From: Callorhinchus milii
Lineage: Eukaryota
Direction: 5' to 3'
DNA length: 64,000 bases
Assembly: GCF_018977255.1 (NCBI RefSeq)
Contig: NW_024704743.1
Location: 23,252,001-23,316,000, forward strand
Notes under the pieces: model-generated
What the model was told of the DNA's origin: nothing
What the model saw: only the letters and a program-made list of their open reading frames with translations
Database searches by the model: none
Translations under genes and position numbers: made by a program
Shown here: in pieces, positions 1-64,000 of the stretch
Layout of the letters: every line of letters begins with the position of its first letter
Position numbering within the stretch: position 1 is the first letter of the stretch

Positions 1-1464
1 TACGGAGTGGAGGCCGTGTGGAGTATAAACACTGGCATGCACTAATTAGGCCAAATGGTCTGTTTCTATGCTATACATCCTTTGTAACTCTTGAACTTCT
101 GTCTTCCTGGGCCAATGCGTTCTGTAGGGATTTTTTGTGCTGAAAAATAATAATAAAAATTATCCCTGTATTTATATAGTACCTTTCATGTTGGTAGGAT
201 ATTTCAAAGCTCAATACAGGAATCAAGGTGCTCAAACACCAGGAATAGCTTGATCCCTGTAATAGTAATCCTAACCTGCTGAAATCATGTCAGTGAGTAT
301 CAGAGTCACCTGATGATGAGATTTCCATTCTTATAAACTCACTAAACAAAACAAATTCTTGGCGACTCTTTGTATCATGAAACACGGAAAGATGTTAACC
401 TGTTTCAAGTAACAATGGGTATAATGTAGTTTGTTTAGTGTTCACCCCGTGATATGATGGGTGTACTCTGAGACACTATCTTGCTTGAAGGGCACTATAT
501 AAATCCAAGTTGCCAGGTTAGAGAGGGGCAAAATTCAAATAATGACCCCACTCACAATCACAACCCAGTGGTATCATTGTAGGTGAGAGTGTGGACGCAG
601 GGGAATAGATCGATATTTGCCAATGATGTATCAAGGCTTGAAAGACCCCCTGACAATCAATTCTAGGCTCATATATGAAGCATTGCCACTTCAATAAAGT
701 ACCATAGTGTACTCAATACACATAGAAAAGTACCCAGCACAAGACAAGAGAGAAGGTAAGAAAGGGTGGCAGGAAAGATACAGTGGGGAGGAGAGAGGGG
801 TAGGGAAAGGAGTTTGAGGGAGGGAATTAGAGCTCAATAATACTGAAATGGTTAAACAATTAATAAATATTTTTACCATTCACATTTTAATGATGAAATA
901 TTTAAAATACCGCTTCAGGAAAATTAAAATTTAGCACATATTCATTTTTATTGCTTGCTTCCTAATGCTCAAACAAATTTAATTTAGCATTTATTTAAAA
1001 TCTTTTAACAATTAAACATTCAATGTATTAACATTCTTGAATGTTTTATTTTGTGCTTATTAATCTGCCAAGTATAAAATCAAATCAATATAATTCAGAT
1101 GCATATTTTAATTTACAAAAGAACCCCCAGGCCATTCAGATTATTACTAGACTTTTAAAGTATGCATTCAATTAACAGTTACAAATGAATCATGGTTCCT
1201 TTTGTGGCAATTGTTTTGTTCCAGGAAACCTACAGTTCATCATCATCCCAACTATATTGTTTCTATGAGTCTAATTCAACCAAGTTGTCACTTAAAACTC
1301 CTAAAATCCCTCTCATTTAACAATTCATTTGCAAACTGCATGATGACAATAAGTCACAAAAGTATTCCATCAACTGGAACTACTCACCATCTTTCAGGTC
1401 ATCACAAGGCTGTCAAGTAAAGTACGTTGTTTCAAAATAACAGCAGTTTACACAAAAGTCTTTA

Positions 1465-1790
1465 AAATACTGCAGATGCTGGAAATCTGAAATAAAAACA
1501 GAAGTCACTGGGAATACTCAGTGGGTCAGGCAGCATCTACGGAGAGAGGAAAGTGAGTTAATGTTTCAGGTCGATGACTTTTCATCAGAACTGGGGGATG
1601 TTGGAAAGGACCAACTTATAAGGATAAATCGAGAAGGGCGTGAGGAAAGAAAACAAAAGAAAAATTAAATGGAGGATCAGAGGTGGTGATGGTGCAAGAC
1701 AAAACAACAACAACAAATTACATTTGAATAGCACCTTTCACGTCAGGAAGATGACCCAAGAAGGGAATAGTGGGAGATTATAACAACAAT
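1465..1790 (-). mobile_element. Penelope-like 3' terminal fragment
   Basis: Homologous to 45321-45520 (AAATACTGCAGATGCTGGAAATCTGAAATAAAAAC...GGTCAGGCAGCATC). Interrupted by a short L2 tail at ~1703-1760. Confidence 0.8.
1556..1592 (-). ncRNA. Minimal type I hammerhead ribozyme motif (PLE-associated)
   Basis: Minus strand reads AGTT-CTGATGA-AAAGTC-ATC-GACCT-GAAA-CA-TT-AACT: core boxes, stem II with one mismatch, stem I AGTT/AACT. Confidence 0.65.
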
Positions 1791-3249
1791 AATAATAATA
1801 ATAATAATAATAATCCTTGCAAACAGTCATGGATTGATTGACCAAATTATTATTATTATTTTGTTTAGCAATTAAATAATAATCTTTGCATTTGCTATAG
1901 TGCCTTATTACCTAGCATAATCTAGCACAATCAGTCAATTGGCAGATCACTTTTCCGGGGGATAATAATCTCTTCAAACAAAGGAAAAAAAATGTATTCA
2001 CTCAATCCACGACTGGCTGTCGCGTTTCGCCCACAAAATATACAGTCAATTCATTTTACAGTATATTTTGTGAAGTGCTTTGAGACGCCTCGAAGATGGG
2101 ATAAGGCGCTATATCAAGTGCAAGGAATATTATTATTATTATAAATCTGCCTTGTGCTCCTAGTGTGAGTAGTTGAAAGGCATCATAAGTTTCATCACAT
2201 GCAATAATTCACTTTTCTTTCTCTGATGAATTCTTGTGATCTTTTGTTTCCAGCTGCATAATGGATGGAATGAGTTATTGCCTGTAAACACACATTGCTA
2301 AACCAAATACAGTACCTTTCAGCAATTTCAATTTCCGTGCTTCTCATTAAGATGAAAATTAGAGATTGTTGAACATTTTTCAATCTGCAGCTATGTTGAG
2401 ATAAGCACTTTGAGTTTGTAAGCCACACTTTAGTCTAATGTTGTAATTTGTTAACACCCAGCAAAACACTTAGCAATCACTAAACAAAGCACATGAAACA
2501 TCACAAAGTCCAGACTATGGGAAACAATAATTTACAATAATAACAGGACTAATGCATAAGCACACACGTTCATTGCAGAATTTCCAAACTAGTCAAGACA
2601 AGTCAATCTATAGCAAAACAAAAGAAAATCGTTAACGCTGTAGGAAAATCATATTGGGGCAAAATGTACAAGCTATGACTCAATCCATGTAATAACTATC
2701 ACCAGGAAGGCATTGGCAAACGCCACAAATTTTGCCCCATTCCTCACTAGTTTTTCTCTTCAAATTTCTCTCCTTTCATCTTAAAACTATTTAGCTTTTT
2801 TACCTTTTTACATGCTCCCTTGTCAACCCGCCCCACCATTCTGCCTACGCGCTCTGATACTTCATCGTGGAGTCTCTCTGCCTTGCCCCCTCCCTTCAAA
2901 ACCCACGTAAGACCTATCTTGTTGACTGTGTTTTTAAGCACCTTCTTCCCCCTCTTCCCTCATCTCCCGCCTCCTCCATGGCTTGGGCTGTCAGTCAGCC
3001 ATGCAATATGAAAAATCCTATATAAATGTAAATTATTGTATCCATTTTAACTTTGTTAATAAGTCAGACTTTATTTTCACCACGCATACCAGAGGGAACA
3101 TGGCTTTCAAAACACTAGATAACACATCAGATATGTTTTAGGAATTACAGACTTAATATTTAAAGAATTAATTTGGAAAACAAATTAAAATAACCCAATT
3201 ACAAGAATTAAAAAAAACCTGTTATGTATCTATAACAACCATAACTAGT

Positions 3250-3900
3250 GTCAGCTTGGCTCAATTGATAGCACTCTCGCCTCTCGATTGTGGGATCAAG
3301 TACCAAAATAATAGTCACAAGCTATTCATGCATGCTGACACTCCAATACAGTGCTGGGGTTTTATTGCATTGCTGCAATGCTTTCCTTCGATGAGACATT
3401 AAACTGACACCCTGTCGGCCTGTTCAAGTGGACATTAAAGATCCCAGAGCACAATTCAGAAATAGTAGGGAAATTTGCTCAGTAGCCAACAACCCCCCAT
3501 ATAAAATACATCATTCACTTTATGACTGTTTATGGAGTTTTGCTGTGTGCAAATTTGCTTCAGTGTTTGTCTGCAAATACGCAATCATTCCACTTTACAG
3601 TAAAATCCTGATAAGTTCTTTGAGGCATTTTGACAATGTGTGTCAGCCTGGGTCAGTGACAGCATTCTTGCCTCTGAGGAAAAAGGCTGTGGGTTCAAGT
3701 CCCACATCAGGATGTGGAATCGCATAATCTAAGCTGACAGTCCAATGCGATACTGGTGGTGTATTGCATTGTCGATGGAGCCATCCTTCGGATGAAACGT
3801 TAAACCGATGTCTCATCTGCCTATTCAGGTGAGCGCTAAAGATCTTATGGCTTTATTCGAAAAAGGAAGGGAGTTACTCCCGTTATCCAGGCCAACAACT
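3250..3900 (+). mobile_element. Two tandem old SacSINE1-like Deu-SINE copies
   Basis: GTCAGCTTGGCTCA...GATGAGACATTAAAC...GTGGACATTAAAGATCCC occurs at ~3250 and again at ~3640. Confidence 0.72.
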
Positions 3901-3954
3901 ACCTCAAATAAAATTGATATCAAATGCAAGAAGTATTATTGTTAACGTGATAAG

Positions 3955-4200
3955 ACGTTGTCTGACACATGCCGAAATCCAGCATCATACATAAGAGTAT
4001 CCAAACCAGACTGGGAGTTCCATACATGTAATTCCAGAGAGTCTTTGATGCAGGTTGGCAAGATCCAGGGGTTGAGGAACCCAGAATGTGTGTTGGGGTA
4101 CTGATGGAGTTTAAGCAGCTAGAATCGTGCACCCTGGAAACACAGGCAAGCTTCCAAAGCATTCATCCAGTTCCACATCGCCACAGAACAACTTGAATTC
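3955..4200 (-). repeat. Unclassified interspersed repeat (copy C, partial)
   Basis: Minus strand GAAGCTTGCC...CCCCAACACACATTCTGGG..TCTTGCCAACCTG..TTTGGATACT..GTCAGACA matches copies A and B. Confidence 0.65.
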
Positions 4201-4565
4201 TTTCCCTCCACACATATTTCCTCTCATCAAGTCCCAGCGTCAGCTCCTCAGAAATCATTATGGTCCCATAGAGCATTTGTTCATTTTGCCTGAAACTACC
4301 TCCACATCCACCAAAGGATTATCCAGTTCATTTTGAAGTAGCAAAGTGGACAATATATCAGCCAAAAATAAATGAGAATTTTCACACAAAAAGGGATCTA
4401 GAAAAGGGTCCTAAAGGAGGAAGAATGTACATGGGAAGTAATTTTCTAAATAAATTAATCCTCTAACTGGATAATGTGAATTTGAAAACACTGCACTCAC
4501 ATTCCCTGCATTAATTATAAATTCCAGTTTATAATTAAAAATTTCAGGCATTGCTTCTACATTTT

Positions 4566-5010
4566 GTGTCAGCCTGGCTCCGTTGTTAGGACTTTCGTCT
4601 CTGAGGCAGAAGGTTGTGGGTACATCCCTCATGTCAGGAGCACACATAGTCCAGGCTGATACTTCAATGCAGTGCTGGGGATGTGTTTCATTGTCGCAGA
4701 TGCCATCCATCGGATGAGATGTTAAATCAGGTGGACGTTAAAGATTCCATGGACTATTCAAAAAGTGAAGGGAGTTTCTCCCAGTGTCCTGGCCAACAAA
4801 TCCGCCAAGATAAATTTGGTTATTCACTTCATGGCTGTTTGTGGGACATTGCTGTGCACAAAACTGTCTGCTCTGTTCGCCCACAAACAATGTTCCAATG
4901 CTTCTACAATCACTGGACTTTTACAGTATATCCACTTTTACAATATATGGAGCACTTTGGGACGTCCTCCCAAAATGAATGATGCTATGTATACCAAACA
5001 TAAGGATTTT
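4566..5010 (+). mobile_element. Old SacSINE1-like Deu-SINE
   Basis: TCTGAGGCAGAAGGTTGTGGG head, GGCTGTTTGTGGGACATTGCTGTGCAC core, L2-type tail. Confidence 0.75.
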
Positions 5011-5141
5011 AATATTATGTTTGCTACAAATACCTAAAAACATGAATCATGAAATCCAGCAAAGATTGTTGTATTGAACATTTTGTAAGACTCTTTGGGT
5101 CTTTTCTGGGCTGAGAAATTATCCGAATGCTAACTGAGTGC

Positions 5142-5912
5142 TGTAACCGTGACTAGTTTTTTCACAATTGTAAGGGTTAATTAAATTTGTGACCCTGCGG
5201 TGAAGTAAGGACTGACATGTGCAAAAATAGAAATGTTTATTAATTTAGATTAATAATGGTTATAAGTAATTGAAAGAATACATCCAATTATGCTTACGTA
5301 TCCCCGTATGGTTCACAACGATTTAAGTTGATGAAACCAAATGACGTGGAAGAGATAGAGGAGCAATGTCCAATTTAATGTCCATTTTAATGTGTCCTTT
5401 TTAATCCAAATATATGTCCATCAAAAGATATCCAAGCATGGTTGTACATTTCTCAGTTTGATTACCCAAAAGTAAGTATCCAGGTATTATGGCACATCCA
5501 ATTCTATTATGGTACATCCAATATCCAGGTATTATGGCAGGTCCAATTCAATCCATTCTTCTTCCTCAATTCTTTCTCTAATTCTCTTTCCGAATCGCTC
5601 TCCCTTTATACAGTTCGTTAGGTGATCTTTCACCTATTGCTTTTTGCAAGCTGGTTCCTTTGTGAAAAAATATACAACCCAGCTCTCTCTCTGGCTGCTA
5701 ACAATTTTTCCATGAGAAATGACTGATAAGGACTGAAAACAGTTTGTTGTTTATAAACAGTCTTGTTTCTTCTGCAAAGCTAGTCACAACCAGCTCCCAT
5801 CATATGAGATTGATCATATATCTCAAACATATAAGCATCGCAAACATAATTTGAGATATTATTTAACACATTAATTACAGAACATTATTACAATCCGTGG
5901 GTTAAGGTTACA
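5142..5912 (-). mobile_element. Possible LTR, different family
   Basis: TGTAACC...GGTTACA inverted termini and a minus-strand AATAAA at ~5236. No TSD found. Confidence 0.45.
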
Positions 5913-6983
5913 AACGTAAACCCACTTTTATTACTGTAATTCACATAAAATCGGTACTATTCTCCTCCATCGTTTTCACTGCATTCGATCTCTAATCTAT
6001 TTTAACATATTTATAATTCTTAATTGTTCATAAAAATAATTTTACATCAAAAGCATTTTTTTACTCTGATGCATAATCCAACAATTACAGTAAATCATTA
6101 TTAATACATATATAAATAAAAATAATTTAGCAAGGTTATACATAAATTGTATTACCACAAAAAATAAAATATTACTTCAGTGAGTGGTCCTTTTTTTACG
6201 AGCTTCTTTTCTTTCAAAATATCACCTTCTAAAATTCTCAATAAATATATCCATATCTGATTTGTCTAAACATCATTTATTTAGCAAGGTTATACTGGAA
6301 TACACAAAATAAATGATATATAAAATAAATCAGAATAAATCAAGTTATATTAAGATAATTGACATTTATACCAATTAAAACTACTAAAATGTGAATGTAT
6401 TTGACATTATTGATTAGTGTGCTTTTCTCTCTTATACCTGTCAATGTTTACTCTACCCTATCGTTTCGCGTTCGTATCACGTGTCCCAAATTATTTGGTC
6501 TTATCTGTAATTCTATGTAGACCCCATATTCTTAACTATTCCTCACTTTGTTTATCTTCTACCTTGCAATTATTCAGTACATGTGGAACATGGGTAAGAT
6601 CTGGTTTATACTCTGTGTCCAGAACAAAGTCAGACCTACCACAGTACAACAGGCATGAAACCACAACCTTCTGCTCCAGAAGCAAGAGTACTACCAACTG
6701 AAACAGTCAGTTGTCTGTATCTCACGACAGAGGACAAGAATTTAAGACTTCCATCCACTGCAAAATAGAACATGGCCTAAATTTAAAAAATTAGGCTTCA
6801 CACTTCATTCGCTCCAGAAAATGTTTTTCTGATTGAGTTGTTCTAGAATTCAAACCTTTCTCATTGTTTTCTCATTACTTTTTCTTCTCTTGATAACGGA
6901 TGTGCAACTTACTCTTAGTTTGGAATTTATATCGGAATCCTTGTATTTAATATTGTACCTTTCACACTAGCAGAACCTGTCAA

Positions 6984-9900
6984 CAACAACAACAATAACT
7001 TGCATTTATATAGCGCCCTCAACGCCGGATGGCGTCTCAGAGCGCTTTACAGTAACGGATCCCGGGGCCGAGCCAGGGGGAGGGGAGGAAGGTGACCAAA
7101 AGCGCGATCGAAAAGAAAGGTCTTCGGCAGAGAGCTGAAAATAGGAAGAGAGGGAGCGAGGCGAAGGGAGTGAGGAAGGAAGTTTTAGAGCCTCGGGGCA
7201 TAGTGGCTGAAGACACGGCCACCGAGGGTGGAGCGGAGGACTCAGGGACAAGGAGGAGGCCGGACAGGGGGGAACGAAGGCAACGGGTACTGTTTTGAGG
7301 AGAGAGGAGGTCAGAGAGCTAGTGGGGTGCAGAGGAGTGGAGGGATTTGAATACAAGGATGAGGATCTTGAAGTCGATCCTCTCTGGGACAGGCAGCCAG
7401 TGCAGTCTGGCAAGGACTGGGGTGATTGGGGAGCGGAGTGTTGTGCGGGTGAGAATGCGGGCGGCAGAGTTTTGAATGGTCTGGATTTTATGGATGGTAG
7501 TGGAGGGGAGACCGGCGAGGAGGGCGTTAGAGTAGTCCAGAGGTGACAAAGGCATTGACCAGGGTTTCAGCGGCTTTTGGAGAGAGGTATTGGCAGAGAC
7601 GGGCGATGCGTCGGAGGTGGAAGAACGCTTTGCTGTTGAGGAACCAGATGTGGGGGAGGAAGGATAATTGGGGGTTGAACCTGACGCCTAGATTGCGCAC
7701 GGGTTTGGAGAGTTTTAGGGGGAGGTCGGGTAGGTGGAGGAGGTGAGAGCCATGAGATTTTAGATGTTGACGAGAGCCACAGAGTATGGCTTCCGTCTTG
7801 TCAATGTTCAGCTGAAGGAAATTTGCGCTCATCCGGCCCTTGAGATCTGACAGGCAGGCTGAGAGAATATCAGGGGACTGGGGATCACAAAGAGAGGTGG
7901 AAAAATAGTATTGGGTGTTGTCCGCAGACATGTGGAAATGTACCCCATGTCTGTGGATGACATCCCCAAGAGGGAGCATGTAGATCAGAAAGCGGAGGGG
8001 GCCAAGGACGGATCCTTGGGGTACCCCGCAGGTGACCAGGTGAGAGCGGAAGGAGAAGTCGTTTGTGCAGATGTATTGCTGGCAGTTTGTGAGGTAGGAT
8101 TCGAACCAGGCGAGTGCGGTCCCACTGAGGTGGATGACAGAGGAAAGGCAGTGGAGGACGATGGCGTGATCGACTGTGTCGAACGCAGCGGAGAGGTCCA
8201 GGAGGACAAGGAGGCAGAAGAGCCCTGGTCACAGATAGAGAGGATGTGGTTTGTGACTTTCACAAGCGCAGTCTCTGTACTGTGGGCGGAAACCGGACTG
8301 GAGGGGTTCGAAGAGGGAATGGGAGGAGAGGTGTACGCAAAGTTGATTGGCAGCAACGCATTCTAGGATTTTGCGAGGGCGGGCTGGTTAGAAATGGGAT
8401 ATTAGTGGCTGGGGTTTGAGGGGTCCAGGAAAGGTTTTTTGAGGAGGGGTGTGATGACAGCAGTTTTGTGGGGGGCAGGGACTGATCTGGAGGAGAGGGA
8501 CTGGTTGATAGCATCAGCCAGTAGTGGGCAGAGGAGGGGGAGCTGGGTGACTAGCATGTTGATGGGAAGAGGCTCGAAGCAGCAGGTGGTGGGTTTCATG
8601 GAGGTGATGGTGGGTGGCAGGGGGGAGGGAGAGATGGGGAGGAAGGAATGTAGGATGGAGGTGGTAGGAGCAGATGATAGGGAGAGTGAGGGGTACAGAG
8701 AGGGGGTGGTGGTGGGTGACAAGAGCAGGAGGATGAGGCTGCCTGGCAGATGTTGTGAGTTTTAGATGAAAAGAAGTCCATGACCTCCTTGCACTTGGCA
8801 TTTGATATGAAGATTGAGAAGCTCCAAGGGGTGGCATGGAGGAGGTAGTGGATGGTGGAAAATAGGATTTTAGGGTTGTGTTTAGCCTCCAAGAAGATTT
8901 GGAGTAGAAGGCTATTTTTGCTTGTCAAGGAAACGGCGGTAGCTGTGGCGATGCTCGAGGCACAGTTGGTGGTGAACTGTCAAGGCAATTTTTCCACCAT
9001 CTGCGCTCAAGCAGCCGGGTTTGGATTTTTAGGCGGCGGAGATGGTTGTTGTACCAGGGGGATCGGGTGGGTTTGGAGATGGTCCTGGATTTCAGGGGAT
9101 GAGGGAGTTGAAGTTGGAGGAGAGGCGATCATGGAACAGCTGGATGGCTGCTTCAGGATCTCCGTGGGTAGAAGGCCAGAGGGATAGGATGTTTGATGAT
9201 GTGAGGGCTTTTGTGAGGGTCTCAGGTGGTAGCCTTTTCCAAGGGCAGTAGAGGATGGTTGAGGACTTGGTGGAGGAGAGAGGGATGAAAACGTGGTCCA
9301 AGATGGCCTTGTCCACTATGCTGAGGTCAGAAATGTCAAGGCCATGGGTGATAATGAGGTCAAGGGCATGACTACTGTTGTGGGTGGGTGATTTTATATG
9401 AAGGGTGAGGTTTAGGGAGGAGAGGAGGGCAGTGAAGTCAGCAAAAGTAGTGCAAGGGGTGTTTAGGTGGAGGTTGAAATTGCCCATTATGAGCAGGTGC
9501 TCGGAGCAGAGGGACAGGGAAGAGAGGAGAGTAGAGATGTCTGTGTGGAAGGAGCCGGGGGGCTTATGGGTGCGGTAGACAAGGAGGATTTTCAATGGGA
9601 GAGAGGAGTGGAAGAGGGTGAGGTTCTTGAAGGGAGGGAAGCAGCCAGAGGAGTAGGGGATGAGACCAAGGGAGGCTTTGGAAATGAAGGCCACATTGGT
9701 TTGGATGGGGTGTATGGTGGAAGGTGTAGCCTGGAGGGGAGGCTTCCACGAGTGGGACGCAGTCATTGGGGGAGAGCCAGGTTTCGGTGAGCCCAAGAAT
9801 GTCAAAGTGCTCTTCCAGGATGAGATCGTGGATGGTGAGGGCTTTATTTGAGAGGGAACGGACGTTTTGGAGGAAAATGAGGGTGGGTTTGCTGGAGGGA

Positions 9901-10489
9901 GGGGAGGGAGGGGAGGATTTTGAGGTGTACAGGAGAGATGGTTCTGGAGCATGGTGTGAGTGGAGAGTTGGGGAGGGTATGTATAAGGAAGGGGGAGTTT
10001 GGTTTGCCTTAAAGAGGCAGTTTGAGTGGAGGGAGTGAATGATTGGACACGCGGGATTGCTGCTCTGGAACAGCCATTGCCGGGAGCCACGATGGGCCCG
10101 GCGGAGGATGCCCAGGCGGGAGCAGAGGGAAGTGATGATGGGGTTGAGGAGAGAGAGAAGGTGGGGAGGGCAGTGGGAGAGGACAGAGGGGGAGTAGCGG
10201 ATAGAGGGGGGGTGGGAGGAGAGACATAGAGGGGTGGAGGGGGAGGCTCGGGTCGGGGCGGCAGCCAAAACGTGCACGCAGAGACTGAGAGCGAGTGATC
10301 AACGGGATGGCATCAGCCCTCAGGCTCAGCCTCCCAGGTCATGGCCGGGATGGCAGTGGCAGGGGCTGCCAGGACATTGTTGTTGTTGTTGTTGCTGTTT
10401 TTTTTTTACTGTGACGTCACGCCGACGTCACTTTGTGAATCGCATCCCCCGTGCCCTCACTTACCTCACTCTCCTGACTCCGCTTCCGA
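6984..10489 (-). mobile_element. L2-clade LINE, apparently full-length, frameshifted ORF2 (APE endonuclease + RT)
   Basis: QNVRSLSNK..DILGLTETWL (endonuclease); HSTETALVKVTN, PQGSVLGP, LQLNIDKTE, YSNALLAGLP..QNSAARIL..LHWLP (L2 RT and C-terminus); (GTT)n tail at ~6984; CTGTCAA duplicated at 6977-6983 and 10490-10496. Confidence 0.92.
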
Positions 10490-12206
10490 CTGTCAAAGCA
10501 TTTCCCAGGATTTACTGTAAACTGTAGTGATTGTGTGTTGAGAATATTTGTGAAGCACTTTGCGATAAGCATTCTATGTGAAAGCCGCTATACAAGTTTC
10601 AATTGCTGTTGTCCTCCTCTTGGATTGCCTTGTATGATGAAAACTCTTTCTATCATTTCACTCTCAGTCAATTGCCCATCAGCGGTTTCTATAGAACCAC
10701 AGAACCATAGTAATTTATATCTCCGAACGAGGCTATTCAGCTCATCATATTTGAGTTTACTCTCTGAAAGAGCTTCCCACTTACTTCAATTCTCCTGCCT
10801 TTCCCTGTATCATTTTATATTTATGAATAATTGTGACTTCCCTGGACCTTCTTAGGACCTTCTTCTCCCACCCTCAGTTCAGGTGGAAATCCTGAACTGT
10901 CCATAACCTTGGGACGTCCTCCCGACTTGAAGAGTGCTATATAAATATAAATTTATTCTTGTTCTTGTCCACCTCAATCCTATGAAGAGGCTTCTTCAGC
11001 CTCACCATTCTGACCCTGATGAAAGATCACACTTGAACCATTAACCCGTCCTTCTCTGTCAGGTTCCAGTTAACTGTACTTAATTCAACATTCCCAGTTT
11101 TTCTTTTTATCGCTTCAAAATGTCATGCTGTTGTTCCATGTGAAGAGCTGATCAAATGGAAATGTGACAGTTATAGAAAATCAGCACTGGGAATAAAGTT
11201 TACTTGTATTTTTATAACATCTTATTATACTGAAACACTCTCAGAGTGTTTATAGGTAACAATATGTCCTGGTTATAATGGGGTGTTTGGGTTCGATAAA
11301 TTCCCATCCTATGTTACAGGGAGACATGTTACAACAACAACAATTTCACACAAGGTAGAGTCTCAGGGGTGCGACACGAATAGCGGGGGAGGGAAAAGAC
11401 AGAGGAGGAGATAACCACAGGTGCGGTCGATAGCAGGTTTAACTGGTCCTATGCGCAACCACCAAGTATTGTAACTGGTCAATTTCTGCGCTAAGAGAAT
11501 GGCTGACTTCTGGGTGATCAAGTCATCTCGACAAAGCTTCTTGTTTTCTGTATATGCACAGCAGGACGTGACATTGGCGGTAACCTGATGACCTGGGTGT
11601 TGATTTTTTTTTCATTGTGAGAAGCAAAAAGTGGCTGATTTTCATGTCATTAAGTCACAGCTGATGCCACTCACAGCTTTGGACATGTGCAGCAACGAAA
11701 GAAGTGATAAACAGCAACCTAATGAACTGGAAATCAGCTGTAAAAGCCAGCTGGTGCAAGGCAGGACACATGTACATGCTTCGCAGGGGCCTCACTATAA
11801 GCAAATTCACGCTATAATGAATCGCATTACAGCGGGGCTACACTGAACTATGAAATGTAGTAGAAATTATGTCTGCCAGTTACAATATTCAAACAGGAAT
11901 GAGGTGAGTGATCAATTTTACCCAGAGGAATTAAAACCAGGAGAAACTCCTTTCTTTTTGCCTTCAAATGCGTTATCTTTAACATCACCTGAATCGGCAG
12001 ACAGGATCTGATTGCAAATGTCGCATTCAAAACCCAATACTTCTAACATTGCAGTGCTCTCCAGTCCTGCAGGTTCGTGTCAACCTAAATTGTGAACACA
12101 ATCCTCACAATGAATTTGAACCCACGACCTTCTAACCTGGAGGCAAGAGTGCTAAAAGCTGAGCCAGGCTAAAAGAATCAGATGCCAATGTTGAACCAGG
12201 ATTTAT

Positions 12207-12547
12207 GGAGTCCCATAGCTTAGTGGTTAGTGCACTCGCTTCATAAGCGAAAGGACCTAGGTTTGATTCCTGAGCAGGGCAAAACGTTGGGCAAGTTTCC
12301 TTACTCCACACACCTTTGTTTATCTAGTACTAGAACCTGGTTGCTGGTCGATTGGCAATCACTTTTCCAGGGGTAATAATCCCTTCAAAAAAAAGGTCAC
12401 TCAATCCACAACTGTTTGTGAGACACTGCTGTGCGCAATTGGTTGCCATGTTTCATCAATTCACTTTACGGTATATTCTGTGAAGAGCTTTGAGGTCTCA
12501 AAGATGTGATAAGGCACCTTATCAACTGCAAGGATTATTATTATTAT
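12207..12547 (+). mobile_element. Young tRNA SINE, full-length
   Basis: Same head, core and tail as 37897-38218. Confidence 0.87.
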
Positions 12548-13597
12548 ATTGTGTTTTTGGCATGTGAATTGCTGCAAAATTACACAATGATTCACCACAA
12601 ACAGTGCAGTGTGCAGTGATGACCCAATGACCCAGAAGTTGGCAGTGCAAGCAAGCCATTAATGTCTTATTAATCCTTTACACATCTGTCAGCAACCTTT
12701 CTTGTTTTGACATGTTTTATGCCTCATAGATTGACTTAACAATGTTTATGATGTGATCACGTCAAGTCGCAGTTCCCTAGATATTTGTGAAATAACGTTT
12801 GGTGCTGGCTTTCAGTCAGCAAAAGTGCATTGATTTGTAGGTTGTTGCCACCTGGATGATGGATGTCAGGAGGAAGAAGCAACAGAGAGAGTAAAAGGTT
12901 TAAAGTTAGGGGTTTTATCCTTACTGTAATGATTCTCACAACTCAGATGAAGAGGGTAACTATTTTATTCTCAGCTCAAATAATGCAAAACTTCCACGTC
13001 ATCAGGTCACTGCAACAAAGTCATACAGCCCTCCAATCATAAATCCACACCAGTCCTTCTCCCAAAATCTCTTTTTATACTTCCTGCTTTTTTTCATTGG
13101 CTCCAAGTTAATGGTCTATTTCCTCTTAAAGGGTTAACCAACACAGAGTTGGGGGGGAAAAGATAGAGAAAGAGTTAGATTTGATTATATAAGGTGGAAC
13201 TGCTGTTTGATATGGTCACACCATAGATGTTGTTTAGTCAAACTCTGAGATATAATATATGTTAAATCCCTTAGTACACTGACAATTTATCCAGACACAA
13301 TCTTTTTGTGATGTTGATGACTTGACGTGATAAGTTGCGATAATGATTCCAAAAGTACATCATGAAGGGCTCTATTTTTACTGTTTCTAATACATTTTGT
13401 TTCAAAGACAAATCTAATTATATGTAGACACACCTATGCTAGCATTCACAGCCTGACCTTTACGTTGACTGTAAAACTGGCCTGTAAATCAAGAGCAATA
13501 TAAAAGACTTGTTTTATGAAACTCCTGATATCTAGGCCCTTTACCCTCTAACATTAAAACCATTTTTAGTGTTATTAGCATATGCCAAATTTACATT

Positions 13598-13997
13598 AGG
13601 CAAGTTTCCTTACTCCACATGCTTCTGCTTACCTAGTGGTAAGTAGGAACCTGGTTGTTTGTCAATTGGCGGATCCCTTTTCTGGGAGTAATAATCCCTC
13701 CCCCAAAAAATTATTATAATTTGGTCACTCAATCCCGACTATTTATGGGACACTGTTGTGCACAATTGGCTGCCGCGTTTCACCCACAAAATATACAGTC
13801 AACTAAATTAATCCTTGCATTTGATATAGTGTCTTATCAAGATCGAGATGTCTCAAAGCGCTTCACAAAATATACTGTAAAGTGAATTGACTGTATATTT
13901 TACGGTACACTTTATGGTGTATTCTGTGAAGCGCTTTGAATTGGCTCAATGATGATAAGGTGCTATATCAAATGCAAGGATGATTATTATTATTATT
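13598..13997 (+). mobile_element. Young SINE, 5'-truncated, with an inverted tail segment inside
   Basis: SINE body interrupted at ~13808-13902 by a reverse-complement copy of its own tail. Confidence 0.8.
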
Positions 13998-14949
13998 TTC
14001 CTGCATAGCTAAAATGCAGGCCATTAAAATCATTGAGGCTTTAATACAGACTGCTAAATTTCCATATTCTGTGAAGTCAGACACAGCAGGTAGCCAGGTT
14101 AAAGAATTACCTTGATGTGATGTGCCTGTTCCTTCTTCACTATTGTGTAACCTTGTTACTCCAGAGCAAATTGTAGTGTGTATAAAATCTCAGACAATTA
14201 CATAAATTGATCAAATCAATGTCATGTTTCAATGATGTTCAGTGTTACATCCATGAACTATGAACATGGTTTTCTGATAGTTTAACAACAACAACTTGCA
14301 TTTACATGGCATCCCTCATGCAAGGAAGTGTCCCAGAGTGTTTATGGTGATCTTATTGCAGCAACACTATTACAAATTAACCTATAGGCAGATTCTATCA
14401 ATGGTTGGTTGGAATAAGTGGCCTGAAATAAAACAAAGAGCCACCGACTGTACAGGATATCACAAGATTATACAAATGGTTTCAGATGAAGAAGGCCCTT
14501 CAGCGATTTTGATCTCATCCATCCAGAATCCCACAGACCGTCCAACTGCTTTTTAAATGAATCCAGTATCCTGGCCTCAAACACCCTTCCTGGCAACCTG
14601 TTCCAGTTGTTAATAATGAATCACTACCAGAGAGAGAGGAGGAATGTAGGGAAATCAATTCCTGCAACTCCACAACAATATTCAAGCATTTCATTTGCAC
14701 TCCAGTTCAGTATGGGGATGATTTGAGACCTTGATATGTGTAAAATGGCTGCAGTGTTTGGTTCCCAAAAAAAGCACTACATTTGATGGTAATTATTCTG
14801 AAACTCTTTAAGCCATTTTGATGTGATATGATACTATAAAATGCAAGTGATATCTTTCTTTGTGGATAATAATGCTTTGATTAATTAAGTCCTTAAGACA
14901 TGTCAAAACACTTCAAAGGATCTTTACTGTATTGTACCATTTTGAGTTG

Positions 14950-15155
14950 TTCCCTCGGTTCTTCAACATCCACCTGAACAGGCAAATGAGATCTTGGTTT
15001 AACATCCCATCTGGAGGACGGCACTTCCAACAATGCTGCACACAATGCTGCACACTCGCACTGCTAGACAGTGAGTTAAAAATCCCAATGTGAAGCTTAA
15101 ACCCATAACCTTATGACTCACAGGTAAGAGTGCTACCAACTGAGCCAGACTGACA
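14950..15155 (-). mobile_element. Old SacSINE1-like SINE, 5' part
   Basis: Reverse complement of the head (GAGTGCTACCAACTGAGCCAGACTGACA). Confidence 0.65.
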
Positions 15156-16199
15156 CTTTTAATCACACGAGTTTAATGCAACTTTGGAAGAGCTAAATCC
15201 ATTGTAACCCAGTGGTTTGGCTCCATAAGTTCAGCCCTCAAAACATGAAATAATATCCACCTTGTGAGTTCTCAGGTCACCACTGATAATGATTTCCTGC
15301 AGCTGTGTGTATGCACAGGAAGTATTGCAAACATCATTTCATGAAAGAAGTCAGTAACGGCAGCACTTCCTATGAAGAGTGTGCATGTGCAATACGCAGG
15401 AAGCGATGTCAGCAACACTTCTCAGGCATACCACACATTTGCAAGAAGTAACATCAAAGGTAACCCGACAACCTGGAAAGAAGCCAAACTATCAGACCAG
15501 AAGCTGGATGCCACAATAGCAGGAAAGCCTGAAAGTTACTAAAATATCACAAGGACCGCAGCTCAGCTATTTACCTATGCAACTGCATGCATTGCCTTCA
15601 TAACGTACGGTGTGAGATTACTTCTATTGTTCCCAATGGTGTTGATGCCAATAGAAAGACATCATTAGATTCTTTAATGCTACTAAACAAAATGTCATAT
15701 ATCTGTAGGTGCACAATACCTTCCAGCAGTATCTGGCTGACACCTATGCACTGTTGCTGTAGTACAATGCTTGGCATTCAGCCTTCAATGTTTCTTCAAA
15801 GTCAGCATCAGCGTTTATCAGTTTATCACTATTTATTGTTAATCTGCAATGGATAGTGAGAATCACTAGTGTTCCTGTCCAACGGTGTTTTCAATACGTT
15901 TGCAGAAAAATTGCTGACCAAACAGAAGATTAATGCAATAGGGTGGAAATTCTAAAAAAATCACGCAAACTGGCATTACACAACTTCAGTGGAAATTCAG
16001 GCAAGCTTCGGCACAAACGTTGATTTAAGGCAGTATCAGGTGAAATACGTTGCTGTACTACAATACAATACTAAACACAATACTGTTCTAAAGTGTTTGG
16101 GATCCATAAAATCCTAACCCACGTTATAGCAAGTAGTGATAGCTGGTTTAACCATGCATGCTAACAACTGGCCTGTACACAGAGAGCACGCTGACTGGA

Positions 16200-16700
16200 T
16201 CCCATTCTCTTTGGTTATTAAATAGGTCAAAAGGAATGTTCAACAATCTGACAATCATCACTTGTAATAGTTTGACCTATATGAAAGGTACTGCAAGTTG
16301 TTGTATTGATTTTATTCCCATTCCTAACCTTCCTAGCCAGATAGAGTTTTTTTCCAGTTCTTTTTTGTTGAAGAAGTTAATCAAAGCTGCATACATTTCT
16401 TTTGCTAGTAGTGTGTTCCACGTATCCATTACTGTGGGGGAAGAAACGATTCTCTGATCTCTAGTCTTGTTTAGTTTGAACCTGTCAAACAATTTGCTTA
16501 TAACCACATCCCCTCAGCATCTTAACATCTAGATCATGGCCCTTAAAATCTTCTTTTCTCAAATGAAACAAAGTTTAGTTCTGCAAATCTCTCTTCATAA
16601 CTGGAAGCCTTAAATCCTAGAATTATGCCTGTTCCTCTTATCTGAATCCTGAGAGGGGTCAAGGTAGAATTCTTCTACTGAATCAAACACTCAGCTGAGT
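16200..16700 (-). mobile_element. Ancient CR1-like LINE 3' fragment
   Basis: SSPTVMDTWNTLL...INFFNKKELEK resembles the CR1 C-terminal V..WN.LP...FK..LD motif. Confidence 0.55.
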
Positions 16701-17100
16701 ACTGCTCTTCATTGCTTTGACGAAAAAGGCACAGACTGAGAGACAAACTCCCTGCAGGCAATATGTGACGTACGGAGTGATACATATGTAAGAAGGTACA
16801 CAATTTCTCTGAGATAACTGATGCACAATTAACAAGAACAAGGAGGTTCGTGAAAGGAAATTAGAGAAAACATTAAGGAAGATGGAAAGGGAATCAAAGC
16901 AATGACCACAAACCCATTAGCTGCCTGTTTAATTGAATTATCTCATAAGACTAACCAGATTGAATTACATATCCCACATAAATTTTATATGATTAATAAC
17001 AGTGACATGCTTCAGAATGATGGTGAATATTGAACAAATCTGAAGTGAATAGTGAATACCTACCATCTGTAGATGCATTAAACAAAAAAGCATACTTCAC

Positions 17101-17590
17101 TGTTACGATGGCCCAATCATGAGTATGGATTTACTGTATTAAGAGTATAACTTTGGGAATGTTGTATTACGGTATGAGTGAAGCACGAGTGCAGAAAGAG
17201 TTAAAACAAAGGAGTGCCGCGAGGTCACAGAGACGGGCCAGTCAGCAGGGATGAGCAGTCAAGCTGGCACCAGCAGGGATGAACACATCAAGCATTGAAA
17301 TTGTGAAGACAAAGGACACACTAAATTAAAATAGCCCTAGAAGCTGTGTGTGGACATCTCAAGGTATGCAGAGATCACGGGGTAGAGGAGAGCTAGGCAC
17401 CGGAGATGAGGGAAGACTGAAGGAACAAGCAGTATCAGATAGTGAAGAATGGAATACTTGAGAACCAGGCACAGGACGGTCAAGACAAAGGAGAAAAGGG
17501 CCTGAGTAAGGGTCAGGGCACAGGCGGAAGGTCATTAGAAAGGAATGTCTCCTTAATGGAACAATTTCCAAGAACTTCGGCACGGTGTAG
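17101..17590 (+). repeat. 5' LTR, truncated and partly divergent
   Basis: First ~180 bp match the 3' LTR with 8 mismatches by manual count. Similarity then decays and the sequence runs into mid-gag. No PBS seen. Right boundary approximate. Confidence 0.75.
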
Positions 17591-17598
17591 AGACAGGC

Positions 17599-18279
17599 TT
17601 GGGGCTAAAGAGCCAAGAACTGCATGAGGCTGATCAGGACCTGAGGGAGCAGCCTACAGTGTTTATCAAAAAGCTGAGTGAGCTGTTCCTGTTAACACAA
17701 GTCTTTACTCCCGACGATGCACCCGAGACCCATGAGTTAGAGCGGTACAGAAAGAAGTTTTTGGCTGAACTGCACTGCCGTGTTAAAACATCCCTGGGAA
17801 TGTCAGTGACCCACCAAACGGACGGGGAAACCTTGATTGATATGGTCACAAAGGTGTGGGAGAACTGTCGGAAAGCCTACCCCAATGATGGACCCCTTAA
17901 ATCGACTAAAAAGGAAGTATGCGTCGTAGAGGGACCCCAGGCTAAACCAAACGCATAGAACCCCCAATATCAAAACCCGGGAAATAGATCCAACCAGGGA
18001 AATGGAAGAAAGTTTGAGCGAGGCTCCGGTAGATGAAAGCAGGGTACCAGGTCCGATTCACGTACCGCTATGCCTGTGGGCAAATGGGACACTGGGCGCG
18101 GAGTTGCCCCCAGAGGTTTGAGCTTGGTAATCTTAGGAACAATCGGAACAAGCCACCCCCAGCTTATGTGCCGGGCAACCAGACTAGCACTGTACAGTTT
18201 GACACAGGCGCAACTACAAAACATGATTGATCAATCTATAAGTAAAAGTTTAGCTGCAGGGGCAGACAGGGCGAAGTAG
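17599..18279 (+). pseudogene. gag: gag C-terminal remnant (capsid C-terminal part and nucleocapsid zinc knuckle)
   Basis: QDLREQPTVFIKKL resembles the major homology region. RYACGQMGHWARSCP is a CX2CX4HX4C knuckle with the first Cys mutated (CGC). Confidence 0.8.
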
Positions 18280-18371
18280 AACTATAGTCAGGTAGACCAG
18301 GTTATCGCATCTGCTCCTCCATAGTTGACTGGGAACGTTGATGAAAGTGAAGGGTCGACACTGTTAGACCA

Positions 18372-18760
18372 ATGACAGGATCCAGCCTCCCTGGTGCCCT
18401 TTTATCCAAGCCTGGACAACCAACCCTATGCCAGACCAGGTTGAACGGAGGCCCACCCCAACTAATGCTGATTGACACTGGGTCAAATATTACCATACTA
18501 CACTCTAGAGAACCTTCCCAGTTCCCTCATGCGACCAGACGACATCAATCAGGATTCGAGGGAATGTCCCAACGAGCTGTGCAACTTACCCACTGTACTT
18601 TATGCTTCCCTAATTGTGTTTATGTGTTTCCGAACTGGTGGCCCTGGTAGTGCCCTCCCATCGGGGCACACTGGGCTCCAATGTGTTGCTCAAATATTCT
18701 GCTATGAATGATTACGCGAATCAATATCTCTGGGTGCAGGATCCGGGCGGAGGGGGATTG
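18372..18760 (+). pseudogene. pro: Retroviral aspartic protease remnant
   Basis: MLIDTGSNITIL catalytic motif, located between gag and RT. Confidence 0.85.
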
Positions 18761-18989
18761 GTAGACTATCCTGCCAAAATATAGGATTCCCATTCAGTAT
18801 TCGCTATTAAAAAAAATTGAAGCGTATCCCCCTCTAGCATTCCCTGATTCAGAGGTAGCCGAAATTTTCCACGATTGTCCATCAGTATTAGCCGCACACA
18901 AATATGACTGCGGGACGCTGGGCACTCCCAAGCAAGTAAATGGGTCACCTCACCGGCAATGCAAGCAAAACCCGATTGAAAAAGACAGT

Positions 18990-19649
18990 CACTAGCATGT
19001 AGAGGCAACCATTGATTCCTTGCTGGAACAGGGTGTTATTCGAAAGGGATCTTTCACAGTCAATTCTCCAATTTGGCCTGCGCGAAGTCCCGATGGCAGT
19101 TGGCGATTGACTATCGACTACCGACAATTAAATCAAGTCACAGCATCCTGTGCACCCGTGGTGAGCGATTCCCCGACCTTACTGACCAGCCTTCCTCGCT
19201 CAGCCTCCTTATTCTCCACACTCGACATTTTCTAATGGAATTTGGAGTGTGCCTGTAAGCCTTCAAAGATCAATACAAGTTTGCATTCACTTTTAAAAAT
19301 CAACAGTACACATGGATTTGTATTCTGCAGGATTCCACAACGCGCCCACGATCTTCCATAAGCGAATGGCTGCGGTCTTAAAAGAGGTTGTGCATTCGGA
19401 GTATGTATTCCAGTCCGTGGATGATATCTTGATCGCCACCCCGGACTGGCACACTTGCTTGGAAGTCTTGTTGGACGTTTACACTGAGCCAGGCTAAAGA
19501 TCAATGCAAAGAAGGCACAACTGCTCAAGCTAACTGTCACTTTCCTCGGGGTCACCCTCAGCAAAGGTGGTCGTACTCCCGAAGAGGACAAAATCGACAT
19601 CCTGCAAAAGCTTCCTCTGCCTGCCTCCAAAACCGCACTCCGATCCTTT
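18990..19649 (+). pseudogene. pol: Reverse transcriptase remnant
   Basis: LEQGVIRKG..NSPIWPARSPDGSWRLTIDYRQLN, FSTLDI, GFHNAPTIFH, FQSVDDILIAT (YVDD mutated to SVDD), VTFLG. Confidence 0.93.
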
Positions 19650-20200
19650 TTGGGACTAGTGGAATACAGGCGATCGCTCGTTGTGATACTTGCCGAGACA
19701 GCCAAGTCACTGTATGAGCTCCTGAAGGGGCTAGGAGATGAGGTACAAGCCGTCTGGACTAAGGAGCACAAGCGAGCAGTAACAGTGGCAGTAGCACCAG
19801 CCACCTGCCTGATTTCACCCGACCCTACCTCCCACTTGGAGGTTGCCTCTACTACCGAAAGCCTGTCAGCGATGCTATGCCAGATGGTCAGGGACAAGCT
19901 GATCCCCATCGCATACGCCTCTCGGATCCTGATGGGGGAAGAAAATACGTTTAATGCCTGTGAAAAACACCTGTTGGTGACTTATTGGGCTGTGAAGCAT
20001 TTCACCTTCATCACTGGGCTCCAGAAGCAGGTACTATGTTCTCCACACGCCACTGAATCTTCTGCTGAAGCCTGGGGACACCCTACTTTCCTCCCAGCAT
20101 TTGAATCATTGTAAGTTGCCACTGATGGAATGCAATCTGGAGATGGTACGCCAGATAAACACTTTCTTGCCACATATGATGACCTATATGGGGATCCCAC
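19650..20200 (+). pseudogene. pol: Tether / first (Gypsy-type, non-catalytic) RNase H domain
   Basis: HLEVASTTESLSAMLCQ..PIAYASRIL...E..F..CEKHLL..YWAVKHF follows the Ty3/Gypsy RH pattern but lacks the TDAS aspartate. Confidence 0.8.
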
Positions 20201-20259
20201 ATGAATGCCCTTTACCTCGGCTGGGATTCCGTGAGAGTTTGGTGCACCGCCAAATTATA

Positions 20260-20690
20260 CCCGATGGCCGGGCGGTAGACATTGATGGATTGTCCTTTCA
20301 TGAGTGTGGGAACCCTTACACCGGGTTCGCCGTAATTATCCCACCGGACGTCGAAATTTTGTACAAATGCCAACCACACTCGGCCCAGTACGCCAAACTT
20401 GCGACACTACAGGAGGCTATCACCCATACCAGGGCACCCCCCCTACCCCGTCAATGTGTGGTGCATACGTGGTAAACAGGGTGATGATGCTACCCTTGTA
20501 TCAGGTTAATAACTTCTACACTAACGATGGTAACCACTGACGCACCGGACACTACTACGAAACATATTGCAGTTATTACAGGACCGCACAACCCCGCTCT
20601 TCTTGGGGAAGGTGAAAGGACATGCCCCAGGCTCAGACCCCACTCAATGAGTAACTTGGCAGCGGACCATGCTGCTAAGTATGCTGCATG
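20260..20690 (+). pseudogene. pol: Second (retroviral-type) RNase H domain
   Basis: DIDGLSF..G..YTGFAV, HSAQYAKLATL (SAQxAEL motif), KVKGHA, SNLAADHAAKYAA. Confidence 0.85.
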
Positions 20691-20959
20691 ACAGGCGGAG
20701 GAGTGGACTTTACACTGTCGCCTATCCGAGAACAACTTCTTGGTTGAGCCTGTTGCAACTCCTCCATCTTTGGATCTAGTAGCACTGCAAACATTGTATT
20801 CCCCCCATCGGATGGTCATCGAGTGGCACAAGGAGGGCCAAACGCTCTCGCAGCCGACCGAATGGGCCCACAAAACTATCCTCACCTCCTCTAATACTTC
20901 TCCAGAGCAACTATTGATGTACCATCCCTCCCCTACCATCGGTCTACCGGTAGCATGCA

Positions 20960-22050
20960 TTCCTCCTTACTTGGTGGAAGAAGTGTTTGCCATCTGCCAC
21001 TCACACCCTGTTTCAAGCCATGTTTCTGCTCCATTGTCCCTCCAAAACGTCCTTCGCACCATCTGGTGGCCGACGGTGGCATCGGATATTGCTGCACATA
21101 CCCATCAGTGTTTAGTGCCTACAACATAATCCACCCCCGTGTGGACAGCGGGCCTAGTTGGCCTCTGCTCCACCCCCTCAGGTTCCATGAACCCACATTC
21201 AAATTGATTTCATTGCGCCTTTACCTCCGGCACCATTGCCTGGTCATTATTGATAATACCGGTACATGTGGATAAGTGATCATGGATCCCATTTCACCGG
21301 TCAGGTGTTTTCCCAGATGCAAGTGACATTGTTTGCTGGGACCTCCCAATATTGGTAGCTACAAACTGGTTGGTTGCTTCAATACATTCCCTCATTCAGA
21401 TGACCCATTCTGTAAGTGCTCCCATTTGGATGGGATATCCGGAAGATAAAAGATAAAACAAAAGAGATAAAACAAAAGTTACACATCTCACACCACCCTC
21501 AGTCATCAGGATTAGTAGAACAGGGTAATCGAACACTAAAAACTATGTTAAAAAAGTTTTATGCAGACCACCCCACGCAGTGGACCGAGATGTTGCCGAT
21601 GTGCCTGATGGCCATCAGAGCAACCCCCAACCCTCGGATATCGCCCTACCAGGCCATGACAGGGAGACTGATGATAACTCCAGACCAGGTAATGGTCCCA
21701 AGTGTGACTCCCATCCAAATGGAAGCACTTACAGAATGGGTCATCTGAATGAGGGAATGTATTGAAGCAACCAACCAGTTTGTGGCTACCAAAATTGGGA
21801 GGTCCCAGCAAACAATGAGGAAGTGCTTCAGTAAAAAGATTAAACTGGCCGAATACCAAGTTGATGACCCGGTTATGGTGCTTGGTTATGGGAAGAAGGA
21901 CCACCCCTTTTGTCCAAAATATCAGGGGCCTTTCCCCATAGTGGAGAAAGCCAGCTCATCAGTATAGTTAGTACAATACACAAAAAATGGCAGAAAACGT
22001 ATTCGGTGGCACCACATTAACCAACTTAAAAACGGAAATGAGCTGATAGG
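20960..22050 (+). pseudogene. pol: Integrase remnant with GPY/F motif
   Basis: HSHPVSSH...WWP...QCLV (HHCC region), SDHGSHFTGQVF, HHPQSSGLVEQGNRTLK, W..MLP..LMAIRATPN..ISPY..MTGR, KYQGPFPIVEK. Has an internal deletion and an inverted insertion. Confidence 0.9.
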
Positions 22051-22060
22051 AACTGGTTCC

Positions 22061-22084
22061 ACACTTATATCTTTCAGAGCCATG
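22061..22084 (+). promoter_or_regulatory. Putative env splice acceptor and start codon
   Basis: ACACTTATATCTTTCAG|AGCCATG: pyrimidine tract, CAG, then GCCATG just after the integrase ends. Confidence 0.55.
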
Positions 22085-24527
22085 ATGGGAGGATGATTAT
22101 GCCTCCTACTACTGGGATTCTTCAAATACCTGTCAGTCGAAGGGGTCCGACCTGGACCAATTCTCCTACCGATGAGACGGTTCGACTGCGGGGTATTGCA
22201 TGTGACGGGACCATCAGCAGCAACCATTGCAACTGAATGTTCGGGCAAGCTTCAAGTGCGATTTCACTACACTCAGATATCCAGTGGTGGAAAAGGGGGA
22301 GAACGGATGGACTACTTGATGGCCGACTGTTCCAGATCGAACCCACGAGGGTTAACAAGACAAACTCATCTTGGATCAAGCTTGCAATCGGCAACTCAGA
22401 TATACCAGGGGTCTACTGGCCAGTGTTTGTGCTATGGAACAACCCTTCTACTGACCTCAGAAACTTAGCTCAGAATGGACTCTGTCGGTGGAACCAAAAC
22501 GGGACTAAGTTTAACACAACGGTAAATGTTGTGGATACAGTATACTGATGCATTCCAAGCAATGGGCTGCAGACGCAGAATGTTAATGTAATATAGTGTA
22601 ATAAGTCAGCGCCTGTCGGTACGGTCGAGATATTCTTTTATTTTAAGATGCATGTTACATATAGATGGGATAGTGTGGACCTATAAGGAGAGTAAGTACA
22701 CGGGCGAGTAGAACGTGTACCCGGTAACCATCTCAGTGAAAAAAAGTTGTAGGCCTCTAAAACGGGGAACGGCTCTCCCGGAAACACCCGCTACTTCCGC
22801 CCCGGCCAGGTGGGGATATCTTACATACAAACCTCACAGGGCAGAAACCTCAATGGCTGTTGCACTTGCCCTACATCTATACTCGGGGTGAGGGCTTATG
22901 TAAATGTGGGATGGATATAGAGCCAGGTTGCTCAACCCTGGTGGAGGATGCTCTGGGCAAGTACGACACCTTCCGTTAGAAGTGGAGGACGAACCTAAAT
23001 CATTGCGGAAAGGGTCATATGGGGATGTGACCTTCACCCCAGGCCCCAGTAATTGTCTGGTGGCCCAGGTCACACAGCAGCAGGTACATGTTGGGGTTCA
23101 GTATGAGACATACCAGATAATTTTGGATATGTCGAGACTCGACCTCCCTGCAGGATTGTGTGACCCAGCACTACCAGGAGTGGAAAGGCCATGTGATACA
23201 ACAATACCTGGCCCAATTCCATTAAGATACCGCTATCATCCACGCCCTTAAACTATCGAAATGGGCAAAAAGATCACTCACGGACTGGGTAGCGGAGGGT
23301 GCAGCCTCCAGGGTGGGACTAAATTGTTTGGACATAGAGAACCAATGCTACGAATCCCAAAGGTTACAAGAGGCACTGAAGAGCCTGTTATTTAAATTAA
23401 ATAATCCATGAAATGGGTGAGGGAGTCTTATCATTTAACGATGTGGTTAAAGTTTTGGCCACCACTTAGGTTAAGGTAAGTGCAATACTGGCAAATCAGG
23501 ATGATCGTGCGGCAAATGCCTCCTGAGCAATCACTTGCTCCTTGTACCTGATCTATGTACAGCAAATGGTCCAATCCACTTTCCTCTCACTACAGCAGAA
23601 CCGCCTTCCTGCTTGATTCTCCGATCCCCAATTAGAAGACGTAGTGCCCGGAGAGGTCAATTTCTGCTTAGTGAGACAATTTACTCAGGTCAAACTGGTG
23701 CCTCGAGAATATCTAGGTTCCCCCTCACTGGATAACATTGGATTAGTACTCCGGGTACCACGATTCTGATCACTGCAGCCGTCCCCACTGTTTGAAGTCG
23801 CATCCATAGGTGTCATACGGCAGGGTCACTGGGTACAGCATGCCCAACACCCCTCGTTCATCATGCATGTAAATGCAACACATTGGAAGGGGATCCGATT
23901 GACTAATTGTTGATGCTGGGGTGATACTTGGGTATGTCCACCGGAAGACTCTTCTACCTCTTGTGGGTTTACCCTGTTCTCCACTTCCCCAGAATGTGGG
24001 ATGATCATAACCTCACATTGGTCTGGAACTTTGGTGTCTTATAAGGGATTGGGGGAATACTGCTATACCTCATCTGAAACCACCTTCCAGGTAGAGCTGC
24101 AAGAATGCCCCTCCCATACACCAGTGCATGCTTCTCCCCTACGATCCCAGTAAGAATAGGAACCTACCACGTTGATCACAAAATTGTCCATAACATGACC
24201 CGAATTCAGCAACATTCCAACCTCCATTGAGAGGCACTGGAGGCAATTGCCTGATTCGGTCACCCTATACTGCCCTTGTCCCTGAGCCTAGACCAAATTC
24301 AACAGCAGGATATTACCTCACAAAAATATTTTATCCACATGCAGCAGCAAACCCAAAAGACCAACGATTCCTTTAGACATTTAGGAAACCATCACTGGTG
24401 GCAGGTAGTGTACAACGTAGGACAGAACCCCTTCACTCTCCTGGCATCATATACCTTCCTGGTGGTCCACGTAACAATGACTATAATACTAATCTGGTCT
24501 GTCCGATGGGTTCGCAGCATGGTTTGA
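22082..24527 (+). pseudogene. env: env: class I fusion glycoprotein resembling Mononegavirales F, fragmented
   Basis: Signal-peptide-like start (MMGG*LCLLLLGFF); several N-glycosylation sequons; cleavage site WAKR|SLTDWVAEGAAS at 23262-23273; GLVLRVP..LFEVASIGVI followed by a Cys-rich block; C-terminal hydrophobic segment FTLLASYTFLVVHVTMTIILIW. Confidence 0.8.
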
Positions 24528-24608
24528 AAATTACAACACCAACGGTCCCAAATGGACTTCGTAGTCTTGATGCAAAAGTGAGGGGTCGATACTGGGTATC
24601 TCCCCCTC

Positions 24609-24619
24609 AAGGTGGGGAC
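24609..24619 (+). promoter_or_regulatory. Polypurine tract (plus-strand primer)
   Basis: AAGGTGGGGAC directly precedes the TG start of the 3' LTR. Confidence 0.75.
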
Positions 24620-25542
24620 TGTTAAGATGGCCCAATCATGAGTATGGATTTACTGTGTTAAGAGTATAACTTTGGGAATGTTGTATTACGGTATGAGTGA
24701 AGTACGAGTACGGAAAGAGTTAAAACAAGGGAGTACCGCAAGGTCACAGAGACGGGCCAGTCAGCAGGGATGAGCAGTCAAGCTGGCACCAGCAGGGATA
24801 TATATGTCAAGGATTGAAATAGTGAAGGCAAAGGACACACTAAATTAATCAGTGCGAGAAGCTGTGTAGACAATAGGAATAGAGATAGCAGGATCACGAG
24901 TAGGTCTGGATAACGTCGAGACCTGGGAAAAAGAATAAGAATAGAAGCAAAAGAGGTAGAGAGTCATAACAGTTGGGGAATACGAGGTGGAAGCCGAGAT
25001 CTCCAGCCTGCCCCAGTTGTCCAGACTACGAGAACAGGTAGTATGTTTTCGGTTGTTCTGTTTTACAGGCAGGGAAGTGCTAGTTACAGAAATGAGCGCC
25101 GGGTCTAAGACTCAGTAGATAGGCTGGGCAGCACGAGAGAGGTGGTGGGGTATGCTGTATATCCCGATGAAGATAGGGCCACTCTGTGACTTTGAGTGTT
25201 TAGTGTTAAGGGCTGCAGGTGCTGTGAGGGTCAGTTGTCTGAAGGGCAATTCCAGAGGTTGACCTCCATACCAGCGCCGGTTAAAGGACAGTATTGAGGA
25301 TTGTCTGGCTTCCGAGGTGCGAAACAAGACCCAATCTGCAGTATCTGTCCACAGTTAAAGGACAGTGTGTGTTGTGCATTGGCGCCGGGTCAAAGTGCCG
25401 AGTGATTTGGAAAGGTACATTGTATGTTTGAGTGTATAAGTGTTGAATGATTTTAGTAATATTGTAATTGTGTAATAAAAAGCCATCTCACCTTAATAAA
25501 CAAGCTTTCATACTCTTATCACTGGCTTGCGGTTTGTTTACA
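24620..25542 (+). repeat. 3' LTR (923 bp)
   Basis: TGT...ACA termini, purine tract immediately upstream, AATAAA at 25474 and 25495, TSD TCAC immediately downstream. Confidence 0.92.
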
Positions 25543-25799
25543 TCACCTCACCCATAATCCATAGAGCAAGAACATGCCCCAGTCTACCAGGGAGCAGCAG
25601 GGAAAAGTTCAGTACAAAAACAAAGGAATAGATGGTTTGAGCAAGTTGTTCACAACTGGAAAATAAACATTGCAACTGTGAAAGATCTCACAAGCTGCAG
25701 TATAGTGCTCATAAACACTTAATATCAAAAATCATCCCTGATAACGTGCCATTTATGTACACCATACATATATAGAAACATTCAGACTGTGAGTTCCTA

Positions 25800-26215
25800 C
25801 TCCTTTCCTACGATCACTGACAAATATCCATTGTTTAGTTTCTTCATTCACTCTTGGCACCTCCTAACCTCCTCTTGCACTAAACTTCCCATACTCTTGC
25901 CCCTCCAGTTACCTAACTTGGCCTTGCTGCACTTCCCTCACCCTATTCGCGCCACCATCGCTGGCCAAGCCTTGAACTTCTATGTCCATAGTCTCTTGAA
26001 TTCCCTCCCCCACCATCCTATCTCATCCCTAGCATTAAGTCTTCCCCACCACCTTTCACGTTTTAAATTCCATCTCAAATCCTACTTCTTTAATTGTGCC
26101 AATGGCCACCCCCTCTCTAACCCTCTCCTCTGCTCAGCATCCAACCGATCACTGTGAAACCTGTCAATATATTACCCTTCGTGAAGGGCACTATATAAAT
26201 GCAAGTTGTTGTTGC
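25800..26215 (+). mobile_element. Old degenerate L2 3' fragment
   Basis: C-rich L2 3' region ending GGGCACTATATAAATGCAAGTTGTTGTTG. Confidence 0.65.
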
Positions 26216-29200
26216 CGAACCTGAAAAAAGGCAGCAATTTCAAATGGGATTTCTTAATCTAGGAGAATGAGGATTTCTTCCAGTGGTGGGAAGTACATCA
26301 ATAGGGACATATCAAAAGAGTATAGGAGGAGGCCATTCAATCCATCCAGCCAGTTCCTCTTACATGCAGACCGTAGTTACGTATTAAATAATCTAATTGC
26401 TTTATTTAAACCATTGAAACAGAGATCAAGCAACTCTCTCTTAAATAACTTCAGAATTGCTCCTGTACAAACCAAAGTCCACACTTTGCTAAAGTCACAA
26501 AAAATATTATCAGAAAAAATTAAAAATAAAAAATATAAAAAATTATTCTCTGGACAGTCTACAATAACCCCTTACATTTACATAAAGCCTTTCACGTAAA
26601 AGAAACAATTCAAAACCTCTATTGTCATTGCCAACACAATTCAAACTAATCCCTGTTATAGATTCCTTTGGGCTCAAAATAATCAGAGGATTTGTGTTGA
26701 TTTTCAATTATTCAAGTTGCTGATGATTTATTTCTAATTACGGACCCCTGTTTTCCATGAGTAAACTATTATTTATTATGCAGTGTGAATTATCTTTCAA
26801 AGAAAAATGGTTTAGCTAACAATTACCTGAAGCAAATAATTACTAGTCATAGTCCTTTTTCCATCGGAATGATGATAGAGATTCGGTGCCTGTGGCTTCA
26901 GTCACTATATCCCTAACCTCTGGAACTCCCTGCCTCTGTCCCTCAGTCTTGCCCTCCTCTCTATCTGTTTTTTTAATCCTATGTTAAAATCTACTTCTTT
27001 AACTGTTTTATGGTGATCTGTTCCAGCGCTTTCTCCATTGTTCAGTGTACAATTTCGCCACTGTGAAGCTTTCCAAAAATGTTATCCTACTTGAATGGCA
27101 CCATATGAATTCCAGTTGTTGTTGTAGAGTTAGCTTCCAAGGGAGATCTGACTTGCTTATTTGAGGCTAGAATTTTCTGTTACATTGCCAAGTCTCAACC
27201 CATAAATCAACCTAGATCCTATTTTTGTTAATGGAAGAGAGAGAAATCTGAAAGATAGGTATGGTCCCCATGGAAATGAAATACATTAAATATAGAGATC
27301 CTGGTTCTAATCTGAATTACTTGCTAGTCACAAATCACATTGACAAAGCCCAGAAGAAGTAACTGAAAATGACAAGTATTATCTTTCTGGATTTGTGAAT
27401 TTTGTCATGAATTTTGTAAACCTGAAGCTACTATTAATGTTTTCAGATTCATCAAAACAGAAGAATTAAAGGACATCGGTTTAGAGTTGCAAATGGCAAT
27501 TTTAGGATAGACACGAGGAAGGTTTCTTTATAACTGGAACAGGTATCAGAAAGGGTGGTTGAGGCCAGGACATTGATCCTAAAACTGGCTTTCTAAAATA
27601 CCTCAGTTCGTTTGCTAGAAGATGGTAGTTTGTGTTTATATTGTTAAGAAAATGAAACCATAACTTAAATCTGGCGGCTCTTGGTGAACGTTCACAATAG
27701 GTTAAAAGATAATTGTTTAACATAATTCCCCTGTCCCAAATCATAGTACTATTGAAAGGTCTTTTCGAGCATTCCCCATTAGCCTGGGAGAATATTTCAC
27801 ACCGCTTGAGAAACACTTTTTAATTATTATTAAGACATGAGAGTCACTCATCAATTTTTTATTTTTACATTAAGGTAACTACATTAGAAATACAATTCTC
27901 ATTAGAAAGATAAAAAGCAATTTTGCTCGCTGGCAATGTGATGTGAGATAATCTTTGGGACAGTATTATGTGGTTATTGCTTTAATAAATCAGTGCAACA
28001 TATTAAAAAAGCCCAATTTTTATGGTAGATATGAGTTTGAATCCAACACTATAATATATGTTTAGTTCTTCCTGCACCTAAAAGCATCCTGGGGGCAGGG
28101 GGATAGGTGGAGGGAATAGTTAAGAAGTTGGCCATTACTGATCTGATCTAAGGTGTATTAGCCTGGTTCAGTTGGTAGCACTCTCACCGCTGACTCAGAA
28201 GGTTGCAGGTTCAAGCCACTATGTTTCCTTACAATTTCACACTAATAATAAAATAATAATAATAATACAATTTCACAGTCATTATATTTGGCAGTAGAAC
28301 AAGAATATTATTATTATTAATAAGCAACCTCCTCATCTCTGGATACCCACAGAGAAAGAGTGATGAAGGATTTCGGATTTTTATAAAGAATAACTATTTT
28401 CCTTTCAATTTCACACTCACTACATTTGACAATAGATACCTGTGAAATGCTTTGAGAAATGCTGACTTTACAGCAATACGGGTGCTTTAAAAGTACAACA
28501 TTATTTATTTTTGTGTAGCTTTATATCTTCACAAAAGGTGTTTGGTAAACGTTGGTGTGAAGTGGCATCAAGAAGGCTCACTTCAACACAATTTACATCT
28601 TGCTTCCTGTAAATAAAACAATAGAAAGTTATAAAACAGGTATATAAAATTAACAGGCAGGTTTTGTATCTTGTGTGAAGCAACCGTGCTCTATAAATGT
28701 TTGCCAAAATCAAACAAAGGAGAAAGGCTTAGGACTAAATTCTGGAATATATATGGAAACAGCAAAAAGGACCAAAGAAAATAACAATATGAAAATAAAT
28801 CTTCACAGTATCAAGGATATTATCAAATTCTATTTGTGAAATATTCTATTTTAAAAATTGAACATTTTTATTTTGTGCTTCAAGATTAAGAGAGCAAAGG
28901 AGGAAGTAGTGTGACTCTCATGGACGATAAGGATGTGGCAGAACAAAAATAATTGCATATTAATAATAATCCTTGCTTTTGACATAGCACCCCATAATAT
29001 CGAACTATCTCAAAACACTTCATACAAAAATGATATAAATTGCAGCGTGTTTGTAGATGAACACAGGAGCCTATCTGGACACAGCAACCTTGTAGCACGT
29101 AAACAGCAATGAAACACATGATCATTTTATCTGGAGGATTGTTGGCTAGGAAATGAGGAGATACTATCTTCTGTTTTTGAATAGCGTCAGGGGATCATTA

Positions 29201-29546
29201 ACATGCAATCAGGGCCTGTGTTTTAATGTCTCATCTGAAGGACTGCGCCTCTGACAATCTGCAGCACAACACTGAAGTCTCATCCTTAGACGTGAATTCA
29301 AAGTCCCATTAAATGGCTTTAAACCACAACCTTCTGATTTAGACATGATAGTTCATTACCAAATGAACCAAGCTGGCATTCTCCTGTCCTTGTAACTAAA
29401 GGCAATTTCCCTTCCTAAATTACTACCCCAACAGTGTTGCCTTGAAATGGTGCTCTCTTAATCAGGATTCTACCAAATACAACAAAATCTGGTTCTACAT
29501 AAAAAGACCACTGGGGTTATGTTAAGGTTACTGCAGATACAATCTT

Positions 29547-29914
29547 ATAATAATAATAATCCTTGCAGTTGATATAGCGCCTTATCGGATCTTCGAGACG
29601 TCTCAAAGCATTTCACAGTATATACTATAAAGTAAATTGACAGTTTGTTTTCTGGACGAAACGTGGATTACAAAAAGCAGTATACCACAAACAGCCGTTG
29701 ATTGCGTGACCAAATTATTATTTGGGGTTTGATGGGATTATTAACAATTATTATTAATCCGCCAATCAACTAACAACCGGGTTACTACTTACTGCTAGGC
29801 AAACAGAGGAGTGTGGAGTAAAGAAACTTGCCTAACATTTCACCCTGCCTGGGAATCAAACCCAGGTCCTCTCACCTGCGAGGGCAGTGCTCTAACCAAT
29901 ATGCTACAGGACTC
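29547..29914 (-). mobile_element. Young tRNA SINE, full-length
   Basis: Reverse complement of the family, from (TAA)n TCCTTGCA to GCTACAGGACTCC. Confidence 0.87.
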
Positions 29915-30852
29915 CGTTACAAATAAATGTCATGCAAGGAAATGGAAATTTATACCTCTATTCTGTACCTGATCGAGAGGAATTATCCCCAGGACTAAAG
30001 TTCAATTTCATCTATTCAGAGTCTAATCTGTTTTTACCTATTGGGAATAAAACTTTAGGAACAATTTCCGGCCTGGCAGGCATTTGTACATAAACCCTCT
30101 GCCATGCTTCAACCTGCTTGTGGGCAATATTTATGCTGTTCCAAATTCCACATAGGTTTAACATGGTGGTAAATCTTTTACACTGTGGGACTGAAAATGT
30201 CAACTTAGTTAACCATGAAGGATGGGTACATCAAATTAACTTTATTAATGCTATGAAATCTAAAAGGTTATGCAATGCATTTCACTCTCCTTAGAAGTCA
30301 AAGTCAGGCATACTTTCATCTATGGCATTAGTGAATTAATTCTGAATGCACATTGGAACATGGGGTTAACTGGAACATTTATACAGAGGAAATTGAATCA
30401 ACAGCGAGAAACAAATTAATTAAATCTCAGTTTGCATTGTAAATCTATTATATAGATATGATACATATCTAGCAATGTAATTATCTTCACTACAATTTGA
30501 AGTGGTAAATGAAAAGGAAGAGAGAATGCTTTAGTATTATTTGCTATTCAATACAATTAAGGCCGTGGGACAATTACATTGCCACAGTAATTCTGTTCAA
30601 TATTGAAACTAATAGTCTGTAAGATCAGCTGTGAAGAAAATCCTTGTACAGCATTGATGTTTACACTATCACTTCTGAATCAGTTTGTGGGTTCAAGCCC
30701 AAAACCTAATATACAGCATTTGTTGATTTTTTTAACATTTTGTTACTTATTTCTCCTTTCACAATTACGTATGACTACCTGTTCCCTTTTGCATTTCCTG
30801 CATTACTGCCTGGGCAGTGAATGCCTGAACTACCCAATAATTGTCCCAAGTG

Positions 30853-31142
30853 GAGTCCTGGGCAAAATGTTAGGCAAGTTTCCTTACTCCACAAGTCTCT
30901 GTTTACCGAGCAATAACTAGGACACCGGTGTTAGTTGATTGGTGGATCGCTTTTCCAGGGGTAACAATTACTTAAAAAAACAATAATAATAAATTTGTCC
31001 ATGGCTTCAATCCATTAGCTGCTGCGTTTTGCCCACAAAATATACTGTCAATTCACTTTACAGTGTATTCTGTGAAGCATTTTGAGACATCTCGAAGACG
31101 TAATAAGGCACTATAGCAAATGCAAGAATTGTTATTATTATT
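30853..31142 (+). mobile_element. Young SINE with deleted head
   Basis: GGCAAGTTTCCTTACTCCAC body and (TTA)n tail. Confidence 0.8.
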
Positions 31143-31184
31143 AAGTGTTTTAATCTCATACCCCTATGGTGAAATATTGTCAAT

Positions 31185-31502
31185 AATAATAACAATAATA
31201 ATCCTTGCATTTGATATAACGCTTTTCACGTCTTCTAGACATCTTAAAGCACTTCACAGAATGGACTGTAAAGTGAATTGACTGTATATTTGTGGGCGAA
31301 ACCCGGCAGCCAATTGCACACAGCAGTGTCCCACAAACAATCGTGGATTGAAAATGAACAATTTATTATTGTTTTGTTTTGGAGGGATTATTATTAGGCG
31401 TGTGGAGTAAGGAAACTTGCCCAAGGTTTCGCCCTGCCTGGAATTGAACCCAGGTGTCTCACTTGCAAGGCGAGTGCTCTAACCACTGAGCTACAGGACT
31501 CC
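31185..31502 (-). mobile_element. Young tRNA SINE, full-length
   Basis: Reverse-complement family copy ending GAGCTACAGGACTCC. Confidence 0.88.
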
Positions 31503-33685
31503 ACAATCTGTGACTGTAAGATTGCAATTGGGTCTAATATGCAATACATGCAAAATGGCTAATTGTGATTTCTGAAAGTGCAATTCTAGAGAAGAAAATA
31601 ACGCCCCATTTTGCTGTCTGAACCTTTCCCAAACTTTGCTGGCTTTCAGAAATCAATTAAACCGTTTTCAAACAAATCAAATTGAAAGTTACAATTAGCA
31701 CTTCCAATCCCATTTGGAAATTTGGCAATTGAGACCCCATGATGCCCTTTTCCATTAGCTGCTAGCTCTCGTATAGTGAATAATTAAAACCTTTACATTT
31801 GATATAATGCTTTTCGTGTCAGCAGAACATCTCAATGTGCACTGTAACGTGTAGGTACTGTGTATTTTGTAGGTGAATCTAACAACAGTGAATGTTTCCC
31901 ATTACTCTTAGCTATCGAGGCAATGCCATTACGGGTAAGGATGATTTAATTCAGAAATTTAAAGCATCGATCAGTTGGACCAGTAGGCACAGTTCTGTCA
32001 AGTTCAGTGCCATTCGCTAAGTATTGACATCAGTTTTGTACAAGTGTTCGCCTACAAAATATAGTCATTACACATTAAAGTATATTGTGAAGCACTTTGA
32101 GACACACTCATGATGTGAAAGGCGGTATATAAAATACAGTAGAAGGATTATAACAGTAGAAGGATTATAATTATTCTAAGCAGATAGTTTTGCTTTCCTA
32201 CATCTTGTGCAGATATAGACTGATCTGTGAAATAAAGATAAATGGGAGAACATTTGCTTATTTGCTTGCCTCTGACGATTAGATCAGGACATGGCTCACC
32301 AAGTATTCAAGAGAATATTTGATTAGCGTTAATGGTTGTGTAATTAGTTAGGATTAATATGTCTCTTTAATGAAGATGAAGCATTATATTTTCCACTGGT
32401 TAATTTAAATGTAAGGTGTACAGTGGCCTGCTTCTCATAATAAATGAGGTGACCTAGATTCACCGGAGGAACAGATCCTTATTTCGAAAAGAAAAACAAT
32501 AGGGGAAAAAACAAGATAATATATTGGCATAATAGCAACACTATGGCTCTTAGCCAAGCACATTATCCTATCAGGGACCCCTAAAAAGGATAAACTTCCA
32601 TAAATAAACGCATATGCACATACACAACCACACATAAAATGACATTGCAACAGATCATACACTACACATATACAGAAATACCAACAAATGCACAGGAGGA
32701 TTTAGATTCCTTAGCCTCTTCTGTGAAGCCACTATTTCTGTGCCAGCTCAAATTGCTTTGAATGACCTTTAACGTTTCTGCATGAGGCTTCTTTGAAGAC
32801 GGAAACTTGAAAGCTCTCTTCTTTCCCTAATAAAAATTGCATAAGCAGCAATATTTGATTCAAAGTGGGAAATGGCTTATTGTTCAATAGAGTGTAGGAC
32901 ACAGAATTAATCTTCATTAATCCTCTAAGGTTCTTCAACACTGGTTCTTTGTTACTTAAAGATAAGCTGAAAACTGGTACCTTGACAAAGCAAAGTTGTA
33001 AGGACGCTTTCCAATAATGCGTAAGTTGGCTTTTTGTGCAGGCATCACTGCAATTATTTTCTGCTGTCAAAGCCGGGAATGGAATATTTAAATCAGCTCC
33101 ACTAAAGGAAATGTGTCCTTCATTCCTGAGCTTCTTTCACATCTTGTACAGTAATTTTAAACAAATACAATGGATCCTGTTACGTGCAATTAGTCAGGAC
33201 AAAAAGCTGTGCCTCATGAGACTTGTGTACAACAGGAAAGCTCTACCACGACTGACTGCAAGATGAATTGAACCATTTTTATACATCAGGTCATTAATGG
33301 AGTCTAAGTTGGGGTATTTCTTAATATTATTCCTTAATAATGAATTCCGTTCGCACAAGTGGGGACATCTTTCATTAAGCAGAATCATGCTCCACAAAGC
33401 CAAGATCTACTTGCAGAACCAAGAGCAACGGGAATATTAATGGCATTTTGTATTATGAAATTGGTTAAGAAATACCAAAAGTTAGACCCAGAATCTCAAA
33501 TGTGTAATTGTGTGCACTTTGCTGGAACTTTTGGAAATCACAATTGGCTATTCTGCAAGTATGACAAATGAAACAGCTTTTGATATCCACAAGATGGATT
33601 AGTGGATTGAATCCCTTTAGCAAATAATAGAATTTCAACCCCAACACAGCAATGGAATTGCAGTGCTGTCACTCATTGTATTGTA

Positions 33686-33905
33686 TAATAATAATCCTTA
33701 TATTTGATATAATGCTTCATCATATCTTTGAGACATCTCAAAGCACATCCCAGAATATATTGTAAAATTAATTGATTGAGTATTTTGTGGGCGAAACGCG
33801 GCAGCCAATTGCGCACAGCAGTGTCCCACAAACAGTTGTAGATTGAGTGATCAAATTATTATTATCACTAGTAGAAGTAGTACTATTTTGAAGGGCTTAT
33901 TACTC
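33686..33905 (-). mobile_element. SINE 3' half
   Basis: Tail plus core GCGGCAGCCAATTGCGCACAGCAG. Confidence 0.8.
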
Positions 33906-34154
33906 CGTCTTTGAGTCCCTCTGATTCGCTCCCTCCCTGAACCTTGTTCAAGATCCATCTCAAAAAGTATTTATTTGACCGGCTTTCAGTCATCTTTCCT
34001 TCCCTACCCCTTGGCTCCCACCCCGCAGCTCAGGTGCTCAGCCAGTAATGTTAAGCACTTTGAGACATCTTCCTGATGTGAAAGGCAGGGTATAAATGAA
34101 TAAATTATAGCTTCCACAGCATTGTGAAGTTCCACATTAACCCTCTACACTGCC

Positions 34155-35175
34155 TCAGCTCAGTGGTTAGAGCACTGGGTTTGATTCCCGGCAGAGCAAA
34201 ACACTAGGCAAGTTTCCTAACTCCACGTGCCTCTGTGTAGAGATAGGGGAAAAGGGTTAACCAATCAGAAAATAATATAGGGTTAAAATCATACTAATAA
34301 GGTTAGAGAGCACCAACAAAGTGGAGTAATGATAAGTTAGAAACTGTAATCACAAGGCTGGAACAAAGAACATTTAAAGGAGGAGGCAATAACCTTATAG
34401 ATAAAGAAGTGGAACAGACCGAACAAGTCATTAATAGAGCTGTTTCAAAAAGGAGCCAAGGTTTAGACGTGCAAAACAAGCCTGGGAAACAAGTTTGGGC
34501 CATGGGAATGAGACGTGATCAAGTGGAGTTATTACGGGGATGGAGCACGATCAAGAGAGTACATAAAGGTGGTCGCACCTAGTACAGAAACCCTCCTTGA
34601 AATACTTGAGATAGGAAGAGAGTAGACAATGCTGAGAGATTAGGAGAAGTCACACATAACTATTAAAAGGATATATGCACGCAGATTCAGCGCTAAAAAT
34701 AGAGGATGACTGAAATAAAAGGCACGAAGTAGAAGAGTTATGCAGAAAGACTTGAGATGAGAAGCAGTGAGGTCCGTAAGGAAAGAAGACTTTTTCCATT
34801 CCGAGTGTGGTGTTATCGCAGGTAATATATATTTTGAATGTTATGCTGGATAAACCTGTATACTAATGTGCCAATATAATATCAATGTTAATGCAGAGAT
34901 TGTTGTTGCTTGTGTGTGAATAAAGACCTTTTCTTTGAATCATTGTGTCAACTCGCATTGAGTAAACTGGCGTTCTGCTAAACCTTACATCTGTTTACCT
35001 AGCAGTAAGTAGGAACCTGGTTGTTTGTTGATTGGAGGATCGCTTTTCCAGGGGTAACAATTCCTTCACAAAAAAATAATAATAATAAATTGGTTACTCA
35101 ATCTACGATTGTTTGTGAGACACTGCTGTGCGCAATTGGCTGCCGCGTTTTGCCCACAAAATATACAGTCAATTC
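34155..35175 (+). mobile_element. Young SINE split by a solo LTR and truncated by an L2
   Basis: Head at 34155-34235; body resumes at 34990-35175. Confidence 0.82.
34236..34989 (+). mobile_element. Solo LTR (754 bp) inserted in a SINE
   Basis: TGTAG...TTACA termini, TCTG duplicated at 34232-34235 and 34990-34993, AATAAA near the 3' end. SINE consensus GCCTCTG|TTTACCTAG is restored when the LTR is removed. Confidence 0.88.
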
Positions 35176-36635
35176 AGACTTCCCTTTTCTTTTGAAGATC
35201 CTTGAAAGAGTTGTTGCTTCCTGGCTTCGCTCATTGTTGCTTCCTAGTTCAATCTCCTACCACACCCTTCATGTGCCCCTCCAATCAGATTTCCATGCTG
35301 CTCACAGTACAGAAACTGCTCTGGTCAAGGTGACAAACAATATTTTGTCCATCTATGACCAGGGCTCCCTCTGCCTCCTCTTCCTCTTCGACCTCTCTGC
35401 TGCCTTTGATACCGTGGGCCGCTCCATCCTCCTCCACCGCCTCTCCTCTCACCTCAACCTTCAAGGTTCTGTCCTTGAGTGGTACAGGTCTTATCTCTCA
35501 CACCGTCTCCAATTTGTCTCCGCCAATGCTTTCTCTTTCAGCCCCCGCATAGTCTTGTGTGGTGTTCCTCAGGGCTCTATCCTCGGTCCCCTCCTCTTCA
35601 ACCTCTATATGCTCCCCCTTAGTGACATCATCTGCAGACATGGGGTCAACTTCCATATGTACGTGGATGACATCCAACTCTATCTCTCTGCCTGCACCCT
35701 CGATTCCAGGACAACTGACCTTATGACAGACTGTCTGTCTGACATGAAGTCCTGGATGAGAGTCAACTTTCTACAGCTGAATGTCAGCAAGACTGAGGCC
35801 CTCCTGATTGGCTCCCGTCAGTGCTTCAGCACCTCAGGCACCTGCAGCATCAGCACCCACAGTTGCACATTCCACCTCACCAAGCCCGTTAGGAACCTGG
35901 ACATCATTTTCAACCCTCAACTGTCCTTTCTCCCCTTTATCCGTGCCATGACCCACTCTGCCTTCCCCCACCTCTACAAAATTGCCCGACTCCGCAACTG
36001 CCTCACCCCTCAGGCTGCCAAACCCTCATATATGCATTTGTCACTTCAAGGTTGGACTACGAAAATTCCCTTCTTGTTGATCTCCCCAAGTCTTCCCTCC
36101 ACCAGCTGCAGATTATCCAAAACTCTGCAGCTCGTGTCCTCTCCTGCACCAGGCTCCATGACCCCATCACCCCCACCCTACCTGGCTCCACTGGCTCCCC
36201 ATCCCTCAGAGGGTAGAATTCAAAACCCTTGTCCTCACTTTCAAGGTCCTCCACGGCTTTGCCCCCTCATGCATCTCTGACCTGCTGATCCACTATCAAC
36301 CTGTCCGCTGCCTCCATTCAGCAGGCTCCAGTCTGCTCCAGGTCTCCCGCCTGACCCACCCTACCATTGGCGGCCAGGCTTTCAGCCTCTCTGCCCCCAC
36401 TCTTTCGAACTCCATCCCACTATCCCTTCGCTTCGCTGCCTCTCTTGCCTCCTTCAAGTCACGACTCAAGACCTTCTTTATTGACCATGCCTTCAGCCGC
36501 CCTCCTATCCCTTCTGCCTTCCCTCATCCCAACCCTGCCCCCCACATTAGGGTCCTGATCCCTCACTCTTCAGCCCCTTGGGACGTCCTCCCGACATGAA
36601 AGGTGCTTTATAAATGTAATTTTGTTGTTGTTGTT
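35176..36635 (+). mobile_element. 5'-truncated L2 LINE (RT region to 3' tail)
   Basis: HSTETALVKVTNN, DLSAAFDTV, GVPQGSILGPLLFNLYM, YVDDIQLY, LHWLP; (TTG)n tail. Confidence 0.92.
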
Positions 36636-37159
36636 CTTAAAGTGAATGTAATGCCTTCACTCCTCTACCAGGTCCTACTATGGATTTTCTGGGGCTACCA
36701 CTCTATTGCTTCATCTATAAAACTATTTTCTGGTTAAGTACTATAAATGCCCCTTTTACCTTCAAGAGAAATAATCCATTTCAGGGCTGAAATTCCGGTC
36801 AATGTTCCATGTAGGAACTTTGACGATTATAATGGAGAAATTCAACCAGAGGTCAAAATCATCAGTGTCACTACAAGGGAAGCTAGTTGGAAGTTCAACC
36901 CTTTTGTTTGTTAAACATAAACATGTTCTGGTTCGAAGTGTCTGAATCCTCCAAGAAAATATAATGACACTTCATCTTCTGAAATCATACGCTGATGTAC
37001 ATTTTTATTTCTATTTAATTTTCTGAGACCAAATTAGAGGAAATAAATTATAAGAACATCAGCAAAATGCTTCAAAGTGTTCCACAGGATTAGTTCTGAA
37101 GGGTACGCTAACACTTCAATACAGTGATTATTTGTTAAGTCATCCAAGTTGTTGTTGTT

Positions 37160-37270
37160 GGGCTAAGGGCAGGTAATTGGAGTTGAGGGTACAGATCAGC
37201 CATGATCCTAAAGAATGGCGGAACAGGCTCAAGAGGCTGAATGGCCTACTCCTGTTTCTATGTTTCTATC
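37160..37270 (+). mobile_element. CR1-type LINE/SINE 3' end
   Basis: GATCAGCCATGATC...GAATGGCGGAACAGGCTC.AG.GGCTGAATGGCCTACTCCTG followed by a TTTCTATG repeat tail. Confidence 0.7.
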
Positions 37271-37276
37271 TTTATT

Positions 37277-37339
37277 GTTGGGGGTACCGTCCTTAGTTGG
37301 GGGTACCGTCCTTTAGTTGGGGGTACCGTCCTTTAGTTG
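37277..37339. repeat. Three-copy ~20-bp tandem repeat
   Basis: GTTGGGGGTACCGTCCTT(T)A x3. Confidence 0.9.
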
Positions 37340-37439
37340 AAACATTAAACAGAGCATGTTTGTTCAGATAGACATTAAAAATCTCATGGCAAAAAAAGAA
37401 GGGAGTTTCTCCTGACCAACAATCTCTCAAACTATCACT

Positions 37440-37830
37440 GAGTTGGATAAGGGAGGAGAGATGGTCGAGGAAGATGGCATGATCAATTGTGTCCAAGGCA
37501 GTGGGGACGTCCAGGAGGACAAGGAGACAGAGAGAGTTGTGGTCACAGAGAGAAAAGATGTCATTTTGATGAGCTCTGTCTCAGTGCTGTTGGCAGGCGG
37601 AAACCAAACTGGAGGAGCTCGAGTAGGGAGTGGAGGGAAAGGGGTGAGTGAAGTTGAATGGCAACAACACATGCATGACATGAGAGATGGATGGCAAGTT
37701 TAAGATGGGCTGCTAGTTTGTGATATTTGAAGGATCGAGGGTGCATTTTTTGTAAATGGGGTTTATGACAATGGTTTTGAGGGGGAGTGGGATGGTACCA
37801 GAAGAGAAGGACATGTGTCTTAAGCATGTG
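37440..37830 (-). mobile_element. L2 RT internal fragment
   Basis: NSTETELIK, MDTIDHAIFLDHLS. Confidence 0.75.
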
Positions 37831-37896
37831 TTAAGACCCAAAAAACAGGAATTAACTTGTCTGTTGCAAAACATTTTATCAATCAACATTTATAAT

Positions 37897-38218
37897 GGAG
37901 TCCTGTAGCTCAGTGGTTAGAGCACTCGCTTTGCAAGTGAGAGACCTGAGTTCAATTCCAGGCAGGGCGAAACCTTGGGCAAGTTTCCTTACTTCACACA
38001 GAGCCTAATAATAATCCCTCCAAAAACAAAACAATAATAAATTGGTCATTTTCAATCTACGACTGGTTGTGGGGCATTGCTGTGTGCGATTGGCTGCCGC
38101 GTTCGCCCACAAATATACAGTCAATTAACTTTACAGTGTGTTCTGTGAAGCGCTTTGGGATGTCCTCCCGACGTGAAAAACACTATATCAAATGCAAGGA
38201 TTATTATTATTATTATTA
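37897..38218 (+). mobile_element. Young tRNA-derived Deu-domain SINE, full-length
   Basis: GGAGTCCTGTAGCTCAGTGGTTAGAGCAC (A box) and GAGTTCAATTCC (B box); GCTGTGTGCGATTGGCTGCCGCGTT core; L2-like tail with (TTA)n. Confidence 0.9.
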
Positions 38219-39759
38219 TAGAGCTCTGAGGCAAAAGTGAAGCATATTTTTCATAGACAACCAACAGTCTTCATAAATAGCCTTAATTTGAGAAAATAGT
38301 TGAACACTAAAGTGTCCGTATCAAAACTGCATTCTGATACAGCCTTAGGCAGATCACTTCACTCACATTAGCATTTAGCTGCGCTGCAAATCTGCCTGAA
38401 TTGTGCTAATATTCAATGCATACAACATCCATGTGAGGCGTTTACATAATACAGCATAGACAAATCTAATATATATAAAATTTGCCCACAAATATACAGT
38501 CAATTCACTTTACAGTATATTCTGTGAAGCACTTTGAGACATCTAGAAGATGTGAAAAGTGCCATATCAAATGCAAGGATTATTATTACTTATTATTAGT
38601 AAAATGGGAACATTTTCTGCACCATATTTCACTGTCCAAAATAACCTGATAATACTACAGAGAACTTATAGAGCATTTATTCAGGTGAGTTGTTAAACTC
38701 ACATCACATAAGCAATTACATTATATGGCATCCTATCTCCAAACCACATTTCCTTCCGATCCTATATCACACTGTATTTATATTTTGCTTGTGTTCTCTG
38801 CTGAGCTCCTGAATCTGCTGACTCCCACTGGCTTACGGATACACAACTCCAGACTAGTCCTGTATTTGTCAGGAGAGGACATTATCCAGGGTTTCTGCAT
38901 TTGACATCTGTGCAGTAAATCTATTGGATTGTGCAGGAACGATGCCCCTCCATTGCTCTTCGCATCACATATTTCTAAATAGCTAAGAAAACAGCTTGCT
39001 TTTTCCCAGTACACTTTTGATCTGCCTCTGGGTGCTCACAAGCACATGATTGGATAGCATACAGAATGCTGGTGTGGCACCTGTGGAAACTGAACACCAG
39101 CAAGAATTCAGCATCTTTAAGGAAGAAGAAAGGAGAACATCGGAGGTGGTAAAACAACAACATGTACTGATTTATCACCTTTTAAATTTGGATAGCATGT
39201 CAATACGCTTTACAGGGTCGACCTGAGCCCCAAGCAAAGTGGAAAATCGCGGGAGGTGGGGGCGAGAGGGTTCGAAAGAAGAAGAGGTATGTATTTAGAA
39301 GGGGTTTGCTGACGGTGGTTCAAATAGGATAACATCTCGATTTGTTTTAAAGGGATGACGTGGAATCCCAAGCAAAGGACAAAATCTCTACTTTACAGTA
39401 AATCCTGTGACACGTCCTTCTGACGTGAAAGCTGCTCTATCAAATGTAAGGATTATTACAACAACAACTTGCATTTATATAGGGCCCCTCACGCTGGGTA
39501 GCGTCCTGGAGCTCTTGATTATTATTATTATTATCTTGTGACTAAGCTGTAGCAATAGCGGAACAGCTCAAAACCAAACAGGTCACCAGTTTTACTGAGG
39601 CCAACAGGCTGCACACACTCGTGTGACCCACAATTCTGTGAAGCGCTTTGAGACATCCCCCTGACATTACCTTATTCCTCAGCTCCTTTGTTAGGCACTC
39701 GATAAGACCAGAAAGTGAAATGGGAAAATGATAGTTGCAGTTTAATAAAGATGCTCTTG

Positions 39760-39812
39760 GAGAGAGAGAGAGAAAGAGAGAAAGAGAGAGAGAGAGAGTG
39801 ATAGAGGGAGAG
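39760..39812. repeat. (GA)n microsatellite
   Basis: Read directly from the sequence. Confidence 0.9.
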
Positions 39813-40350
39813 AAATGTATTTCACCTGATGGTGGTCAGAAAGGATGTTGCCTGTTACATTATGGGCTTTCCACTTTTAATTGAAACAGTGTCTGAGTAC
39901 TTGACTTCCCCTGTGGATACAGAGAAGGATTCCACTGAAAGCAAATGTAATGACATTTATCATACTCGCTGTTCATGTTGACGCTTTGCTTTCTAATTGT
40001 TAAAGCCCACAGTGACGCTAAGCTGTTTTTGCATTTGCCTTTCTCACTGTATCAACAGGCTTTTAAAACCCATAAACTGAAAGCTTGCTCCCCAACCATT
40101 CCAGTTATACAATGCTTCCAGTGCTAACTTTGGATGGAGCGACCCAACAGCACATACAGCTGGTGTCACAAATATTATCACAGCGGATTAGTCTTTATTA
40201 CTTCTGAGGGTCTCTTTAAGGTCAGCACTGCGAAGCCTGGGAAATCTCTGGAGCTTCAATATCTGTTGAACTGCAGATGCGAGAAGGGATGATTGCGACC
40301 AAAAGCAATAAACAGTGACTCAAAAAACAGAGATTATTTCGAAATATAAA

Positions 40351-40640
40351 AATAATAATCCTTGCATTTGATATAGTGCTTTACACGTCTTCTAAACATC
40401 ACAAAGCCCTTCACAGAATATACTGTAAAGTGAATTGACTGTATATTTGTGGGCGAAACCCGGCAGCCAATTGCACACAGCAGTGTCCCACAAACAGTCG
40501 TGGAATGAGGTGACCAATTTATTATTGTTTTGTTTTCTTAAGGGATTATTATCAGGCGTGTGGTGTAAGGAACAAGGTTTTGCTCTGCTGGGTCTCTCGC
40601 TTGCGAGGCGAGCGCTCTAATCACTGAGCTACAGGACTCC
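40351..40640 (-). mobile_element. Young tRNA SINE
   Basis: Reverse-complement family copy with small internal deletions. Confidence 0.85.
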
Positions 40641-41625
40641 ATTAAACATGTCCACCGAGCAAATTTCAGCATTTCTTGATTTTATCAGCAGTTATTCTTG
40701 AAAAAGGATGATGTGATAAAGCTCACTGCTGTTAAGAACAAAGCTAAGTAGCAGGAATAAAACCATCCCCAAAGAACTGCTGAAACTACTTTCTTACTTG
40801 CCCGGAACATGCAAATCAAAGTGTGATCAGTTTGCACTTCCCACAAAAACAACCTTCCTTTTTAAAATGTAGAGCAGAACTTCTGCCTTTGCGAATTGAG
40901 GAAGATCTGTAAGCAATCGTATGTAAGGAATATGACAGGAGAGAGTTGGAGTAGATTAATAATAATAATCCTTGCATTTGATATACATTAAAACCCTCGC
41001 TGGCAATGGGGAGAGATCCGATCTGGTGATTCGGAATTCTTGACTAAGTGTAATTATAATGCCATTACTGGCATTTGCTGGCATTTGCTGGCTGGTTTCA
41101 ATGCCAAAAAATGCCACTGGAACTATAATTGTTTTAAACCTGCCAGGCGAAGATAAAGAATCTGCTCACAGGATTCAAACTAAGTAATGTTGATATCCCT
41201 GGCCACTGGAGACCAGAAAGCATGGTGATCGGTGGTGCGCTAGGAGAGTTGGGCCGGATGGAGTCTATACGTGGGTTCCCAGAGTTAGCTTTTCTGTTTC
41301 AGGCCCAGTCCGACTAGGTAGGAATTCTGGATTCCCGTAGTCCAGTAAGACAGGGATTTACTATAGTGCCTTCATGTCAGGAGGATGTCTCAAAGGATAC
41401 ATACTGTAAAGTGCATTGACTGTATTTTATAGGCAAGGAGATTGTATATGACTTAGACAGTGGATTCTGCGTTGGAGAAGCAGGATTGATGACCAAAGAG
41501 CCTTTGCTTATTCCATGCTTTTTTATGTTCTTTTCCTCCTTTCCATTCTCATCTTTTTCTCTAGAAGCTACTCCTCATATGTGAGCCAAGGCAGTGAATA
41601 TCGCTCAGGTATTTAACAATAGGGA

Positions 41626-42062
41626 ACAACAACAACAACAAAATTTAATTTTTGAGCGCCTTTCACGTCAGGAGCACATCCCAAGGTGCTGGACAGGCAG
41701 GGGTCAGGACCCGAGCATGGGGGGTAGGGGTGAGGGAAGGCAGAGAGGTGGGAGGGCGACTGAAGGCCTGATCGAAGAGGGGGTCTTGAGCCCGGCCTTG
41801 AAGGAGGCAAGGGAGGAAGCGAGGTGAAGTTCGTGGGATGGAGTTCCAGAGTATGGGGGCAGAGAGGCTGAAAGCATGATGGTAGGGCGAGTCGGGCGGG
41901 AGACATGGAGCAGACCAGAGCCCGCTGAACAGAGGGAGCCAGCAGGTTGGTAGGGAGTCAGCAGGTCAGAGAGGTAGGAGGTGGCAAGGCCATAGATGGC
42001 CTTGAAAGTGAGGACAAGGATCTTGAATTCGATCTTCTGAGGGATGGGGAGCCAGTGGGAGT
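41626..42062 (-). mobile_element. L2 3' fragment
   Basis: HWLPIPQKIEFKILVLTFKAIYGLATSYLSDLL; (GTT)n tail. Confidence 0.88.
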
Positions 42063-42697
42063 GATCAACATCATCACATCTGAGTCCGGTCCAGCCTTCA
42101 GCCCAAATCATACATTTCTATTAGGTGCTTGGGGATGCTGATCAGCAGTTGGATGATGATCTGCTCCTGAGGACACTTAGCCTTATTGCAGAGTGCACCC
42201 CCATCCCACCCCCTCCCATGCCACAACCCATGGCCAAACTGAGACCCATGATCCAATCTGCAATCTTGGACTTTACATGTCTATATGCCTCTGTTTCAAA
42301 CAAGGCAGTTGTTTTGTGTGCCTCCAACTTACGCTTCAATCCCCACTTTCATTGCTTGCTTCAGGTCTTACCTCTTCTGGTCTTCTTTCCAACCCCCTTC
42401 CCCCCATTTCCCACCTTCAGCTTCCCCCAGCTCGGATGCTCAGCCAGCTGTTTGACGGTACTATTTAAATGTACATAGCAATAATAAATAATAAACCTTA
42501 CACTTGGTAAATGTTGTATTGAACAGTATTTATCAAGTGAGCTATCAGGATTGTTATTATCATTAGTTATCAGAGCTATTAGGTTCTTCCTCAATTTCAC
42601 AATGTTATATAAATGTTATAGAAATGTTCACATCGCCACACAGTTATTATGTATGTATACATATCTGAACATCTCTGGGTAAACATTAATGTGTGAG

Positions 42698-43232
42698 CCT
42701 GTCTAAGTTTGTAACACTCTTGCTTCTGAGTCAGAAGGTGTGAATTCAAGTGGAGGAATTGTCTTCGAACTCATATAATCTAAACTGGATGTCCTCTGAC
42801 ATGAAAGGTGCTCTACAAATCTAATTTGTTATTGTTGATATTCAAATGCATTGCTGGGGAATGCTGCATTGTAGGAGGTGCTATCCTTCAGACAAGATAT
42901 TAAACCAAGGTCCCGTCTACCTGTCCAAGTAGACGTTAAGCACTCCGGGATGCTACCCCGCATGAAGGTCACTAATATAAATGCAAGTTGTTGTTGTTGT
43001 TGAAGATCTCAGGACTATTTGAAAAGAGAAGGTAGTTTGTCTTGGTGTCCTGGCCAACAATCTCCCAGATTAAATTCACTTCATGACAGTTTGTGGGATA
43101 TTGCGGTGCAAATCGGCTGCAACGTTCACCCACAAAACATAGTCACTACATTTTACGGTACATCCTGTGCAGCGCTTTGAGACACCTCAATGATGTGATA
43201 AGGTGCTATATCAAATACAATAATTATTATTA
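42698..43232 (+). mobile_element. Old SacSINE1-like SINE carrying two short L2-tail insertions
   Basis: Same head and core. L2 tails interrupt at ~42788-42837 and ~42940-43002. Confidence 0.7.
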
Positions 43233-43671
43233 TTGGAAGCATTTAAAGTAGTTAACCATTTCCCTTGCCCACACATCTCATTTTGTTTATTAAGTCCTTC
43301 CACAATTCTTAATAAATGAATAAAGTCCATCTGTTCATTGCTCCTGTATCAGTTTGACTCTGTTAGTAGCATTCTTCCCTCTAATCCTGAAGTTTGTGGG
43401 TTTAAGGATTAATGTCAACAATAATAATCCTTATATTTGATATAGCACCTTGAGACCTCTCAAAATATACTGTAAAGTGATTTTGACTGTGTGTTTTGTG
43501 GATATGATAAGGCTTTAATATCAAATGCAAGACTTATTATTATTATCTGAATGCATAGTCTAAATTGACATTACAGTACAGTGCTGGGGGTGTGGCTGCA
43601 TTTCAGGAATACCGCCTTTTGATGAGGCATTAACCCAAGGCTCTGTCTGCCTATTCAGGTGGATGTACCAG

Positions 43672-44240
43672 TACCAACTCCAAGTTCACCGATGTTCTAT
43701 CAGCTTGTCCAGCAGACATCAGGGCCTGGATGTGTGCAAACTTCCTGCAGCTGAATATAGACAAGATGGAAGCCATTCTCCTTGGCTCGCGTCAATGTCT
43801 TCCCTCCTGCGGATCTGAACTCCTCAACCTCTCCCTCACACTCACCGAAATAGTGCGCAATCTAGGCATTCGGTTTGGTTTGACCCCCAACTGTCCTTCC
43901 TCTCCCACACCGGCCCCTGACCAGGACCGTCTTTTTCCACCTCTGCCACATTGCCCCCCACCGATCCTATCTTACCCCAAATGCAGCCAAAACCCTCGTG
44001 CATGCCTTTGTCACCTCCCACCTGGATTACTCAAATGCACTCCTCGCCGGTCTCCCCAGATCCACTATTCAAAAGATCCAGTTCATTCAGAACTCTGCCG
44101 CCCGAATACTGACCTGGACCAAACACCGTACCCACATCTCACCAGTTCTGGCGAGGCTCCACTGGCTCCCCACCACTGAACAGATCAACTTCAAAATCCC
44201 CACACTTATATTGGCTATATAAGTGCAAGTTGGTGGTGTT
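43672..44240 (+). mobile_element. L2 fragment with internal deletion
   Basis: NFLQLNIDKMEA, LDYSNALLAGLP..QNSAARIL..LHWLP, followed directly by the ATAAGTGCAAGTTG tail. Confidence 0.88.
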
Positions 44241-44689
44241 CTCGGTATGGCATAATTAATTAAAAAGGAGGACATTTTTGAAACAATCATCCATATTAAT
44301 TGATCATTCATCTCATGCATTTTGCTGGGATCTTGCTAGTATAAATGGCTGCTTTGTTTGCCTCCCAGAAAAAAAAACAGCCTGTACACTTGACAGTACA
44401 GTAATTACTTGTGGATCTGATTTGACATCATAATGTGTCATAAAAATGCAAGTTCTTTCTTGTTCCTGTAATCTGCCTCTTGTGGGCATCTACATCACAA
44501 AGGCTTCATGTCTCTGACATAATAGTTTATTCCTATTCCAATCTTTCACAATCTAAGGCACTTTTAAAGGTTTTGCAGAAACTTTTAGAATTACAGCGTA
44601 CTGTTCCTCTTTTTTTGCTGGGATTTTTTTTTCTAACTTCCAGTATTGTTGATCCATTTCCTAACACATTTCATGTAGGAATTTTCTCT

Positions 44690-44912
44690 TTGACCGTGCC
44701 TTCAGCTCCCCTCTCGACTCTCTTCCCCCTCCTCGCTCCCTCCCTTCCCTCCCCTCACCCTGACCATTTCCCCCCTCCTTGCTCCCTCCCTTCCCTCACC
44801 CTGACCATTTCCCCCCTGCTCGGGTCATGACCCAACTGTGCAGCGCCTTGGGACGTCCTCCTGACGTGAAAGGCGCTTTATAAATGGAATCTTGTTGTTG
44901 TTGTTGTTGTTG
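44690..44912 (+). mobile_element. Young L2 3' end with internal tandem duplication
   Basis: GGGACGTCCTCCTGACGTGAAAGGCGCTTTATAAATGGAATC(TTG)n; the CCCTCACCCTGACCATTTCCCCC unit is duplicated. Confidence 0.8.
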
Positions 44913-45320
44913 ATGTATGTCTGCATTCATGTAGAGAGTACTTACACAGCACCTTCTGTAGAATGAACATGTTAAAGTCCTTCACAAATTTGACAGGGAG
45001 CACAGAGCAAGGAAAAGGGAGAATTAAGGATATTGACCAAAAATATGCTTAAGGTAGGATTTGGAGCCAGGAAGAGAGGAAAAGAGGTTTTGGACAAGAG
45101 TTCCAAAGGACAGGGGTGTAGTGATGTATGGCACAGCCACCAATAGTGGGAAGAAGTGAGTGAAAAACAAGCAGTAAGTCAGAATTGGAGGAGCAGAAGG
45201 CACGGGATTGGTTGCAAAGGTAGGGATGACTGTGAAAGATTAACAATAACAACTTCCATTTATATAGTGCCCTTCACACAGACAGCGTCCCAGAGCAAAT
45301 AGAAGCTAATTAAAAAAAAA

Positions 45321-47185
45321 GGCAAAATACTACAGTTGCCGGAAATCTAAAATAAAAACAAGTTGCTGAGAACACTCAACAGGTCAGGCAGCATCGGTGG
45401 AGAGGAAAGTGTTTTAATGTTTCCAACTGATGACCTTTCGTCAGAACTGTGAGATGCTGGAAGGGAGCAGATTATAAGGACATGCAGAGAAGGGGTCGGG
45501 GAAAGAAAGACAAAGGGAAAACTTTGTGTGTTTTATGACACATTATGATGTCAAATCAGATCCACAAGTAATTACTGTACTGTCAAGTGTACAGGCTGTT
45601 TTTTTTGGGGGCAAACAAAGCAGCCATTTATACCGGCAAGATCCCAGGAAAATGCATGAGATGAATGATCAATTAATATGGATGATTGTTTCAGAAACTT
45701 CCTCCTTTTTAATTAATTATGCCATATCGGGGACAGGAGATTATGACAGCAGAAGTGTTGATGATGCAAGACAAAAGAAGGCAATAGTAGGAGATTGTAG
45801 AAAGAAAAGATGTGTCTGAGATCCAGAGGATGTGTGAATGGTTATAGAAGAGGGGGATGGGGAAGGTCCCCCTCTTCTAAAACCATTCACACATCCCTGA
45901 GAGAAGATGGGATGTGTGTTTAAGATCTGAAGAGGTTAAAATCAATATTGAGGCCAGAGGTACCTAGGAGGTAGATGAAGGCTGCAAATTGCTTTGGAGG
46001 TAGATTAAGTGCTGTTCTTTGAGCTTACGTTGTGCTTCATGGGAACAGGGTAAGAAGCCGTGGGCAGAGAGATCAGAGTGGGAGTGGGAAGGAGAATTTA
46101 AATGGCAAGCGACTGGAAGCCCTGGGTTGCCTTGCAGATGGAACAGAGGTGTTCGGCAAGGCGATCACCCAACCTGCGTTTGGTCTCCCCGATGTAGAGG
46201 AGACCACATTGTGAGCAGAGAATACAGTATACTACACTGGTGAAATTACATAGAAATCGCTGTCTCACCCGGAAGCAATGTTTAGGGCCTGGACAGTGGC
46301 ATTGGAGGAGGTAAACAGTGTTGCCTCTCTTGCGCTGGCATGGGAAGGTGCTGGGGTAAGTAGAACAGGTGTTAGTGGTGATTGAGGAGAGGACCAGGGA
46401 GTCACAGAGCGAGCAGTCTCTTCAGAATGCTGAGAGGGGAAGAAAAAATGTGTTTTGTTGTGCGATCACCCTGGAGTTGGCGGAAATAGCGGAGGATTGT
46501 CTGTTGAACGTGGAAGCTGGTGAGGTGGAAGGTGAGGACTAAGGAGATCTTATCATGGTACTGGGAGGGATGGGGAAATGGTGAGGGCAAGCGTGTGGGA
46601 AATAGGACGGATACGGTCAAGGCTCTGTCTACCATGGTGGATGGGAATCCTGGAGGACATTTCAGAAGCTCTGATATGGAAGGTGCCAGTGTCAGAGCAG
46701 GTGCGGCAGAGGTGGAGAAACTGGGAGAAGGGAATGGAGTCCTTATGGGACTCCAGTCCAGTAAGGGTGGGAAGAAGTTTATTCAAGGTAGCTGTGGGAG
46801 TTGGTTGGCTTATAATAAATGTCTGTGGATAGTCTATGCCCTGAGACGGAGATAGAGAAGTTGAGGAAGGGAAGGGAAGAGTCAGAGATTGACCGTGTGA
46901 AAGTAAGGGAGGGGTGGAAGCTGGAAGCAAAATTAATGAAGTTTTCCAGCTCAGGGCAAGAGCAGCACCAACAGTCATCAATGTACCAGAAGAATAGGTC
47001 AGGGAGGGGACCTGAGTAGAACTCGAACAAACAATGATCAATGTATCCTACAAAAAGGCAGGAATAGCTAGAACTCATGTGAGTTTCCATAGCGACACCT
47101 TTTATTTGCAGGAAGTGAGTGAAGATAAAAGAAAAATTGTTCAATGTGAGAACAATTCAGCCAGGTGGAGGAGGGTGATGGTGGA
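45321..47185 (-). mobile_element. Penelope-like element (RT + GIY-YIG endonuclease + 3' terminal region), 5'-truncated and decayed
   Basis: FLQIKGVAMETHM..SY.CLFVG..LFFWYIDD and TDIYYKPT (PLE RT); VVYCILCSQCGLLYIGETKRRLGDRLAEH at ~46136-46245 (GIY-YIG). Confidence 0.9.
45412..45448 (-). ncRNA. Degenerate hammerhead ribozyme motif in the PLE
   Basis: Minus strand reads AGTT-CTGACGA-AAGGTC-ATC-AGTTG-GAAA-CA-TT-AAAA; stem II is broken. Confidence 0.5.
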
Positions 47186-48754
47186 TGGAGACTGGTTGGG
47201 CCGCTAAAGCTAGTTAGAATTTAGACTATAATAGGTTTAAATCACCACGTGAGATTGTTTTCTGCATTCACTAAATACAATTCACTAAAGCTCCGGGAAC
47301 TACAGTGTATAACAGTGGGGTACGTCTTTAACTCTGGAGCATAATTTAGAATCTGGCTCCTATTGATGAAATGAAAGACTGTAATTTTTATTGGCTATAA
47401 ACTTTCTGTGCAGAATGAATTGCTGGGGTGGGGGGGGGCAGGCCTAACCCAGTGCTAAGTGGGCACTAGTCCACTGCTCCAAACTACCCTAGAATTGGCA
47501 ATAACAGTCAGTCAGTCAGAGAAAGGTGATATGGAGAAAGGAGCAATTCACACAAGTGCAGAAAGGGATGCCTTTGTGAAGGGTTGGTTCACAGTACATG
47601 TTCAGTCAGAGTCCAGGCAGCATTGCACCACGTCTCGCTGCATGGCTAGACGCTGACATTGGAATGTAGCCGTGCTATTCCTCACCTTAATGAGAAAAAG
47701 CCACTTGAAGTGTAGTATGATTTATAAAGATCAATGGATAGATAAGATGGTACTGCAAAAGAAGAAGGAAACTCATCCATGAGCACTATTCAAGCGAAGC
47801 AATTGATCTGCAACAGGAGGTGCACTGTTCCAATGAAGGAGGGAGAATCCTATCAGTGATTGTTAATGAAACCAAATTAAAAATCAACCTTAGCAACTAA
47901 GTAGTGCTCTTTGGAAAATAATTGGCTGTGAGGTGAGGTGCTCTAGGACAGCTCTGCCTGTGGATGAGGTAGTTTTTCTCCTGCCTGTGGGATTTTTTTC
48001 ACAATGAACCGCTATTCTTGATGGAAGTGGTGCTGAAGTTATGCAATTGTGTGCATCTATCTAGAAGAATTTATCATGAATAATTATGTCATGTCTAAGA
48101 ATGTAGAAGGTCAATAAAAAAATAATAGTTACATTAGACATAAAACCTTACCATATTGAAATGTCTAAAAGTGCTTCATGTACAATGAATTACTAGAGTC
48201 AAAAGCAACACTGACCTGCACCAGTAACATTCCGCTCAAAGCAATTAATAAACTAATAATAATCCTTACATTTGCAATAGCATCTTTCACATCAGGAGGA
48301 CATCTCAAAGTGCTACAAAAGATACACTGCAAAGTCTAGTGACTGTGTGTTTTGTTTTGTGGCGAATGCTGAATGGCCAACTTCATTTGTTATTGGATGA
48401 GGGAGAAATATTTTCCAGCACACAAAGAGAGCCAATGCTGTTGAATCTTTAAAATCCACACGAGTAACCAAAATAAGCAGAGGGAAACTTGTTTTACTGT
48501 TTCGTCTGAAGCAAAGCACCTGCAAGTGCAGCATTCCATGAATACTCCACTGGAGTCTCAGCCGAGATTATAAACTCAAATCATGATGTGCAGCTCGATT
48601 CCAGAATATTCTAATCCAGGAACGTTATTGTAACCAACTGAGCCAAACGGATGTAAGATAAAATTAAACACCTCTTAGCAACTTTTAGTAAGCAAGTGTA
48701 ATAACGGTCATGCATGTCTTTTAAGGATATAAACTAAAACTTCTCTCACCTGAC

Positions 48755-49265
48755 GAAGACAGACTGTCATTATGCTCCATGGCAGTTTCAATCGTACAGT
48801 TCCTGAGCCATGTGGGTCCACAGTACTCCAGGGACTGCTGATGACAGACAAGCCAGCCTAGCTTTTTGGCAGGATTTGGAGGGGCACAAGAGGCAGGGAT
48901 TCTTCCCACTTAACTCCCATTAACCCTGCAAGCCAAAGCTCTTATGAGTAGGGTAGTCCAGCTGAGCAAAGCAGTGGGAAAGCTTGCCAGGCAATGCTTC
49001 AATGGTAACCGATGCGATTTTAGCTGGTTAAAATCCAGCAGTATCTCAACCACATTCTGGGATCTCCAAGCCTTCAAGCCTTGGCTCTTGGCAACCTGCG
49101 CCTAATACTCTCCAGAATTAGGTGAGCAGGATGCATTGATCCAAGGCGAGAATGTGCATTCCACTCCAGACACATGCGTGGGTAGCACACATATATGGAC
49201 CTCTTAGTCTGATTTGGATAAACATAAGTATGGTGTTGGATTTCTATACGTATCAGACACCCGTC
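48755..49265 (+). repeat. Unclassified interspersed repeat (copy B)
   Basis: Colinear with 54580-55095. Confidence 0.75.
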
Positions 49266-52202
49266 TTCCTGTATACCTGGAATAGGCACTTTACATTAAA
49301 AGCGGCGTCAAGTTCATCTCTTTCTGCATATTTTTTGTGACAAGATGGCTCTTGTAAGCATCAGCAAAATGAAACTCCAGTGAACAGCAGCAGTAATGTG
49401 TGTGCTACAGTATGTGAATCTTGCAAGGTCACAGTAAGGCTGGGGAAAGATGTGGGGCCACAGTGCTTTGTGGTTGGTGATTATATTCACATCATGTACG
49501 GCATTTTCTCCTCCCCCCTTCCAATATTTTTTTGCACAGATGGCAATAAACAACCGTGACAAGTTACCAAGAAAGGCAGTAGAGGCTAAAACACTGGACA
49601 CAGTTAAGAACTGGAGCCTCATTATAACATAGTGGTTGGATCAATAAAATCGCAACTAGGGCTATAACAAGGCCGTGATAGCTGGTTGTAACACATGTGG
49701 TTAGCTAACTGATGCGCAGGAAGTGAGCCAATCAATTACTGCTCTAAAAAAGTCTGACTCTGGAGTAATGAAGTCACCAGAGACATCACACACAAAGCAG
49801 GAATTGACATCAGTGACAATCTGATGACCGGAGCAAATGGGTCAGCTGTGCACATGTCCAGTGGATGTCATCCACACTGGATTACTGATACTAATACTTA
49901 TCATTGCATTTGATATAGCGCCTTATCACGTCTTCGAGACATCTTAAAGCGCTTCACAGAATATACTGTAAAGTGAATTGACTGTATATTTTGTGGGCGA
50001 AACTCACACTAAATATATTATTGTAATTGGGATTACCACAATAACAACAACAACTTGCATTTATATGCCGTCCTCCAGGGTAGCATCTTGAAGTTGAGTA
50101 GAACCAAATCAATGCTATAATGAAGCAAGATTTAAGAGGGTCCACACTGCAGGTTGAAGATGATAGAACTGTTAATCTGAAATGGTGACAATAAATGAGT
50201 TGAAGGGTTTTCTTAAATCAAATCTCTAAAGTGATCACATAATAATAATGCCTTGATGATCCATCAACTATCAATTTATGGACTTTGAAAAAGTTGTACA
50301 TTCATCAGCTGACATTAAGCTTTACATCCACTAATTCTAAACCCAGAAAGTTTCACTGCTCTGCCAACGAGTTGAACAAGTGGGGAGAAATGCAAGGGAG
50401 GTAGCTAATGCTAAGCAATGGCACTTTCAATTCTGTATGCCTATCCCCGCACAAATGAAGCTTATGAATAACTGTCTGCCATCCATGAAAAATACAGCAG
50501 ACATCTTCAGTAACAGTTATAGACGAAAAAAAATATTCGAAACAATAGCACTTAAAAATCTATTAAATGTGCATCGATCACCAGTTCTCTCTCTGTGCAA
50601 GTCATTTGAAAATGAGCAGAAATTGCACGCTTTCTCCGCTAAGTATAGATTACAATTGTCTGTGCATGCTATCACTCAACAATCACAAGCACAGATGGGG
50701 GAACATCACTAATACACAGAAATTGCCTCAAGCATGCCGTATGATCAACAAAATCCCAAATCCAATAAATACTTTCCTCCACACCAATTCATCTTTATTC
50801 TCTCTGCATACATGCACACCAATTGTGCAAAGTTCTATTTAAAATCAGTGAATGGCAGAAAAGATTTGGCATTGCATCAGTAACAAGGCCATCCTAGATT
50901 TGTACAGGAACACAAATAAGCATAAGGATTTTCTGATGAAAGTTTAAATTGTGAATAAATTGTTCAGAAGAGTGATATTTTTTCAAGGTTTCAGATGACA
51001 GGATAGCAGTGTATTAGAGTGCTAGGGCATAGTTTTGTTCTTGCTTAAACAATTTCTTATTCTTGCTCATATTTATAATATTAATAAATCATAAAAAACA
51101 GGAATCCTTATGTTTGATATATAAGGAATATTATTTTTATTATTTATTTCACAAGATAAACTGTAAAGTGTAGTGACTGTGTGTTTTGTAGGTGTGTTTT
51201 CTAAGTAGCAACCAGCACGCAGCATGGCCATACCAGAAGGTGGAGAGAATTGTAGTACCAATCACTTGAAGCCATTTGTATCTATGCCAAAGCTGACTGA
51301 ATTGCTTTTTGGGATTTGGTTTGAAGTTCCAGGTGAGTTACAAGTTAATTTAAGGCAAATTGAAAGGAATGTTTTTATTATCACTTTTTCCAAGGACTGG
51401 TTATACACATTTGTTGATAGAGATACACTTTGACTCATTGCTTTGACTCTCGTTCAGCTCTGCTGGGTTTCAATGAAACTGCCCATTTAATAGTCTCCCG
51501 CTTCATTTTACAAATACATAAGCCTGCCTCCTGGCCTAATTGTGGACGTGCTATTCGAAGCTTGTGTCAGATGAGGGGATCAGACCAGGCATACACTTAG
51601 TGTATTAAAAGCGTACACATCATAGATTGTCTCCCACAGACATAAACGTGCAATTGATTTTAAAAATGTTAAACCTATAAACCAATACACCAGTATTTCT
51701 GAATGCGAGGTAGTTTGGGGGCTTCTATACACTGATCAGAATGAGCAACAAACAGAATAAATACTTCCACGCCTTCAAGGTTCTTCCTTAAGAAACAGAA
51801 TAGAATAACTGTATTGTAATACGCTTGCACTGCTGGAGCAGGAATGAAACATGGGGTTCTCTCTCCTGCTATGTGGGGCATGGAGCCATTAGTCAGGAGC
51901 AGCAGCATGAGGCTGCCTGCTCCAGGAGATTCACTGGAGGACTGGAGGTCAATGGCAGCTCAGTGCCCTCTGAAAAGGCAGGAATAGCGCTCTCCGAATA
52001 AAAGTAAACCAGACTCCCCCAAAAAAGGTAAGCATGTAGTTCTTGGGAGGGTTATATAAGAGGTATTCCTGCACGAGAGAGCTGGGAGACTCACCTCAAT
52101 ACATGTGTAAAATTACACTGCCAGTCAGCCTGCATCACTGCTCAGTCCAGCCTCAGACTGAACGCACACTCAACTATCTGTTTCGGGTAACTTAACAGTT
52201 TA

Positions 52203-54380
52203 CAACAACAACAACACAATTACATTTGTAAAGTGTCTTTCACGTCGGAAGAATGTCTGAGTTACGGACACGAGCTGGGGGTAGGGGAGGGTGGAGGGCA
52301 GGGGGGAAGCAGAGAGATCGAAAGCACGGTCAAAGAAGAGGGTCTTGAGATGGGTCTTGAAGGTGGCAAGGGAGGGGGTGAGGCAGAGGGACTGCGGGGT
52401 GGAGTTCCAGAGGGTGGGAGCAGAGTTGTGGAAGGCCCACTTGCCAATGGTGGGGCGAGCGAGGCGGGGACGTGAACCAGGCCAGAACCCGCTGAGCAGA
52501 GGGAACGAACAGGATGGTAGGGGGCTAGGAGGTTGCAGAGGTATGGGGAAGCAAGACCATGGAAGGCTTTGAAGGTGAGGACCAGGATCTTGAACTGTAT
52601 CCTCTGTGTGATAGGAAGTCAGTGCAGTTTGGCAAAGATAGAGGTGATAGGGCCGCAGAGCCTAGTGCAAAAAAGGACACGGGCTGCAGAGTTCTGGATG
52701 ATCTGCAGCCTGTGGAGGGAGGAATTGGGAGGCCGACAAGCAATGAGTTTGCAAAGTCAAACCTCAGTGTACTGAAAGCATGTATGAGGGTTTTGGCGGA
52801 CTGAGGTGTGAGACAGTGGCAGAGCTAAGTGACATTGCGGAGGTGGGGGAAGGCAGAGCAGGTCATGGCGCAGATGTGATGTAGAAAGGATAGGTCTGGG
52901 TCAAACAAGACGCCAAGATTCCAGACTGGTTTAGTAAGGTGGAGTGTGCAACCATGGATGGTGATGCTGCCAGCACCTGAGGTGTGGAGGCGCAGACGGG
53001 AGCCAATCAGGAAGGCTTTGGTCTTGTTGATATTCAACTGAAGAAATTCAGCTCTCATCCAGGATAGTAGTGGTCCTGGAGTTGAAGGTGGAGGCAGAGA
53101 GGTAGAATTGGGTGTCATCTGCATACATGTGGAAGTTGACCCCATGTCTATGGATGATAATAATAATAATAATAACAATCCTTGCATTTGATATAGCGCT
53201 TGTCACATCTTCTAGACGTCTCAAAGCGTTTCACAGAATAGACTGTAAAGTGAATTGACTGTATATTTGTGGGCAAAATGCGGCAGCCAATTGTGCACAG
53301 CAATGTCCCACAAACAGTCATGGATTGAACATGACCAATTTATCATTGTTTTGCTTTCGAGGGATTATCATTAGGCGTGTGGAGTAAGGAAACTTGCCCA
53401 AGCTTCATTCTGCCTGGAATTGAACCCAGTGTCTCGCTTGCAAGGCGAGTGCTCTAACCACTGAGCTACAGGACTCTACGATGTCACCAAGAGGGAGCAT
53501 ATAGATATTGAAGAGGAGGGGACCAAGGACAGAATCCTGAGGAACACCACACAAAATGGTCCAGAGGCTAGAGAAGAAGCCGTTTGTGGAGATGAAGTGC
53601 AGGCAGTGTGAGAGGTACGATCTGAACCAGTTAAGGACAGAGCCATGAAGGTTGAGATGAGAGGAGAGGCGATGGATGAGGATAGAGTGGTTGACGGTGT
53701 CTAAAGCAGCAGAAAGGTCAAAGACGATGAGGAGGCTGAGGGAGCCCTGGTCGCAGATGGACAGAATGTCATTTGTCACTTTGACCAGGGCTGTTTCTGT
53801 GCTGATGGTGGTATGGAAACCCAATTGGAGGGATTCGAGAAGCTGGTGGCGGGAGAGGAAGGAGCAAAGCTGAGAAGCAACAATTCGCTCCATGATCTTG
53901 GAGAGGTTGGACATGAGGCGGTAGTTAGGGAGTAGAGTGGGGATTAGGGAGGTTTTTTAATGATAGGAGTGATGACAGCGATTTTTAATAGGGAACGGTA
54001 GCAGAGGACAGGGAGAGGTTTCAATGTTAGTGAGTAGTGGGGCAAGGAGGCAGAGCTGGAAGGTAAGGAGAGGGGGTAGGGGTGAGGTCGAGGGAGCAGG
54101 TGGTCGGTTTCATATGGGTTATGGTGGTGATGAGAGAGGAGGGGAAGACAGGTTCAAAGGTGTGGAGGGAGGGATGTGTAGGGGCCAGGGTGGGAGGAGG
54201 AGATGGGGAGGGGGTAGCAGATGCAGTGGCAGAGGCAGCTGAGCGGATTCCCTTGACTCTGGATTTGAGAAAGTCCAACATCGTCTCGCAGTTTAGATCA
54301 TTCCTGAAAAGAATAAGAGGCACACAGCATCCCAACGTTAGTAGTAAGGAACTGTGAGTTAAGGAAGCTGACATCCCTTC
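52203..54380 (-). mobile_element. 5'-truncated L2 LINE interrupted by a SINE
   Basis: STETALVKVTND, DLSAALDTV, GVPQDSVLGPLLF; RT continues on the other side of the SINE at 53159-53475; (GTT)n tail at ~52203. Confidence 0.9.
53159..53475 (-). mobile_element. Young tRNA SINE inserted into L2 RT
   Basis: Full family copy with L2 coding sequence contiguous across it. Confidence 0.88.
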
Positions 54381-54579
54381 TTCTGGGTGCCCTCAACGTG
54401 CAGTTTACCTGATCTGTTCGTTTTGAGTCTCAAGTTGATTTGTTTTGTTCACCAACTACAGCTGATGCTGATTTCTTATTCTGTGTTTGCTACAGCACCT
54501 GGGGAGGGGAGGCAAGTTGGGTTTCCTTGGACTGAGCTGAACTGGCTCCGAGGTGACATGCTTGGCAATGGAATGTCGG

Positions 54580-55095
54580 AATCGAGCCGGCCCTCTGTGG
54601 CTGAGGCACGGGGAACCACAGTATACCAGGGCACTGCTGATGACAAGCACAGCCCAGCCTGGCTCATCGGCAGGACTCGAAAGGGCAGTCCAGTCACTGG
54701 GGGTAGGGAGTCATCACACTCAGCTCCTGTTAACCCTGCAAGCCAAAGCCCTGATGGGTAGGATGGTCCTAGCTGGACAAGCAGCGTGAAAGCTTGCCAG
54801 ACAGTGATTTCAATGGCAAGCTATGCGGTTTTAGCCGTTAAGACTCCAGCAATACCCCAACGCACACTCTGGGATCCCCAAGCTTTAGCTCTTGCCAACC
54901 TGTGCCTAATATTTTCCGAAATTAGGAAGCAGGATACATCACTCGAGGGAGAGAGTGTGTAATCCATTCCAACAACCTATCTCTGGGATTTCTATGTTTA
55001 GGTGGGATGCATGGAAATTTCAGTTTGATTTGGATACTTTTAAGTATAGTGATGGGTTTCCACATGCGTCAGACACCCAGGTGACTAAAAAAAAA
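54580..55095 (+). repeat. Unclassified interspersed repeat (copy A)
   Basis: Shares TTAACCCTGCAAGCCAAAGC, GAAAGCTTGCCAG, CTGGGATC, TTTGGATA and TCAGACACCC blocks with 48755-49265 and 3955-4200. Confidence 0.75.
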
Positions 55096-55596
55096 TCATT
55101 GCTATTATAAATGTTTCACAAAACAAGACAATATAAACGCACAAACTGGAGCATAAATCTTTCCGAAACACAGTGAAATATTCACATGCTTTTAAAAGGC
55201 TAAGCGTACCCAAGGTAATTTGGCTTGCATCTATCATCTTGAAAAACAAGCAGTGTTGTCAAGGACAAGTACAAAGGTCTGAAAAATGTCAGTTCCAGAC
55301 TTTGAAGAATATAATAAATTATGAGAAATTGAAACCTTGCTGTATGTTCAACAATTCCAGATGGTGCACATGATTTCATCAACACATCCAGTTTTGCACA
55401 AAATTGTAGCTGGAATATATATTTTAAAATGCCTGCATCAACAAGGGCTAGACTAGATTATTATACTTGGGCAGAGTGTCAATATTTCAGGCAAGGGAGC
55501 ACCCTACCTCATCTATCTCTTCATATATCTATAGAAACAGGAAGAGATCACTCAGCTTGGCTCAGTTGGTAACATTCCTGCCTCTGAGTCATAACC

Positions 55597-56146
55597 ACAA
55601 CAACAACTGGGTGTCTGACACATAGCGTCCTCCACGTAGGGTAGTGTCTCAGAGCGCTTAACAGTGGCGGAGCCTGACTCCGAGCCGGGGGAGGGGGGAG
55701 GTGGCCTTAAGGACTGTCAAACAGGAAAGTTTTTAGGTGAGATTTGAAAGAGGGGAGAGAGGGGGCAAGGCGGAGGGATGGAGGGAGAGTTTTCTAGAGT
55801 TTTGGGACATAGTGACTAAAAGCACGACCTCCGATGGTGGGGCGAAGGGTACGAGGAACGAGCAGGAGGCCGGGTGGTGTATTGAGGAGTGAGGAGGTTG
55901 GAGAGGTAGGGAGATGCCAGGGAGTGAGTGGATTTGAACACAGTGAGGATACTGAAATCAATCCGTTCGGTGATGTGGAGCCAGTGGAGCCTGGCCAGAA
56001 CTGGTGAGATGTGGGTACAGAGTTTAGTCTGGGTCAGTGTGCGGGCAGCAGAGTTTTGAATGAGCTGGATCTTGTGAATGGTGGAGTTGGGATGATCGCC
56101 GAGGAGTGTGTCGGAGTAATCCAAGCAGGAGGTGACAAACGCGTAC
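55597..56146 (-). mobile_element. L2 3' fragment
   Basis: AFVTSCLDYS..QNSAARTL..LHWL; (GTT)n tail. Confidence 0.88.
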
Positions 56147-58305
56147 ACCCCTAACCCCCACCCCTCCCCTCAAACATTGCGACAACGTTTGGTGCTCCAA
56201 GCCATTTTCAAGATTTCAATCATGTAATTTCTGTAGCCTTGAACTGTTGTGATTTTTGTTGCTGATCAGAGTCAAATTCATTTCACCGCTGCTTCAAAGG
56301 ATACTGGCTTCACTCAATCTGAGTCAGTCTGAGTTAAATCCATATCCCGTCATCAAGTGCCACTGGAATATGACCCCCTCCCAATCGCAAACAAAAATGA
56401 AAGCACTGGAATTTTGGGGCTGCTTGTGAAAGCAGTCTTTAGTAATTGATTTGACATTATTTAACACGTGATAACTGAGAAACATCCCAATGGTCAAACC
56501 ATTTTTACTGACAGCACTATTATTACAAATTATTATGTGCTATTTTACACATAAATCCATGCTGTCAGCAACGTTTTGGTGTCCTTTCCCATAATGTACT
56601 CAATTGGCTGCCACGTTTCGCACACAAGATATACCGTCAATGCACTCAAAGACGTCTTAAGCAGCTATATCAAAAGCAAGGATTATTATTATTATAAGCC
56701 TAGACAGTGAGTGCTATTTGATTGTGAAAGGCGTTGAAGTTAATAATAATAATAATAATCCTTGCATTTGATATAGTTCCTTTATCACATGGTCAAAGCA
56801 CTTCACAGAATATACTGTAAAGTGTAATGACTGCGTATTTTGTGGATGAAACACGGCAGCCGATTGCACATAGCAGTGTCCCCCAAACAGAACAAACAGA
56901 CATCTCAATGATGTTATAAGATGCTATATCAAATGTGTGATTATTTTATCATTAGCTTCCAACTGCTGCCCAATACACAAGCTCAGTACAAAACAGGGGT
57001 CAGACAACAATGTGGATTTGTATTGTGCTTTTCACACAGAATGAACATATCGAACTTTCTAGTCTGTAACACTGCACCAGGTGGTGACCTTTAACAGGGC
57101 CTCAGAGGAACTATGGAAGTTATATTGAGGCGTTATTTCACTACAGAAGCAGTCATACTATGATATATGTTTTATGCTGACACTAAAAACAAATCCTCCC
57201 ATATCAGTACTGCAGCAGAGTGTACCATTAAATGTAATAACCATCTGTAAAGTTTAACCTGAAGTAGAGATCAATGAAACTGGATCTTAAAGCATTCAAA
57301 TTTCAACATATTAATCAATACAAGATATGGTCTAAATAATTCCAATTCAGTGCCAGAGCATGTGACATTCTGCTGATTCCAAATAATTCAAGAATCCACA
57401 GGTACATTTGAATATTAGTTGTATCATATTTTAGGCAGTGCTACTGGCACTTCTCCTTCTGTGTTCCAGCTTTCGCGTTCAACAATTTCCATCAAAAAAA
57501 TAAATGGAGGCATTCTTGAGTTGTGGGTCTGCAAGCTCAAAGGACCCTTTGAACTGGAAAAGGTTATCATCAATGTTTTTGAATAGATTCCATTGTGAAA
57601 CCTAAAACTAAGTGCTTGTCTTGGAATGTATTGCATTAAATTATAAATATGGTGGTTAGGAAAATAATTCGCATTGCTCTCTGATTAAGAAATATACTGT
57701 AACATATAAGGCTGACCTGTGACAATTTTGTGAATAAATCTAATAAATACAGGATAAATACACAGGACCTTGCTGCTGTGGAGTTGTCTGTGAGCAACAA
57801 TCTATATCCTTTGCCAAAGTACATGGCCTTCCTTTCAGAAGGGGCATTGAGAACCACAGTAAAGGTCAACCTTCAGTTACAATGAGCTCAGTCATACTAC
57901 TGTGGGGTAGAGTCAAAGCAGAGGAGCATAAGACAAGGCGTCATCATGCACAATCTTCCCTCGTGCTTCTGAGTGGCAGTTCAGAGCATCAACCCTCTCT
58001 CGCTACTTTCAAAGCTCACCTCAAGACCTAATTCCTCTTTAACCAGCTTTTGATTATCTTCTCCCGACCCTATTTAGTGGTCAATATCCCTCCCCCACCA
58101 CAGTCTTAGGTGCCCAGCCAGCCGTGCAAAATGCTTTGAAACATCCCCCCAACCTGATATATAAATGTAAATTGTATACTTGTATTGCAGTATCGATGAA
58201 TGCCTTGGAATATGTATAAATATAACCAGTTCAATTTTTAAATTAACCTTGGCTATACAGCAGGTGTGTATGGAAATCAAGGGACCTGAAGGGAAAACAG
58301 GAACA

Positions 58306-58556
58306 TAATAATAATAATCCTTGCATGTGATATAGCGCTTTTCACGTCGGGAGGACGTCCCAAAGCGTTTCACAGAACACACTGTAAAGTGAATTGACTG
58401 TATATTTGTGGGCGAATGCGGCAGCCAATTGTGCACAGCAATGTCCCACAAACAGTCGTAGATTGAATATGACCAATTTATTATTGTTTTTGGTTTTGGA
58501 GGGATTATTATTAGGCGTGTGGAGTAAGGAAACTTGCCCAAGGTTTCGCCCTGCCC
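58306..58556 (-). mobile_element. Young SINE, 5'-truncated
   Basis: Tail, core and GGCAAGTTTCCTTACTCCACACGCC on the minus strand. Confidence 0.85.
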
Positions 58557-59062
58557 TTCCAAAATGACAAGGAAATGCAGAGCTTCTACTTAATGTGATG
58601 GTGATTCATATTGCTTGTTGAAACAGGCCACTATATCAGGAACAATTTAAAGTACTATTGTCTCTACCCATTAGCAATAACTATTATAACAAGTTAAATA
58701 TACTTAACGCCTTTCATACAGGTTAGCATCTTGGAGCGCTACACAGGTTGGACGCCAAGGGTTAGTAGGTGAATAACGGTACAGCAATAAAGACAAAAGC
58801 ATTCTGGAAATAAGAGCTTCAGAATGTGGCAATCCTTCATATGCTACATTACAGCCAATGCAGAATCAATGAACCACTTTTACGCTGTAAATGTCTATAA
58901 TAATAATAAACCTTGCATTTGATATAGCGCCTTATCGTTGAGACATCTAAAAGCACTTCACAGAATATACAGTAAAGTGACTGTATGTTTTGTGGTTGAA
59001 ACAGGGCAGCCAATTGCGCACAGCAGTTGTGGATTAATGCCAAAGTATGTAGATATGTAGCA

Positions 59063-59133
59063 TGTACGTATGTACGTATGTACGAATGTACATATTTATT
59101 TGTTTGTTTGTTTGTTTGATTATTTATTTATTT
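59063..59133. repeat. Compound (TACG/TATG)n-(TTTG)n-(TTTA)n microsatellite
   Basis: Read directly from the sequence. Confidence 0.85.
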
Positions 59134-59754
59134 AGGATTTTATGATTCCGGTGGGTTCTTATTTCTGAGGAAATGATCACTGCTTGTGAGGAGAGCATCC
59201 AGGATCTCATTTCTCGGCACTGGAACATCTCAGTCCAACATATTCTTTCTGATGTATTATTTTTCATATCCAGACATTACACTGACTGTAACTGCCATTG
59301 ATTCACACTTGCTTCTCACTCAGACCTTCAGTCATCATATCATTAGAGTTTATCTTTCTATGTGGGTGTCACCATCCATGAACTACAGGAAATGTGCTGT
59401 TCCTCATGCACAAAATAATCTCATGAATTTCAAAGAGTAATTTTTTGATGGTGATTACTAAAAATAGAGATCTTTTCACCGAATCTTTATAATGAGATCA
59501 TTATTTTTTTTACAATATGTGTCCTGCCAGCCTACTACACATCAATGCTCCTCCTTTACTGCAGTAAGTTGTGTTGATTCTTTAATCACCAACAGGTCCT
59601 GTGAATGGAACAAGACAGTGTTGATTCTATCCAATAAGCAGTGCTATCCTTTGTACTTCTCTTTAGTTGTTGGGACGTCCTCCTGACGTGAAAGGCGCTT
59701 TATAAATGGAATCTTGTTGTTGTTGTTGTTGTTGTTAAGGTATCCCATCTCCAA

Positions 59755-60135
59755 ACAGGCTCAGTTGGTAGCACTCTCACATTTGAGTCTGAAGGTCTTA
59801 GGTACAAGCTCCATGTCAGGTCTTTGATCTTATAGTCCGGAGTGACACTTCAGTGCAGTGCTGGGGGAACATTGTTGTAGTTGCCAACCCGCAGATGAGT
59901 TATTAAATTGAGGTCCTGTCTGTTGCTTCTCGTGGATATTAAGGATTCAATGACACTATACAACAAAAGAAAAGAGTTTCTGTTGATGTCCTGGCCAACA
60001 ATCCTCCAGATAATATTGGTCACCTGCGTGCAAATTAGCTGTCACTTTCACTTACAAATACAGTCACTATATTTTACACAAAGCACCAGCAAAGTGTTTG
60101 ACATTATAGGCAATGAATCAAATGTAAGGACTGTT
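59755..60135 (+). mobile_element. Old SacSINE1-like SINE
   Basis: GGCTCAGTTGGTAGCACTCTC head and matching body. Confidence 0.7.
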
Positions 60136-60849
60136 TGATTATTGGACAACCCATATCCCTATGCTTAGGAATATTCTATTACTCTATAATATTCAGGTAA
60201 GTTGTTAAACTTAATTTCTACTGGGGAAAAGGACAACCACAAGGCATATAAATAACATAACATATTCACCCTGCCAAGTAGGGTGGTAGCGGCAGTCCAT
60301 TGTAGCTCTCAAGATGGAAATAGATAGGTATATGAAATAAAGAGGCTTGAAGGGGTTTGGGGATAAGGCAGGGATGATGGGCCTGAAGCAATATTCTTGC
60401 TCTGTGACCTGGTGCAGTCTCAATAATAATAATAATCCTTACATTTGATGTAACGCCTTATCATGATGTCAAGATGTCTCAAAGCGCATCATAGAATATA
60501 CTGTGAAATGGATTGATGGGCCGAATGTCCTCCTTCTGTACTGTAGATTTCTATGTATCTTAGCAACAAGTTGCATTTATATAGGGCCTTCAAATATAAT
60601 AGCAGAGCAAATACAAATTATGGATCGAGCTTTAGTTATCATTGAGTTTTTGACATCGCTTTTCATTGCACAACAATACATGGTGTAGAGAAATAGGTAT
60701 CATTGTGTAAGTAGATTTACCAGCAGAGGGATAAAAATTCCAGCAACGAAAATCCTAATAGACATGCAATAATGGGCAACGAAACTGGAACATCTCATCA
60801 TTTTGCAGTCACATGAATATTTTTCACTGCTTTTTTATTGAAGAAATCT

Positions 60850-63400
60850 TCACAAAACTATTGAGACTTGTCAAGGGTTTTTAGTACAACAGGTAATTGA
60901 TTTAGCTGCTCTTGAGAATCTATACAGCGGCCTGCTCTAACATGGTTTTGATTTGAGTCAAATACTTACAATATTAGCAGCCAGAAATTGGAGTTTCTCA
61001 AGAGTGGTTGTTCTCCCCAGTCGCTTATTTCCTGGTGCACTTTTCAAACGTAACTTACAATGGAGCTCCCTGATTGATTTGCGAACAAATCTACTAGAAT
61101 CAGAAAGTCAGGTGATATTATTTGACATCCCTTTTTTATATTTCCCCAAACAGCGGTGAGTTGTTAATTCAGCATAGGTTGGAGTGTTTTGAACCAATCG
61201 GGTAATCCTGTAGAGGTCTAAAGCACCAAAATCTACAATGTTCTTTACCACAACAAATAAAACAAAGGCAGCAGTCTCAATCCTCTTCTTACTGCAACTC
61301 TCCATATCTGTCTACGTCCATCTAGCACACAACATCTACCGCACATTGTACAAATGACTGCACATGAACAATGTGCCAACTGGTTGAGCCAGGAGGCCAA
61401 ATCTTTTTAGCTGGAGGGCATGGGCGTGGTGAAGTACAACAACCCCATCTGCTGGAAGCAAAGCACTATTTCAAACCAACTTGTCACTTCATCTGTGGAC
61501 AAACTAATCACATTACAAATCCCGCACCCACCCCCCACCCTGGTGCCTACACATGTTACCTGGTTCCCTTCTTGGTACCTTGGTACTAAAACAAGACCAG
61601 CTTCACATTAACATTTAGTGTTCACCTTGTGTGAGCTCTAAGTTCATGACACAGTAACTTTATGTCCATACAGGAAAACCAAAGTCTTGCAGTGTTTTGA
61701 ATTATATTGCAGCCTCCCAGAGTTCTGAACTCCTACTCAGTAGTGGGATCCAGATGTTGACTTGACGTTGAGATGTTCTCCCTATCTCCCAGAGACATTT
61801 GCCTTCTCAACTATACAAGAAGATGGAAAGAGAAATCCATCCAACTTGTCTTGTTGCTTAGGTCATCTGCTTCCTGCCATGGCATGAAGCCAATAACCAA
61901 CTATTTCCTCTTAAGAATGTATGAAGAATTCAAGCCGATCCCTTCCAGAGTGCATGCACAGTGTGCTTTCTCCACAATGAACTACTCAAGCAATCTCATC
62001 TCCTGAGAAAGGAAGTGTTCCTCGACCCTTTCTCTCAAGAAAAATCAAGCAAACCACAAACCTGGGTCTCATCTTTTCATCATGCATTATACATATGGGA
62101 CTGGTTCCCTGCCTTGGCTTAACATTTTCAATGTTCCATTAGTTCAGAAACTACCACATTCCACAGAAGCATTTAGTCATCAATCAGAAATCTGTCTAGT
62201 CCTCCACAGAATCACTCAACCAAATGTTTTCACTGTACCAGATGGCAGTCTGTGTCATGATTTAATAATACTAAATATAATGAAGTTATCCCTCTCTGAA
62301 TTCCCTTTTTGGAATTTGACATTGGGTTTCGTACTGCGGAGTTGTACATTCTACTTGTACAATATTCGTTGGTTCATGCATTGATACAATAAGGCTGCCT
62401 GTGCAGTTGTACACGTGAGTTTTGTGACAGTATACTCTTCAGGTTTTATCAGAATGGAATGGAGAGGAGAACTGTCAGGGTAAAGGTATTACATATGAAT
62501 AGGAGCACACCAGTAGGTTTTATTTCATGGTAATTTGCTCTGTATTCCACAGCAATGTACTGTTGTGTGTCTGGGATGGGTCTTGTCAGGAAGTGGAGCC
62601 CAGAACACTGGGTACATTTTAATGTTTCAGGCAGACACCAAATGTCATTCGCTCTAACTAAACTGCATTCTTTGCTAACACCATGCTCCCCAGGACTGAT
62701 TGAACGCATCACAAAGCACATCTTTTGTTTACTGAAATAAGTCTCTTCGTGATTTTAAAATCTTTCCCATGAGAATAAAGCTTTTTCAACCCCTCTTCAT
62801 CACTCGTTCATTCAAACATTTTGATCCCATCCAAATTGTCCTTCTTTGAACTCTCTGTAATGCTGCAATTTTGTTTCATAAGGGTATGGTAAAAACATTC
62901 CTGCAATTCATTGGGACTGTGAAGATGTCTTAAAGATCATTCCCTTCTCTGCTTTGAAAATCTACAAATGTGTATTGTTTTACAATAAATTTACCAACCT
63001 GTGGCTGAGTGTATCCAATTATGAAGCACACATGCCAAAGGTGGATAAATGTATAGATGAGTGAAGAATAACATCAGTGGGCACTGTGCCTGCATTTGGA
63101 ACAGACAGGTTTCCTATGTGAAGATACACTCTTTTGTTGGATTATCAAAAATTCTACAGCATTTTATTTATTGATCATTGTCATTTCTGATATGTGCAGA
63201 AGGATTTGTAACTCATAAACCTTGCAGGGACCCTACCTACTTCAGGCAGACACTCTGAGTCACTGCGCGAACGTTAATTGACACCAATCTCATGACAAGT
63301 GCTGAGAGCCAGCTTCAGCTGCATTTGGATTTCGGGGAGGCTGACACTGAGACTAATGTCTGAGAGGCACTGTGGAAAATGAGCATCAGACATCTAATGG
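60850..63400 (+). mobile_element. Ancient, highly decayed Gypsy-like LTR retrotransposon internal region
   Basis: Scattered motifs in expected order: CHFICGQTNHI (knuckle-like, ~61485), PLVQK..EICL (RT-like, ~62140), KHFDP (tether-like, ~62820). No intact ORF. Confidence 0.4.
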
Positions 63401-64000
63401 ATGCAAGGATTTGCTAACCACAAACCCCAATTTAATGAGGTTTTGTTAATAGCAAATTTTGCAAGCTGCAGAAGAAAGCTTCAGAACATAGGCTGGCTAC
63501 AAATATTTTTGTATTACAGAGGAGACGATGATACCCAGAATATGTCAGCAAACAAAATGGGTGGAGTACTCAGGCACAGTTACAAGCCAGATTTCTCACT
63601 GAATTAGCAAACCATGTTTCTAAGCACTTGGCAAAGAACCAGGTTTTGAAATAAACCTGAAAGTTATTACTTTTCAAATCAGATTGGCTTATGAATTTAC
63701 AAAAACGTACATCTGTTTCCTTTGTGTGTGACGAATAATATCCTGCCCTCCATTCCTTGCTATGCAAGGAACATTCAGAGGTCATTAATGTTCAGACAAT
63801 CTTTTCAACAAGTTTGACTCCTCCAGCTTGTGATGAACAGCTGCATATGAGGGATCTGAAGCAGGGCGGAGAATCCTATAGCTTCAATCCAAGAACAAGC
63901 AAACACACATAGGAAAAGCTAGACAATTCCTGCTCTACTCCAATGTCCATGTCCGGGGAAGCTGTTGGTGACAGTGTAAGCCATATTGAAAAAACAGCAC

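Follow-up and report, generated by a model that had tools for sequence, protein, structure and literature searches.

What kind of envelope did the virus that left this broken env gene in the Callorhinchus milii genome carry, and from which retroviral lineage did it come? The initial annotation of the 64,000-nucleotide stretch analysed here (the window) described an env with the architecture of a paramyxovirus or pneumovirus F protein rather than a retroviral SU/TM, and saw in it the fossil of a fusogen common to retroviruses and negative-strand RNA viruses. The idea of a retroviral F-type Env is already published for lokiretroviruses and foamy viruses, as the available portions of PMC7947760 and PMC11468914 describe. 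Here we consider it highly probable that the locus is the dead env of an ancient snakehead retrovirus (SnRV)-like, class III endogenous retrovirus (ERV) of a cartilaginous fish, whose Env had an F-type class I fusion core. The value of the finding lies in the lineage, an env swap, a sequence link to the lokiretrovirus (loki) Env and a shark gene, and not in the dead locus.

The provirus and its env remnant

The env belongs to a decayed provirus at 17101-25542 on the + strand, delimited by LTR comparison and by reading of the flanks in the 64-kb window. Gag, pol and env follow in that order between an LTR pair, all on the + strand, and the 5' target-site duplication TCAC (17097-17100) is repeated at 25543-25546. 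Only the first 250 or so nucleotides of the 5' LTR remain (17101-17349); its remainder, the primer-binding site and the 5' part of gag are absent. The 3' LTR (24620-25542, 923 nt, TG...CA), recognized by its sequence and its match with the 5' remnant, is preceded by a polypurine-tract-like stretch at 24609-24619. The LTRs align over 246 comparable columns with a K2P divergence of 0.082. A mammalian rate converts this to about 19 My and the tenfold slower one adopted in PMC4422223 to about 190 My; the age of the provirus, depending as it does on the rate, is poorly fixed.

The gag remnant (17350-18130, start approximate) contains one CCHC zinc knuckle at 18069-18113 (Pfam zf-CCHC, E 3.6e-5). 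The broken pol (18465-22033) was recognized with Pfam and by tblastn with the Xenopus Pol P0001, 1127 of whose 1184 residues are covered. Its domains run in the order protease, RT, tether (19755-20009), second RNase H and integrase (zinc-binding part 20959-21114), and the same searches identify it as a dual RNase H Pol. A 109-nt inverted copy of 21709-21817 is inserted in the integrase region on the - strand (21327-21435, arms 97% complementary); in the genome's second copy of the provirus this stretch is single and forward-placed. The locus is an ordinary dead provirus and makes no protein today.

Elsewhere in the window, RT-containing fragments at 35009-36280 (+) and 7527-8228 (-) match RVT_1 (E 4e-22 and 5e-16) and are probably LINEs, with more inverted copies within the window. 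Three tRNA-Ala(TGC)-like calls (31430-31499, 37900-37969 and 53406-53474) adjoin an abundant short repeat family and are probably SINE heads. The stretch 7000-10500 is strongly G-rich on the + strand (GC skew up to 0.59) and includes a 406-codon stop-free frame on the - strand with no Pfam match.

The broken env spans 22085-24551 on the + strand. Its start had been placed at 22990, which misses the first 900 nt. A signal-peptide-like stretch with one internal stop, judged by eye from the translation, lies at 22085-22147, and an N-terminal arm of about 300 codons follows at 22148-22976, with a counterpart found only in the genome's second copy. An F2-like beta strand (23033-23161), aligned with residues 186-229 of the shark protein P0121 described below, stands ahead of the SU/TM cleavage-site position (23262-23273), which was located by motif search and the alignment of relatives. 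The next segment (23274-23324) aligns with the one that follows the basic site in P0121 and a second shark protein, P0139, and is putatively the fusion peptide. A heptad or helical region, the core beta sheet and Cys-rich F1-like domains occupy 23325-24126, with a frame change near 23403. The gene ends in a membrane-proximal helix, TM (24441-24503) and short tail (24129-24551 in all), 38-42% identical to P0121 and P0139. The TM helix begins about 390 codons after the cleavage position, close to the 400 or so first reported.

All nine of the previously quoted env motifs that were searched for are present: VHVGVQ...PAGLC (23084), WAKR (23262), SLTDWVAEGAAS (23274), VGLN (23313), GLVLRVP (23740), LFEVASIGVI (23788), WGDTWVCPP (23917), EYCYTS (24055) and ECP (24103). 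They are spread over three different frames. Comparison with the second copy places about six frame changes near 22290, 22845, 22965, 23165, 23403 and 24110, and two 3' env pieces alone hold eight in-frame stops (5 + 3). A regular-expression search of the three + frames over 22001-24620 returned no CX6CC, no ISD-like L[QE]N[RH] and no intact R-x-K/R-R, in agreement with the reported absence of gamma-type TM motifs. The proposed basic cleavage site holds for the intact relatives, which read RRKR, RKRR, RRRR or RVKR at the equivalent place, but not for the window, where WAKR at 23262 is no furin consensus. Seven of the nine cysteines of the window core piece are conserved in 94-100% of aligned relatives.

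Seven F-type copies were measured for the distance between pol and the Env core: it is about 980 nt in two of them, the window and its sister copy, and 500-800 nt in the remaining five. The sister copy L070 matches Pfam Ig_3 (E 1.6e-4) and ig (8e-4), both below Pfam cut-offs, and L074 does so more weakly. A strand motif of 40 residues links L070 to the second copy (E 9e-5), with its window counterpart at about 22780-22976 (+). This last part of the arm corresponds to the Ig-like module of the sister copies, through which an Ig fold may be attributed to it; a direct Pfam Ig test on the window's own arm was blank. The N-terminus of P0139 reached Ig clusters of the ESM Atlas at only 0.81-0.83, and for A5 compared with the arm of the second copy the value was 4%. 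Taken with the relatives, the arm likely holds an Ig-like receptor-binding module. The frog Pol model P0002 runs on into an Ig-like env start (residues 1214-1291, Ig_3 E 0.012), which suggests that frog relatives may carry an equivalent arm.

Lineage of Pol and relatives of Env

The best Pol matches of the window are frog and coelacanth proteins, distinct from loki-type Pol. The nearest named proteins are annotated NYNRIN-like, NYNRIN being presumably the same as CGIN1. An RT tree of 45 rows, anchored on P0001 and with no SnRV, foamy or named epsilonretrovirus Pol among them, groups the window with Xenopus P0001 and further copies of its own genome in one clade (UFBoot 97) and sets the loki-type rows apart in another (UFBoot 100). 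The IN tree (FastTree, 46 rows) agrees in setting the window apart from loki-type Pol. A grouping of the window with loki was rejected (AU p=0.006, 25 of the 45 rows, quick tree). The window RT branch is long (0.76-0.9), in part owing to off-frame residues, and falls in no small starred clade of the AU-test tree. By tblastn the RT-tether piece is 37-39% identical to P0001-P0006 types versus 30-32% to loki types. By these sequence comparisons the window Pol lies outside the loki clade.

Its RT resembles that of SnRV rather than ZFERV-2 or AciFLERV when published sequences are compared by eye. The genome copy L059, which groups with the window Pol, has an ISD-CX6CC peptide equal by eye to that of CmiERV lineage I, a lineage placed with SnRV by Han 2015 (PMC4422223). 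We infer from this anchor, set by eye and through L059, that the window Pol is SnRV-like (class III). The window is not itself the published complete CmiERV, 0 of 4 motifs being found in the available supplement of PMC4422223.

The element has one close sister in its own genome (73% DNA identity). There are 26 genome matches to the window core piece; with the intact shark protein P0121 as query at least 53 were obtained, 61 out of 79 candidates having been scored. No full-length open env was found among the own-genome loci examined. A phmmer search over 1.8 billion representatives gave seven matches, which are five shark proteins and two repeat artefacts (P0122 and P0127), the latter dropped as Env relatives. 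A word-index search with the window core matched 0 of 502 candidates, and no relatives turned up when viral and metagenome contigs were scanned.

Full-length homologues of 739-754 aa were found in Chiloscyllium punctatum (P0121), Scyliorhinus torazame (P0139) and Heterodontus francisci (P0140); the accessions of the intact shark proteins are GCC29952.1, XP_072333160.1 and XP_067889054.1. Their alignment with the window is collinear, begins at the F2-like strand, ends at the TM and shows 27-42% identity. P0140 matches the window in three collinear pieces with a summed E of 1e-53; the best of these scores 110 bits, compared with at most 26 bits in 40 shuffles. The three proteins are 85-88% identical to each other without gaps across three shark orders. 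Identity is 82-84% for the N-terminal arm, rises to 88-97% for core and stem and drops to 47-62% for the tail. They form clusters of 1 and 2 members, versus 24 for a young frog ERV Pol. No orthologue-level match was found in the window's own genome, where the best strong matches reach 33-45%. We regard P0121, P0139 and P0140 as a candidate domesticated env, which by sequence conservation would be older than the split of the three orders; the rival explanation is a retrovirus that spread across shark species.

Forty-three stretches, chosen for pol or env matches, were examined for their type of Env. An F-type Env scores above 150 bits in 17 of them (many by construction, being in the profile), 13 of which have a same-strand pol. 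Three copies of the window's Pol clade (L059, L061 and L082) have a gamma-type TM, and none carries both Env types. The env swap within one Pol clade is clear. Copies with F-type and gamma-type env are separated in the IN tree with modest support (0.89 and 0.92), and in the RT tree the gamma-env copies are nested among the F-env copies. The suggested direction is the replacement of F-type by gamma-type.

The copy L077, which by eye matches the lamprey element Loki-Lca almost letter for letter, provided a control Env outside the family profile. This loki Env scores 95.5% against the profile (E 1.4e-8), and the 256 matched columns include the GV/GT-W strand and the Cys-rich block; the gamma-type Env of L059, which does match TLV_coat, scores 0.2%. 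On this profile evidence the window-type Env is homologous to the lamprey-type loki Env. The available portions of PMC9040795 (Wang and Han) state that canonical and loki Env are without detectable similarity and for that reason prefer separate origins. An Env that sits on a canonical SnRV-like Pol and is homologous to loki Env would weaken that argument.

L077 (G000:C548:27000-34000) and L076 (C466) are near-intact lokiretrovirus Pol and Env sequences on small contigs, both nearly identical to Loki-Lca when compared by eye; further loki-like Pol matches are on C771 and C909. The L077 and L076 sequences most likely represent lamprey DNA that contaminates the assembly, or otherwise the product of a very recent cross-species jump. 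L078, L086, L084 and L085 represent two more young-looking ERV families outside the SnRV-like clade; L078 and L086 have a CX6CC Env.

Fold of the Env core

No window env frame matches Pfam Fusion_gly, which had been proposed as a check, or any other Pfam family. Among 32 relative rows one matched at E 0.2, and a true lokiretrovirus Env in two pieces was likewise missed. Sequence-profile searches of the PDB gave nothing under E 0.1, and F only at E 1.5-5.8. A genome-wide PF00523 search gave no matches and is uninformative, as its controls were blank too.

Structure comparison, the other proposed check, gave matches to RSV, hMPV, hPIV3 and NDV F for a model of an intact shark homologue and weak ones for the window piece. 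The natural protein P0139 was folded with a 32-row alignment (mean pLDDT 56, core 391-610 mostly 65-87); the N-terminal arm of the model is unreliable, and pLDDT is below 50 over 353 of 754 residues. Foldseek returned 268 PDB chains at E<=0.001 (best RSV F, 1.4e-10), every row among the matches listed being a paramyxo- or pneumovirus F, with low TM-scores (0.31-0.48 by target) and rmsd of 6-35 A. In a VIA structure search the top 11 rows (Z 8.8-6.4) are all F or foamy Env and the first unrelated row stands at 5.3. NDV F is first (Z 8.8, rmsd 19.6, 294 aligned), then GhV, PIV5, hPIV3 (Z 8.2, rmsd 6.3, 304 aligned) and measles F. Foamy Env follows (Z 7.6, rmsd 5.8, 282 aligned), its Z differing by about 1 at most from those of the F proteins, and then pneumovirus F. 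The model becomes alignable with F proteins at about residue 204, the region of the F2-like strand. The aligned nested core (204-617) is beta-rich, and about 300 of its residues align with F at Z 7.2-8.8. Identity in these structural alignments is 10-14%, with no significant sequence match.

In BFVD the P0139 model has 58 matches at E<=0.001, among them granulovirus F (1.9e-11), WEHV-1 Env (6.2e-11) and mumps F (8.2e-11). An unnamed 928-residue protein, invertebrate-virus glycoproteins and a fish filovirus glycoprotein also rank above mumps F, and WDSV Env (1.4e-9) and feline foamy Env (8.6e-6) below it. The language-model search of the ESM Atlas places Fusion_gly, Baculo_F and Gypsy clusters first (0.94-0.95). 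The top BFVD match, A0A384ZVF2 with 928 residues and E 9.7e-14, is listed without a name. Predicted walleye epsilonretrovirus Env proteins (BFVD Q9WHI8 and A4GTG3) match the P0139 model at E 6e-11 and 1.4e-9; the reviews, in their available portions, call epsilonretrovirus Env uncharacterised.

The window's own 242-codon piece was folded with its stops as X (mean pLDDT 66), a middling confidence like that of the P0139 model. Its best Foldseek match is at 1.5e-3, none reaching 0.001, and those listed are all F or foamy Env. In VIA foamy Env is at the top with Z 6.0, a level common according to the tool, and RSV F has 5.2. No gp41- or gamma-TM-type fold ranks high; EIAV gp45 appears at Z 4.7 among coiled-coil rows, which excludes nothing.

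The predicted F-type fold of the Env core is well supported through the homologue and weakly supported when read directly from the window's own piece. The architecture first proposed stands in so far as the modelled ectodomain core is F-like and neither gamma- nor beta-type, but the wording "rather than SU/TM" was too strong because a large SU-like N-terminal arm is present. The models indicate a broad F-type fold and not one specific to paramyxoviruses. The idea of a shared fusogen retains the F-type fold and loses any special link to negative-strand viruses, because foamy Env and the predicted structures of baculovirus F, epsilonretrovirus Env and several invertebrate-virus glycoproteins score comparably.

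Origin of the envelope and its known counterparts

The Env of the living virus would have been a glycoprotein that spans the membrane once, starting with a signal peptide and continuing with the N-terminal arm and a class I fusion core of the F type. The arm would probably have bound the receptor through its Ig-like module. Host furin would have cut at the basic site and freed the fusion peptide, the short F2-like strand staying woven into the core sheet. The heptad region could then have refolded into a trimeric hairpin and merged the membranes, as in paramyxo- and pneumovirus F and foamy Env.

Other origins have to be weighed against this. A fish foamy-like ERV, in which an F-like Env would be expected, accounts for the first place of foamy Env in the VIA search with the window piece and its tie with F for P0139, and a 4-bp target-site duplication is typical of foamy viruses. 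We find this distinctly improbable, as the Gag has a CCHC knuckle, the RT by eye is like that of SnRV, and the window's Pol clade includes copies matching the SnRV-clustering CmiERV lineage I; the knuckle is absent in spumaviruses according to the available text of PMC2717909. That a lokiretrovirus was missed in cartilaginous fishes by the published screen is very improbable. The Env is homologous to loki Env, the Pol has a dual RNase H and its nearest named proteins are NYNRIN-like, the loki integrase being close to CGIN1 (PMC7947760), but the RT and IN trees, the AU test and the RT-tether identities all speak for a Pol apart from loki types, and loki Env lacks the long N-terminal arm. Loki membership of the window Pol was rejected on the AU test.

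A direct capture of the Env by this lineage, with a paramyxo- or pneumovirus as donor and independent of the loki and foamy viruses, would explain why Mononegavirales F proteins are the best solved-structure matches. We judge it highly unlikely: the PDB is rich in F, other F-type fusogens do equally well or better in BFVD, and sequence homology is detectable with loki Env and not with F. Even less credence is due to the reading that the likeness to F comes from long helices in a weak model, a signal generic to class I proteins. It fits the low TM-scores, the high rmsd and the many low-pLDDT residues, but the aligned range is the beta-rich core, and the independent language-model search also puts F-type clusters first. 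The dead env of an SnRV-like ERV with an F-type core thus remains our preferred reading.

F-type retroviral Env proteins are known in two groups, the lokiretroviruses and foamy viruses, and the SnRV-like lineage would be a third. Together with the solved foamy Env and the predicted walleye epsilonretrovirus Env, this speaks for an early F-type envelope, with the gamma type taking its place later. A wider reading, possible though in our judgement somewhat short of probable, is that the F-type fusogen was the ancestral envelope of vertebrate retroviruses (common to loki, foamy, epsilon and SnRV-like lineages), that gamma-type Env replaced it repeatedly, and that sharks domesticated one F-type env. 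If true, the shark gene would be syncytin-like and derive from a class of fusogens for which no co-option is known. The intact conserved shark protein offers a natural full-length member for structural and functional work and a candidate captured env gene.

Within an incomplete coverage of the literature we found no publication that describes an SnRV-like Pol together with an F-type Env, a shark env gene that was co-opted, one Pol clade with either F-type or gamma-type Env, or sequence homology of such an Env to loki Env. The first two are absent from the available portions of PMC3758190, PMC8278194, PMC4977317, PMC2717909, PMC12583693, PMC11521997 and PMC13709493 and of bioRxiv 2021.11.23.469661, 2024.03.17.585361 and 2021.11.05.467493. 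What has been published, so far as the available texts go, includes SnRV-like ERVs in the elephant shark (PMC4422223) and F-like Env in invertebrate errantiviruses (bioRxiv 10.1101/2023.10.26.564294).

The known systems resemble the window element in different parts. Lokiretrovirus Env is likewise F-type, with signal peptide, basic cleavage site, fusion peptide, coiled coil and TM, and the virus shares with the window a dual RNase H Pol and Env homology over 256 columns (PMC7947760). The window differs in a Pol outside the loki clade and in the extra arm of about 300 codons; lokiretroviruses were found in 0 of 6 chondrichthyan genomes in the same source. Foamy Env has the same F-type core by structure and, as in the window, a long TM subunit of about 400 residues; it has its receptor-binding domain inserted just upstream of the furin site and a membrane-anchored leader peptide (PMC11468914). 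The window Env has instead an extra module N-terminal to the F2-like strand, and its Gag a CCHC knuckle. The paramyxo- and pneumovirus F (PF00523), baculovirus F and errantivirus Env (bioRxiv 10.1101/2023.10.26.564294) are alike in fold and domain order; the differences are the added N-terminal arm, a structural-alignment identity of 10-14% and the lack of a significant sequence match. XtERV-S combines a class III gag-pol with an env type uncoupled from Pol, as here, but its Env is gamma-type and that of the window F-type (PMC8278194). Nearest in Pol is CmiERV lineage I, of the same clade as the window by the L059 peptide identity seen by eye; its Env is gamma-type (PMC4422223), and the window is a different element with an F-type Env.
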